Of a stretch of 64,000 nucleotides of DNA, positions 1-64,000 are shown in pieces. This DNA comes from Podarcis filfolensis (lineage: Eukaryota), in the NCBI GenBank assembly GCA_964270895.1, contig OZ185437.1; one strand, 5' to 3'. Every line of letters begins with the position of its first letter. Position 1 is the first letter of the stretch. Below the pieces are notes generated by a model. That model did not search any database. It had not been told where the DNA came from and worked only from the letters and a program-made list of their open reading frames with translations. The position numbers and the translations under genes were made by a program.

Positions 1-626
1 CAACCAGGTCCATCTGAATAATTTCTCAGCTGGTTCTAGTAAACAACTTAGTGCTTTTAAGGGGTCAAGGCCTAACAGTGTCTTTTTACAAGGTTTCACA
101 ATTTCATTAAGAACATGACATACATACCTGCATATTGAATGAAATAATACAGCAGTAGCTCATCTCAGGCAACAGCTGGGGCTCTCATGCAAACGTCGCT
201 TTGTGTCAAAGCCAAGTTAAGAAGTTTCTGCTGTTTTCTTTGAGGACAAGAAGATTTTGTTTTCATTCTCATATGAACCAGTTTTTAAATATATCAAAGT
301 GTTTATATGCCATCATACAGGATGAGCTAGAAATCCATTGCTACATATTCTGCTCCATATTTAAATGTCACAGCAGCCACTGAAAAAAACAAACTCAGCA
401 ACAAATCCTCTTATTATCTGCTGTTTTTACTACTCAGCATGTGATGTTTTAAAGTATGACGGCAAAGCATGTTTCCTCCTATATTCTCTTAACCTATACA
501 ATTTATTTTGCTCACTTGACATTCATGCTCATATGTTAGTAAAAGAGATTCCACTCCAGATTTTAGCTTGCCAGTAACTTCAGCGTAGGTGAACAATGCC
601 AGAAACTAGTGAATACTCAATCTATT

Positions 627-806
627 CAGTGGCGTAGCGTGGGTTGTCAGCACCCGGGGCAAGGCAAGTAATTTGCGCCCCCTAACCCGTGGATTTGCGC
701 CCCCTAACCCATGGATTTGTGCCCCCTAACCCATGGATTTGCCCTAACCCCAGATGTTGCGCCCGGTGCGGCCGGCCCCCCCTGCACCCCCCACGCTACG
801 CCACTG
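627..806. mobile_element. Non-autonomous hAT-like MITE
   Basis: Perfect 17-bp TIRs CAGTGGCGTAGCGTGGG (627-643) / CCCACGCTACGCCACTG (790-806); 8-bp target site AATCTATT on the left, interrupted copy AATCTA(cgccac)TT on the right; CpGs retained. Confidence 0.85.
671..751. repeat. 22-bp tandem repeat (3 units plus a partial) containing CCCTAA
   Basis: ATTTG(C/T)GCCCCCTAACCC(G/A)TGG at 671-692, 693-714, 715-736; partial copy 737-751. Confidence 0.95.
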
Positions 807-1995
807 AATCTACGCCACTTCTTCCTCCTCCTAAGACTTCTTTCTAAAAGGTTTCTTTTTGCATCTAGGTCTCTTTCCTTATAAGCAGAACCCTTAGAAC
901 CCACAACCAAAATACCAAGCCTTTTGTAATCATCGTAACGTTGCTTTGCTTTAATTTTTAATATTGTGAAGAGATCACAGCAGCTTGCAAAACTAGGAAT
1001 CAGATGACACTCTTGAGATTGGCAAGTCTTTTTCTCTGGCACCACAGGATGCCAGCCAATTATACATATATATAAATCATTACATTTTCACACCAAAAAA
1101 TGGGCATGTAGTCATAAAATGAATTGTATTACAATGAATTAGACCCAAAAAGACTTTCAGAAATCACTGGAAGCAAGTATGTTACAAGAACATTTTAAAT
1201 GTTCTTATGTAGCAGCTACATAAATGGCACATCTAAAGGCAAGATGAGACAATATTTGCAGAATTTGCAATATTTGGCAAAATCACTGGGGCCAAGAGTG
1301 CAGCTGTCTAGCTTAATTAAGTTTCTACTTGCTGCAAGGATTTAGGTCAAACCCTTAAAGTTACTCATGGGATTTTACAATCTGACATTTTCTTAAGGTC
1401 TGCAATGCAGACAGTAGTGTGTAACATGCAAATGAACAGGAGATCAGAGGAATCCAAGATACATAACATCAAGATCCTTCAGGGTCACTAGTTTAAAATT
1501 ATACAGGTCACAACAGTGGCATGTACAAGTTGCTGCCATATGTTGGCTCCTTGGTCTCTCCTATGGGAAGCAACTATAGGAATTTCAAAACAGTTTCTAT
1601 TTTGGCTGCTGTCCATAGAACAACTCCATAGAATTTGCATCCTCAATAATATTAGCTGAGGCCCAGCACAGAGTGGACACAGTGACACAGCTGGATTTAC
1701 AGGTTCAGCAGCAGTGTGAATAAACAAAACTCTGAGATGGTTTTTTTTAATGCAATTAGGAATGAAAAACATTTTTAAAATGTATGTTCACTAATTTGTA
1801 ACAGCCACATGGCTAACACGCAGACATGCTAGAGCTTTTAATAACTGAGACTTTGTTAGTAGTATTTATTCACTGCTGTTCTCAAACAGTAAGTCGAATC
1901 TTAATCTCATTAAAATCTGTCAACAGTCCATATAAGAAACAGATTTTACTTTTCTGCACACAAATACACACGCTGCCCCAGCCATATATAGACAA

Positions 1996-2446
1996 CTAAT
2001 GAGGAGTGCTTGGTGATACCTGGGAATTTTTAGAAAGCAATAAATATTGTGATTTTTAAATGGATAGTGTAATTTGTGAATTTGGATCCATCATACCAAA
2101 AATCAGGTAAAGTTATGTTTTGGTCCACTATCTTGATTAAAAATGGTGACCAGCATCCAAATGTCTGCAAAGACCGCCACCCTCATCTCAGGAACCCTCA
2201 TGCCAAGTTCAGTGAAGAGGCAGCTGAACCTATGCCAAAAATGGATGAAGTCACACGAAACTGGTGCTTTCGTCTGCCATCTTGATTCAAAATGGCACCT
2301 GGCATCCAAATAGCGACAAAGTCCGCTGCCCCACCTCAGGAACCATCATGCCAAGTTTGGTGATTACATCTTGAGATGTGGCTGAACCCATAGAGAACAA
2401 ACATACATACAAACAAACAACCTTCCAAAATACAGTATATAATAGA
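1996..2446 (-). mobile_element. Non-autonomous Helitron-like element, two internal ~150-bp units
   Basis: Minus strand reads A|TCTATTATATA...GTTTGTTTGTATGTATG at the 5' end and ends TTAG|T; no TSD; 3' ~120 bp aligns by eye to 26180-26297, which ends in CTAG; internal repeated unit gccatcttgattcaaaatgg...ccaagtttggtga. Confidence 0.65.
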
Positions 2447-3269
2447 TAAAAATAGTGAAGATTCCTGCTACCCTTCTCCAGTATACAACAAAGGAGATAA
2501 AGGAAAGCACCAGGCAAAACAAGAGGAGAGAAGCTCTAAAACCTAGACAATCCAGAACTACAAGTTCTGGAGGTTACAAGTTCCTTACCTCTGAACTAAA
2601 GTCTACTGACTTATCATTCATTCATACCAATATATTTTGATTTATAATCTTCAGCTGTCACTGTAAAAAAGGTAACCCTCTTTATCTTCCGCCTCTGCTT
2701 ATAATTGCAACTATCAAAATGCAGTGAGCTGTATAGATAAAATTTAGTGCACCTTAGGGGCTGTCACTTCACTATACAGCAAAACAGTTCCATTCATCTC
2801 CACCCCAGAGTCCTCTTTTCATTTAATAAACTCCTCATCTCCAAATTGAAAGCTATTATTTAAACAAAAATATTTTTCTTCTTTGTTTGCAAATATTTTT
2901 TAAAGAACAATAGCTGTGAACCTGAGATGTAGCCTCACATAGGCAAGTGAGACTCCTCCACTGAAAGCAAAAGCAAGGGAGAATGTCTGATCATAATCTG
3001 TAAAAAATATATACTCAGGTACTAAATTCAGAGTAGGGTACATAGAATAGGAGAATATATGTTAATGATCACTTTTGGTGGATTGCAGTATATTAAACAA
3101 AATGTTCAGTAATATTGTTGCCATCTTCTGGATTTGGTTTTTTTAATGGTCCAGTGTACAAAGTTATTCTCAGCACATATAACAAGCGTTTGCCTTCTGA
3201 AAATACACATTTGTAAAACAGCAGGCTGTTTATACTAGAAACAAGGTTACATTTAACTTTAGATGAGCA

Positions 3270-3560
3270 TTAGAAAAGCAGAACCTTATCTAGTCCAGCT
3301 TTCTGCTTCCCACTGTGGCCAACCAGATCCCTCTGGGAAGCATACAAGCAGGACATCAAGGCAATAGTCCTCTCCTATTCTTGTTCTGCAGCACAAGAGG
3401 CTTCCTGCTGTTGATCCTGCGGAATGCATTTAGCCACCATGACTAGTAGCCATTGATAGCTATATCCTGTATCAATTTGTCTAATGCCCATTTAAAGCCA
3501 CCTAAATTGTCAGCCGTTTCCACATCTTATGAAAGCAAATCCCATAGTTTAATTTTGTGA
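3270..3560 (-). mobile_element. CR1 LINE 3' fragment
   Basis: atctagtccagc...gtggccaaccagatccctctgggaagc...atgactagtagccattgatag motifs resemble sauropsid CR1 3' ends (recalled); similar to 3741-4110 and 61400-61556. Confidence 0.6.
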
Positions 3561-3740
3561 TGCTGCCTTGGAAACTGGTGCAGAATGTAATGACTAGATG
3601 ACAGAAACAGTCACCAGAAACAGCTCTATTGACTTATTTGTTTGCAGCCATAATTCTGGGCAGCATGAGTTTCAAAAGCCTTAACAACCATATACGGAAT
3701 GGGACCCAGATACCTGAATGGACATCACAAGAAATGAGAC

Positions 3741-4110
3741 GTAAGAGCATAAGAAGAAGAACCCTACTGGATTAGAACACGTCCATCTAATTTCACAGTG
3801 GCCAATTAGATGCCTGGAGGAAGCCCACAAACTAGACCTGAGTGCTACAGCACTCTCCCCACTCATGTTCCTCAGGCAACCGATATTCAGAAACATACTT
3901 CTTCTGCCACTGGAGGTAGTACATAATAACTAAATATGATAGTCATTGACAGCTTTATCCCTCCCTGCCCCAATAAATTAACAGAATCCCCCTTTAAAGC
4001 TACTGAAGTTGATAGCCATTGCTACATGTTGTGGGACCAAATTGTACCATTTAAATATGTGCTATGTGTTTTGCTGTCATAAGAGACCCTTCTTTGTGCT
4101 CCCTTACATT
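3741..4110 (-). mobile_element. CR1 LINE 3' fragment
   Basis: Begins cataagaagaagaccctactggattag...catctaa...gtggccaa; second degenerate copy of the same family. Confidence 0.6.
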
Positions 4111-7100
4111 CAGAAATGAGGCAGGTGGTGATGGCCCCCTTATGAATACCCTAGAGACTCACATGCCACCTTTACTCCCAAGTTTCAGACAGCAGGTCAA
4201 GTTATTTTATTCACCAGGCATTTTAACTGGCTTTATGGACAGAACCCAAAAGTTTCTGTATGAATTGATTTTATTCCCTGATTTTAAACTTCTAGGGCTT
4301 TTTTTTTTTAATTTGCTGATTTTCTTGTTTTTAGTTATTTGCTGGAGGTGTTTTTTGTTTTTGTTTTTTCAAACCCTTCGACCTTTACCGGTTTTGGAAT
4401 TGGTTTACAGATTGAAAAGAACATAAAAATATCTTAAATAAATGAATAAGTACAGTTACCTGTGCAAAATTAAGGCTAGAGGGAAAATACACAAGCTCAA
4501 TTTGCAACAGCAGAAGCATTACTATCAAATCCTCTGAAGCCACAACTAAACATATTTCATGTGTAGAAGATATACAAGCTCACGAAGAAATGAGTGATTG
4601 TATATATTTGGGGTGTAAGATGGACTAAATGCCTCAAGGCAAAGTTAAGATTTCCCCTGAAAGTAGTGTTTTGTGTTGCTTGTTCTGAAGGGTATGTGTG
4701 TGAAATCATCTATCAGAATAATGGCTGCTAAACAGAATGATGGTTTCCATCTTGAAGCCATATTAATAGACTGAAGGCTCTCTCTAAAGTAATTACCTGG
4801 ACACAAAAAGGAAAGGGGGAAAAATCATTTGGGGGAGAGATGAAAGTGCTTGCTGGGAAGAGTGAAAAGGTATCAGGTGTCCCTTGGTTTGCTTCTGGCA
4901 CCCTTCACTGCCCAGAATATTGGCAAGGAAATTGCTATTAAGTCACCCTGAGCTGAAAGGACAAAGTGGTATTGCTAGTGCTTCCAAGCATTTTAGAACA
5001 GTTAACCTAGAAAAAGACAACACATTCCAGTAACGGTTCACAAAACATAAAAGAAATCCTTTGAGCCTGACATTTACCAGAATTCTGAAGCCCATTCCAT
5101 CCATTTCTTACAAACTAACCACCCACTCATGGGTTCACAATGATTACCACAGAATCACAGAGCTGGAAGAGACCAGAGTCTCCCAAGTCCAGGTTTAGGC
5201 ACCTACCTATTGATTAACTTTCAGAATTCAAACCACAGGATACTAAAACCAGACAGAAAACGTGAGAGGACATTTTTTAAGATAAATTCATGAACACGAA
5301 TAAATCCCATTCACTATAAACTACAAGCTTTACTGTGTACAATTTCACATTATCCAGTACACCATATCTGTGATCCATTGAAGCACATGAACAAAGTATT
5401 TCCATGCATGATGGGTAGTTGTCATCAAACAACTCTTCTCGCAATGGTGTCTCATGCCTCATGGAGTGCTTTATATCCCAGCCCATGAGAAGGAAAATTC
5501 TAGATGCTCCAGAAAGAAAATAGGTAATTTTTATTTTATTTTTTTGCTCAGTCCTTGAGGCATGTTGCCCCATCAGCCTTCACTGCCCTCATTTCCTTTC
5601 TCTGATTATTTGTTCAGGAAGTGACTACAAGAAAAAAGCTGAAGACTGGAGAAATGTGCTGCATCTTAGGTTCAGGAGCAAAGCTGAAGTCACTAAAGTT
5701 CTAGGAAAGGCTCTGCAATCTGCTGGTATCCTGTAGCATCTCTGAAATAAGATGCCAGCTGAAGGCAATTTCTCACTTTACATTTTATAAATGTATATGT
5801 TTCTCAAGTACAAAATGCATAAACTTCCTATTAGTTGGGAACAGCTCATACACACTAAGATTGCCACTTTTTCCAATGAACTATATCTAAAAGTGGCTCA
5901 ATTCTTTCTTGATGCTGTCTGTACATATTTAATGAGCAAAACACACACATGCATCATTCTCAACTAAATCAACAAGATGCCTGTTTATTAAACCAAGGAT
6001 TCCATACCCAGGTAGGAAATGTAAGCGAGAAGTAGTCTTGAATCTGAGTGAAATTGTCAGGCCTAAACAAGGCAATTGTAGAGTGTAACCATATGCACTT
6101 GTACTCAGAAGAAAGCTGTATTTGTCCCATAAAACGTGCTCCCATATAAGTGTGCACAGGATTGCAGCCTTAGTCTGCAACTCTGATCATCAGCAGTTTT
6201 TTTTAAAGTGTAAGGCAGGAAAGTTTATTTAGCTTTCCAATTTCAGATGCCAGCTAAAGACAAAAACAACCAAAAACCCTCCTCTAAACCTAAAGGATGA
6301 AATTCTCTGCATTTTCTGAAAACACAACCACAAACTTCTTTTCCTGTGGTCATGCCTGGCTTTCCTCTTATTTTCCCTGTGTCTCTTAACTAGAGTTTGT
6401 AGCCTGGTCTATAAGAATGCAAGTCCTTTCCACTGAGCAAGAACTTCCAAAATGTAATACGTGTGCAAGCCCTAAAAGAAGAACAGCTGACTCCTGAGAT
6501 GCATTCATTAAACACAGAGGCTCCATAGTAATGCTAGTGTTCCATTCTCTCTTTGCACACCACACCACTATGAAGGGATTTAGAAAAAATTACTCTAACG
6601 GGGTGGGGAATCAAGAGTTTCAGCTGCTCAGTCACAGACAGACTATCATATATGATGCAAATATTTTGCTTTATGTGGAATGAAACAGAATTTCCAAAGA
6701 GCAAATGCTCATGTTGTAATACAGCATCATTCTGCATTGCTGACATGTGAAGTCACCATGTCATGTCACCGTATAGGAAAAATCTGATTACAAGCAGGCG
6801 TGCTGAGTATGCTTAATGCTATTCTTTCTCTGGGATTCAATACATTTTACGTGTTTTTAAAAAACAGAATGTCTACACTAAAAAGGTGACCTCCAAGTAG
6901 CAGTGCTGAAAACACCTTGTCATATATTAGAGCAGCATTGACCAACTTGATGCCCTCCAGATGTTTTGGACTACAACTCACATTAGACAACTAGCTATGC
7001 TGGCTGGGGCTGCTGGGACTACTTACTAGTTCAAAATATTTAGAAGGTACTAGAGTGTGGAAGTCTGCATTAAGAGAGCTGCTGCCAGTCAGAGTGGACA

Positions 7101-7469
7101 ATATTGAGTTGGCTGGACAAACTATTTCAGCAGAAGGGTTCAGTTTCACTGATAAAGAGGCAAATACAAATTGCACCCTAAGCACATAGACGCACACAAT
7201 TTGAATTCCTATCAAATTGAAAGTTAATAATGCTGGAGCAGTTCTTCCCAAATCATGAAACAATGCATGGATTTTCCAAATGTGAGTTTCACTGCAACAT
7301 TCATCAGCATTCAGTTATCTGCATGGGTATACACAGAATTATGCCTTATTAATTTTGCTTGCATTAATTTTAGCTCTTTTTTCTTGTTGTGCTTGACCTA
7401 CCAGCATAACTACTAACATATAGCTATACAACAATATTTTAAAGGGAGATTTAACAGTCACTCAGCATC

Positions 7470-7470
<1 letters not shown>

Positions 7471-7516
<46 letters not shown>

Positions 7517-7625
7517 TTTATACCCCATCCATCTGGCTGGGTTTCCCCAGCCACTCTGGGTGGATCCCAACAGAATATTACAAACACGATAAAACATCAA
7601 ATATTAAAAATGTCCCTAAACAGGG
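7471..7625 (-). mobile_element. L2 LINE extreme 3' end with (ATT)15 tail
   Basis: 7516-7625 is the reverse complement of the 3' end of the L2 at ~26876-26990; (AAT)15 at 7471-7515. Confidence 0.85.
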
Positions 7626-7764
7626 AAGCAAACCTTACTACTTTAGTCTTAAAAGACAAACAGTGCAAATTAAGGCTACAAAACTTTGTTGAACATCTGT
7701 CACTGAGACTTCCTACAGTTTCCTAGATTGCAAAAATATGAAGCGATCTGTACCCCATACTCAT

Positions 7765-7960
7765 CAACTGAGGCCCTTCTTCATGTGCCCCCTCCATGAG
7801 AGGTCTGAGGGTGGCAACATGAGAACGAGTATTTTCTGTGGTGGCTCCCTGTTTGTGGAATGCTCTCCCCATACAATGATGGTGCCATCATTGTGTATCT
7901 TTACGCGCCATGCATTTCCCCCCCTTTATAACTGGGCCTCTGTCCTTTAACTATCTGTGG
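7765..7960 (+). mobile_element. Degraded L2 3' fragment
   Basis: ttttctgtggtggctccc...tgtggaatgctctcccc resembles the AFSVVAPxLWNALP segment of the L2 at 26780-26820. Confidence 0.55.
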
Positions 7961-9945
7961 CATTATGGAAGTGGGCAGGATATTTTTAATGTATTTCTTT
8001 TTCCTCTTGGTTTTAATTTATCTCGGGGAGGGGGGGTCTCTGTCTATTTGTTTGGTTGTAAGTTGCTTTGGGCTGGCCTGGAAAAACAAAGTGACTATAT
8101 AAATAAACAAATAACAGAATGTATAAATAAAATGCATAAATAAAATGCATAATAAATTGGGGGTAAATAGGATCCCCAAAACCTGCAGTTTCAGTCTAAC
8201 TGCAATGACTAAAAAATACTGTAATGTGAATCATACTTCTGCAGAGGCTAGACAGTTTTAACTTATCCAATCACATTTTTATTAGACCATAAATTTACTG
8301 CAAATCATATCATGCCTAATGAAGCCCATAGGGCTGTTGGCCTCAATGGTATCTTCACATAATGCTCCATATATATATATATTTGGATAACATTACTCAG
8401 GCTCCTCAAGCAGGATAACTGTTGCGTATTAACACATTCCACAACTGCAAATTCACTGTTTTATACATAGGAAGCATCTGTTTTAGAAGTGATCTTCTTT
8501 GTTGGAAAACTCCACAAGCAAAAATTGTCACATGCTATGCCTTGCATTTGCACCCTCTGAAAAAAAATCACCAGATAATCCCTACTTCAAAAGCCCACTG
8601 TTTGTCCATCTGACAACTGCTTCCAAAGAATGCAAACATGCCATCTCTATCAAGTGGTAACAAAGATTACTACAAGTGTTATGAGTTGTGTGCCCAGTAC
8701 TGAAGGTAAGAAATAAATATTTTGCTGCAGATGGGTAGCAGAAAATTGTTACTACTTAGGTTTTTTCTAATGCCAATGTGAGCTCAAACATTAATAGCAC
8801 ATCTGAATGTTCTAACATGTATATTGCTTGATGAAGTATACTGTATATGCTTCACAGAGGCAAAAATGGAATTTGCTCAGTAAAGCAACAATTATCCACT
8901 ATAGGCCATGTCGCTTATAGGAAAAGGATGCTCATTATTATAACGACACAGTTCCAGGCGTAGTTAATGCCTGTTTTCAGCAGCTCAACTCTTTCCAAAA
9001 GCATACATATGAACTACAGTCAAGAACATTTATTCTGACATGATTAAAAACTCAAATCCTATGTCCCGCTGTGCAAAGACAACAGAGCACAGAATTGTGT
9101 TCAGGGTTTTCAGACCCGTAACAGTAGATTGCTATGCTGGAAGTCTGCCATTCCTATTATTATTATTCAATGTATTTTTATACCACCCTTACTCCCATAG
9201 GAGTTCAGGGCGGTTCGCAGCATAATAAAATATAACCAACACAAAGCAATAATTAAAACATCTAAAACTGCGTAGCTAAAATCAAAGACACAGTGCAGCA
9301 AACATCAATAGTAAAACTGTTGGGGAGGAATTTAATGTACTGCTAAGCAGGCCACTCCACCAGTGCAAGTATTTCTGCTTCCCTGATGGAACATTCTACT
9401 TTCTCCCCTGACCTCAGTGTTGTTCTAGGGGTCTCTCAATTCCCTTCACAGCCAACTTGGGGTGGCAAGAGAGGCACCTGGAAGGAGGAGCAGGGGAAGC
9501 CCTGTTGCACTAATGGAAGTCCTTGTGTGGGCTTCTGCTGGCATGACTAGTTAGTTGAATTTGTCCCATGGACTCCATAACACATTTATGTCCTCCAAGC
9601 CCAGGCAAACAAATGCAAGATCAGACCTAAAGCTTGTCAACATAGGAGACAGACCCACTTTTTCAAGAAGAGAACTCCACAGTTGGCACACTACCGCTGA
9701 GAAGACTCATTTTCATGTTACAACACCACAACCCATAGTCATTGGCTGGACCATGAGCTGTGCTTCCCCCACTGATCTCAAAGCATGAGCTGGTAGGCAT
9801 TATAAGAAGCACTCCTTTAAGTGCTCCGGCCCCAAGCCATTCATATATCAGTGCTAGCACATTGAAATACATCAGGTACCTCACAGACACAGAGTGCAAT
9901 TCTATAAGGATTAGTGACATCTGAGCCCATCCTGCTACTTGACTA

Positions 9946-10000
9946 AACTCTACAATTCTATGATTCTACAATTCTAAACTCTGTGATTCTATGATTCTAT
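9946..10000 (+). repeat. CR1/SINE-type (ATTCTATG)-like tail
   Basis: aactctacaattctatgattctacaattct...gattctatgattctat; same tail as 34760-34780. Confidence 0.7.
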
Positions 10001-10699
10001 ACCTGCTGCAGCTACAGGACTGTCTTCAAGGATACCGCCACATAAGGTCACAAGGTCAAACTGTGAGGTTAATACTGCTGAAGCTGGGCTATCCTAGTCC
10101 TGGAATGGCCATAACTAGTGAACCAGTCATAGTTGGATATCACTCAGGCTTCTAGCAACAGCTTGGAATGAATGAGTACCCACAAACTATGTACCTGTTT
10201 TTTTCAGGAGAAGTAAAACCCACTCCAAAACAGGCAATTGCCCTAATTCTTGGACCCAAGAAACACCTGTCCGTAGCTCTCCATCTTGTCAGGATTCATT
10301 CTCAGTTTACTGGCACTCATTCAGGCCATCACTGCTTCCAGACATTGGTCCACCTCTCCTAATTCATTTGTAATGTAGTGTCATCAGTAAATCAGTGAGA
10401 CCATGCTCCAGATTCCCAAATGAACCTCCTAGGAATTTCAATAGCATGGAGGACAAGTAAGTTCCTTGTGTCATGGGGCTGAGCGAAAGCTCCTCAATGC
10501 TACTCTCTGGTAATGACCCCACAGGCAGAAGCAGAATCATTGTAACTGAGTCCCAACCTGCACAACTGCTCAAGGATATCATGGTCAACGATACTAAACA
10601 CTGTTTGTCCCCTGATAAAGAATCAAGATGACCAAAGCTGTTTCAATGGTGAATACAAACTGAAATGGGCCTACACATTATCCATGCATGTCTGCAGCA

Positions 10700-11030
10700 G
10701 GCTAGCCACCACTCTCTCAATCCCCCTGCCCAGGAAAGAAATATTTGCAACTGAATGGTAGTTATCTAATACCTTGGGATCCAGGGACAACCTCTTCAAG
10801 AGGGACCACACCACAGTCCCTTTCAAGGCAGCAGCCATGTACTTTCCCACAACGAAGCATTAATCACTCTCTGGATCCAGCCAGTCAGTCCCTCACTGTT
10901 AGATCTTAAAAGTAATGATGGCCTACCCGTGCAACACCCAGTCCACACTGTCAGGATACAACAACTAAAAGTGATCCCATTAACTTTTACCAGATAGTGT
11001 AGGACCTGCATGAACTGGATAGGAGCTCAA
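10700..11030 (-). mobile_element. Old degraded L2 RT fragment
   Basis: Weak resemblance to L2 ORF2 on the minus strand; heavily decayed. Confidence 0.35.
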
Positions 11031-12274
11031 AACGATCGCAATAATTAGTACTGCTATTCTAGAAAAAGAAAGTATTGCATGGCACAACAGCAATGCTAAG
11101 ACAAATTTTCGGTATGTGTTTTTCGGATATGAGCGTTACGGTATATGCAGCTCCGTGCAACCCTTATGAAGTAGCACCAACATGAGCACCACCACCTTGC
11201 AAGTGCCAGGCATTTCTTTGAAATAGCAAGGTCAGCAGAGACATACAGCTCTCTGCCCCAATTGTCTCACATAAAATACTGTGGCACTGTTGCAAAGGCA
11301 GATAATGCTAGCATTTCCTCTGGCATGGTACTGAAAAGTCTGAAGATAGTATATTTGACAAAGTGCCTGGAACAGCTACAGCTTTCTGTTCTTTCCTTCT
11401 TGCTTCTTGAACATGAAGCCTGAGAAACATCCTATACAGTATGTACAACCCAAAATACTGCATCCCACATTTTAAACATGATGTAATTCAAATAAAGTTA
11501 CCATTTCACTTGCTCTGTGCCCCTAAAGCTTGTAAATTATTAAATTATATTTTACAACCTCAAATTTTAGAACCAAGAGTTTATTATACCAATTTAATTA
11601 TAAAAAGAATAAGCACAATTCATCCAAGATAGGTATTCTGAAGCCCATTACATGAGATGTTTGCAGATCCAAACATCTAAAATGGGCAGGGGGTTGCTGC
11701 CATCATGTCTAATTTGGATCTTACTGTCTTTGATTTCACTGTAAGAAAGCGCAGACATAATTTAAGAATCAACACGTGCTTCACTTTGCTCCCTACAATC
11801 AGTGGTTATTTTAGAGCACTCAATTTACATTTTGTCCAAGAACTGTAAATTATAATAAAATGGTGGGCATCTGAATAACTATTCTCCTTTTTCTGTCACT
11901 GAAAGATGAACTAAATTAACTGCAAAAACAGGACCCTTCAAATTTACCTTTCAGACTAAACCACAACAAATTGTATCGTCTGCAAACATAACCAAAAGTG
12001 CTCAACAATTGTTTAAATGCTGACAGAGTTCTCATGAGAAGAGTTTGTTTAAAAGAACTACAAATTGTTACACATTTTTTCAGGTAATACAAAGAAGAAT
12101 GTGGGGCTGAGAACACATGTGAGCAGGTAAGTATCCTGGAAGAATTTTCAATTTCTATGCATGCCTTTCTAACACACCCTGTCTCCACTTCTGAGCATAA
12201 GAAATGAATGTACCACAGTAATGGAGCAGGGGTCGGGGGGAGAGAGAAAGCATTTTACAAACACTATGTCTTTT

Positions 12275-12358
12275 AGGCTACAATCCCATACACGGTTACC
12301 TGGGAGTAAGTCCCATTGATATTGATGTGACTTACCAGACATGCACAGAATTGTGCCC
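12275..12358. mobile_element. Short palindromic MITE (ggctacaatcc...attgtgcc family)
   Basis: Imperfect fold-back with central gtaagtcccattga...gacttac; related copies near 15850-15925, 16170-16250, 16405-16480, 16840-16935, 42950-43025, 61281-61370. Confidence 0.65.
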
Positions 12359-13849
12359 CTGATGTTCTACTAATTTCCCTTCATTCACCATCTTTCCTGA
12401 TGGAAGCAGCAAAGATCACTCTATTTTTTTTTAATATTTCACAGGTTAAAAAAGAGGGGGAGAGAGAGAGCTGGCTTTAACATATAAATTGTGATTCTGC
12501 AGGCACAGCAAAATGCTGGCAATCCATGTGTGGTGTTAGGAATCCTTCACTAGACTAAATGTGCCTGGAAAGATACTGAGAACAGTTCAGTGGTATCTTC
12601 TGGAGAAAGAGAAAGAAGAAGCCCCAGGGAATAAGCAAATAATAACAACAACAACCAAAGGAAGAAGGGAGGGGGAAAGGGGGTCTCTTTTAAACCTCAC
12701 TACCCTTGAGCATTGTGTGAATCTCTTTTCTTCGCTGAAAGCCTTCTTTGTCACACACACACACACACTTCAAGTTCTATTTGCAAGAGGGGGAGGAGTC
12801 ACTTTATTTATTATTTTCCCCACTCCCCCTTTTTGCAGTTAAGTTGCAGCACATAAAGCCTTGGGATGAATCTCGGCTGTTTCCCCCCCTCCCCTCTCTA
12901 AACTAGTAAAATCATCAGTCTGTGTGAGTTCAGAAGGTGGGGATCTGGACAAATTTCAGCATTTTTGCCAAGAAGGAAGGGGGAAGCAGCTTGTGCATGT
13001 GGAAAACTCTACTGTACTGTATAGGACAACTATCAATTATTAAAGGATTACATCATTGTAGTTATTCTCACCCTCTCCCTCATTCAACGTGCCACAAAAC
13101 ATTATCTAATTGATCCTCTTGCAATCACAATGCATCCCCATCAGGGGTTGACAAATGTCCCTTATACTGAAGCGGAATCCCCTTCTTTTTAAAAAGAAGG
13201 TTTTTGTATTCCACAACATCTCAGCACGTAGAACCTAGCAGGCAGCAGTCCTCATTTGAGAAAGCCCAAGCTCTACTCTGTAGATCAGAGGCATCATCTC
13301 CAAAGTGCCCCTGTTTTGAAAATCCTGTCATATGGCCACGCCAGTCACCAACCCCGTCAGCAGCAGGGTCACAAGAAGGGCCAATCCTACAGAGCAGACA
13401 GCAGCTCACACAAATCTCTGCTTTTGATAGCTATGAAGCATTTCTGCAAAGGCGTGGGACAGGCAGCCACACACGCACACACACACAACATCCTATAAAT
13501 CTCAAATGAAAAACTTCTTAACTGCAGACTGTTCCTCCCAGACGCCAGCACAGGGCACCCTTATCCAACAAGAGCTGGACACAAATGGCATATGGAAATA
13601 GCAGGGCTTTAGAGAGCTAGTAAATACGTTGGATGCCATGCTTTAGAAATGACATTACAGTATTCTGGCTCCCCATCCACACCTCTCTGCCATGTTCGAC
13701 GATGCCGTTATTGTTATTGTTCTGTTCTGGTTTCCAAATCTTCTTTAGGCCCAGCCACCACCACGCCTCTCGAATTATAAACGGACCCATGCCTCTGGTC
13801 CCATCATCACTCCCTTTCTAGGTCCCATCCCCTTTGGTCTGGCGTTCAC

Positions 13850-14830
13850 ACACACGGCTCTAGAGGTGGGAGCTCCGCGCGAGAAACGACATGCAGCAAG
13901 ACAATCTTCCCAGAGCCACTTCAGGAGAAGAGCGCGCGCACACATACACACACACACGACAGCACAAAGCGGGGAACCCAGCCCCGCGGTACAAAAGCCG
14001 GCGCATGCCTCGTTGCCCTCCCTCCCTCCCTTCTATAAGGCAGGGGCTGCGGGAAGTCCGGGCGGCGCGTTCTCGTGCTTACCTGAAGCGCAGCCGGACT
14101 TGGGTCTGCAGCGCCGCCTTCACCCCAACGCCCCCTCCCCCTCGCGCTCTCTGCAGGGTCCGGAGGGCGGCGGCGGCAGGCGTCCCCTTTCCAGAGGAAA
14201 AAAGCTCCGGGCGGTATCTGTCGCTCGCTCCCCCTTGCTATTCTTAACGTGAGGAGCGACGGGAGGAGGGGGTGGGGTGGGGTGGACGTCCCTGCCTCAG
14301 CGGCCGGGGGGCGCCAAATGGCCGAGGAGGGGGCGGCAGCTTTGTCTGGCGCGCGGGCTGCTTGTCCTGAGGAAGATGGGCTCGCGCTGCGCGGCTCCGT
14401 TGCCTCCTCTCTCTCTCTCTTTTTGTGCCCAAGACTCAAGCCAAAGCCGCTTCAGTCTGTCTCCTCCCCTCCTCCTCCCACCACCGCCACCCAGGCTCCT
14501 GACAGATGGCGCAACCGCAGCATCGCTGCTTTGGCGCTCCTCCTGGCCAGCTCGCGCGGATGGAGCCTGGACTCCTCCACTGCCTTGCCTTGCCGTCCCT
14601 CGCCTCCTCACCCCTGCGTCAGTTCACTAAGCGGGGAGAGGATGGGGGGGGGGCGCACGCACGCACGCGCGGAGGAGGAGGGAAGACTGACATCCCTAGC
14701 CGGCCTATGGCGAAGCTTTTTTGGGGTGGGTTAGGCGGGGAGAGGGGACTCCGGTTCTTATTGGCACGCGCGCCACTCGGGAAGGCGGGCGCAATGGGAT
14801 TCGCTTCTGCACATCGCATCTCGGGTTGCT
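13850..14830. promoter_or_regulatory. CpG island / probable FYN promoter
   Basis: Dense unmutated CpG and high GC against an AT-rich background; GC boxes; CCAAT on the minus strand at 14760-14764. Confidence 0.9.
14083..14570 (-). other. FYN: Probable non-coding exon 1 (5'UTR) of FYN; upstream boundary approximate
   Basis: Donor CTTCAG|GTAAGC after 14083; minus-strand GTTGCGCCATCTGTCAGGAGC (14495-14515) matches the human FYN 5'UTR as I recall it; synteny and orientation relative to CCN6. No FYN coding exon lies in the window. Confidence 0.7.
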
Positions 14831-17657
14831 CTGTGGGATGGATGGGGTGGGTGCGCCCAGCTGACAGAGCGCTTTGTTGGGGAAGGGTTCTTCCAGCCGC
14901 CCAATGAAACGGAAAGGAAACTGGAACAGAGGGAGAGATTCTTCCTTTTTTTAAATGTCTGGGCTTTGCATTGCAAGGATGTGAGAGTGAGTGAGTCAGA
15001 GAGTTGGAAAAACCAGCGTGTCATCTCATCCGCCCGCAGTGACCATCCGCGCCAGCATCCCTGTATGAATCAATCCAAGGAAACGTGAATAGGGATCTGG
15101 TGGTGCTAGTCTGATCAGAATGGCTTGATGCTTTTCACAGTTTGCCAAGCCATAGAAATGTAGGTGTTTTCTGACCTAGTGGGCAGGTTTGGTAGGTAAG
15201 TTCGGGCTGGGCCAAATGCTAGAAAGAGGCTCAAAGTTTCCATTTGGGGCCACCAAAATCTGGTGCTGCCTGTGCTACACCCCTGTTGGTTCCTTTTCAG
15301 CCACTGAATGAATGCATAAATTTACACTGTAGATCTCCGGTGCTCTTAACTCCAAAAGAGAGCTTGACCATGCCAAACTTTCCTTGACTTTCCCACTGAT
15401 TAGGGAGGGAGGAACACTGGTGTTTAGCACCTCACCTCTTGAATGGAAGGTCTGCTTTCCATCATAGAACATCTGTTTCCTATTCTTCAGTAAAACAGAA
15501 TTCATTGAAGTGTTGTACTTTGTAATGCCCGCAGAATTATGAAATCCTCAATTCAGCCTGCCAAATGTTTTGCAATAATATGTGGGTAAGTTCAGATAAC
15601 ATGACTTTGTTGGTCTTCATTCATATGACAAAGAAAAAAATAAATTGCTTCCCAATCTGACTGCAGCCCATGAGTGTGTGTGTTAGGTGGAATACACAGA
15701 CACACTCCATCTTTTTAGGTTTTTTTTTATATGATTATGTCGAATAGCATATCTAGGCCACTTTTTGGTCCCACACAGTGGTCCCCAAAGCAGTAACAGC
15801 AAGGCATTTGCACTTGTCTTCAAAGTATAATTTAAAGGTAATGTAATCTGCTATCCTATACACAATTATCCCATTGAACTCATTAGGGCTCGCTTCTTAG
15901 TAGATGTGTTTGTAGATTGCACTGAGATATCTATACATTGGAGGTAAACAGAAAACGAACATATCAAAAGTAAACCACCAAATTAAATTTTACCTCTTCT
16001 CATGCAATTAGAAATATAGTCTCATTTCTATGTGTAGAAAAAAAGTCACTTGTGGAACCTTAAAGACTATCAGATTAGATTAACACCTAATTCCCTCACC
16101 CCTTCGTTGTTTCAACATGTGCAGAAAATTATGTGCCTCTTAAGTTCTATGCCTGACAGTGCATTGCGGTCAGAGGTAGATCTGCAATCTTATACACTTA
16201 CCTGTTTAACTCAATGAGACTTAATTTTGAGAGGGCATGTATAGGCCTGTGCTCCTCCATAATATATTTCAGCATTTCAGGGACTGTGCTATTGCTCATT
16301 AAGGATACACTACCTGCAACAGTCAACTAACTGCAACAACCAACAAACATGTTTATTGTGACATAATATTCTATGGTCAGAAGTGGGTTTATGCCACAGT
16401 AACTGTACATACACTCTGCCTACATTCACTCAGAAGTAAGCCCCACTGAATTCCATGGGGTTTACTTGCTGACCTAGTGGTAAGCATGTATTGAACCCTA
16501 CAAATTGGTTAGCCTTAACCAATGGACTTAACTAACTCCTTGGGCAAAAGGTGAGGCAGAAATGTAAAAATAAATAATAATACCAATAAGAAGTCAATTT
16601 TTACTATATAATTATAATACAAATCAATAAAATGCTGAAACAAGTTATCAAAGTACTGATGAGAGAAATAGCAGGATACACAGAAAGAAAAAGTCTATTG
16701 TCATCCTCCTTGTACCTTACAACAGAAGAACAATGATAGGGTACCACTTCCCATCTAGAAGCAGCCTAAGTGTAGAAACATTTCAATAATTACCTTCTCT
16801 ATCAATGTTTTGCTTTTTAAATGATGTGAGCCACCAGTGCAGTGCAACTGAATAAATCCTTACTCAGAAGTAATCCACACAGAATTCAGTGGGACTTACT
16901 CCAATCCAAGTAGGTTTCTGTGCATAGGATATGACTGGGCTGTTAATTTCATATAGCTGTTTTCCTTTTATCTCAGAATTAATTAAAACATCCAAGGTTT
17001 TCTGCACATTCCTAGCTCCTTCTAACTTCTGAGCAACGTATCTTTACCCTTTGATCACACATCATTCCAAATGTGGTATTTTGACAGTTTCTGTGAGCCT
17101 TCAGAACCACGTATCAAAGATCCTTTGACTTTCATAAGAGCAACCTGAAAACAGCAGGTATTGAGATGGAGAGAACAAACAGGGTTTCACAAATGCAATC
17201 TGTAGCAAAATGTGCTTTTGTTCACTGTTCCAGCCAGCCATACCTTCCTCTATTTCCCCATGCCCAATACCTCCCACTGCTAACACACACTCCAAATTCT
17301 ACACTCATTAAGCACGATCAGTTCTCATTGTGCTACAGTATTTGGAATTCCACCCACCTTAGGGATTATTCCTTTTAAAAAAAAAGTACTTCTGGAAACC
17401 TCAGGATTTCCCTCAGCCTGGCGATACCTCCAGGAGTGGCTGGTGCAATGAGGGAGTTCCATGCCCCTGTCCTCCTGAGAGTGGTGCTACTTCCATTATT
17501 TCTGCTTACCTGGGTGGGGCAGAGTGATGGTGAGGTTGTGGCTAAGCAACTCCACCAACGGGAGTGATGGATTGGCCATGTTGCTGCACCCACACAGCTT
17601 TGGCCTTGATATCAAAATTAGGGGAAATTCATGCTAAAAGGCTAATGGCTTTTTCAT

Positions 17658-17660
<3 letters not shown>

Positions 17661-17698
<38 letters not shown>
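17661..17698. repeat. (CA)19 microsatellite
   Basis: Direct reading. Confidence 0.98.
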
Positions 17699-17702
<4 letters not shown>

Positions 17703-18408
17703 GAGTAAATTGATGTAGAAATGTGAAGTATGGGACTTAAGATTGTGGGAAACTAAAATCTCAGTGAACTCAGCAGGGCTTCCTTCTGAATAAACATGTA
17801 TTTGATTAGGTTTCATAGGTCTGCCTTCACTTTGAAAATATTATAAATATTTTGAAAGGAGATAAAAATTCAGAGCCAACTATGCAAATCTAGTACAACC
17901 TCCAAGCTTTGCTGTCCAATCTTCTATTGTCTGTGAAAATAAAAACCCAAATGATTACTATGATAATTTTTACAAGTGAAGTGCCACATCAGATTACATA
18001 AAACAAATCCTTGCTAAAGCCTGTCATATTAAAAGGTCATATTCCCCTCAAGCTGCTCCGCCTCACTTTTGGCAGGACTTTAGAGAGGGAAAGCTTATGG
18101 AGCAAAGGAGATGAGTGGGTGGGGAAGAAGAGCAAGCAAAACGACTTAACAATGTACCCAGTTAAGACAGGAGCATGAAACTGTGGGTGACCAAGGAGGA
18201 AAGTCTGGTAACTCCCCATCACAATCCCTCCAGGCTGGTAAACACTGGATTGGACCAGTGCCATCCATGATGCATCTCACAGTGATTGTAGAACTATATC
18301 CTTGATGGAAAACATAATGTGGAAACATAATGGAAAACCCATCTCCAATTTTAAGTCAGGAACAGGTATGCTGGGGAACTCACCAGGAATCTAAGGTAAA
18401 AAAATATA

Positions 18409-18629
18409 CAGTGGTACCTCGGGTTAAGTACTTAATTTGTTCTGGAGGTCCGTTCTTAAACTGAAACTGTTCTTAACCTGAAGCACCACTTTAGCTAATG
18501 GGGCCTCCTGCTGCTGCCGCACCGCCGGAGCACGATTTCTGTTCTCATCCTGAAGCAAAGTTCTTAACCCGAGGTATTATTTCTGGGTTAGCAGAGTCTG
18601 TAACCTGAAGCATATGTAACCTGAAGGTA
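18409..18629 (+). mobile_element. Tc1/mariner (Tigger/pogo-like) MITE, copy A, right TIR incomplete
   Basis: TA|CAGTGGTACCTC start; body nearly identical to 29786-30027; ends gtaacctgaaggta without the terminal CCACTG. Confidence 0.9.
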
Positions 18630-19089
18630 TGTATATCCTTCCCACATTTAAGTGATGTGTTTTTGTGTGGTGTTTTGTTTTTTGGCAATGGAAATGTTTT
18701 GTAGTCCTACTACCTTGAACAAAACTTGCAATGTGAAAAGCAGCATTCTGTTGCTTCTCCTTTAGATATGCTCTGCCCTGATGGGATGCTATCATGATGT
18801 GGAAAATAATTTGACCAAGGATGACAGATGCATGAAAGCTGCAGGTAAAATTAAAGTGCCAACATACATATTTTACTGTTTTATTTGTTTGTTCAACTTA
18901 TATTGCCACCCATCAATGAAACTCTCTAGGCAGCTCACAAACAAAAGCAAATATAATACAGTATTTTAAAAATACAATAATTAAAGCAGCAAAACGCAAT
19001 AAAAAAGCAAATAAAACTTTCCATAGCAGAGACAGAGCAAACAGTTTGCAGCTCAGCTTAATACACGCTAAAATATGTGACTTTCAGTG

Positions 19090-19275
19090 AGTGACTGGCT
19101 CTTTTTTCTCATACTACATTGTAGTATGTATTGTAGTATGCTGAGGCTGTAAGTCCACTTCTGGTCCACCTACACACTACAATACAAATATTTTACTTCA
19201 AGTGACTGGCTCTTTTTTCTCATACTACATTGTAAAAACTGCTGAAGATGTAAGTCCATCTCTGGTACACCTACA
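19090..19275. repeat. Local tandem duplication, period 111 bp
   Basis: agtgactggctcttttttctcatactacattgta at 19090 and 19201, each followed by gctga.g.tgtaagtcca...ctgg..cacctaca. Confidence 0.9.
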
Positions 19276-19319
19276 TGGGCTGCTAATTTGTTACTGAGCC
19301 AAGTCCAAAGTGTTATTTT

Positions 19320-19570
19320 GAGCTATAAAACCTTATATGGCTCAGGACCTCCATCCAGGACTGCCTTTCCCCATACAACCTACCTGGACCCTGAGGTCGA
19401 TCTCTCAAGACCATTTTCTTTCTGCCCCCTCTGAGAGATGTTTGGAGAGTGACAATGAGAGAACTGGCTTTCTCTGTGGCAGCAACCTATTAAGGAATCC
19501 ACTTTGCAAGGATGTTTGCTTGACGATGACTTTGTCTTCTCAGTGCTCAGTGGAAATATTTTTATTCTCC
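19320..19570 (+). mobile_element. Degraded L2 3' fragment
   Basis: aaaccttatatggctcaggacc...gctttctctgtggcagcaacc resembles the L2 ORF2 C-terminus. Confidence 0.55.
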
Positions 19571-21011
19571 TAGGCATTTGGACAACACTAATGGTTGGGG
19601 TTTTATTTGGTGTTTTGGTCTGTTGGATGTGGGTGGATAATTTATGTTGTAGGATGATTTCTTTGAACGCTTAGTATTTCTACATATGTGCTGTTTTAAT
19701 TAACTTTATAATGTATTGTATATGATAGCTTTGAGTTTTATTGTTTTGTAAACTGCTTCAGGACTCCCTTTGAGGGTATGATGCAATATATAAATTTAAT
19801 AAACTTAAGTAATTAATGTATCCAATATTTTCTCTGCAGTATTTGTCCGTGTGATAGGAGGCATTGTTTAATATATTAAACTATAACAGCACTGCAGGCA
19901 AAAGCAAGAATTCTTGTTCTGTTAATTCTAGAAACACTAGTGCACAGTATATATGGTCATATTTTTACTGCATTGTGTATTGCCTCTTGAGAGGAAAAGT
20001 GGTATAATAATACATCAATTACATTTCTAGGGCTAGCCCAAGACAGATTCTATACTGAAAATTTAAATGCTATCCAGGTACATTTTAAAACCAGCTCGGT
20101 GTTTGCACTCAAAAGCATTTGTAATTTGTTAATTGCCTTGCAATGTGTTCTCAGTTAACACAAAATCCCTCTTTAAAATATAGCTGCATATATGAGGATG
20201 TTTTTAATATATAATATGAGGATGTTTTACAAATAATGTTTTCAACAGGATTTTTAGGAAGATGTGATTCTAAAAAGGAGCAATAACAAGTTTCCTCATT
20301 GCAACCACAAATTATACATGATTGGTCAATGACGGCGTTTATATTATCGGAACATTAGTCGTCATAACTAGTTGCAGGGACCCTCTTTCTATACCTTACA
20401 GTTGACCTGGATGATGAGAAATACAAGCTTCCAGAACCTTACATTTTAAAAATTAAAACTTAAAGATGTGGTTAAATTGGCTTTCATCCTATCCTGTATC
20501 TATCTATAAACAAATACAAAAATGAATTAAGTGGCTATGATTTGAGAAAACAGGTTTGAGAAGAAAAACATAATATTTTCCTTTGCCTTTATTTCATGAA
20601 TCAAAATCTGTTTGGTTTTATTTGCTTAAGTCGGATTTTCTAAATTGTGTAGCCCAATGTTTGAGGGAATCAGGAGAATATGGAAGAGGTGAACCTGACA
20701 GCTGAGGAGGCAGAGTGGGACTTGCAACTGTTTGCACTTGCACTTCCAATGCCCTATTCAGCATCACATGTCTGCAATATATATTTATGCAACAACCTAT
20801 CACACTGACCTACTTGGAGAAGACAGATGTTGCTTAGGAAGGGTGGTGTCTTTGTGAATTTGCGTCTCAGCAGTTCTCACATGCTTTAAGCCTAATTCCA
20901 GAAGAAAGGTCATACATATTCACAGGTGGCAGTGGATGCCTTTAGAATTTGGATAGCTTGATGCAACAAAATGATTAGAGCTGTGCAGCTGCCACATAAC
21001 TGGGACTTAGA

Positions 21012-21148
21012 CAAGGGATGGGGAACCTGTGGTCCTTCAGTTGGAATGGTTGCACTCCAACTCTGATCATCCCTGACTATTGGACAGACTGGCTGGGACT
21101 GATGGATGTTGGAATCCATGTACATCTAGAAGACCACAGATCCTCATT
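21012..21148. mobile_element. Palindromic hAT-derived MITE
   Basis: gggatggggaacctgtggtc...gaccacagatcctcat imperfect TIRs; central fold-back; related pieces near 6945-6985, 23950-24010, 24078-24203. Confidence 0.6.
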
Positions 21149-21300
21149 AGATATTCAAATCAAATGAAAGTATCCCATGATCTGGGGCTCAGAATCTAGA
21201 ATGAGGTATGTGTTGTTGAACCACTTGGGAATGTGTTGTTAAATCGCACGAGTGTCATCAAATCTGACATATTTTTTAGATTGCCCTGAAAGTCTAAAGA

Positions 21301-21809
21301 TGTCAGGCACTAGGCAGAGGAGGACGAATGGTGGAGACTACCTCCCCATCCTGATCCTTCCAGGGAGGAGGAAGAGGAAGACAGTATAGATTTACAACAG
21401 TGGTGTGCAGGAGGTCACAGCTCAGAGGCAGATGAGCAGGAAAGTTGGGAAATAATGGGAGAGGAGCAGCAGGCAGAGCTGGAGCAGCATCTGGCTTACA
21501 CGTTGTCATTAGAAAGCATTCAAGATCCACCATCTCCCAGAACCTGGCAAGCCTTAAAAGTAGGAGAGCAAAGAGTTCGAAGACAGAGGGCACTTAGCAG
21601 CACCCATAGAGGAAGTGATGGCAATGACAAATGAGGAAGTGGGAGAGATGGGGGGGTGGAGATTCACTCAGGACAACGCCATTATCCAAGAGGCTCTCTT
21701 TACAGCCTCTCTCGGTAAAGTTTGAAATAAAAAAGGATTATAATAAACTTTTCCTTGTCTTTACACTTTCCTGGGCAACCAGCTGGGAGCCACTGACAGC
21801 ATCCTGACA
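21301..21809 (+). mobile_element. Solo LTR (Gypsy-like), 509 bp
   Basis: Starts TGTCAGG and ends CCTGACA (7-bp inverted termini); flanks AAAGA / AAAGT (4 of 5 TSD match); AATAAA at 21726 and 21742. Confidence 0.8.
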
Positions 21810-22378
21810 AAAGTGGTTATGTTTTAAAGAAGATTAAATTTCTTTGAAAAAATGATGGGAAATTGAAACCAGAAGAATTAGGAAAATCAAACCAGCGCTA
21901 GGGAATTATTTAAAACCATGATACTATAAGCTCAGAGAGAATCACAAACTAGTTTAAGAGGATGCCTACATGATTAATGAAGAGAGGCAAGGAAGTCATA
22001 ATGAGCAAGAAGACTTCCTTTAGAAAGTGTTGGTCTTGTTCAAATTATGAGGAGGCAAGGAGCAAAAGTAAGCTGGCAATAAGGCAAGCAAGAAAATAAT
22101 AATCTGATGAGCCTATTACTGAAAAGATTTGGCTCTTGCCCCACTCACTAGTGGCATGTGATCCTCAAAAGGCTGCCCACAAGGGAATGTGGCTGTTGCT
22201 CTCAGACTGAGAAAAATTCCCCATCCCTGTGTTACAGGACAAAGAAGAGAAAAGGTTCCCATGAATCACGGACTGAAATGACAAATGAGCTAACGGAATT
22301 CTATGCCTAGAATTCTATATCCTTCACCGCAGAAGGTGTTGAACAATTACCCAGGCCAAGTTACTTACTGTTTCTCTT

Positions 22379-22400
22379 CTCTCTCTCTCTCTCTCTCTCT
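22379..22400. repeat. (CT)11 microsatellite
   Basis: Direct reading. Confidence 0.95.
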
Positions 22401-22499
22401 TTAATTTTAATGGCGTGTGAAGAAGAGCCTGAATTTCAGCCTGTTTCTCGCCTGCTGCAGTCATGTCAACAATGGCTTCACACACTATCAGAAGTCATT

Positions 22500-22634
22500 G
22501 TCCCCCAGTGGTGCAATGGGTCAGTGTGTATGTATGGCTGTTAACCATACATAACTGTTGTTTTGAGCCCACCCAGGGGCAGTTGTGGGCAGGATTGCTC
22601 AGGGTCCCTTCCGACTCTACTGTTCTATGATTCT
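22500..22634 (+). mobile_element. tRNA-Asn-derived SINE with CR1-type tail
   Basis: Head gtggtgcaatgggtcag...ggCTGTTAAcc...gagcccacccaggg resembles tRNA-Asn(GTT); tail gggtcccttccgactctactgttctatgattct matches the CR1 tail at 34744-34780. Confidence 0.75.
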
Positions 22635-24077
22635 AATTGGCTATGAGGTATATTCATGTTCAGAAGCACTGCACCTCTGAATACCAATTGCTGAGGGGTA
22701 AACTATTTGAGGGGATGATTGCTGCCCAGCTTGTAAACTTTCTGGAAGCATCTGCCTAAGTGCTTTGAAATAGTATAATGGATTAGATGGAACTTTTACC
22801 TGCTTTGGTATGGATCTGTGCACATCTTATTTTTAAATATTTCTGTAGCCCTGCAAAAATATATTGTTCTTTGAGGTAAGGCCAAAGATGTTGCAAATAT
22901 ATAGAAATATCCCTATTTTCATTTTGAAGGGTATGCATTAGTATTGCCATGAAATTTAACAGGACTGCCAAATGACATGAATAAATTTAACAAAATAAGC
23001 TAGAATGTTTATTAAATAATGTTTAGAAAGACCTACATTAGTCACGACTGATTCTAGGCACTGTCAGACATGGGGTAATCCTTAACTTCTGGCAATAAGA
23101 AATAAAGCAGCAATCTTGCCCAGTTAGGATGAAATTAATCGGAGTGTAAAGCAGCCTTTAAACAAGATTTAAGCCCTAGTGGCTAAAAATACTAAGCTGC
23201 ATCACTATATATAACAGAATTATGGAAATATTTCATCTGCATGCATATTTAAGACTGTGTGAAGACAGTATTTTTATTTTTTTACCACAATACACTATAA
23301 TGTCCTGTATTCATCATTTCTCATAAAACTGTATTTCAATGTGTGGGTGAAGGAACTTGCATTCATCTCTTATTGATTCTCCTTTTGTGCTTCAGCTTTT
23401 AAACAATGTAAACAATGTAAAAAATGTAGCCTATTATAGGGCAGCTTGCTGGCTCCCAAGGCTATTGTCAGCGTTCATCAGGAACTGCAGTAACAGTGTA
23501 TTTGTTCTGCACTGTGGCTAGTCATAAAAAAAAAATTAAAATCTGTTTTTCATGTTTTCCATTTTAAATATTCAATATGTCACAACCGATTTAAAATAAA
23601 AAGCGAAGCTTCTGCAACCCTATGCTATAATATGCAATTTTTAAAGACTGAAAGAAACACTCATTTAAATGTCTTATTTAGTCTCTAAATGTCTTCTGAA
23701 AACTTTTCTACGTAACTTTCCAAGCTAATGCAGGCAATTAAGAATATAGCTATATATAATATTTTGTTATCTCTCATTCTGAATCCTCTTTTTCCTGCCA
23801 TATCACCCTGGAGCACTCATCATGTTGGGAGTTCCCCCAGTCTGGCTCCATGCCATTTGCTACAGTGGGAGAGGGGCATTTTGTGGTTAGTTCTCTTAGA
23901 TTAGGGAGGCAGGACCTTACTGGATTCCAACTTCCATCATGGCCATCAGTCAGGGAAGATGGGAACTGTAGCCCAACCAAATCTGGAGGGCTGCAGGTTT
24001 CCCACCCCTATGTTAGATGTTATGTCATGAAGACCAAACGCTTGAGTCATGCTCGACAAAGGCCTGGTGAGTGCAAT

Positions 24078-24203
24078 GTAGCCAACATGATGCGCCCCTG
24101 ATGCTTTGGACTGCAACTCCCACGAGACCCAGTCAACATGGACAAGAGCCAGGAATTATGGGAGTGGTAGTCCAAAATCTCTGACGGACACCATATTAGC
24201 TAC
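24078..24203. mobile_element. Palindromic MITE
   Basis: gtagccaacatg / catattagctac termini; ggactgcaactccca / tgggagtggtagtcc inner arms. Confidence 0.65.
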
Positions 24204-25269
24204 CCCCCCCCCCCGCTTTAATTTATGGCCTAGCTGTTAGGGTGCTCAGAAGGATCAATAGAGTAAGTGATCTTTGGGAGAATGATCATTGTGTACAGTT
24301 GTTCACTTGAGAAAGCAACCTAGCTTTCTAATAGGTATGCTCTTGTGTTAGCTATCTTCTGCAATCTGGGCATAATTTTGCTGGGTCGTTTTGCAAGGCT
24401 TATGCTGGCCACGTATTTGGTAAAAAGACCTTCCTTGTTTCTTAGATGCCAGGTAACATCCCCTGTGAGCTTTAGCATGAAAGAAAGGTAATGCAAGAGA
24501 GCTGTGATTGTTCTATGAAACACTCTGGAGGAATGCAGAGCAGAGGAATCATGTGGCCATCTTGTAGCTCAGATAGCCCCACCCCCCTGTTAGCTGTGTA
24601 GGGAAGCACACTTTCCACCTGCAGTTTCACTCTGTCACTTAACATGGCAGAAGACCAAATTGAATGACAAAGTCTATTTCACAGAGCAGAATCAAGTGAT
24701 GCCACATAACAATAATGCAAAGAAGCCGTTCTCTTTAGCTGGAGATAGAGCAAGGAGGCGCAGCTGACAAAACACATTGTCAACACCGCTGATAAGAAAT
24801 CCCTGAGCAGGATGTGCCACATGAAGATGTGCAAAAACATCAGGAACCACAGAGCTTTAGAGGAAACAAAACAGGAAGCATGTCCCAAATAATCAGAGAG
24901 CAGGCCCTAGACAGGTTACCCTGCTGAGTCAGGAAAGAAAGGAGCGATCTGTTCAGGGTGGAACGTTAAATGTGAACATTATCATTGTGACAAAATCCTG
25001 CCAAAGATGGACCATGGGAAATTCATGCTGACACTCTTGCCTTTCCACGCTTCATCACCAAATAAGTGAGAGAAGGGAAGGCTGTGGGAGCAGAGTGTAA
25101 CTGACACAGACAGGGCTTTTCATACGCTCTGTGAATATACCATGGCTCTTTCTGTTGCAAAGGGAAATAATCTGGGCCTGGGAGCCTTTGGCTCAAAGAA
25201 CATCAAAGCCTTCTATGCACAGCCTCAGAGCTACACTTTGAAATCACTTGCCTTTTAAGACTCATATCC

Positions 25270-25570
25270 AGTAGGGCTGGGGAACCTCAGGCCCAGTGGC
25301 CAAATGCAGCACTCCAGGACTCTATCTGGCCCTTGGGACTATCTGGCCCAAGGTCACACATCCTTCTGAATCATAGCCCTCTCCTCAGGCCACACCCCTC
25401 ATCAGCCCTACTTCCTACCCTCCCTGAGTGGTTTTGCTTGGCTAGAAATTAGATAATGCCTATTGTTTGGGTGGAAGTAGGAGAGGAGTGTGTGCAGGAA
25501 CTAGCTTGCCATACACAGGTTAGAGCTCTATTTGTCGCTCTGCCCACCAGTGGTATGTGGCCCCTCTCAA
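25270..25570. mobile_element. Degenerate hAT-like MITE abutting the Helitron-like copy
   Basis: agggctggggaacctcaggccc left end; atgtggcccc near the right junction; right TIR not seen. Confidence 0.4.
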
Positions 25571-26297
25571 GATATTGTCACCAAACTTGGCACAAGGGTT
25601 TCTGAGGTTGGGCGGTGCTCTTTGTTTGGATGCCAGCTGCCATTTTTAATCAAAATGGCCGACTGAAATGTGACTTTGGAATGATTGCACTGGGTTTTTT
25701 TTTTGTATAGGTTTGGCTGCTTCCCAATATATTTTCACCAAACATGAAAAGAGGGTTTCTGAGGTGTAGGTGGCAGACTTTGTCACCGTTGGGATGCCAG
25801 CTGCCACTGTGAATCCAGTTAGCAAACCAAAACATGACTTTGTCATGGCTTCACCTGGTTTTTTGCATAGGTTCAGTTGTGTCTTGATATATTGTCACCA
25901 AAGTTGGCATGAAAGTTCCTGAGAGGTGAGTGGTGGACTTTGTCACCATTTGGATGCTGGGAGCCATTTTGAATCAAGATGGCAGACCAGAATATGACCT
26001 TGACATGATGTTGCCAATTTTTTATTTTTTGGGGGGCATAGGTTTAGCTGTCTCTCAATATATTGTTGCTAAACTTGGTACAGGGGTTCCCGAGGTGGCA
26101 GCAAAAGTCTTCCTTGATGTTTGGATGCCAGGCACAATTTTGAATCAAGATGGTGGGCCAAAAGGTCACTTTGGATTGACTTCACTTGATTTTTGGCATG
26201 ACAGGTTCAAATTCACAAATTGTACTATCCATTTAAAAATCACAATGTCTTTTGGTTTTTAAAAATACCTGGGCAGTGTGAAGCACTCCCCCGCTAG
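25571..26297 (+). mobile_element. Helitron-like element, 5'-truncated, four internal ~155-170-bp units
   Basis: Units start near 25573, 25728, 25887, 26058 (atattgtcaccaaacttggc...ttggatgcc...gccattttgaatcaagatgg); 3' end aatacctgggcagtgtgaagcactcccccgCTAG; same family as 1996-2446. Confidence 0.65.
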
Positions 26298-26438
26298 AAC
26301 TAACATAAATTAAAAATGGGCAAGCCACCAGTTCCTTATGTTCTCCTACACAGACAACCTAAAAAAATTGTCACAGGAGTTTTTGCTCAGGAATTCAGTT
26401 TTGTGAGTTATGGAAGCATATATTTAAAGGAAACCATT

Positions 26439-27013
26439 TCAGCTTGGACTACTGCAATGCACTCTACATAGGGCTACCTTTGAAGGTGACCTGGAAACTA
26501 CAATAATCCAGAATGCGGCAGCTAGACTGGTGACTGGGAGTGGCCATCAAGACCATATAACACCGGTCCTGAAAGACCTACATTGGTTCCCAGTACATTT
26601 CTGAGCACAATTCAAAGTGTTGGTGCTGATCTTTAAAGCCCTAAACAGCCTCGGCCCAGTATACCTAAAGGAGCATCTCCATCCCATCGTTCAGCCTGGA
26701 CATGGAGGTCCAGCTCCAAGGGCCTTCTGGCGGTTCCTTCCCTGCGATAAGTGAGGTTACAGGGAACCCGGCAGAGGGCCTTCTTGGTAGTGGCGCCCAC
26801 CCTGTGGAACGCCCTCCCATCAGATGTCAAGGAAATAAACAACTATCTGACTTTTAGAAGACATCTGAAAGCAGCCCTGTTTAGGGAAGTTTTCAATGTT
26901 TGATGTTTTATCAGATTTTTGATATTCTGTTGGGAGCCGCCCAGAGTGGCTGGGGAAACCTAGCCAGATGAATGCGGTATAAATAATAATTTATTATTAC
27001 TATATTATTATTA
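26439..27013 (+). mobile_element. L2 LINE, 5'-truncated 3' end of ORF2 plus 3'UTR
   Basis: Translates as LDYCNALYIGLPLKVT..IQNAAARLVTG...DHITPVLKDLHW...FKVLVLIFKALN...APTLWNALP with a frameshift and an in-frame TGA; ATT-rich tail. Confidence 0.9.
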
Positions 27014-29785
27014 TAGGAAGCTGCCTTGTACCAAGTCAGATCTTTGGTCTAGCTAGCTCAGTGCAATCTACACTGACAGGCAGTGGCTCTCCAGGATTGC
27101 AGAAGGCTTTCCCAACCCTTCAAACTTCAGATACCAGGGAATAAACGTGGGACTTTCTTCATGAAAAGCATTTGTTCTGCCACTGAGCTAAGGTCCTTCT
27201 CCATGTTTATCAAGGTGCTTTTATACACATGCAGTTAAGCCACATATAAGATGATACAGCTGATACACAAATAATTCTGTGCCACTTGGCACTTCTATGA
27301 CTAAATCAATTTTCTGTAGGCCACTGTTGAACAGTTCCCTAGTCTTTAGCATACCAGAATGCAATCCAAGTTGGCTTAATCCATGCTAAACCAGAGAACC
27401 TTTTGAAAATGCTAGAGAAGAAAGGCTATTTTCTTGGACTGTGTTTTTTCTGTAAAGTAAAAAGAAGCATTTAAAATTATAGATGCAATAACCCAATATG
27501 CCATTGCTAAATTTTATTGAGTGGATGAATCAAAATAATTTTATTTGTAATTAACTTTTGTTCAGGTGTTTCATTTTCTATTACCGTTTTGAGATGATGA
27601 ATGGCTCCTAGCTTATTTTAACATCTAGATTTTTATTTTATCATAATAGTGACCTCTAGTGTATAGTTTGCAGTGTGTATGCTATGGCATTCTAAAATGA
27701 TGGAGAATTTTGTTTCATGCAAAAGCTGAAGGTCTTGAGTGCAGCTTAACTGTGCATTCTTAGTTTTTACAGGGATGAAGAAAACAAATTACACCCCAAA
27801 GAAAACCCAGAACAAAGTACACCTAGCAAATCTCCATGCCACCCCCCCAAAATCTGGATTTTACACATTTAGGACACCAGAAATGTTAATCTATTTTCAA
27901 ATGCCGACAACGTCTTGCTAGAAAGCATCTAGTATTAATGGTGTAATTTTCCCCCCAACACTAGATTAGCTTCATCATTATTATTCTGCATATTCAAAAT
28001 GGATAGGCATCATTACCCAAATTATATGTCTTAAAAAGGGTCTTTCACTGTAGGGCAAACTAGAAAAGAACATTTAAATGGAAAGCAATTTTCTCTCTTT
28101 GCTGTGTTCTGTATTCCCTTAAGTGGTGTTGAAGTAAAAGCTTTCCTTGTGCTCTACACTAATTTTCTTTTTTTCTCCTTTAGTCCAACTGTGAAATCAT
28201 AAAACTTCATGTTTATGCCAATGATTTGTCACCATGGATACATCATGATGTCATGCATTTATTCACAGGATATGGCCTCCCTTGCTGCAAAACTCATGGG
28301 AATAGATATGCTAGGAATGAGGCCTTTTTGAACCAGAAATGTCTATTGAAACATTTTGCTGTTAGCCTTTTTGGTTCTCAATTAATAACAGAATCTCTGA
28401 TATGAACTCCAAGACCAACCATGATGCCTTTTAAATTACCCTGAATGTGATTTTGCATGTCAGCTATCTTTCACTTGAAACTCTCTTTTATAGATTTCCC
28501 ATCCCACTTAATAATATATTATTATAGTTTTGGCAGTCACACTGCCATCCTTTTGCATAATTTCGTTCTGACATTATGATGCAAATTTTATCCCAGCCCC
28601 AAAACAGCAGTTTAGTTGTAGCCAGAAAAGCTTTGAAACTGCTATTCAGCCAATTTGCACCAAGATGTCTTTCAGAAGCAAAAGTGTTGTATGGCTTCAT
28701 TTAAGAAAAGCCACAACACTACAAAATCTTATTTTTTTTTAAATGATTCTTTTATTGAGCATTTTCTCTTTTGTTTTCTTTAATATACAAAAGAGCAACA
28801 ATATTGAAATTTTAGAAACCCTGCAACTGAGAGCATTGTTTACAGTTCAAAAATTGATGCAGAGAGACGAAAGGTAAGACAAAAAGAGCTAATGGACTGG
28901 ATTAGGTGAACAGAGATTCAATCCAGACAAGACAGCTGTACTGTTGATAGGTGATTCATTTACTTGGATGAGTGGTGCTCAACCCATTCTGTAAGGAGTT
29001 GCACCCATCCCTAAAGAATAAAGATTGCCATGTGAGTTGCTTATTGATCCAACATTGTCATTAGAGGCTCAAGCAGTCTCTGTGACTGAAAATGTCTTTT
29101 AATAACCCAACTGTGACAATACTTGTATAGAGATAGCTGGCCACAATTACATGTGCCCTGCCAACCTGTGTCTATTGTCATTGGTCCAAGGTAGGGCTAA
29201 CCTATGTCCCTTGTCATTGGTCCAAAGTAGGTCTACATTTTTGCATTCCTTTCCACCCCTCATTACACCTTTTTGCAGTCATTGTATCCATTTACTTTTT
29301 GCTCTGTCCATGACAAATATATAAGAACTTTGCAGAGCTCCTGTGGAAATCTGCTGGCCCTATATTATATTGGAAGCTATTCTATATCTTAAGAGAAAAT
29401 GTGTTTGATTGCAGACTTTCTGATTTTTCACTGTCTACGCTCAAAACTTTTTCTGTTGTTTATCTGCCTTGAATTATTGTGTTTCCAAAATAAATGCAGT
29501 GTTATTACTGAGGCCCTCTGACAGGGTAACACTAACGTAAAATGACTTGCTTGCATATTATTACTTTTCACTGGACAATTCTTGCCTTGGTATATGACAC
29601 AGACAGTGACAGGGACATGATGATTGTTTACGCTGAATTTTTAAAAAATCTCTAGGCTCACAGCTTCCCCACAATTTATATTTTCCTCCCTTGCCTATAT
29701 TTGCTTTTATTTAATAATCTCATTCATGCTGTTTATCATGATGAATCTGAATTTTGAGGAAAAAAGTAGGAAAAGTTTTTCTATA

Positions 29786-30027
29786 CAGTGGTACCTCAGG
29801 TTAAGTACTTAATTTGTTCTGGAGGTCCGTACATAACCTGAAACTGTTCTTAACCTGAAGCACCACTTTAGCTGATGGGGCCTCCTGCTGCTTCTGCGCC
29901 GCCGGAGCCTGATTTCTGTTTTTATCCTGAAGCAAAGTTCTTAACCTGAAGCACTATTTCTGGCTTAGTGGAGTGTGTAACCTGAAGCGTATGTAACCTG
30001 AAGCGTATGTAACCCGAGGTACCACTG
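29786..30027 (+). mobile_element. Tigger/pogo-like MITE, copy B, full length 242 bp
   Basis: TA|CAGTGGTACCTC...GAGGTACCACTG|TA. Confidence 0.95.
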
Positions 30028-30532
30028 TATTTAAAGCAAGGGTACTCCCTTTGTAGGCCAGAACAAGAGGCTGTGTTTTTATGAACAGGCTATCACATTA
30101 CAGTACAACATAGATAAAACGAAAGTAACCACAAGAACAAGCTGAAGGGTGCAGTTTTAGTTCCAACCCATAACGACTTTAGATAGTATTTAACTATGGT
30201 GACCAACCACTACAAAAGGTTAATGTAACTTAATGCGGTGGGAATTTAAGCAATTTTTTTGCTGATATTTTATGTTTTATCACTGATAGATTTCAAATGT
30301 AAGAGTCACCAGTGTTGTAAGTGACACATAGCCATTTGCCAGCTGGAAAATCCCAAGAACAGCAGGGAAAAAATTCCAAGGAGCTCAGCACATTTGGACT
30401 GATTCTTAGAGTACGAGTGGAGGCACAACAAAACACAGGTAAGAATTAGACTTACTCTGTCAAAATGACGGTGGTGAAGAAATTGTAATTGTATTGTAGG
30501 GTGCCTCCGGGTTCCAGCTTGTCCCATGTGGT

Positions 30533-30644
30533 GATAGAGTTGGCTCAGTCAGTAGAGCATGAGCCTCTTGATTTCAGCATCGTGGGTTCGAGCCCCATGT
30601 TGGGCCAAACCTCGTTGTCCCTTCCAACTCTATGGTTCTTTGAT
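30533..30644 (+). mobile_element. tRNA-Lys(CTT)-derived SINE with CR1-type tail
   Basis: ggctcagtcagtagagcatgagcCTCTTGAtttcagcatcgtgggttcgagccccatgttgggc followed by gtcccttccaactctatggttct. Confidence 0.85.
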
Positions 30645-31157
30645 ATGAGGGAAAGTAATTCAGATTACTAAATTCCAGATACTAAAATTTAAAGTTGCAT
30701 GATTGCTTTAGTTGTCCAGATGGGGCCTATGTAATGTATAAAATGCTGCCATTCCCTCTCTTGTGAAGCAGATGAAAAGTGGCCCCATTTTTATAACTAC
30801 AGTAGTAAGTCATATGATATTCCACGCAACTGTTTTCAGGTTATGCACAAGTAAGTGCTATACTGACCTTCTCCTGGTGGAACATCTTCCCACAAGGAAG
30901 ATGGATGCCGGAAAACCAAAGCGGAGGCTTTTGGCTATTGAAACATGTTGCTCAGAAAGAAGATGCAAGATGGAAGCCTTGTTGAAATCCCAGAGGGAAT
31001 GACTGGAGGGAGATGAAAGGCAGCAGCAGGACTGCCTTCATTGGCATGGTTGGGAGGGGTCAACTGCTCTTTGGCTCCTCCCTTCCATGGACCACAGAGA
31101 GAATCAGCAGCAAGGCCTCCAACACCAGCATCAGAGGAAGAAGCAAGGCAGCAAGAC

Positions 31158-31862
31158 TGTGGTTACCAGATTTTTTTCAAGGAATCCGGGGACACTTTTT
31201 TTGAGGGGGGGGGGATTTCATGCTTTATTTTAGGAAAGGGTTGTTCAGAGTTCTTGACCTTTTTTTAGGGGGGGACCCCAAAGTTGTCAGTCGTGCACCT
31301 TGACACAAGGCAGGCGGAGAAGCCCATCTACAACACACAAACACCAAACAAAGAGGTTGGTGGGTGGGGCGGGGGAGAGATGGAGTAAAGGCACTCACTG
31401 GTCTTGGGCAAACACACATTAAAACACACACACAAGGCACCAGCTTCCCATAAACTGGAGACTGCTGGAGGGTGAGTGCAGACTCTATGGAGATTTAACT
31501 GGCGTGGTGGTGTCTTGTTACCAGAGGTGGACAAACAGCAGACTCGCACACAGCCCTCCTCACAAGAGAGGCTGCTGGTGCCGGAGGCGGCGCGGAGGGA
31601 GGGAGGCTTCGTCTCCCGAGAATGTTTCAAACCCCACCCCCCGCGCCCCAGTGGCGGACTGGCTGGCTGGAACTTTGACATGGCCGGGACCTCCGGTGCT
31701 GCTCGCTGCCATGGTGTCCACCATGTTGCCTCCCTGGAAGTCCCCAGGCATGAATCTGGGGACATTAAAATCCGGTGACATTCCGGGGACAGATTTTGTC
31801 CATGGGACAGAATGGTGAATCCGGGGACTGTCCCCGGGAACCGGGGACATCTGGTAACCCTA
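31158..31862. mobile_element. Non-autonomous hAT element, 705 bp
   Basis: TIRs tgtGGTTACCAGA / TCTGGTAACCcta; 8-bp TSD AGCAAGAC / AACAAGAC; repeated subterminal atccggggac motifs. Confidence 0.85.
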
Positions 31863-34537
31863 AACAAGACCCCCACTCCACTGACCTTCCTGGGACCAAC
31901 TGCCATTTGCATCCTCCTTTGCGTTGGTAGTAGAAGGAGAAAGCACAGATCAAAATTTTATGTGACGTTTGTTTTGTAAACCGTCTTGAGGGCTTTTAAA
32001 ATCTAAAGGCCAGGCAAAAGTACCCCTTACATCCCCAAATGCCTCCATAATCTCATTAGCCAATTCGTCTTGGGCAAGAGTTGCGGCAGATTTGGGGTTT
32101 TGTCTCATAACTTCAACAGCTTTCTACATCCAGGGAATATTTCAAAGGATAACCCACAGGCAGTAACCCTATGTCCATTCTGAATTGTTAAGCCTACCCC
32201 CCCACAGCCCCTCCCATTTCAACAGATGAAACTAAGGGAATGCTTTTATGCTCAGCTTCCAGCTGGCATTTCCATGGAAACAGAGAACTTGATTATCCAT
32301 TCACTCAGATGAGTTAAAAAATGAATAGCATTCCTATCATAGTAGTCAACGGATGTACATCTTTGGAAAACTGAAGCAAAAAGAGATTCAAGCCTATTTC
32401 TCTTTTTTTGTAGACTTTCACAGAGCACACACCTCATATAAGAGCTGTGTTCAAGTCATTGACACCAGTTTGGTTAAAAACGAAGGATGTGGTCATTTTT
32501 TATATTTTTTAATGTATTTTTATTGACGATATTAAGTGTCTTTGTGTGCACATCACAATATAGCAATTGATGACGTGCTAAAGCTCTGGGAGCTAGAATC
32601 TCCACTGCCTTATGCCATCAGCAGTTAGAGTTTGTAACCAGGGACAGCAAAGATTATCTTTGATAATTACAAGTTGTCTGATGTAGTCCTGATGATACTG
32701 TCCAATACCAGCCTACTTGTTTCAGCTATTGGAATTTGCTGCTCTTGTTAAGTGTGATGGGCACAGGTTGTGTACTACTAGATATTATTCCAATAATAAT
32801 AATATATAATTTATATCCCACCCATCTGACTGGGTTTCTCCTGTAACTATTCTCCTGTTGAGGTTTTGTATTTTCATTGCTTTCTCAGAGGAGCAAAGAC
32901 AAACCTCTTGTCACCTTCTAAAGAAAATAGTTATATGGTTTTGATATCTTATTGTTGTGGCTGTTATAGTAGAAAGAGTTAAACTTCAATGGCTTCAGAT
33001 GATGTCATCAAAAAGGGACAGCTTTGTTTGGAGGTAGGTTGGTTGCAGTAATGCTCTTGAACAAATTAGATCTGTCTCAGCTCTCCTGTGTTGTATCCAT
33101 GCACTGTGTACACATGTACGTTTATGCTGCACCATCTATACGTGAGCACCTTCAGTTTTATGCATCTGAAGTCTATCTCATTGCTTCCGGTTCGCATTAG
33201 TGGGTGCTTCTTGCACTGTGTGTTTTCCTTGCTGCTCAGTACTTCCTGACTCTCTGAGTTCACATGAAGCCTGTTTATCTATCTGTGCACACTTTTAATT
33301 TTTAAATTGTTTGTGGCCCTGCTTTGTTTTGGCAATTTGCAGATCTGAGTAACTGAAAATTGGTCACATCTCTTTAAGCTAAATAATCATTGCCAGGAAG
33401 ATGTCTCTCTCCCTCCCATTCAAGCATGCCTGTGTGGCTCTTAATGCAGCTGTTTTGTGCTAAAACAATTCTGCAAAAAATAAATAAATCTGTTTATATT
33501 TTTTCACAGCATTGTTTCCGTTGGACAGATGGAATAAAATGGGAGTACGGTGTGTGGTGATAGCACCCCAAAAATGTCAACACACCCACACAATAACGGT
33601 ATTTAAGAGCATCCACACGTGGCTAATGTAATTTTACATTGGATATACTTCCTTGCTGGATTATCCCTGGATCAGGAAAATCCAAATTTAATGGAGGGAA
33701 AGTGCAGGCTGCCAGGTAGGTGAGAATGATACTATGTGGGTGAAACAAAGAGAGGCATAAGCAGCTTCAAATCCACATTGAACTCCCTTGTCGATGAGCC
33801 CTTAATAATATTGCAGTGATGAGAATTTTGTGCCCCTAAACAGTCAGCTACCACTCTGTTGTCAACTGGAACTCCTCCATCTTGAGGCAGCCAGCTCCAG
33901 CTAATTTAGGGCATCTTAAATGTAGCAATCAGCAGCTTGCTTCAGCTAGAGAGCAATGAGCCAATGTAGCTGCTGCGGAGAACACTGGAAGCAGAAGCCT
34001 GCAGGGCACTTTATGGTTCAGTTCAGCTTTAAGCTCTTGGGAAAGAGATTAGCCTGAGGAAACTCTCGGCTATGTTTTGAAGAGCAGAAATGACTCTCTG
34101 GGGGGTACACTGGAAGGAGAGAGGAGGGAGGAATCTATGAAAGTGATTTGTTTTTTCTGACATTTGTTGACAAATATTTTGCTGCACTGACACCTTTAAA
34201 TAGGGGTGTCTGAATCATCTTTCACAAGCCTTCCTTAAGCAGCTGCTTTCCTGAAGTCTGTAACAAAGCTAAAATTAGCAAAGGGGGCTGTTTTAGGCCT
34301 TGTTCAGTCCAGGCACAGAGTGTGCTATTTAGGGGTTCTTGATCAAAATATTCCACAACTTATCAGTGCAAACAACTATTTATGATTTGGGCTCCTCTTC
34401 ACTCTCCTTCCAACCTCTATTGCCCTGCCCCTAAATTAATAACTTCCCAAATATCTCCCAAAAGTTCTTTGGTATTTTTGTATCAGTGACAGCCATTTCA
34501 ACCAAATGTTCCAATTCCATCTTGTTTTCTCCTCCAG

Positions 34538-34780
34538 TGGCTTCAAGTTACAAGAAATGAGATTCCAGCTAAACTTCAGGAAGAATTGTCAGACAGTAAG
34601 AGCTGTTCGACAGACTCCCACAAGAGGTGGTGGATTCTCTTTCCTTGGAGATTTTTAAGCAAAGGTTGAATGGCCATCTGCCATGTATGATCTAGTTGAG
34701 ATTCCTGTATTGCAGGGAGTTGGACAAGACTAGACAATCCATGGGGTCCCTTCCAGCTCTACAATTCTAGGATTCTATGG
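34538..34780 (+). mobile_element. CR1 LINE 3' end
   Basis: ggcttcaagttacaagaaa...gaggtggtggattctc...ggggtcccttccagctctacaattctaggattct. Confidence 0.85.
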
Positions 34781-35282
34781 TTTGTAGACAATCCTCATCC
34801 TACCAGTCTACTTGTTCCCTAGCTTTAATCCTGATCTCAAAGCTGCCATACCCAATATGGACACCCCCACATCTCTTACATCTTCAGACAGACACAACCT
34901 ACCCCTGAGCAGTGCCTCACGATTTGCTAGATTGAAATTTGAAAAAAAAGAAGAAGCCAGGGAACAATCTCATGCTTTGCATTAAAAAATAATGCTCTGA
35001 AATAAGGGGAAATATTTTAAAATATATTCCTAAAAGTAATGAGCAGGCACAACTAGCCTAATTTGGAGAATAAGCCTCAGGAAAAAGAGTTATTTGAAAG
35101 ATTCAGGATGAAGCTAGTTTTTTTGTGAGGGATTCCAAACATGAATATGTGTGTCTTTGTGAGTGTGCTGAGGAGAGAAGGTTTGCAGAGGAGAGACAGA
35201 GGAGACTTTGTGCATGGTGTTGGCTCTGACACAGCTCAGCCTGTTCACTCTCTCTGTTTTTCATTTCTGCCTTCACAGGAAC

Positions 35283-35333
35283 ATGCAGTGGCTCCTCATC
35301 CCCACCATCCTTATAATCACTTATGCTCAACAG
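35283..35333 (+). CDS. CCN6: CCN6 coding exon 1 (signal peptide)
   Basis: MQWLLIPTILIITYAQQ then CAG|GTAAGT, phase 0; in-frame upstream ATG at 35214. Confidence 0.85.
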
Positions 35334-36851
35334 GTAAGTTTTCTAGAAAAAAAATCCTCGCCAGAACAAAGGCTGAAACTTTTGTTTTGCTTCTTAAGCA
35401 AGTGAAATTAACTTAAGGGAATAAATTGTTTGTGCATAATATTGAGTTGTTCCTACTTGTGGGTGATTCTTTTTTCTTTTTACATAATTTGCAATTCTAA
35501 CACAAGGCACTTGATTGGATTATTATGGCATTATGCTTTTATAAAATTCTTAGAGCGTTTTTTTGGGGAGTCTCTAGAAATTTTTATAAATTGTTTTCTG
35601 CTACTATGTTTAAAGCAAGCATATCCCCCCTGTTTAGGTCCCTGTTGTCTTTCATGGTACAGTCTGCTTGAGTTACAAATAAATTTGCTTTTAGAAAACA
35701 GCTTTAATTTTATTAACTAAATCTAGTCATTTTTCATCGACCAATACAAATGACCCAAATTACATGGAAATGGGATTTCTAGAGTACACAAGCAGTTTCT
35801 TCCTCGTCCCCATTTCTGTATCTAGTTATTTTCCATAGTTTTATCTTTCTTCCTAGCCATAAAGTCTTTTAGGACTGATTATCTCCTTTCCACCTAGTTA
35901 AAAAAATAACATTGCAAGGTTACTATTGATTCCTATCACAAGTATTTTGTTCAATAGTACCTTTGCTGCAAGAAATTGCTGCACAATTTTCAGTTCTGCA
36001 CTCCACTGTTTTTACTTGGTGGGAAATGGTTAATCGGTCCTAAAAGGCTTTATGGATAGAAAGAAAGATAAAACTGTGGAAATCAACTTGATACTGAAAA
36101 GGGGGATTTTAAAAAAACTTGCCTTGTGTTTTGATATACTCTGTTTTATAATGTTTATTATCATTCTGATATTTTGCATTAATTGCTTTTATGTTTATGT
36201 TAGCTGCTTTGGGATTCTCTTGGGAAGGAAAGGCAGGTTATAAGTAATCAGTGAAATAAGGATAGCAAAACTGTTCAATATTAGCTGTACACTTTTTCCA
36301 GGACGGTTAACAGATAATTTTAGAGTAGAGCAGAACTAGTTTTTCTAAAGATTACAGAAGTTTGCACTTGGGGGAGTAGAGTGGGGAAAACTAATATTTC
36401 TGTGTATGGAGCATGGTCCCCTGAAAGATTCCTGCAGCTTGTTTTGTAGGAGCGCCAATCTGCTGAATATGCATGTACGCATGTGCTGTTATTAAAAGAA
36501 ATCCTTTGCTGGCAGGCCTTCATTTTCTTTCCTCTCACTGGATATTATTGAGGCTCTTCCAGCTATGTGCCCACTGCCCAGTTCTCAAATATTTGACTTG
36601 TGTGCTGTAGGCACTGCCATTGGACGCAAGAATTTACAGATGCTCCCTTGCGCCTCCAGAATAGCATATCCTGAGTAAGTTGCTCAAGCTCCTGAGTAAC
36701 GTAAAGTACACAAATAGTGTCATCGGTTAGTGACATGGTGCTGCACCTGTGAACGTTTGCACAGGAAAGGAAAGAAAAGTTATGAACACCATTTCCAGCC
36801 TCCTCTCCCCAATGGTAATAGCAAGCTCAGGGCCCCTGGGCTGGATTAGGA

Positions 36852-36984
36852 TAAGGTTACCAGATTTTTTTCAATGAATCCGGGGATACTTTTCAACTTC
36901 CTACTAAACAGATGGATTTTGTGAGGGAACTGATTTGTAAATCCGGGGACTGTCCCCAGGAAACGGGGACATCTGGTAACTTTA
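36852..36984. mobile_element. Short hAT MITE, 133 bp, in CCN6 intron 1
   Basis: TIRs TAAGGTTACCAGA / TCTGGTAACTTTA; perfect 8-bp TSD GATTAGGA; termini shared with 31158-31862. Confidence 0.92.
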
Positions 36985-37894
36985 GATTAGGACCACAGTG
37001 GGGACACACAAAGAAAGGGTGAAAGCCCTCTACCCTCATGCCAGGGTCCTGGTGCAAATCAGGGCCTTCCAATGCTTGTTGTTCACTTTTAAGATGTGAT
37101 CTACAATTGCGAACTGTGTGAATAGTTTCAGGTTTAGTTGGTCCTAAACTACACCTGGCAATTGAAGCAGGAAGCTGGCTAAACACTGTTAGCCAAGCCC
37201 CACATCGAAAGCTGTTGTTGTAAGGATACTAAGATTGCCCCATAGCCCTGAGGATATTTATAGTTGTATAGTTTCTGTGTCACTGTACCATCTGGGTACA
37301 GTGCCATTTACTTGACTCGATGGAGATGTGTGTGTGTGCATGTGTACATGGTGTGTATGTAGATACCTCTGACTTTTGCCTAGCTAGAATGTAGACTGCT
37401 GTACAAAGGGAGGCAGTCATACCTGACCAGACTGAATACATGCCCCTGTGTGTCTGGGAGGCTGGGAATCCTCCTGGCCGGGCATTAGATCCAACAGACA
37501 AATGCATTATAGAATTTTCTTTAAAAATGTTTAGGGGTACTGTCATTTTGACTCAAGAAAACCACCCTTTTATAGTTCAAATCGGGGAAAATAAATACAG
37601 TAAATGGCCCAAAATACAAAGATTCACAAAATGTTTAAGGGTATGCGTCCCCTGCATCCCCCCAGAAAAAAGCACTGCATTATACAGTACCAATTAGGAC
37701 AGAGTTAAACAAGATTTTCTTTACAAGGGAAAATATTTTGTTGTTGTATTGTATATAACTGTAGCTTGCCACGATCTCTTGCGAAAGGGGAAATAAATAT
37801 AAATAACAGCAGTGTGTTTGTGTGTATACACACGCACATTTGCCATTTTTGTTGGATGTTTTCCAGCTCTCAGGTAAGTCCACCTATATGAAAG

Positions 37895-38180
37895 CTTTCT
37901 TGCAGGGTGCAAACCAACAGGCAGAAGCAAGGAAAGCCTGGAGAAAAATCTGCAGAGGTTCATCAACGCAGAGAGCTATGCCACTGGCCCTGCAGATGCC
38001 CAGTGGTACCAACCTGCAGTCCCGGGGTGAGCCTGGTGAAGGATGGCTGCGGATGCTGCAAGATGTGTGCCAAGCAATCAGGGGAAACATGTAATGAAGC
38101 TGAGGTCTGTGACCCCCACAAGGGGCTATACTGCGACTACTCTGCAGATAAGCCTAGGTATGAAAATGGAGTATGTGCAT
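37895..38180 (+). CDS. CCN6: CCN6 coding exon 2 (IGFBP module); acceptor uncertain
   Basis: LSCRVQ...CHWPCRCP...[16 protein letters not shown]...[12 protein letters not shown]...GVCA; donor GCAT|GTAAGT; the only frame-preserving acceptor nearby is the weak AAAG at 37891-37894. Confidence 0.85.
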
Positions 38181-38810
38181 GTAAGTCCCTCGTTTTTTTC
38201 TATTTTCTATCACGTGTGTAGTATGGGAATAGGGAATAAAATGTAACACCATGACTTCCATTGCTTTCTTCAGTTTCACACCCATTTTCTTTCAAAGGAG
38301 ATGCAACCCTAAATGATAATTAAAAAATGTATTTTCTTGATGTCAATGGGCCTTAAATTTTTAAGAAAACTATTATTGCTGGTGTTTAACAATTTGGAAA
38401 TTATATCTCTAAATTGGACTCTGCTAACCGTTAGGAACTCAGGCACCCACAGAGAGCTTTGGAAAGGAATCTTGTGGCGTTGCCCTTTTATAGAAGATTT
38501 TTGGGAAACAGCAAATAAAATAATGGTTGTAGCAACTGTGATATTATATCCTGCTGTCATAGTCAAGGGTTATACTACAGTAGGTGCAAAATCTTAAGCA
38601 GTCTGAATTGTGGATTTTTAATAGTCAGTAAATTTATATATGCAAAATAAGTATATGTAGTTATTTGAATACTCCAAAGGACCCATAAAAGCTAAACTCT
38701 ACTGTTATTAACAAATGTCGCCTAGGAAGTCTTACGTTCCATTTGTCTAGAACAGACCTCTTGCAGGGATCCACACAGGTTTACTTGGTTTTTTTCTTCA
38801 CTATTCCCAG

Positions 38811-39050
38811 ATATGATAGCAGTGGGTTGTGAGCTCAATGGGGTGCACTATGTCAATGGCTACAACTTCCAGCCCACTCCTCTTTACAAATGTCTGTGTG
38901 TGAATGGTGCAATTGGATGTACACCTGTCTTCATCTCAAAGCCAGCACCTAATGAATGTGCAGCACCGAAGAGCAGAAAGAAATCTGGACAATCCAAATG
39001 TGTTTCAGGACAGCAGGAGCAGCAGTCAACCAGTTACAGATTAATGTCAG
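38811..39050 (+). CDS. CCN6: CCN6 coding exon 3 (VWC module)
   Basis: TTCCCAG|AT ATG ATA GCA...GCELNGVHYVNGYNFQPTPLYKCLCVNGAIGCTP...; TCAG|GTAGGC. Confidence 0.95.
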
Positions 39051-40793
39051 GTAGGCAAGGCTAGACTGATATCTTCTTCATGATAGATTTATTTTTTTAA
39101 AGAGGTGTTTCCTTATTATTTGAGGCAGGTAAAGTTATTTGCATTTCCCCTTTTTAAATAGGTAACAAAAACTTCTGGTACTTGTAGGGCAGCTTTATAA
39201 TTGAATTTATAATTGTTAGATTGGGGTAGAGTAGGTGCTTGTCTCTTCTTGTAGGTCACTGTTAGGTTCCGGGGCAGGATTGGGAAACCTTTGTGTCAAG
39301 AGCCTCAGAGGTAATCTTTTGGGGGCTCTGTGCCAGAGCCACAACTTTAGTGCTGCCACTCCTTTTTCTCTCTTTATGCCCCTTTGTCTCTCTCCCCTCT
39401 CCACCCCATAAGCTGCCAGAAAGAATGGGAACAACTTGCTTTGGGAGGACTGTTTCCCCCCCCCTCCTTCCATGACTCCATTTGTTTGAGCTTTCTCCAT
39501 TCTTCCCTCTATCACCCCAACCGCATGAAGTTACACCGAGGGCCACATGCAGGACCCAGAATGGATGGCCTTCCAGATTTTTCAGCTACATTATCAATAT
39601 AGTCAGAAGTACACCAGCCAACCTAGGGGTCCAAAACAATATGACTCCTGTAACATAGAAAAGCTTTTCAGAAGATATCAACACACATTGGATGTAGAAC
39701 ATGCCCTGTAATGTTGCTTGCAAGATATTAGGGCAAGACTAGGCAGCAAGTAGAGAAAAGTTGAAAAAGACAGATTAGACAAAACACACAGTTGCAATCT
39801 TACTTCTATGAAAATGCTGAGAACCTCCAAAACAATCCAAGCAGCTTATGATTTATACACTATTAATGCATGGTTTGCATGCTCTCACAATTAATTTTGA
39901 AAGCTAAGGGTTTTTTCCTTCCGTATCTTGCCGAACAAGCTTAATTTTAATATTTTACTATCTTTCCTTCTTTCTGCATGCACTGCCCTAGTTAACAAAT
40001 CCCTGTTGTAAAAGCAATGAAATTATTTTATGTACAACAAATATATATATAAACCCACAGCTTTGTAACCTTGCTTTATTTATTTCAGATCTGTGCCAGG
40101 CTTTTAAATTTGCTTCCTGCGCTGTGATTTTTAAGCTGCTGCTGCTTACTTCCCAGGTACCCTCATATATCTGCTCTGTCCTCTTGAACTGTGCACATTT
40201 CAAATCTGGTCAGTCATCCTGTAGAACTCCCATCATCAGGATTTGCTATGTGGAGATTGTAAAAAGCAGGTTTAAGATCTATAGCTATTAATGCTCCGAC
40301 TCTTTGGAATGTGGGGATAAAAGCCCTCAACCCCAATCCTCTTAAAGAAAACTAATTTGATACAGAACTTTCAGCATATGTATGTTGATAAAGCCTGGCC
40401 TAGGTGCCCCATATCTACTTTAACACAGGTATTTCACATAGCCAGTCTATTTTGTAAGAACTTTTTCAGGAAAATGTCTTGCTTTCTAGGGCAGACTTGA
40501 GAGTCATGGCATTAAGAAACAAACAAGCAGCATTACCAAGATATAAAATCAAATCTTTGGAGACTGAGGTGCTAAATTCCTATAAAAGTTAATTGAACTT
40601 GTGGCAGCTATTTCTTAAAATCTAAACCCAATTTCTGTAATTTAAGCAAGTAAAATCCAAAAGGTGATCCTGGCAACCTGGCATGCTTAATTCTCATGTT
40701 CCATGCTATTTTGGGGTTGCCTTAGTAGAACTGATCTGAATTAAACGGCTTAAAAATATTTGGCTCAAGATGTAATATAATTCTGTCTTCTAG

Positions 40794-40987
40794 CTTTCAG
40801 AAGTGTACCGCTTGTTTTAAAGAAGAAGTGCCTGGTTCAAGCAACTCCTTGGACACCTTGTTCCCGAACCTGTGGCATGGGAATATCTGACAGAGTGACC
40901 AATGAAAACAGTAAATGTGAAATAAGGAAGGAAAAGAGACTGTGCTACATTCAACCATGCCAAGCAAAATTTCCAAAGAGCATAAAG
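40794..40987 (+). CDS. CCN6: CCN6 coding exon 4 (TSP1 module)
   Basis: CTTCTAG|CT TTC...[45 protein letters not shown]...SIK|GTAAAC. Confidence 0.95.
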
Positions 40988-41277
40988 GTAAACCACATTT
41001 CAGAACACAATTTCCTCATTAGGCTGAAAGTATTAACTGCTAGATGTATGATTTTTTAAATAACCATGGGGCTGGTGGGGAGAGAAGTTATGGTCTTGCT
41101 GTTCAATTGTGGATTTGAAAATTAGGGAGACAAGAATAACAGATCATCTTGTAGAAGCTTGTGGAATGTTTTCTACATTGCACATATGGCACATAACTAC
41201 CAATAGAGAATTATTGGGCCCTTCTTTGTACTACTGGTGTTCAAAGGAGATTCTTTCAGGTGCCATCTACCCTATTC

Positions 41278-41573
41278 ATTTAAAGCAGTATTATACCACT
41301 TAAAATATGAATTGCATTCCTCCAGTGAATCCTGGGAACTGTAGTATATTCAGGGTACTGGGAGTGGTTAATAGACTCCCTATTCCCCATAGCGCTACAA
41401 TTCCAAGAGTGATTTAACAGTCAATCTCTTCCCAGCAAACACTGCGAATTGCATCTACTTGAGGGGGACTAGAGGTCCCTAGGAACTCTTAGAACCCTGA
41501 ACAAACTACAGAACCCAGGATTTCTTTGGGGGAAAGCCATGGCTATTTAAAGTGGAATCATGCTGCTTTAAAT
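41278..41573. mobile_element. Palindromic MITE in CCN6 intron 4
   Basis: atttaaagcagtattataccact / agtggaatcatgctgctttaaat imperfect TIRs; inner cctgggaactgtagt / actacagaacccagg arms. Confidence 0.6.
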
Positions 41574-41974
41574 ATATACTGTAGTGCAGTGTATAATCCA
41601 TGTCTATTAGCACTGGTGCTTGCTGACTGCATTCCCCAGTTGTCACGTTTATATTAGCCCAAATCAGGTGTCCAGAAAGTCAGGTGGTAAAGCGCTGGGA
41701 TGAATCTCACAGGTCACTGATTAAATTTCCCACTCATATAGTGCCACAGTGGTCTTGAAGTGGTAGGATAGTGAACCTGCAGGAGTTAACTGTGTAGAAC
41801 TAAGTTATCAGCACTGCACAAAAATCAAGCAATGCTAAACTTATTATTTTAAATTTGCATGCACTGTAGGTGGCTAAAAACATGGCCTCAACACTGCTTC
41901 TTCAATATGCATGTACAGTAATAAACTTCACTTTGAACATAATAGCAAGATTTTACTTTTACTTATATTTCAAG

Positions 41975-42256
41975 ATACCTAAAGGAAAAACATGCCGACC
42001 TACATTCCAGCTTGCCAAGGCAGAGAAACTAGTATTTTCTGGATGCACAAGTACACAAAGATATAGACCAACCTTTTGTGGAATCTGCCTGGACAAGAGA
42101 TGTTGCATACCCAACAAATCTGTAATGATTACAGTGCAGTTTGATTGTCCAAAGGAAGGCTCCTTTAAGTGGAAGTTGATGTGGATTACATCTTGTGTTT
42201 GTCAGAAGACATGCAATGATCCAGGAAACATATTTTCTGAACTCAAACTCTTGTAA
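41975..42256 (+). CDS. CCN6: CCN6 coding exon 5 (CT cystine knot) to stop
   Basis: TTTCAAG|[13 protein letters not shown]...[26 protein letters not shown]...FSELKLL*; the five exons total 1053 nt = 350 aa. Confidence 0.97.
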
Positions 42257-43763
42257 GTGGCAACACAGGAAAGAAAATGGTCAAATGTTCCCATGAAAAG
42301 TTGCTCATGTAACACCACTGACAGGTAGCTGTGTTTGAAATTTTAGGTTTTAAATGAATTCACATAGCAATCCTTTCATCCAAGACAGAGCTTGCCCCTA
42401 ATGTGTTTATTTTGAAAAGCAGAATGTGTGGCTATTATATCCAGTTAAATACTGTAGCTACAAAGCATTTTCTTAAATATTTTAAAATGCAATACTTTGA
42501 TAATTTATGTGGAAGGGGTATACCAATCCCATAAAAAAATGGCAGGTTTTCAAACATAAAAATTCAATCAGTTACCTATACACAACTGATTCATATACAT
42601 GATTGCCCAAAGATGCATATACACAAGCCCCACCCCAACATCCAAGTGCTCAATCCCTGATCATCGCCACAGTGAACAGGTCTGCAAGGGACCTCATAAA
42701 GCCTGCATGAGATGTTCAGCTGACATGAGTGAAAGCTCCCTTAAGATCTTCCCTGTTCAATGCAGGTATGATTAGGGATTGAATGAGAAGTGTGCAATGC
42801 ATGGACATTGTGTGCACACCCCTTCACTTTTCTCTAAATTTGCGCATAAGCAATATTTCAAAGCTGTAAAGTGAACAATATCAGACTGTTTGCAAAAGAA
42901 AGAATTCAAAACGCATAAAATCATTTATCCAAATAGTTTGCATGCATGTGCATAGTGTTAACTTGTGATTAAGAAGAACTCAATGGAGTTTACATCTGAA
43001 TAGAAACGTATAGGATTGTACTGCACCTGTGTGAAAATGTGGTGGTGTGCAATTTGTCACCCAAACCAGCTAGTGATGGGTACATAAACTTCAACACATG
43101 CATCTCCTCAGATAGATCAGGGTGATTGAGGGAGTCAACACAAAACAAGGATTTGGGCATTTATTTATGATTATTTATGCGATCTACAAAGCATGATTGT
43201 ATGTATCAAATTGCATATTTCTTGATGATCGATAGTGTAGTGAAACACCTTTATGTTTACTGGAACCAAAACGTAGTTTTCTAGACAGGCAATTTTCTAT
43301 GGAACAGTCTTTGATATTGATCTCCCAGGTTAGTATTTTCCTTTTCTCTTCAACAAAAACAAAGCAAAGCAGCCAAGCAATTTAGCAGCATTTCTGTATG
43401 CCTCTTAAAAATATTGTATCAAAGCCTGCAAATCGGTAAGAATGTAAATACTCGACTTGTGAACTGGAGGATAGAACCTTCTTGTATGCCGTTTCACGGA
43501 TAACTGCGTTATTTAAAGTTACTCTGCTTGCATGGAAAATCTCTATAACATAATGTTCTCTACAACATAAGGTTCAGAAGTATGTACTGAGTTTACAGTA
43601 GTAGATATATCAGGTCTTGTATTGCTGTTTAGAGCTAGTAATGTTATGTTGTTAAACTGCATTTGGTGCTCTAGACTGGTTGATAACCAGATGTATAACA
43701 GTTTGGGGCATGTAGTAGACAAGGATTCACGAGGACGAGGCCAAATTTTATGAAATTATACAT

Positions 43764-43769
43764 TTTATT
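43764..43769 (-). terminator. Candidate TUBE1 poly(A) signal
   Basis: First AATAAA I found on the minus strand after the TUBE1 stop. Confidence 0.5.
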
Positions 43770-43785
43770 ATGTAAATATCTTGTA

Positions 43786-43791
43786 AATAAA
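43786..43791 (+). terminator. Candidate CCN6 poly(A) signal
   Basis: First AATAAA I found on the plus strand after the CCN6 stop. Confidence 0.5.
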
Positions 43792-44145
43792 ATTCATTTA
43801 TGACAAAATCCGATATGGTCAAATTATATTAAAGTGGTTGTTTTCATAATCTACATATAAAAGTATCTTCAAAATAGTGCTTAAGTTAAAATTACATCAT
43901 GAGAGGTAGACCATAAGAAGGTATTATAATTATTCTACTTTTTTGAGATATGTAATCCAGCATCTGTGCAATATGAGAAATATGTGAAACTGTCACTTAA
44001 ACTGAACACTTCCACTATCTTTTGACAATGAAATTTACTAACCCCAGCCAAAGTAAGTTCGTCCCAGGTTATTTTTAACTGGATTGCATGAGAATAATTT
44101 GCTGATCTAAACTTTAACACACACACCCCGCCCCTGTAACAAGTG

Positions 44146-44304
44146 CTACATTGCTATCTTCAGTCTTGGTGGATCTATAGCAGGTCCACAGTTAGCAGCA
44201 TCTAGCTGATTATAGTCTTCTATTAAATCAGACAAAGATGAAAGCGCTTCAGGGAAATAGGACTGATCCATCCCATCAATATGTAGGTAATGGTGAAGGT
44301 GAGC
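44146..44304 (-). CDS. TUBE1: TUBE1 exon 12 (to stop)
   Basis: cag|AHLHHYLHIDGMDQSYFPEALSSLSDLIEDYNQLDAANCGPAIDPPRLKIAM*. Confidence 0.95.
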   Translation of the reverse strand, partial: AHLHHYLHIDGMDQSYFPEALSSLSDLIEDYNQLDAANCGPAIDPPRLKIAM

Positions 44305-44753
44305 CTGCAAGAATAGATGTTACATTAGTCACATGATTTACAGGAACATTGAACAAAATGAATTCAAGTCTTCTTCCAATTCCATGTGCAAAACTGGTTA
44401 TAACTTTAATGTAAAGATCTGTTGTGATAATTTTTGGATTAAGGGTTAACAACAACAATAATAACAAGAATATCACGCACAATCTATCCAGCATGTGTGT
44501 ACTGTAGTTGGGTATGTGAGGGATTTGACTTCCTACTTTCGCTCTCTTTTCCTCCAGTTCATGTCCATGTGCATTTGCACCACAGTCACCCAACCATTTA
44601 TTTAACTCCAAACTGTATTATAACCCTTTGTAAGTCCAAGTGAAGCATGTGGAGAGGCTACCATTAGTGCAGCATATTTCCACATACCACTTGTAATATA
44701 AGTACAACTGAACTACTTATAATGACAATATTACTTCTCATTATGTGGCATAC

Positions 44754-44928
44754 CTTTTTCTTGTACAGCCTTGTGAATCTCTCCTTGAGCTCTACAAAAG
44801 TAGATTTCACACAAGTGTTATTTGCTAGCGCCAACAATGAGTGGGAATGACCCACAGGTGGTACTGAACAGAGGCCAGTTTTCCATCCTTCTTGATTCCA
44901 GGAGACAAACTGAAGTGAAGGTTTCAAC
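44754..44928 (-). CDS. TUBE1: TUBE1 exon 11
   Basis: LKPSLQFVSWNQEGWKTGLCSVPPVGHSHSLLALANNTCV...RLYKKK|gtatgc. Confidence 0.97.
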
Positions 44929-45213
44929 CTGCAATACGAAATTAGGAGACTGACATGAAGGCAACAGTAAAATAAACTACACAAAACATGAACCCTAAAT
45001 GCACATTTGACTCCACCCCCCAAGTGGCACTTTTATGGGCTTTCAGCTACTGCTGTGCAACCGATCTGGCTGAATCCTAAACATAATTGGACCAATTTCT
45101 ACCAAATCCAGATTGGCTAAAGGCAGCTACAAATCACTACAGAGTGGTTTGGGTTGATCTGAATCAATCTGAACTAAAAACAGGCTCTAAAAAACCAGTG
45201 TTGCAATTAAATA

Positions 45214-45414
45214 CAGGTAACCCCCCATTTACGCGGGGGCTACGTTCCGAGGCACCGCGTGCATCATTGAAATAGCATATATTTGAAACCACTGAAAAAG
45301 CCTGCAAACACCCTGTTCTGCCCATGCCCTGCCCCTTTCTGTGACGTTTTTGGATCATGATGTACACGTGCAGTTGCGCACATATTGAAGGTGCGTAAAT
45401 GGGGTGTGCGCGTC
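45214..45414. mobile_element. Tc1/mariner-like MITE in TUBE1 intron 10
   Basis: TA|caggtaaccccccatttacgc ... gcgtaaatggggtgtgcgcgtc|TA; right TIR degenerate. Confidence 0.6.
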
Positions 45415-46370
45415 TATACAGAAGAATGCTGGGTGTGAGGGAGCTAGACTTTGCTCATTAAGACCTCCAACTTCCAATCCAGGATTAGAATCTCATCCAA
45501 TGTATTTTGTTTTCTGACTGTCTTTATAAACAGGCTGTCGTGGGTTTGTGTCAGTAGGTCTTGTGAGACAAATGTATCATAGCAAAGGCTTTGAGCAGTC
45601 ACCCTGCCCTGCTACTTCATAGAAACCAGTGCCAGACCGGCAGTGAGCCGAATTACTATACTGAAATGCAGCTGAACAGGCCAAAGAGCATGAGAATTGG
45701 CAGGACTGAGCACTCAACTGACTGTACAGTCTTCCATACACAAACACGAACATCTCTCTATGTGTGAGCGTATTTAGAAAAAGCAAACTTTAAAAGGTTG
45801 CTAGCACAAAATCCCCCTCATCTATTTACCTGTCCAATGTGTAGCAAGGAGGGGCTGCTATGCCTCCAAATTTCATGTAACTATGTGACAAAAAACAAAA
45901 TGCTGTGGTTGTTTGGTTTTCCAAATACACATGAATGGGAGTACGAAATATTTGAATTTCCAGATCCAGTCAAAATGGGTCACACTCCAGACTGATTTCT
46001 GCCAGATCAGGGTAAGTTGGATTACCATATCCAGCCCCAAGTTAATTAAATGCTCAGTTAAATAGTATGTGATAGTGTTAATACCTATTTTCAGGCAAAT
46101 ATGTTATGCTACCTTAGCATTTAACAGCATTTATTTGAAAAATTATATACATATGTACCTAAATATATGTGACTAATTTTTCAGTCTCTGTAGGTTATTG
46201 AGAATATAGTCTTTCCCCTCTCCCTCTGGATGCAGCTGTGCCTGCAGGAGTGGATCAACATAACCTTAATAAGCTTACTGGAATTTGATCCTACAAACCC
46301 AACACCAACTGTGAAGATTTGCTGTATGAGCAGTTAGCAGTTTCTCTTCTAATGTATGATGTGTGCAAAC

Positions 46371-46511
46371 CTTTCAATGTTTCTACGAAGGTCTGAAATC
46401 TGCACATTTCCTCTGACTAACAGGGCACAGGCAAGGTACAAACTGTGCTTTGGGTCAGCTCGTAACAGTTGGTGATCTTTGCTAAAAGCATCTGAAAACA
46501 TTTGGTCCAAC
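46371..46511 (-). CDS. TUBE1: TUBE1 exon 10
   Basis: LDQMFSDAFSKDHQLLRADPKHSLYLACALLVRGNVQISDLRRNIER; ttag| and |gtttgc; missed by the ORF track. Confidence 0.97.
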
Positions 46512-46769
46512 CTAAGAAAAAAAAAGAGTATCTGAGAATATGCAGCTGAGAAAACTTAGCAAATGTCAACACAATCATAATTTGTCAGCAGAGTAATTCT
46601 AAATATGCATCAAATAATAGAACACTATTTCAATTGAAAAGTATGTTGAAGATTTAAAAATAACAAGAGTACAAGATTCCCGTTACTTTATCATGTGTTA
46701 CTAAACACATTCCATTTTATCTTCATGTAGTGAGCAACTATCATTCATATGCCAAACAAGGTTACCCAC

Positions 46770-46910
46770 CTTCGAGAGGGCACATTAACATCAGCCAACG
46801 TATACAGAGGTGTCAAGCTGGAAACAAGATAATGAAGTCGAGGAAAGGGAACCAAATTCATGCTGATTTCATTAAGATCCATATTAAGAGATCCTTCAAA
46901 CCTAGCAGAG
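46770..46910 (-). CDS. TUBE1: TUBE1 exon 9
   Basis: SARFEGSLNMDLNEISMNLVPFPRLHYLVSSLTPLYTLADVNVPSRR. Confidence 0.97.
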
Positions 46911-47416
46911 CTGTATACAGATAATGCAAGAGTTATATAAAAAAAGTTTGGACACATATATTGCAGCATACAAAATCACGCTTTTGAATATTTGTAAGCT
47001 TGCACTGTGAAATGTGTTGCAATCATTTCAATGTAGGGGAAAGTCCCTTAGCAATATAGAAAGAAGCAACACCCTAGGGGCTACAAGAGTATTGCTTGCT
47101 GTGTTCAGCTGCTGCTACAAGAGCTTTTCCTCTTTGTACTGGTGAAGCAGGGCTATTCATCTCTGCTGTGCTTCCCTCCCACATCATACCGTAACAGTTG
47201 CACTACGAGCTTCTGTTCAATTATGGGATGGAAAAGGAACGTCTCTTAGTATGCTACAATAATGGGTGTAGGTAGACTAGACGTGAGAGAAGCTGGGTTT
47301 TCCAAACGGAAGAAATGAAAGGGGAGCATAGACATTTTACCACACAAGCTAAAGGTGACACCCATTGATTTCAGTTTTAGCAACCACTTATCTAATTAAA
47401 AATTTCAGAAGCTCAC

Positions 47417-47592
47417 CTTGTCAAGTTCAACAGTAAGTTGGCCACAATATTGTTCATAGCATCAAATGGTTTCTCCCGAGAACACTTTATTCCACCTGCA
47501 CTTGAAGTTACTAAGCTGGCTGGCTTTATGGTTGATCCTAACTTTCCACTGTTGGTCATCTGGTTAATTTTGCTAACAATGTCAAATAAAGA
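47417..47592 (-). CDS. TUBE1: TUBE1 exon 8
   Basis: SLFDIVSKIN...KPFDAMNNIVANLLLNLT; ccag| and |gtgagc. Confidence 0.97.
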
Positions 47593-47866
47593 CTGGAAAA
47601 AGCATAGGTGAAAAAGCTGGTAAATTTTTTTGAATGCAAAGCTATCCAACGTACAGCAGACTCCTAAGCATGACTACTCAGAAAGCCTGCTGGATTCAAT
47701 AGGGCTTACTTCAAGGTAAGTAATTATAGGATTGAAGCTTTAATATTTTACTCAGTTGTTTCAGGTAAATTTTAAAATGAAGAATAAACAAAGAATAACT
47801 ACATTGCACTTAAAACTGTAATCTAGAAAGGCTTTAATACATTAGTACAGTATTATAAATTCTTAC

Positions 47867-48054
47867 TTCATTTTCAATTGGCAATACACAGTCTGCATGG
47901 TCACTGAGTTCTTTCATAGCCAATACACTGTTATAAGGAGATGTAATGACATCATCCTCCCGGGAAGGATAAACAGAAGTAACAAATCTATATACTTCAG
48001 GAAATTCATCCTCAAGAAGCTTTAGTACAAATGTACCAAGACCAGATCCTGTCC
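47867..48054 (-). CDS. TUBE1: TUBE1 exon 7
   Basis: GTGSGLGTFVLKLLEDEFPEVYRF...PYNSVLAMKEL...VLPIENE|gtaaga. Confidence 0.97.
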
Positions 48055-49130
48055 CTAGAAGCAAGAATTCAAATAGTTAGAACGACAAGAGTACATGAAA
48101 AAGTCTTGTGTGGTATTCAACTTCCTTTGGATTTTCTTACAAGTGAGAAAGGTTTTTATTTTTATTTTAAAGTTCACCAATTGAAAGTTCAGATTTGGAG
48201 ATGCAAAGATTGTCTTCTACTGGAAAAATTATGAGCGCTTAAGGTAGCAATTCACCAATATCATTTCTTTTGATAATGAGATTGCAGTATGGACTGCAAT
48301 CTCAAATGGTATCCAACATTTGGATTTAAAGAGATGACCCAGATTTGAAGGCACTATTTCCATGAGACTTTCTAATCATGACTAGCTTATTATTTTAAGC
48401 AAAAACATTCAACATCATAAGAACTATCCAATTTACAGTATTTTACTGAGCAAAAACATTTATGTTGTGTTCTGTGCTTGTGATAGAAATATACTAATTG
48501 CAGAAATACATTTTTTGTCAGATTACAATGAAAACATCATTATATTGCTCATTTAGAAACTGTCAATGTATTCTGTACATTACAATGTTGTCCTCAAAAG
48601 AATATTCTAGCATAGAGTACTATTATTCACAGATCATAGATTTCAAGGATAATCACTTGCCTAAGGTCACCTAACGAGTTTATGACCCAAGTAAGATTTG
48701 CAACTGGGAGTCTGGCTGCACAAGAACCATGCTCTTCTCATGTAAATTACAAAGATGCTGACAAAAGTGTTTTGGTGCATAACATGCCATTATGCAGCAG
48801 AGCTTTAAGATGCATTATATAAATATTTTCTGATAAGGAGGTCCACAATTCAATCACCAGATTTCTATTGGTTATAGCTTTGATTCAGGAAACGTCTACT
48901 TGCGTGCCCCAAGCTCATTGCACAACACAGCAAACACAAGAGGTCAAAGGGAACTCTTGTTTGTGCTGGGTTGGAGACAGACAAATCCTCCTCCAAGTAC
49001 TCTAGTATGCCCAGAGGATAGGGGAGAGGCGAGGGTCCCATCTTTGATCATGTGCTGGGTTTGGAGCACTAGAGGCGGTCCTTAAGGTCATGAACTCTTA
49101 AGCTTTTGTTTCACCTTTTATCATACTTAC

Positions 49131-49252
49131 CCCCTCCCATGGAATGAATGACAAAAAAGCACTGCAGACAGTCACAATGCTCTGCAGTCTTTCTTAGCTT
49201 TTCAACAATATCTTCTCGGTATTGACATCCATACACTTTGTGACCCACAGCC
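49131..49252 (-). CDS. TUBE1: TUBE1 exon 6
   Basis: AVGHKVYGCQYREDIVEKLRKTAEHCDCLQCFFVIHSMGG; with exon 7 it forms the tubulin GGGTGSG signature. Confidence 0.97.
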
Positions 49253-50462
49253 CTGTAAAGAGGAAACATTTAATATGCTACCCTTCTAGTTCAACTCTGA
49301 CAATTCTAGTTTATTTAAAATGTTTTAAATTCTTCAAGTATTTTTATGCCTATACAGAGTTCTCCCCACTGAGTTTTTTAGTCTTAACAGAGCAACAATG
49401 TAGAAAGGTTTACAACTTAAAAATTAAATGAAATGAAACTGAGGAGAATTTGAAAGCAGCTTTAATTACGCTGGAAATAGCAGGCTGAGCCCCATTAAAG
49501 TCAACCAGGGGAAAGGCCTTCTGGCATGTACAGGGCTGACTCAGCAGCTGTGTGTCCATGGACACTCTTTGCCTCCCTAAACAAAAAGATAATGGATTCA
49601 TGTTAAAAGAGCCGGGGGATGGGACGGGACAGGGGAAGATCAGTGAAACAGCATGAAACAAAATACCATATTACCAAAAGCTTTTTACCAAAAACAAAAA
49701 GATCAAGAAAATAAAGCTATAACCAAACCATACAGTGTTCAGTGTGACCAGGATAGAATTCTAAAGAACTGCCTTGTCCTTTTTCTCTTGGCCTTCTGCT
49801 GCCTGGTTAAGACATTTTTATTCTAAGTGGAATTTGACCTGTCAAGCTGAGGTTTAGTGGACTGATCCTTTGTCTTAACTTGTTTTTAATCTGATGTATA
49901 TCTTTTTTAGTATTTTTACTATTAGATGTATTATTATAGAATTTTTCCCTAATGACTGAATGACTTGTTAGAAGTTTTTAGTACTTCTTTGTGATCATCG
50001 TTTGATCTTCTGTTTGGAATCTCCCCTTTCATTATATAATCATTCAAAAGCATTTTTTTATAAAGTTTAGATTTCTTTGACTTAAATTTCCATCTGTTTC
50101 CCTTCTTCTCTTTAGTCAGCTGTTCATATCTGTAATTAGATTACCATTTGACCAGAATGAACAACACTAGGAGTAGAAGAATACCAACACAGTAATATGA
50201 TACATCTGTTCATGGAAATTCACAAAACTGGTTTTTTAAAAAGAGTAGCTATGTAGATATGACATACTGGCAGAATAGCTGTTAGTTGTGTTTTCAAGTT
50301 TTCCTAAAGGTAACAATAAAATAAAATATTAACATGTCCATTTATTCAAGAGACTGCAGGAAGTAAAAAGACAGAAATGTAGGGGTTCTGCTTTCAATTT
50401 CCATCTAATCTGTGTAAGAAATTTTTGTATGAAGATTTGAGGGGAAAAAATTCTATCCTCAC

Positions 50463-50578
50463 CAGTTGTTCCCTGAGCCAGAAACATCTGTTATCAGCTG
50501 CTTGCTATCAAAGACATCTCTCAATGGCCCCTGCAGAATTTCATTCACTACACCCTCTTCCATGTCAATCAGGAGAGC
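50463..50578 (-). CDS. TUBE1: TUBE1 exon 5
   Basis: ALLIDMEEGVVNEILQGPLRDVFDSKQLITDVSGSGNNW. Confidence 0.97.
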
Positions 50579-51854
50579 CTTAGGGAGCAGAACAAAAAGA
50601 ATTTGGACTGAGAACGTCTGTCTTTAAAAACATTACGCAAAATAAATGAAAAAGATAAAGATAAAAAATGCTTTCTTTACTTTAATTTCAGCACACCCTT
50701 GGAATAAGAAAGCAGACTTCAGAAGAATATCTCTAATTTATTTGCCTCAGGATGAAATTTAATAAAGGATCATTTTGGCAAGCCTGATTTAGGGCAACTC
50801 AAGAATTAAAATGCACATATGCAACACATAAGGAAACATGCTCTTGCTAAAAAAAATAAACAAATTAGAATGACTGCTATTATGTCTCAGCTAATTTCCT
50901 TTTTCAGAATGGTACATAACTTTTAATCTTTTCTTATTATTTATTTCAATCTTTTCTCCCCTGTATCAAATGCTCTTGGGGCATATTCCACAAAACAGGT
51001 AGCAGAATAAAACATCTTAAAATCACAACCAACAATAAAATTAACTACTAGATAGACCCTACTATAATTAGCACAACCAAAATGGCAACTTAAATACCCA
51101 TGTTTTTAACTTGATGCTAAGCAGCAAGGGGATGACATTCTGTAACCTGAGTGCACTACAGCAGAAACCGAGACACTATTGTAGTATTGGAGTTCCGTTC
51201 CTGACTCCTGTGTGCATCCACAGAGCATGTAAGCCCGCCCTGCCTTCTTCAAAAGAACATGTGTCAATTGGACACGTGCAAAATGGTCACCACTGGTATT
51301 TTCAATTTAAACACATTGAAGCCAACAGTACTTTATCACTAGCTAAATGTACATAAAATAAAATGGCACTGCTAACGGTACCGTGTATGGAGAAGCAGCA
51401 ATTGTGCCATTAGCTATCTGATAAAGAGAAAATTATTAAATCTAGCTTACAAACTTGCTCATCTTCTGATGAGCTTTTACTTATTTTTCTAACCGGGCTC
51501 TTTAAGTGTGGAAATGACAGTTGGATTGAAGGGGGAAAACTGTGCATGCGCAGTTCAGAAGGTTTGTGTGTCTCATAGCTGGATCAGTGTCAGTCTCTAA
51601 GGAACCTGAAACATTCCTATATTCCTTGTACTTGCAATTTGTTTCTTTTACTTGGTTTCTCGTTTGTTAAAATATATGTTTCTGGAAGCCATTATCTTTA
51701 GTTTACCGTTTACAATTGAACTATAGGATTTGTTTTCAAACAAACATATACCCAAGTGCACATACATATAGATATAATAAAACCTAAAATTTCAGATATT
51801 TCAGAGGCATACAAAGTATAAGAAGTGACAGAATCAAAGATGTTTCCCCCTTAC

Positions 51855-51909
51855 GCGTGCTTTTAAGGAATAGATTTTTCCTCTGCAGTCAGCGCTATCA
51901 TCATCTGTC
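51855..51909 (-). CDS. TUBE1: TUBE1 exon 4
   Basis: ctag|G ACA GAT GAT GAT...TDDDSADCRGKIYSLKAR|gtaagg; 55 nt, frame preserved. Confidence 0.9.
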
Positions 51910-52833
51910 CTAGAAAAAACAGAAGCAAAATTAATAAAAATCATGGAAGAGGACTACACCTAAGCTATCAGAGTATTACAATTTTCCCCTTTCACTGAAA
52001 TTAAATTAAATTGAAAAGCAGAATAACAAGAACTAATATAAAGACTGTACACTTTATGAATTTCATTGCTCTTGCTCATTTTATGGAAGCCTGCCATGCA
52101 GAAGTCAATTAGGCTTTTCCTAGCCTAGGGATGGAAAAAACATCACCTGCTTAATTTCTGCAGTTGTGTAGACAAAGGAGAACTATTAAATAAAACCTGG
52201 CATGCCTACCAATTGTAAGCAGTTATATATTTTATATCTTGGTTAGAGCAAACTGCAAAAAACTAGGGGTTAACAGTTTCATGAAGGCAAAAAGCAGATT
52301 CAGGTTACGTATAAAGCACTTTTCCTATAGTGAAACATGACAAGCAATGGTATTAAAGGGCACATTAGTAACTCAAACTGGAGACTGAAGGGCTCAGGAT
52401 GCGAGGACAACACTGACCACAATCTTATTTAGACAAGTTGATACTGCAAAATGTGAATTACTCCAAAACAATGAACACAAAGCACCAAAGCCCATTCAGT
52501 ACAGGTCAGACACAAGTAACTGATTGTAATGTATGCTGACATGACTGGACACAAGATCCTACCCACTGATACCCACAGTATCTACAAAACCCAACGGGAA
52601 GGAGAGAAATAAAAATAATAAGTGGGGCATAAACTGAACAAGAAATCCACAAAGTAAATGCTGGATCACTGCAATTTTATTTTTGTGACGCAGCACAAGG
52701 TGCTAACTAACCTGCCTGCAGTAGTACAAGGTATGATGAAGCAACATTTCTCTATGGATCCCAAATATTGTGTTGTTATTTATTTTAAGGGCATCTTTAA
52801 TAATTTAAGATTGTTCATAAGAAGAAAACTTAC

Positions 52834-52886
52834 CTGGTATTCACATTTCTAAAGAAACTGCTTAATGCTTCATCATAAATTCCTTT
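52834..52886 (-). CDS. TUBE1: TUBE1 exon 3
   Basis: KGIYDEALSSFFRNVNTR|gtaagt. Confidence 0.95.
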
Positions 52887-53489
52887 CTAAAAAAGAATCA
52901 TTCAGTAAGCAAAACTTAAAGTGTGACACTTGTGCTAAGACTTAAAGTATGCATTTTTAAAACTATTTAACTCTTCTGATATTATACATGCTCCTAATAT
53001 AAAGCCTCATGTATGCCACTAAAGTGAAAGTAGCGCTCAAAAACATGGAATCCACAAATTATTTCATATCTATAGTGGAAGAGTATGACTCTATATAGAG
53101 AGAACATCCTAATGAAAAGGAAAGTTGCATCACAGTAAAGCAATAATTTTGGATTTTCTTCAGAATGACTTCATACTTTAATGCACACCTGGACTTAAAG
53201 GCTCTCAATATTTATTAGTAAAATTTGGAGTGAGGTTGTCCAGCCTGCCCTGGCAACCCCTCAGGCATCTGGTTGGCCCCTGTGAAAACAGGATGCTGGT
53301 ATAAGGTGGGCCACTGGTCTGATCCAGTAGCCTCTTATATTCTGCAAGCAGAGCAAGTGGCTGGGATCAACTCATCCTAGACTCCTCTGCAAGAAAACGA
53401 CAGCTTTTTCATCAGTAGTCTGGTGACCCAGGTGACCCATCTGAATGATCACGCTTGCCCTTGTTAGCCAATAACAGCCGACAAAGAGT

Positions 53490-53720
53490 TGGCTAGTGGG
53501 GTCCAGGAAGTGGTTGATGTCTCCTTGTTACAGTGGCCTTGAAATGGTGGCTATGCATCTCTAGAGTCTTTTGGATGAAACTGATTTTAAACACCCATTT
53601 CAATCGGGTTTCAGGCCCAGTTTCGTAATGGAAATTGCCCTGGTCATCCTGATGGATGATCAGTTCTTGGAGAGGGAGGGGAGAACATGCCTCTATTGAT
53701 TTTCCTTGACCTACTGATGG
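53490..53720 (+). mobile_element. Degraded L2 reverse transcriptase fragment
   Basis: ccatttcaatcgggtttcaggccc = PFQSGFRP; downstream ALVILMDD...LIFLDL. Confidence 0.65.
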
Positions 53721-54439
53721 CTCCTTATTTAATGTTCCGACTAGTTAGCCATCCCTTCTTCCAGGATACTGCATTCCACCAAGCATGCTCAGTCCTCACT
53801 GGGCCTTTTTGTTGTTGTTCCCTTCAGCTTTTTTAAAAAAGTGTTCTCTGTCCTTCTACAAACCTTGAGTTTCTCTTGCGCACATCCCTGTTCTATATTA
53901 ATTGTGCCACTTTGGCCACACAAGCTTTAAAAGAATGGTGCTCGTGCGTGGAGATCTTGTGTTCCACATTCCAGCCATTCCTTTCGTTCTTCCAATGCCC
54001 ATTAATCTTCCCACGTTTCCCCCAACAGCATTCCCTGACCACCGGGTATATTTAGTCCCTCGCCTAAAGCAGACGAACGAAGACACGGGAATGCCAGAAC
54101 AAAGGAAACGGCAGCTATTTCTAAAAATGACTTGAGTAAGAATAGGATTTGCTCTTTTAAACAAAGCAGCCATTTTAACTCGTCTACTGCGGAGCTCAGC
54201 GACAAGTATTAGCTGAATGCGTTAAAAATCGCGCCAGCGCACGCGCCAGGACCACGCCCACAAATTCCAAAGCGCGGCGGTTTAACGGACACACCTTTCA
54301 GCGGCTCCCTCAGAGGGGCGGGGCAGAGGGAGCTGTTAAGCAGGCATGCGCGTAAAAACGTTCCGAACCGTTTGCATTTTACTGAGCATGCGCGAGCTGA
54401 CTGGCGTTTTAATTCTCCTCCCAGTCGTCAGGCGGTTAC

Positions 54440-54513
54440 CTTGTTGACGGCGGCGTGTTCCCTCAGTGCCAGATCCCAGAAGCGGCATCCTATCTGGTTG
54501 CCACACTGACCCA
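54440..54513 (-). CDS. TUBE1: TUBE1 exon 2
   Basis: VGQCGNQIGCRFWDLALREHAAVNK|gtaacc. Confidence 0.97.
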
Positions 54514-54628
54514 CTGTGAGGTGAAAAAACAAACAGAGGTCAAGCTGCCGAACAGAGCAGAGTGGTGTGAAAAGGGGCCAGAGAGGGGGGAGGGAGAAGG
54601 GGGCGGGAGAGAGCACGCGCGCGCTCAC

Positions 54629-54653
54629 CCTGAACCACCACGGACTGCGTCAT
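54629..54653 (-). CDS. TUBE1: TUBE1 exon 1 (coding part)
   Basis: ATG ACG CAG TCC GTG GTG GTT CAG G|gtgagc (MTQSVVVQ); the 12 exons total 1425 nt = 474 aa. Confidence 0.95.
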
Positions 54654-55821
54654 GTCTTCCGTTGGCGCGGATCTGGTTTCTAAGGCCGGCGAGAAGTGTA
54701 GCCCCGCCCACTACGGACGTGAGTGTGAGGAAAGTTCCCCGCGTTGTGTCGCAGAGAGGAGTTCTGGCCGCACGTTCCGCTGTCGAGACGCGCCGCGAAC
54801 GCTCATAGAGCGTTTCGTTGTTGCTTTGCGCGCATGCGCCGCGCCGCAAACGGTGCTTTCCTGCCCTCCGGTTCCCTCGCTAATAACCGTTATCCGTTTG
54901 TAGACCGCGGGCCACTTTGGCTCGCTTTGTTCCGACCGTACTTGATGCAAAGGAGGGCGAGGCTCATGTCAGAGCGGGGGTTTCGGCGCGTCGGTCCCGC
55001 TAGTCTCTGTCGCCCCCTGCAGGACAACTTATTTCCATGCGGCTGCTAAAAGGTCCGGGAGTCTCATCGCTCTCCCTTCTTATCTGGCCAACATCTGGAA
55101 ATGACCGTCTGGAAGCGAGTAGAAAACGCGAAGGGAAAGGACCTTGCCGTTAAGCACGTCGCGTATGAATACAGAAAAGTAACATTTAATTTTTTTAAAA
55201 AAGTTGGAATCAAAACGCATTTTTTGATCCTGCTGCATGCATTGCAAAATAATCTGTTCAAAAATGCACGGTTCTGTTTGAACAGTGCATCCCTTCCATT
55301 TCATAATATTAAAACCAAATTACTAAACGCTGAAAAGGCAGACATTAGGTGACCCTCCTCCTACGCTCCCACCTGGACCATGCGCTGTACTTGGTGGGCT
55401 CCTCGTTGGTATGTTGAGATAAGTTTGGGGACTAAATAGGGAACTGCAGCAAATTTCTTCATTATTTGACCCAATTGTGCAAAGGCACAAAATTCTCAAT
55501 CACAAGGGTCTGGTAGGTTATCACACTCCTGTGACAGGAGTGCATTGTGCTATAAAGATCAGTTTCGCACTGAGAAGTGAGCTGTAATAATACAGTCACA
55601 AGAACCTAGAGCACTCTAATCCAGAAACATTTTAGCAAAAGTATCTAAAATAGTCAATACAGTTTCATAATGCCTGTGAAAATAATAAAAGCTAGGCTTT
55701 TAATTCAAAATAGAATATGAAGTTTACAAAAGATTATGCTTCGTGATTTTGTAGGTATATTACCTTCAAGTACTAGAACAGACAATCACCTGTTCCATTT
55801 TTTCTTTCTACTTGTTTTCAG

Positions 55822-56110
55822 ACCTGCGGATAGGAAGTATATTGCTGACCTTCACCCTTACCCCAGTGCAGAGGGTGAAATGAAGCAGAAACAAAGCTTG
55901 ATTGCATACACAAGTTGATTGGAAGAGACAGCCTTGACCTTTCATCATATTCCCCTAAATAATCCCCCCGAAGAAATGCATTAACTCTGTTCTACCTGTA
56001 TACAGGCTCTGTATCTTGTACAGAAGCACGAGAATGGATGTTGCTGTGTTTTTCCCCATAACAGTCAAGTGTCTCTAAATTTCAAATAAAAGGGTGAAGC
56101 TTCTTTGCTC
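55822..56110 (+). pseudogene. Candidate terminal exon at the FAM229B position (degenerate or non-coding)
   Basis: Strong acceptor ttttttctttctacttgttttcag|; AATAAA at 56085-56090; weak resemblance to the recalled FAM229B C-terminus; no intact ORF. Confidence 0.3.
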
Positions 56111-57986
56111 TGCATCGTTCAGACTAGAGATTGTTTTGGAGAAGATTCCATTAGGTGTACTCCTACCTAACCCTTGGGAAGCTCATTCTTAGTTCAGATT
56201 ACCTGCTGGTGGACCAAACAGGATAAATAATATGTTGCACTAGAGAAGATGGTTGGTAAATGAATAAAGTAGGGCAAATGGTTGCACTGTCCTGAGGTAC
56301 TAGTCATCTTTATAAGGTACTAGTTTCTAGAGATTTAATAACTAAAGATCTCCATATCTGATGCAAAATGTATTGCTGCTAATTATAAGGAAATAATGTA
56401 TATATAGCAGATATATAATTTAAAGCTTTATTTCTTTATTTCTCATTTTTCTCCTGTTTACATTTCCATAGAGATTATTCTGCTAAGGTCAATCAACTGC
56501 CATTGTTTTGGCTTTCATTATAGAGAAATAAAGGCACAAGCATTTGAGGCATGCAGTTCTTTTATTTGAAACAAGAATTACATTTGGAATTTAAAACATT
56601 TGAAATAGTTTTTAAATGAACACTCATTCAGTGTGCTGAGTACAGCTTGTTTTAAGGTAGACTAGGCTGGAAAATTAGAATTTTTCAAGTGGAAAATGAT
56701 AGTTCAGGTTTTTTTTCTAGTTTCAGGGATAAATGCATAACTCTGCCTCCAACTTAGAATGTCATTTTGTCCTTAACTGAAAATCTGATTTCCTAATAAG
56801 AGTGCTAAGAGTAAAACCATGTAGCTGAAATTTATCTATAAAACTAATATGAGCAAAAAAAAATTAAGGAATTAATTACATTTGTCAGTTATGGAAATGA
56901 ATTATAGTAAGTTCAATGCATTCAAATGAAAATTGAATAAAATATCAGTTTTCCTGTGACAATTGTTTTCCCCAGTCTAATTGAATGAAGAATAAAGAGA
57001 CCAAACAAAACGATTCAAAAGACAGTTGCTTGTGAAGCATGTCCATGACATAGTTTATTTTGTAATGTACATGTAGCAGATTTATTCAGTACAAACTACA
57101 AGCACAGATCCACTCACAGCACAGGCAGAGCACCTGTGCATGAAGGATCCCAATACAGTTCAGAAGAGATCTGTTTCCCCCCTTTCCCACCATTGGGTGC
57201 ATCTAATTACATGCACATGTGGCAACACTCCTCTTGTAGTGTGCCTTGCAAGTTATTGAGGCTTCATGAGTACTGCACTGGGCAGAGAGATAGGACGGGA
57301 TGAGGATTCTCCATGCATTTGTTGTAGATCCATAGTGAATGCAGTTGACTCAGAGGACTTATGTTCCAGGGATAGTGTGTAAAGCCAAAATCTTGTATAG
57401 TCAAAATTCATGTGCCTTACATCTCCAAACTCTCTCCCAAGGCAAGTGCAATGGCAAGTGGGATTGCCAGTGTTTTTTCTGCTGGGAGCTTGCCCACTTA
57501 AAAAAAAATTCCTGGCCAAGCACATAAAGCTGAATTCATACAAGTTAATGTGCATAAATTGCGAGTTGACTGTAGTGACCAAAGGTTGTTTTAGCAAATC
57601 TGCAGCATATGAACTGAAATAAAACCTTTGGTTCTGTTAAACCTTTTAAAAGATTTTAATTTACTTGTTTGTAGCCAATGAACATTTCAGTGCTCTTAAT
57701 ACACCTAGAAAGGCTTGCTACCCAGACTCAGTTGGGGCAGAATTGACAAAATGATTTTAAGTGTGGGGGAAGCAGAAATCTATATTTGAAGTGCAGTTTC
57801 TGGGCAATGATGAGCAAGGCATTGGTAGTGTCACAATAGAAGAAATGAAGTTTTCTGTCTGGAGCCTCTTGATACAGATGGGTGGGTTTCTGCTTGGGCT
57901 CCTTGCTGATTCACACAACAGCTATAATTTTGTCCAGAATTGGGCATGCCTATATCGGTTATTTCAGTGGGCTTGGTGAACCTATA

Positions 57987-58213
57987 CAGTGGTACTTCGG
58001 GTTACATACGCTTCAGGTTACAGACTCCGCTAACCCAAAAATATTACCTCGGGTTAAGAACTTTGCTTCAGGATGAGAACAGAAATCGTGCTCCGGCGGC
58101 GCAGCAGCAGCAGGAGGCCCCATTAGCTAAAAGTGGTGCTTCAGGTTAAGAACAGTTTCAGGTTAAGTACTGATCTCCAGAACGAATTAAGTACTTAACC
58201 CGAGGTACCACTG
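57987..58213 (-). mobile_element. Tigger/pogo-like MITE, copy C, 227 bp
   Basis: TA|CAGTGGTACTTCGG...CGAGGTACCACTG|TA; inverted relative to copies A and B. Confidence 0.95.
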
Positions 58214-58352
58214 TATCTGCTTAGAATTAGACTCATAATACTCATTCCCCAGTAATTTGGCACATTGCAACATACTTATAATTTTTTTGGAAGCAAATTC
58301 CAAATGAAAAAAGAATAATGCTTTATCGTGTACATATAGTGAGTGATACATT

Positions 58353-58358
58353 TTTATT
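58353..58358 (-). terminator. Candidate proximal LAMA4 poly(A) signal
   Basis: AATAAA on the minus strand ~80 nt after the stop. Confidence 0.45.
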
Positions 58359-58437
58359 TCCTTGGTACTAAGAATTGAAGGTAGCACGGTTGTTTTTCTC
58401 CTTTGGGGCTGTACAGGCCCCTGCAGTTAGCAGTTCA

Positions 58438-58583
58438 TCAAGTGGCAGGACATAGGTTGATGCTCACAGCACCACTGACCAAAGCTGCCTTACTGAAACT
58501 TACTGGTCTTTCATCAATCATAAAGTTACGGATGCATCCAGTAAAGGAACTGTGGGTGGTAAGGCTGAATGTCAGGAGAGACT
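58438..58583 (-). CDS. LAMA4: LAMA4 final exon (LG5 end)
   Basis: ESLLTFSLTTHSSFTGCIRNFMIDERPVSFSKAALVSGAVSINLCPAT*. Confidence 0.96.
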
Positions 58584-59086
58584 CTGTAGAGAGGTAAAAT
58601 AATAATAATACATAAGTCATTCAAGAACTGCAGTATCAATATAAGATCATGCTAGGACTAGTTTAACTAAAAGAGACAGCTGTGTAAAACTTGGAATGTG
58701 GTTTGTTTGAATGGTATTGCCCTTGTTACTGCTATTTACTTTGATATATATATATGTATGTATGTGTATATATGTGTGTGTGTGTGTAATTTATAAATAG
58801 TCAAATAAAGGTTTTCAATAAACTAAATTGTTTTAGTCTTATATTTGTATTCTGTTATATTGTCAATCACTTGTATTAAATCATTCCTTCTAAAATATAG
58901 CACAAAGATGTATAGAGAGCTACTTCATCCCACCTCCAACAGCAAATATTTATTACAGTCGTAGACCAGCATAAGGAGGGAGGGGTACAATAATTTAAAA
59001 TCTAAAACCCCCTCCCCCAAATTATAGGTCTTTGCTAATGAACAGCACAAGGTATGTGACCATTACTTTAAAGAATACTTTTTTTA

Positions 59087-59112
59087 ACACACACACACAC
59101 ACACACACACAC
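59087..59112. repeat. (AC)13 microsatellite in the last LAMA4 intron
   Basis: Direct reading. Confidence 0.97.
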
Positions 59113-59155
59113 GATTAATCTTTGAAAATAATATTAAAATGAGAATAAATCGTAC

Positions 59156-59275
59156 CTGGCACTCCTCCAACAAACACAGGCTCCCTGTGGTCAGTTGCTC
59201 TTGGATTTAATGGCCCTACTACATGATTCACTTCTGAATCTACATCCAGCTGTACCACATTAGCATCTCTTATAA
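59156..59275 (-). CDS. LAMA4: LAMA4 penultimate exon (LG5)
   Basis: VIRDANVVQLDVDSEVNHVVGPLNPRATDHREPVFVGGVP|gtacga. Confidence 0.96.
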
Positions 59276-60113
59276 CTGTCACATGAAGCAAAAAAGAATA
59301 ATATGGATCACCACTCTTTCTGGTTTTTCTTGCATACAAGCATACTCATAAACATACAAAAATCCTGAAGAACTAGACTATTTACCCATGGCCTGGATAT
59401 GCTCTCATATCTGAATAGCTCAGTAGGTCCCAATGTGGATCTTATAACTCCAAAGCCATGGGCAGGATTTACCTAACAAATCCCGTAAGTGGAAGGTGTG
59501 CAAGAGCTTCAAATTGCACCATGGGGCTTTCCCCCTTCTGCCTCTGAAATTAGCTGGGAGGGGACTTGCAAGAACCTCAATAACAACACATTTGAGGAGG
59601 ACGGGGGGGGGGGGTTTGCTGTCTGACAAGCTGAAATGCTGAAAATGGAAATGACATTTAACCTCCCTCCCATGCTTAGGACAAAATACATACATCCTAA
59701 TATAACGTGGCATTGTTCCCCACACCCTGTTATGCAAGTAGCAAATGATGTGCCTAGAAGCAGGAAAATAGATAATGTGACAGATATTGCAAAAGATGAT
59801 AGGAGATTAATTGGATGTTTTCCATTTTCAGTAGCAGCCAAACTCTTAACCACAGAATTTTGGATACATTGTCACCCTTTTTCAGACCAAGCACTACCTG
59901 ATTTCCACACATGCATGGCCTTACAATTCTAAGTCATTTACATACATGACAGGATTCAGAGCCCTAGCCAGTATTGATAATGTTCAGGGATGCTGGGAGT
60001 TGTGCCCCAACAACATCTGGAGGGAGCACCCCATCAACCATCCCTGATTTAGAGTACTGATGAGAGGGAAGATCAGGAATCAACACTGAACAGGACTTTA
60101 GATGTTCACTCAC

Positions 60114-60207
60114 CTGCAATTCTGTGCCATCGGCCATCACAGAGATTCTGTTTTGGTGTAACTGAGGTTGAGAAGTCTTTGATGCCATTGTTCAGCTTCA
60201 CAATGAC
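60114..60207 (-). CDS. LAMA4: LAMA4 exon (LG5)
   Basis: VIVKLNNGIKDFSTSVTPKQNLCDGRWHRIA|gtgagt; missed by the ORF track. Confidence 0.96.
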
Positions 60208-61280
60208 CTAGGAGAACCATTTGATTCACATTTAAAACCTTAGTTTTGACTGGAAAGATTTAATTAAAATGCATAAAGCGGTGTAAAGGCTTTTTAACAA
60301 ACTGTTCTCCAAATGAATTGGCATGAATTTATACCACAGGCATAAGGTCTATATTTCTTCACACTTACAATGAAATCCCATACATGTATATTCAGCTGTA
60401 AATTTGAGTTTCTCAGGGCTTATTTCAGGTATGTCTATAGGATTGCAGTCTAATTCTTGCAAAAATCCTGGATGGTTGATTACCACCTCCAATGTCTACA
60501 CGAGGTGAGGCTGAGAAATAGTGGCTTGCCAATGGGCACCTAGTGAGCTTTTTTTTTTTACCATGGCATAATTTGAACCAGGACATCACTTTCAGGATTT
60601 ACACCATACTAGCACTATCATAGCCTTCAGATGAAATATTTCCAGCATTTAAAACACAAAAGGAAGCTAATAAATAAATAACATAAAGTAATTGGTTCTC
60701 AAATCCACTTAGCACTGCTACATTACACCGTATAATTCATTGGAAAAATGTGATCTTTCCTAAGCTTGTGCCCAACATAAAATATAGTCACTAACACAAC
60801 AGAAATTTTAAATTATAGCAAAACCTTTTAGCTTCTACCAATATCAGTTGCTGTGATAAAAACGATTCCGTTTCTATGGTGGCAGTTACAGAGCTTTGAG
60901 GATGGACTGCTCAGACGGACTTCATTCGTTGAAGCTAAGCGATGCTGGTACTATCCTCTAGGCTGAAGCTTTGCTATCCAGAATAAACTTGTCTCAAGGA
61001 CCGTACAATGCTTTCATAGCTATCTAGTTTTTGGGGTCTGGCTTTTTTGTCACTCCCTCTATTATTCAAGGACACTCAAACACATTCACAGGAAATGGTA
61101 TTTGTGATGCATGCTATAAAGAAATTATCACTTGATCCAAAACTAAAGAAAAATTACCTAGCTAGCCTAGTGGTGCCGCCAGGGCCATTCAGCAAACAAC
61201 ACAGCAGGGCTGGTGTACCAAATTACCACCTTAAAAGGGCTTTTCTTAAGACCATTAAGCTCAGGGTCTAAAATTAACTA

Positions 61281-61370
61281 GGGCTGCAGTCCCAACCACA
61301 TTACTCAGAAGTGAGCCCCACTGAATTCAGTGGGGCTTACACCCAGATAAGGGGGGTTAGAATTGCAGCT
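61281..61370. mobile_element. Short palindromic MITE
   Basis: gggctgcagtccc / aattgcagct ends; perfect 24-bp central palindrome AGCCCCACTGAATTCAGTGGGGCT at 61314-61337. Confidence 0.7.
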
Positions 61371-61399
61371 TAACTGCACAACTCCTAACCTGCAATCTC

Positions 61400-61556
61400 T
61401 TAGCAGTTACTGGAGACCACAGAAGGGGAGAGTGCTTGTGTGCTTGGATCTTGCTCGAGGGTTTCCCACAGGCATTTGCTTGGCCACCATGAAAACAGGA
61501 TGCTGGACTAGATAGGCCCTTGGTCTGATCCAGCAGAGCTCTTCCTATGTTCTTAG
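61400..61556 (+). mobile_element. CR1 3' end fragment
   Basis: ttggccacc...aacaggatgctggactagataggcccttggtctgatccagcagagctcttcctatgttctta; similar copy at ~53250-53343. Confidence 0.65.
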
Positions 61557-61841
61557 GTAGCAGCTGTAAATTTTGAATTTTTAAGGCAGCAACACAAAAA
61601 TATCAAATATTTTCCCCCTTCATCTTGACAGTGTTTTTAAAAATCGATGTGGACTCTTAATGCACCTGAAACAGAAGAACTACAACTAGTGTATATTGTG
61701 TCTTTTATGGGTAAATGGGATCCCCTTTTTGAGAAATTAGAACCTGTTGCTATAAAGAGCGAATTTTGGTTTGTACACAATGAACATTCAGAAAGGCCTG
61801 CATATAAGAATATAAAGGGAAATATTAGTCCTCCTTCATAC

Positions 61842-61972
61842 CTGCCCTTGTTTCATGTGTACATTCAGGAATTCTCCATTTATACTGTGTGCATGCATCA
61901 GGATTCCTGAACTGCTTCGAGGACGGATTTCAAAAATAACTTCAAATTTCAGCCCCAAACTGAAGGATTCAT
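61842..61972 (-). CDS. LAMA4: LAMA4 exon (LG5 start)
   Basis: DESFSLGLKFEVIFEIRPRSSSGILMHAHSINGEFLNVHMKQGQ|gtatga; missed by the ORF track. Confidence 0.96.
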
Positions 61973-62747
61973 CTGTAGGAGAAAATCATGACAAATCACA
62001 GAATGATTTTGTGTTTGTTTGTTTTTTGCACCAGAGTTAACTGGAAAAAAAATAGTCACCTGCTGCAGGACATAAAGATTAACTATGACTTCCAATTGTG
62101 TATATTTCTTAAATATTTTTCATCTTGGGAATATGAGCCCCCCCTTGATAGCCTCAAGGAATGATGATTAAGAGCCTTACTCTTCAATTCTTGCTTGAAT
62201 TTGTATTTGGTGGTATCCAGTTAACTTAAGCCAGTATCATGGCTAAAGTTATGACCATTTATTTCAGTGGGTATCAATGGGTTCTACTGTATATTATGTA
62301 TATTAGCAGAATTTCAGTCCATTGCCACTTGAGCAATGTGCTGGTTTTGTGAGAGGGCATGGCTCCACGCTTATCCATTTTTAGGTGAGCAACCCCTAGG
62401 CACTATTTATGAATTTATAATCTGTGGCATTGATGGTGACATCCGCAGTTCCTATGCTACAGTAAAGCCAAAGACTAATGGCTAACGGCTGGACAGTGCC
62501 CACTAGCGCTGCCACTGAAATGACTGGAATCTCTTCCTCCAATGAGGCAGGTTATCTGGAGCAAGGCGGGAGTGTGTGGAGCAAATGATTCTACTGTATG
62601 CTAATAAGACTACATGGCACCCAGCATAATTTTCATATAATAGTTTCATTTCAATTTAATTATGTCTCCCCCCACCCCTTCACTAGGCAATTGGTATCAA
62701 TTCAGGCATCAGTCTGATGGAATAGTCAATCGTTAGTGATACATTAC

Positions 62748-62907
62748 CAAGTATAATGTATCCTCCTTCTGATGAAAAATATGTTCCTTCTTCTGATAGG
62801 CCTTCAAAACAAGGAGTTACGCTAAAAGTTTGTGAAGGAGAAGTGACTGGTCTTCCATTGAGCTGTAAACTGCCGAGACAACCACTAAAACTGTAGACGG
62901 AGTTGAT
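62748..62907 (-). CDS. LAMA4: LAMA4 exon (LG4 end/linker)
   Basis: INSVYSFSGCLGSLQLNG...TPCFEGLSEEGTYFSSEGGYIIL|gtaatg. Confidence 0.96.
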
Positions 62908-63370
62908 CTGATAAAACAAAACAGAATAAGCAAAATAGTAAAAGAAGTAAAAGAAAAGCCTTTGGCCTTTCCATTTGCTTAGGTGTACAAGTGTTAATGG
63001 ATACTTTTTCAAAAAAGCAATTTAAGGCCAAAAGGAATAGTGGGAGTAATAATGAAATGGCCTATGATTCTCACAGTCTGCTTGGTTCTTTTTGTTAGTG
63101 TCAAAGCAGCCTAAGTTATTTTCTAATCATATAACTGGAGGTTCTAGTCTAATCTCATTTGATGTAGGAAGTTTGGAATGAGATCATTGCCAATGAATCC
63201 AGAATATACTAGTGCTAACAGATTCAAATGCAGGATATATTCTGATTCATTGCAAATTGTCTCCAGTAGATGCAGAGCTTTAAAACATTTCTGTCCAGTT
63301 AGTTCCCATGTTATAAATGTTGCTCTGGATCTTAATATATGCAGGCTTTGTTGTAGAAAAATACTTTTAC

Positions 63371-63526
63371 CTGGATATTTTTGGCAGCTTTTCCTGGTGC
63401 CACACCCCCTACGTAAAAGGGTCTAGCAACTTGCCATGCTTTATCAAAAGAAGGAAGACTGTCTTCAAGTACCCGGAGACCATCAATTGTCAAGCGGCCA
63501 ATATTTTTCTCCCGAACAAACATTAC
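63371..63526 (-). CDS. LAMA4: LAMA4 exon (LG4)
   Basis: VMFVREKNIGRLTIDGLRVLEDSLP...YVGGVAPGKAAKNIQ|gtaaaa. Confidence 0.96.
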
Positions 63527-63781
63527 CTAAAAAAAGGCAGAGGTGAAGTCAACATTAGCATACAGAGACTAGTATATAATATAGAATTGTATAGCATCAT
63601 ATGTATTTTAGAGGAGACTGTTTGATTTGTTCCACTACTTTAGAAACTCTTCATCCACTTCTCAAGTGGGAGCCTGGTATTTTATTGCAATAAATCCCAA
63701 ATGTTTTGACAGACAGATTTTATGTTTCTTTGGAATAGCACTTTTCTAAAGCACATCATAATCTTTTCTCTTCCCACTTAC

Positions 63782-63971
63782 ATTGTGCCATTGGTCATCA
63801 TTGTACTTCTCCTGGCTTCTAATTCTTAATTTCCGGTAGCCACTGTTGAACATAAAAACCAGACGGCCGTGGGCAATAAAAAGGGCCATGAAATTTTCCT
63901 CCTCTTGATCAGAGACATAGAAGATCATTCCATGGGATGAGTGAGTCTTCAGGCTAATGGAAAACTGAGAT
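63782..63971 (-). CDS. LAMA4: LAMA4 exon (LG4); gene continues beyond the window
   Basis: SQFSISLKTHSSHGMIFYVSDQEEENFMALFIAHGRLVFMFNSG...SQEKYNDDQWHN|gtaagt. Confidence 0.96.
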
Positions 63972-64000
63972 CTGTCAAACAAAAACGGCACTTTAATATG

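Follow-up and report, generated by a model that had tools for sequence, protein, structure and literature searches.

Members of the CCN family occur as isoforms that lack single modules, such as WISP1v without VWC and CCN5 without CT, and loss of CCN6 causes progressive pseudorheumatoid dysplasia in humans. Vertebrate microexons are cassette exons of 3-27 nt, for instance the neural set which depends on SRRM3/4. At recursive splice sites, acceptor and donor are juxtaposed in ratchet points of the form AG/GTAAGT (here and below, the slash marks a splice junction). In sterically exclusive exons such as exons 2 and 3 of alpha-tropomyosin, a donor lies too near the next branch point or acceptor for both exons to be joined (cf. 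PMC1431707, PMC7969005). A catalogue of pseudoexons and cryptic donors created by single bases includes the human CCN6 allele c.49-763G>T, located in the intron before the IGFBP exon (PMC8819188). Adjacent alternative 3' splice sites were treated in PMC4484395, and in exon 3 of Drosophila Sxl a dual-AG 3' splice site is read at step 2 with SPF45 (Lallena 2002, cited in PMC9984181).

The locus described here is CCN6 of Podarcis filfolensis, contained in a DNA stretch of 64 kb (64,000 nucleotides, "the window"). It holds a lineage-specific cryptic donor beside an atypical conserved 3' splice site. In the latter, the productive AAG is weak, the pyrimidine tract lies within the exon, a CAG 11 nt downstream is out of frame, and an intronic block is conserved above the level of coding sequence. 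This comparative result, i.e., an odd and deeply conserved 3' splice site of CCN6 exon 2, is more solid than a reading of the donor as part of a microexon.

Gene structure and layout of the exon-2 splice sites

The exon-2 peptide was searched against protein-cluster representatives and by word index and matched named CCN6/WISP3 orthologues across many vertebrates, which bear the domains PF00219, PF19035 and PF00007. Exon 2 is 97-99% identical to CCN6 of Podarcis and Lacerta, the 8-kb CCN6 region is 95-96% identical to two Podarcis loci, and the CCN6 peptide is near-identical to CCN6 of Lacerta agilis, Podarcis muralis and P. raffonei. The gene is the CCN6/WISP3 orthologue and has five exons with one module per exon (signal peptide, IGFBP, VWC, TSP1 and CT), which together encode a product of 350 aa:

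35283-35333, + strand: CCN6 coding exon 1, signal peptide MQWLLIPTILIITYAQQ; ATG at 35283, end in phase 0, donor CAG/GTAAGT
37895-38180, + strand: CCN6 exon 2, IGFBP module, 286 nt; donor CAT/GTAAGT, end in phase 1
38811-39050, + strand: CCN6 exon 3, VWC module; entry in phase 1, with ...T/AT and ...G/AT both in frame
40794-40987, + strand: CCN6 exon 4, TSP1 module
41975-42256, + strand: CCN6 exon 5, CT (cystine-knot) module, stop codon included

The 3' end of exon 1 reads CAACAG/gtaagt at 35333, and its peptide is identical in the RefSeq proteins of Lacerta and Podarcis. Intron 1 has a length of about 2.5 kb. Translated in the IGFBP frame from 37895, exon 2 includes ...CHWPC.... At the end of intron 1, positions 37859-37879 read ttttccAG/CTCTCAG/GTAAGT, and gaaAG/CTTTCTTGCAG/GGTGCAA follows after 21 nt (37874-37894). 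The relevant features are:

37813-37864, + strand: AG-free stretch rich in pyrimidines and GT, of which just the last ~25 nt are conserved outside lacertids
37857-37894, + strand: conserved block of 38 nt that closes intron 1; in 11 squamates, 26 of its 38 columns do not vary
37865-37866, + strand: upstream AG (ttttccAG), the candidate microexon acceptor
37867-37873, + strand: candidate 7-nt microexon CTCTCAG, invariant in the sampled squamates except for G at 37867 in Anolis
37874-37879, + strand: GTAAGT, which with the preceding CAG matches the 5' splice-site consensus CAG/GTAAGT (U1-pairing) at 9/9 positions
37893-37894, + strand: AG of the weak productive acceptor gaaAG/C; the -3 base is A
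37895-37905, + strand: exonic pyrimidine tract plus CAG (CTTTCTTGCAG), a second acceptor, out of frame, 11 nt downstream

Splice-site strength was scored by pyrimidine counts and consensus matches. Between -20 and -3, AG 37866 is preceded by pyrimidines at 13/18 positions vs 9/18 for AAG 37894. A preliminary description of this DNA had proposed the succession of AG-free stretch, CTCTCAG at 37867-37873, GTAAGT and a 21-nt gap, had called the in-frame IGFBP acceptor weak, and had considered 21 nt too short for an intron, which would render microexon and IGFBP exon sterically exclusive. All coordinates were borne out by the sequence, the weakness of the acceptor agrees with its 9/18 pyrimidines and the A at -3, and the exclusive layout holds at sequence level.

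Spliced products were computed from the rebuilt five-exon CDS. Joining exon 1, the 7 nt and exons 3-5 results in a protein of 257 aa without stops, reading ...YAQQLSDMIAVGC..., while skipping of exon 2 alone gives a frameshift with immediate stops. The lengths of 350 vs 257 aa, the in-frame join and the frameshift on plain skipping had all been predicted before. Premature stops result from three of the four nearby AGs, at the positions which had also been named previously: the acceptors 37866 and 37905 lead to TAA at 38092 (AG 37866 used alone lengthens exon 2 by 28 nt), and acceptor 37873 leads to TGA at 37889. The alternative products correspond to the following junction strings:

microexon: GCTCAACAG-CTCTCAG-ATATGATAG
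productive junction: GCTCAACAG+CTTTCTTGC
+11 acceptor: GCTCAACAG+GGTGCAAAC
-28 acceptor: GCTCAACAG+CTCTCAGGTAAG

Within the 64-kb window, CAGGTAAGT is found three times on the + strand and twice on the - strand, one occurrence being the true exon-1 donor. When a pyrimidine tract, CAG, 3-30 nt and AGGTAAGT are required together, one place per strand is left. The rarity of this microexon-like pattern is explained by an ancestral 8/9 match (CAGATAAGT) and one transition.

Conservation of the block and origin of the donor

The window was compared with the orthologous loci of L. agilis, P. raffonei, P. muralis, Zootoca, Rhineura, Elgaria, Anolis, Hemicordylus and Sphaerodactylus. Two Logan contigs, L001 (snake-like) and L002 (non-squamate sauropsid), were included as well; both were assigned by peptides only. 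Exon 2 was placed in each locus by tblastn. The block at the end of intron 1 has the squamate consensus ...TTTyCAGcTCTCAG-N-T-N-AG-y-CcACCTrTrTGAmAG/. Over the last 38 nt of intron 1, the window and the non-lacertid squamates have a mean identity of 89%; in the same comparison, the 3' ends of introns 2-4 reach 63-74% and the opening 38 nt of exon 2 reach 83%.

Position 37874 is G in 5/5 lacertids (window, P. raffonei, P. muralis, L. agilis and Zootoca) and A in 7/7 other loci (Rhineura, Elgaria, Anolis, Hemicordylus, Sphaerodactylus, the snake L001 and the non-squamate L002). Elgaria, Anolis and Hemicordylus have CAG/ATAAGT; the hexamer is ATAAGC in the gecko, ATTAGT in Rhineura and ATGAGT in the snake. 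All variants follow the form (A or G)T(A, T or G)AG(T or C), in which U-n-A is kept. Hence the candidate microexon acceptor is conserved in all sampled squamates, but only the five lacertids have a donor GT. An A>G transition at 37874 on the lacertid stem converted the ancestral CAG/ATAAGT to the perfect U1 site CAG/GTAAGT. Since the G is confined to lacertids and the block is common to all sampled squamates, the 38-nt block predates the donor, and conservation of CCAG/CTCTCAG is therefore not evidence for a microexon. The alignment of CCAG/CTCTCAG/GTAAG across squamates, suggested earlier as a check, thus had a divided outcome: CCAG/CTCTCAG is conserved, and the GT is restricted to lacertids.

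The juxtaposition of both sites in 37867-37879 fits the recursive-site consensus as YnCAG/GTAAGT, and exon 1 also ends in CAG. A recursive (zero-length exon) site would join exon 1 at AG 37873, regenerate CAG/GTAAGT and be spliced onward. However, intron 1 is just ~2.5 kb long, GT is missing outside lacertids, and the regenerated donor would lie 21 nt from the exon-2 acceptor. This is too close, and onward splicing could only give a frameshifted product without exon 2. We regard recursive splicing as very improbable.

It had also been considered that an assembly indel conceals an ordinary exon 2 which starts in frame at 37867. The only point in favour of this idea is that the AAG acceptor looks weak. 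It is refuted by ten other squamate assemblies, in all of which tatatgaaag/CTTTCTTGCAGG is present and the TGA at 37889 is in frame (1-3 bases differ in snake, Anolis, Elgaria, Rhineura and Zootoca). Moreover, orthologous proteins from salamander to mammals begin the exon at the equivalent F/L codon. The indel explanation has, accordingly, a negligible probability. Three related candidates were rejected: an assembly slip, given identical letters in four other independent lacertid assemblies; an in-frame extension of exon 2 from 37867, given the conserved TGA at 37889; and ATG 37888 as a start codon, which is out of frame in squamates.

The exonic pyrimidine tract and its AG are kept in every sampled squamate and in L002 despite residue changes (LSCR, LSSR, FLCR). 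The tract ends in YAG in all but Zootoca, where it has one A. Proteins of other tetrapods have FSHS, FFYR or FCCR at the start of exon 2, hence residues vary further there (protein reads only), and the mammalian junction, MK/FCCRVQ, was taken from read-through ORF calls only.

For the coding part of exon 2, dN/dS among the five lacertids is ~0.19 vs 0.49, 0.03 and 0.26 for exons 3, 4 and 5, respectively, and all exon-2 cysteines are retained in lacertids. Purifying selection has thus continued to act on the IGFBP exon in the five lacertids after the G had appeared.

Annotated junctions and possible use of the donor

The junction AQQ/LSCRVQ, formed with AAG 37894, is present in the RefSeq proteins of L. 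agilis (X1 and X2), P. muralis (both versions) and P. raffonei. Elgaria, Anolis, Sceloporus, Pogona and snakes have QQ/LSC, PQ/LSC, QQ/FSC or QQ/LSF. The position of the AAG acceptor is used by the RefSeq models of Lacerta, Podarcis, Elgaria and Anolis (cAG in Anolis), and a transcript-based salamander entry reads MQQ/FFYRVQ. In human, c.49 is the first base of the IGFBP exon (PMC8819188), which is consistent with the same junction. In the RefSeq models of Zootoca, Rhineura, Hemicordylus and Sphaerodactylus, the distal CAG/G (37905) serves as the exon-2 acceptor and the signal peptide is lost; in the Zootoca model, the CDS begins at an out-of-frame ATG within an otherwise intact exon 1. The loss of the signal peptide in several squamate RefSeq models is explained by the odd 3' splice site of CCN6 exon 2, and annotators should check the exon 1/exon 2 junction of this gene.

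Neither the 11-member lacertid CCN6 cluster nor the lists of search hits contained a protein of 257/280 aa with AQQLSDMIAVGC, although annotation easily misses 7-nt exons, and the microexon isoform was not found among the lacertid entries of RefSeq, Ensembl and UniRef. Exons of 7 nt are handled poorly by gene-prediction pipelines and read aligners, and a missing annotated isoform is for this reason weak evidence. A literature search for an IGFBP-less CCN6 splice variant returned nothing relevant. The predicted RefSeq CCN6 proteins X2/X3 of turtles and alligator, with 277 aa, join ...L/DMIAVGC in the same phase as the microexon product and have no signal peptide. They arise from an alternative donor within exon 2 (CCTAG/GTATGA, corresponding to 38158/38159 of the window) and an out-of-frame ATG (38043). 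As precedents they were rejected, because they use the exon-2 internal donor, lack a signal peptide and contain no microexon.

Judged from motif, distance and conservation, the 38-nt block is most likely the branch-point region of the weak exon-2 acceptor. The branch adenosine would be A37872 (within CUCUCAG) or A37877 (within U-n-A). CUCUCAG is kept as CUCUCAA in L002; in the U-n-A of A37877, the U and the A are invariant and the middle and flanking letters vary. A37872 is located 22 nt and A37877 17 nt upstream of AG 37894, which for both is the first AG to follow at a distance of 12 nt or more. The AGs 37873 and 37878 are situated at the branch-adenosine candidates or at most 6 nt downstream of them. 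According to PMC1431707, the search for the AG proceeds linearly in the downstream direction from the branch point and bypasses AGs that are very near to it. The first usable AG past the branch point would then be the weak productive AAG 37894, and the real pyrimidine tract (CTTTCTTGC), together with the second, out-of-frame CAG (37905), would lie just within exon 2. An RNA fold of 37845-37925 gave no structure beyond that of shuffled sequences (z = 0.02), and a hairpin is thus excluded for the conserved block.

With such an arrangement, full-length CCN6 of 350 aa made via AAG/CTT would stay the functional product, and the donor at 37874 would be a cryptic or decoy site giving at most a minor mRNA of exon 1, 7 nt and exon 3. 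Overall, we consider it probable that the lacertid donor is a cryptic or decoy site in a conserved branch-point block, that full-length CCN6 is the main product and that microexon use is minor at most. Use of the 37874 donor is presumably low. As 7 nt is not a multiple of 3 and is in frame only with exon 2 dropped, the in-frame microexon product would be a 1-in-3 accident. A dominant IGFBP-less isoform is unlikely: the lineage-restricted donor, the AAG junctions, the lack of a recorded isoform and purifying selection on exon 2 all disfavour a dominant or ancient one. The earlier proposal of a regulated or even dominant isoform consequently finds no support in the lacertid-only donor, the annotated AQQ/LSCRVQ junctions and the exon-2 dN/dS of 0.19.

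Several observations count against the cryptic-donor reading. The donor is perfect, the tract of AG 37866 (13/18) is better than that of AAG (9/18), and the G is fixed in all five lacertids. In addition, the block is conserved at more positions than a branch point alone requires, e.g., at TTTYCAG upstream. Acceptor choice is also less simple than a strict first-AG rule, because four RefSeq models use CAG/G and not AAG; acceptor choice at CCN6 exon 2 is delicate.

As a rival reading, the 7 nt could be a lacertid-specific alternative microexon, which would yield a secreted protein of 257 aa (signal peptide, VWC, TSP1 and CT) at a meaningful level in some tissue. U1 bound to 37871-37879 would overlie the exon-2 branch-point region, and whenever U1 wins, exon 1, 37867-37873 and exon 3 would be joined. 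The donor CAG/GTAAGT is perfect and preceded by a good acceptor at a distance of 7 nt, the product reads through in frame and free of stops, the 21-nt spacing bars splicing from the microexon to exon 2, and the G is fixed in five lacertid assemblies. Microexons described so far combine strong 5' splice sites with pyrimidine tracts that lie at some distance from the AG (bioRxiv 10.1101/2024.09.17.613571). Conversely, the donor occurs in no non-lacertid squamate sampled, though the surrounding block is equally conserved there, the isoform is missing from the lacertid database entries, exon 2 is constrained in lacertids, and the in-frame reading has a chance of 1 in 3. No UGC, the enhancer typical of SRRM4-type microexons, was found between the pyrimidine tract and the AG; the sole UGC (37841-43, 23-25 nt upstream) precedes the tract. 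Taken together, a microexon used at a meaningful level appears unlikely. The claim that U1 and U2 compete for nine shared letters after the A>G change, with a lacertid-specific secreted CCN6 in which a 7-nt microexon replaces the 286-nt IGFBP exon, is doubtful and we would not expect it to hold.

The same U1-pairing stretch overlaps both branch-point candidates, and the U1 site could be bound without being spliced. As a regulatory decoy, it would shift the choice between AAG, CAG 37866 and CAG 37905 and thereby tune the share of productive CCN6 mRNA. The premature stops from three of the four nearby AGs are in line with such a function, as is the Zootoca RefSeq model, which splices exon 1 to the downstream CAG/G. 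Models with CAG/G exist, however, in Rhineura, Hemicordylus and Sphaerodactylus, which have no GT; the choice is therefore independent of the G. A decoy that regulates acceptor choice has a low probability in our view.

If the donor should be used, the locus would be a clean natural case of one base change creating a module-swapping microexon, and of U1 and U2 toggling over common letters, in a gene tied to progressive pseudorheumatoid dysplasia.

Comparison with described splicing systems

The candidate resembles vertebrate microexons in its very short exon, the donor of consensus strength and the AG-free pyrimidine tract upstream. It differs from them in the lacertid age of the donor, in having no UGC between tract and AG and in a length which is not a multiple of three; furthermore, inclusion of the 7 nt in CCN6 requires the simultaneous loss of a 286-nt exon. 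The predicted 257-aa product, which lacks the IGFBP module, is similar in kind to the module-lacking isoforms of other CCN proteins.

As in alpha-tropomyosin exons 2 and 3, the donor is too near the next branch point or acceptor: the spacing is 21 nt, and both branch-point candidates fall within the U1 footprint. In contrast to alpha-tropomyosin, the two CCN6 exons are not homologous (7 vs 286 nt), and use of the 7 nt is putative. Recursive splice sites share the juxtaposition seen in CTCTCAG/GTAAGT, but the CCN6 intron is short and has no onward acceptor which would restore the normal mRNA.

Like the pseudoexons catalogued in PMC8819188, the lacertid donor was formed by one substitution (A>G at +1), which turned an 8/9 match into a full donor beside an existing AG and tract, and it is located in the same CCN6 intron as the human allele. 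Unlike human disease alleles, the change is fixed across a lizard family and its possible product is in frame.

For the 3' splice site itself, the order of proximal AG, pyrimidine tract and distal AG (AAG/CTTTCTTGCAG/G) matches that of Sxl exon 3 (Lallena 2002, cited in PMC9984181); the proximal AG is the productive one, and both AGs are used in squamate models. Compared with Sxl, the AGs of CCN6 are spaced by 11 nt, choice of the distal AG shifts the frame, and binding of a factor at CCN6 is putative.

Exon 1 and the CCN6 start

The start annotated by RefSeq in L. agilis (isoform X2) and P. raffonei lies upstream of the signal peptide exon (35283-35333) and gives a protein of 373 aa.

35214-35282, + strand: segment opened by an upstream in-frame ATG, which puts MVLALTQLSLFTLSVFHFCLHRN ahead of MQWLL...

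This segment is overlapped by a possible acceptor, ttcacag|GAAC, which is used in the P. muralis model, and for this reason it may be 5' UTR instead of coding sequence. Within the signal peptide, the newer P. muralis version (locus L006) reads ILIILIITY, in which the repeated ILII adds 4 residues missing from both the older P. muralis version and the window; the difference is either a polymorphism or an assembly difference.

Splice sites around exon 2

Three features are located at the end of intron 1 and within the IGFBP exon (exon 2, 37895-38180).

37813-37838, + strand: short imperfect GT/CA run, tgtgtttgtgtgtatacacacgcaca, upstream of the conserved intron-1 block
37895-37905, + strand: first 11 nt of exon 2, ending at an out-of-frame acceptor, CAG|G
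38158|38159, + strand: alternative donor, CCTAG|GTATGA, 22 nt upstream of the normal donor

The length of the GT/CA run varies between lacertids, and no such run was found in the other squamates sampled. Exon 2 is entered at CAG|G in four RefSeq models (Zootoca, Rhineura, Hemicordylus and Sphaerodactylus; loci L007, L008, L011 and L012), which therefore lack a signal peptide; either this acceptor is truly in heavy use or the models are mis-joined. The equivalent of the alternative donor is used by 277-aa RefSeq isoforms of turtles and alligator, in which it is paired with an out-of-frame ATG (window equivalent at 38043, + strand).

Probable TUBE1 neighbour and candidate truncating exon

44146-44310, - strand: ORF piece ending ...AHLHHYLHIDGMDQSYFPEALSSLSDLIEDYNQLD...PRLKIAM, about 2 kb past the CCN6 stop
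40089-40156, + strand: alternative 68-nt exon between exons 3 and 4, tttcag|ATCTGTGCC...CTTCCCAG|gtaccc

Directly downstream of CCN6, the Zootoca and Hemicordylus loci have a minus-strand call for a tubulin-family gene (PF00091/PF03953). The ORF piece probably represents the neighbouring gene TUBE1.

Inclusion of the 68-nt exon shifts the frame and terminates the protein early. It resembles a truncating or poison exon that has been conserved, and its product would comprise IGFBP and VWC only. The tail it encodes is also annotated in L. agilis X1, Sceloporus and Sphaerodactylus, and in tuatara as well, but with a diverged end.
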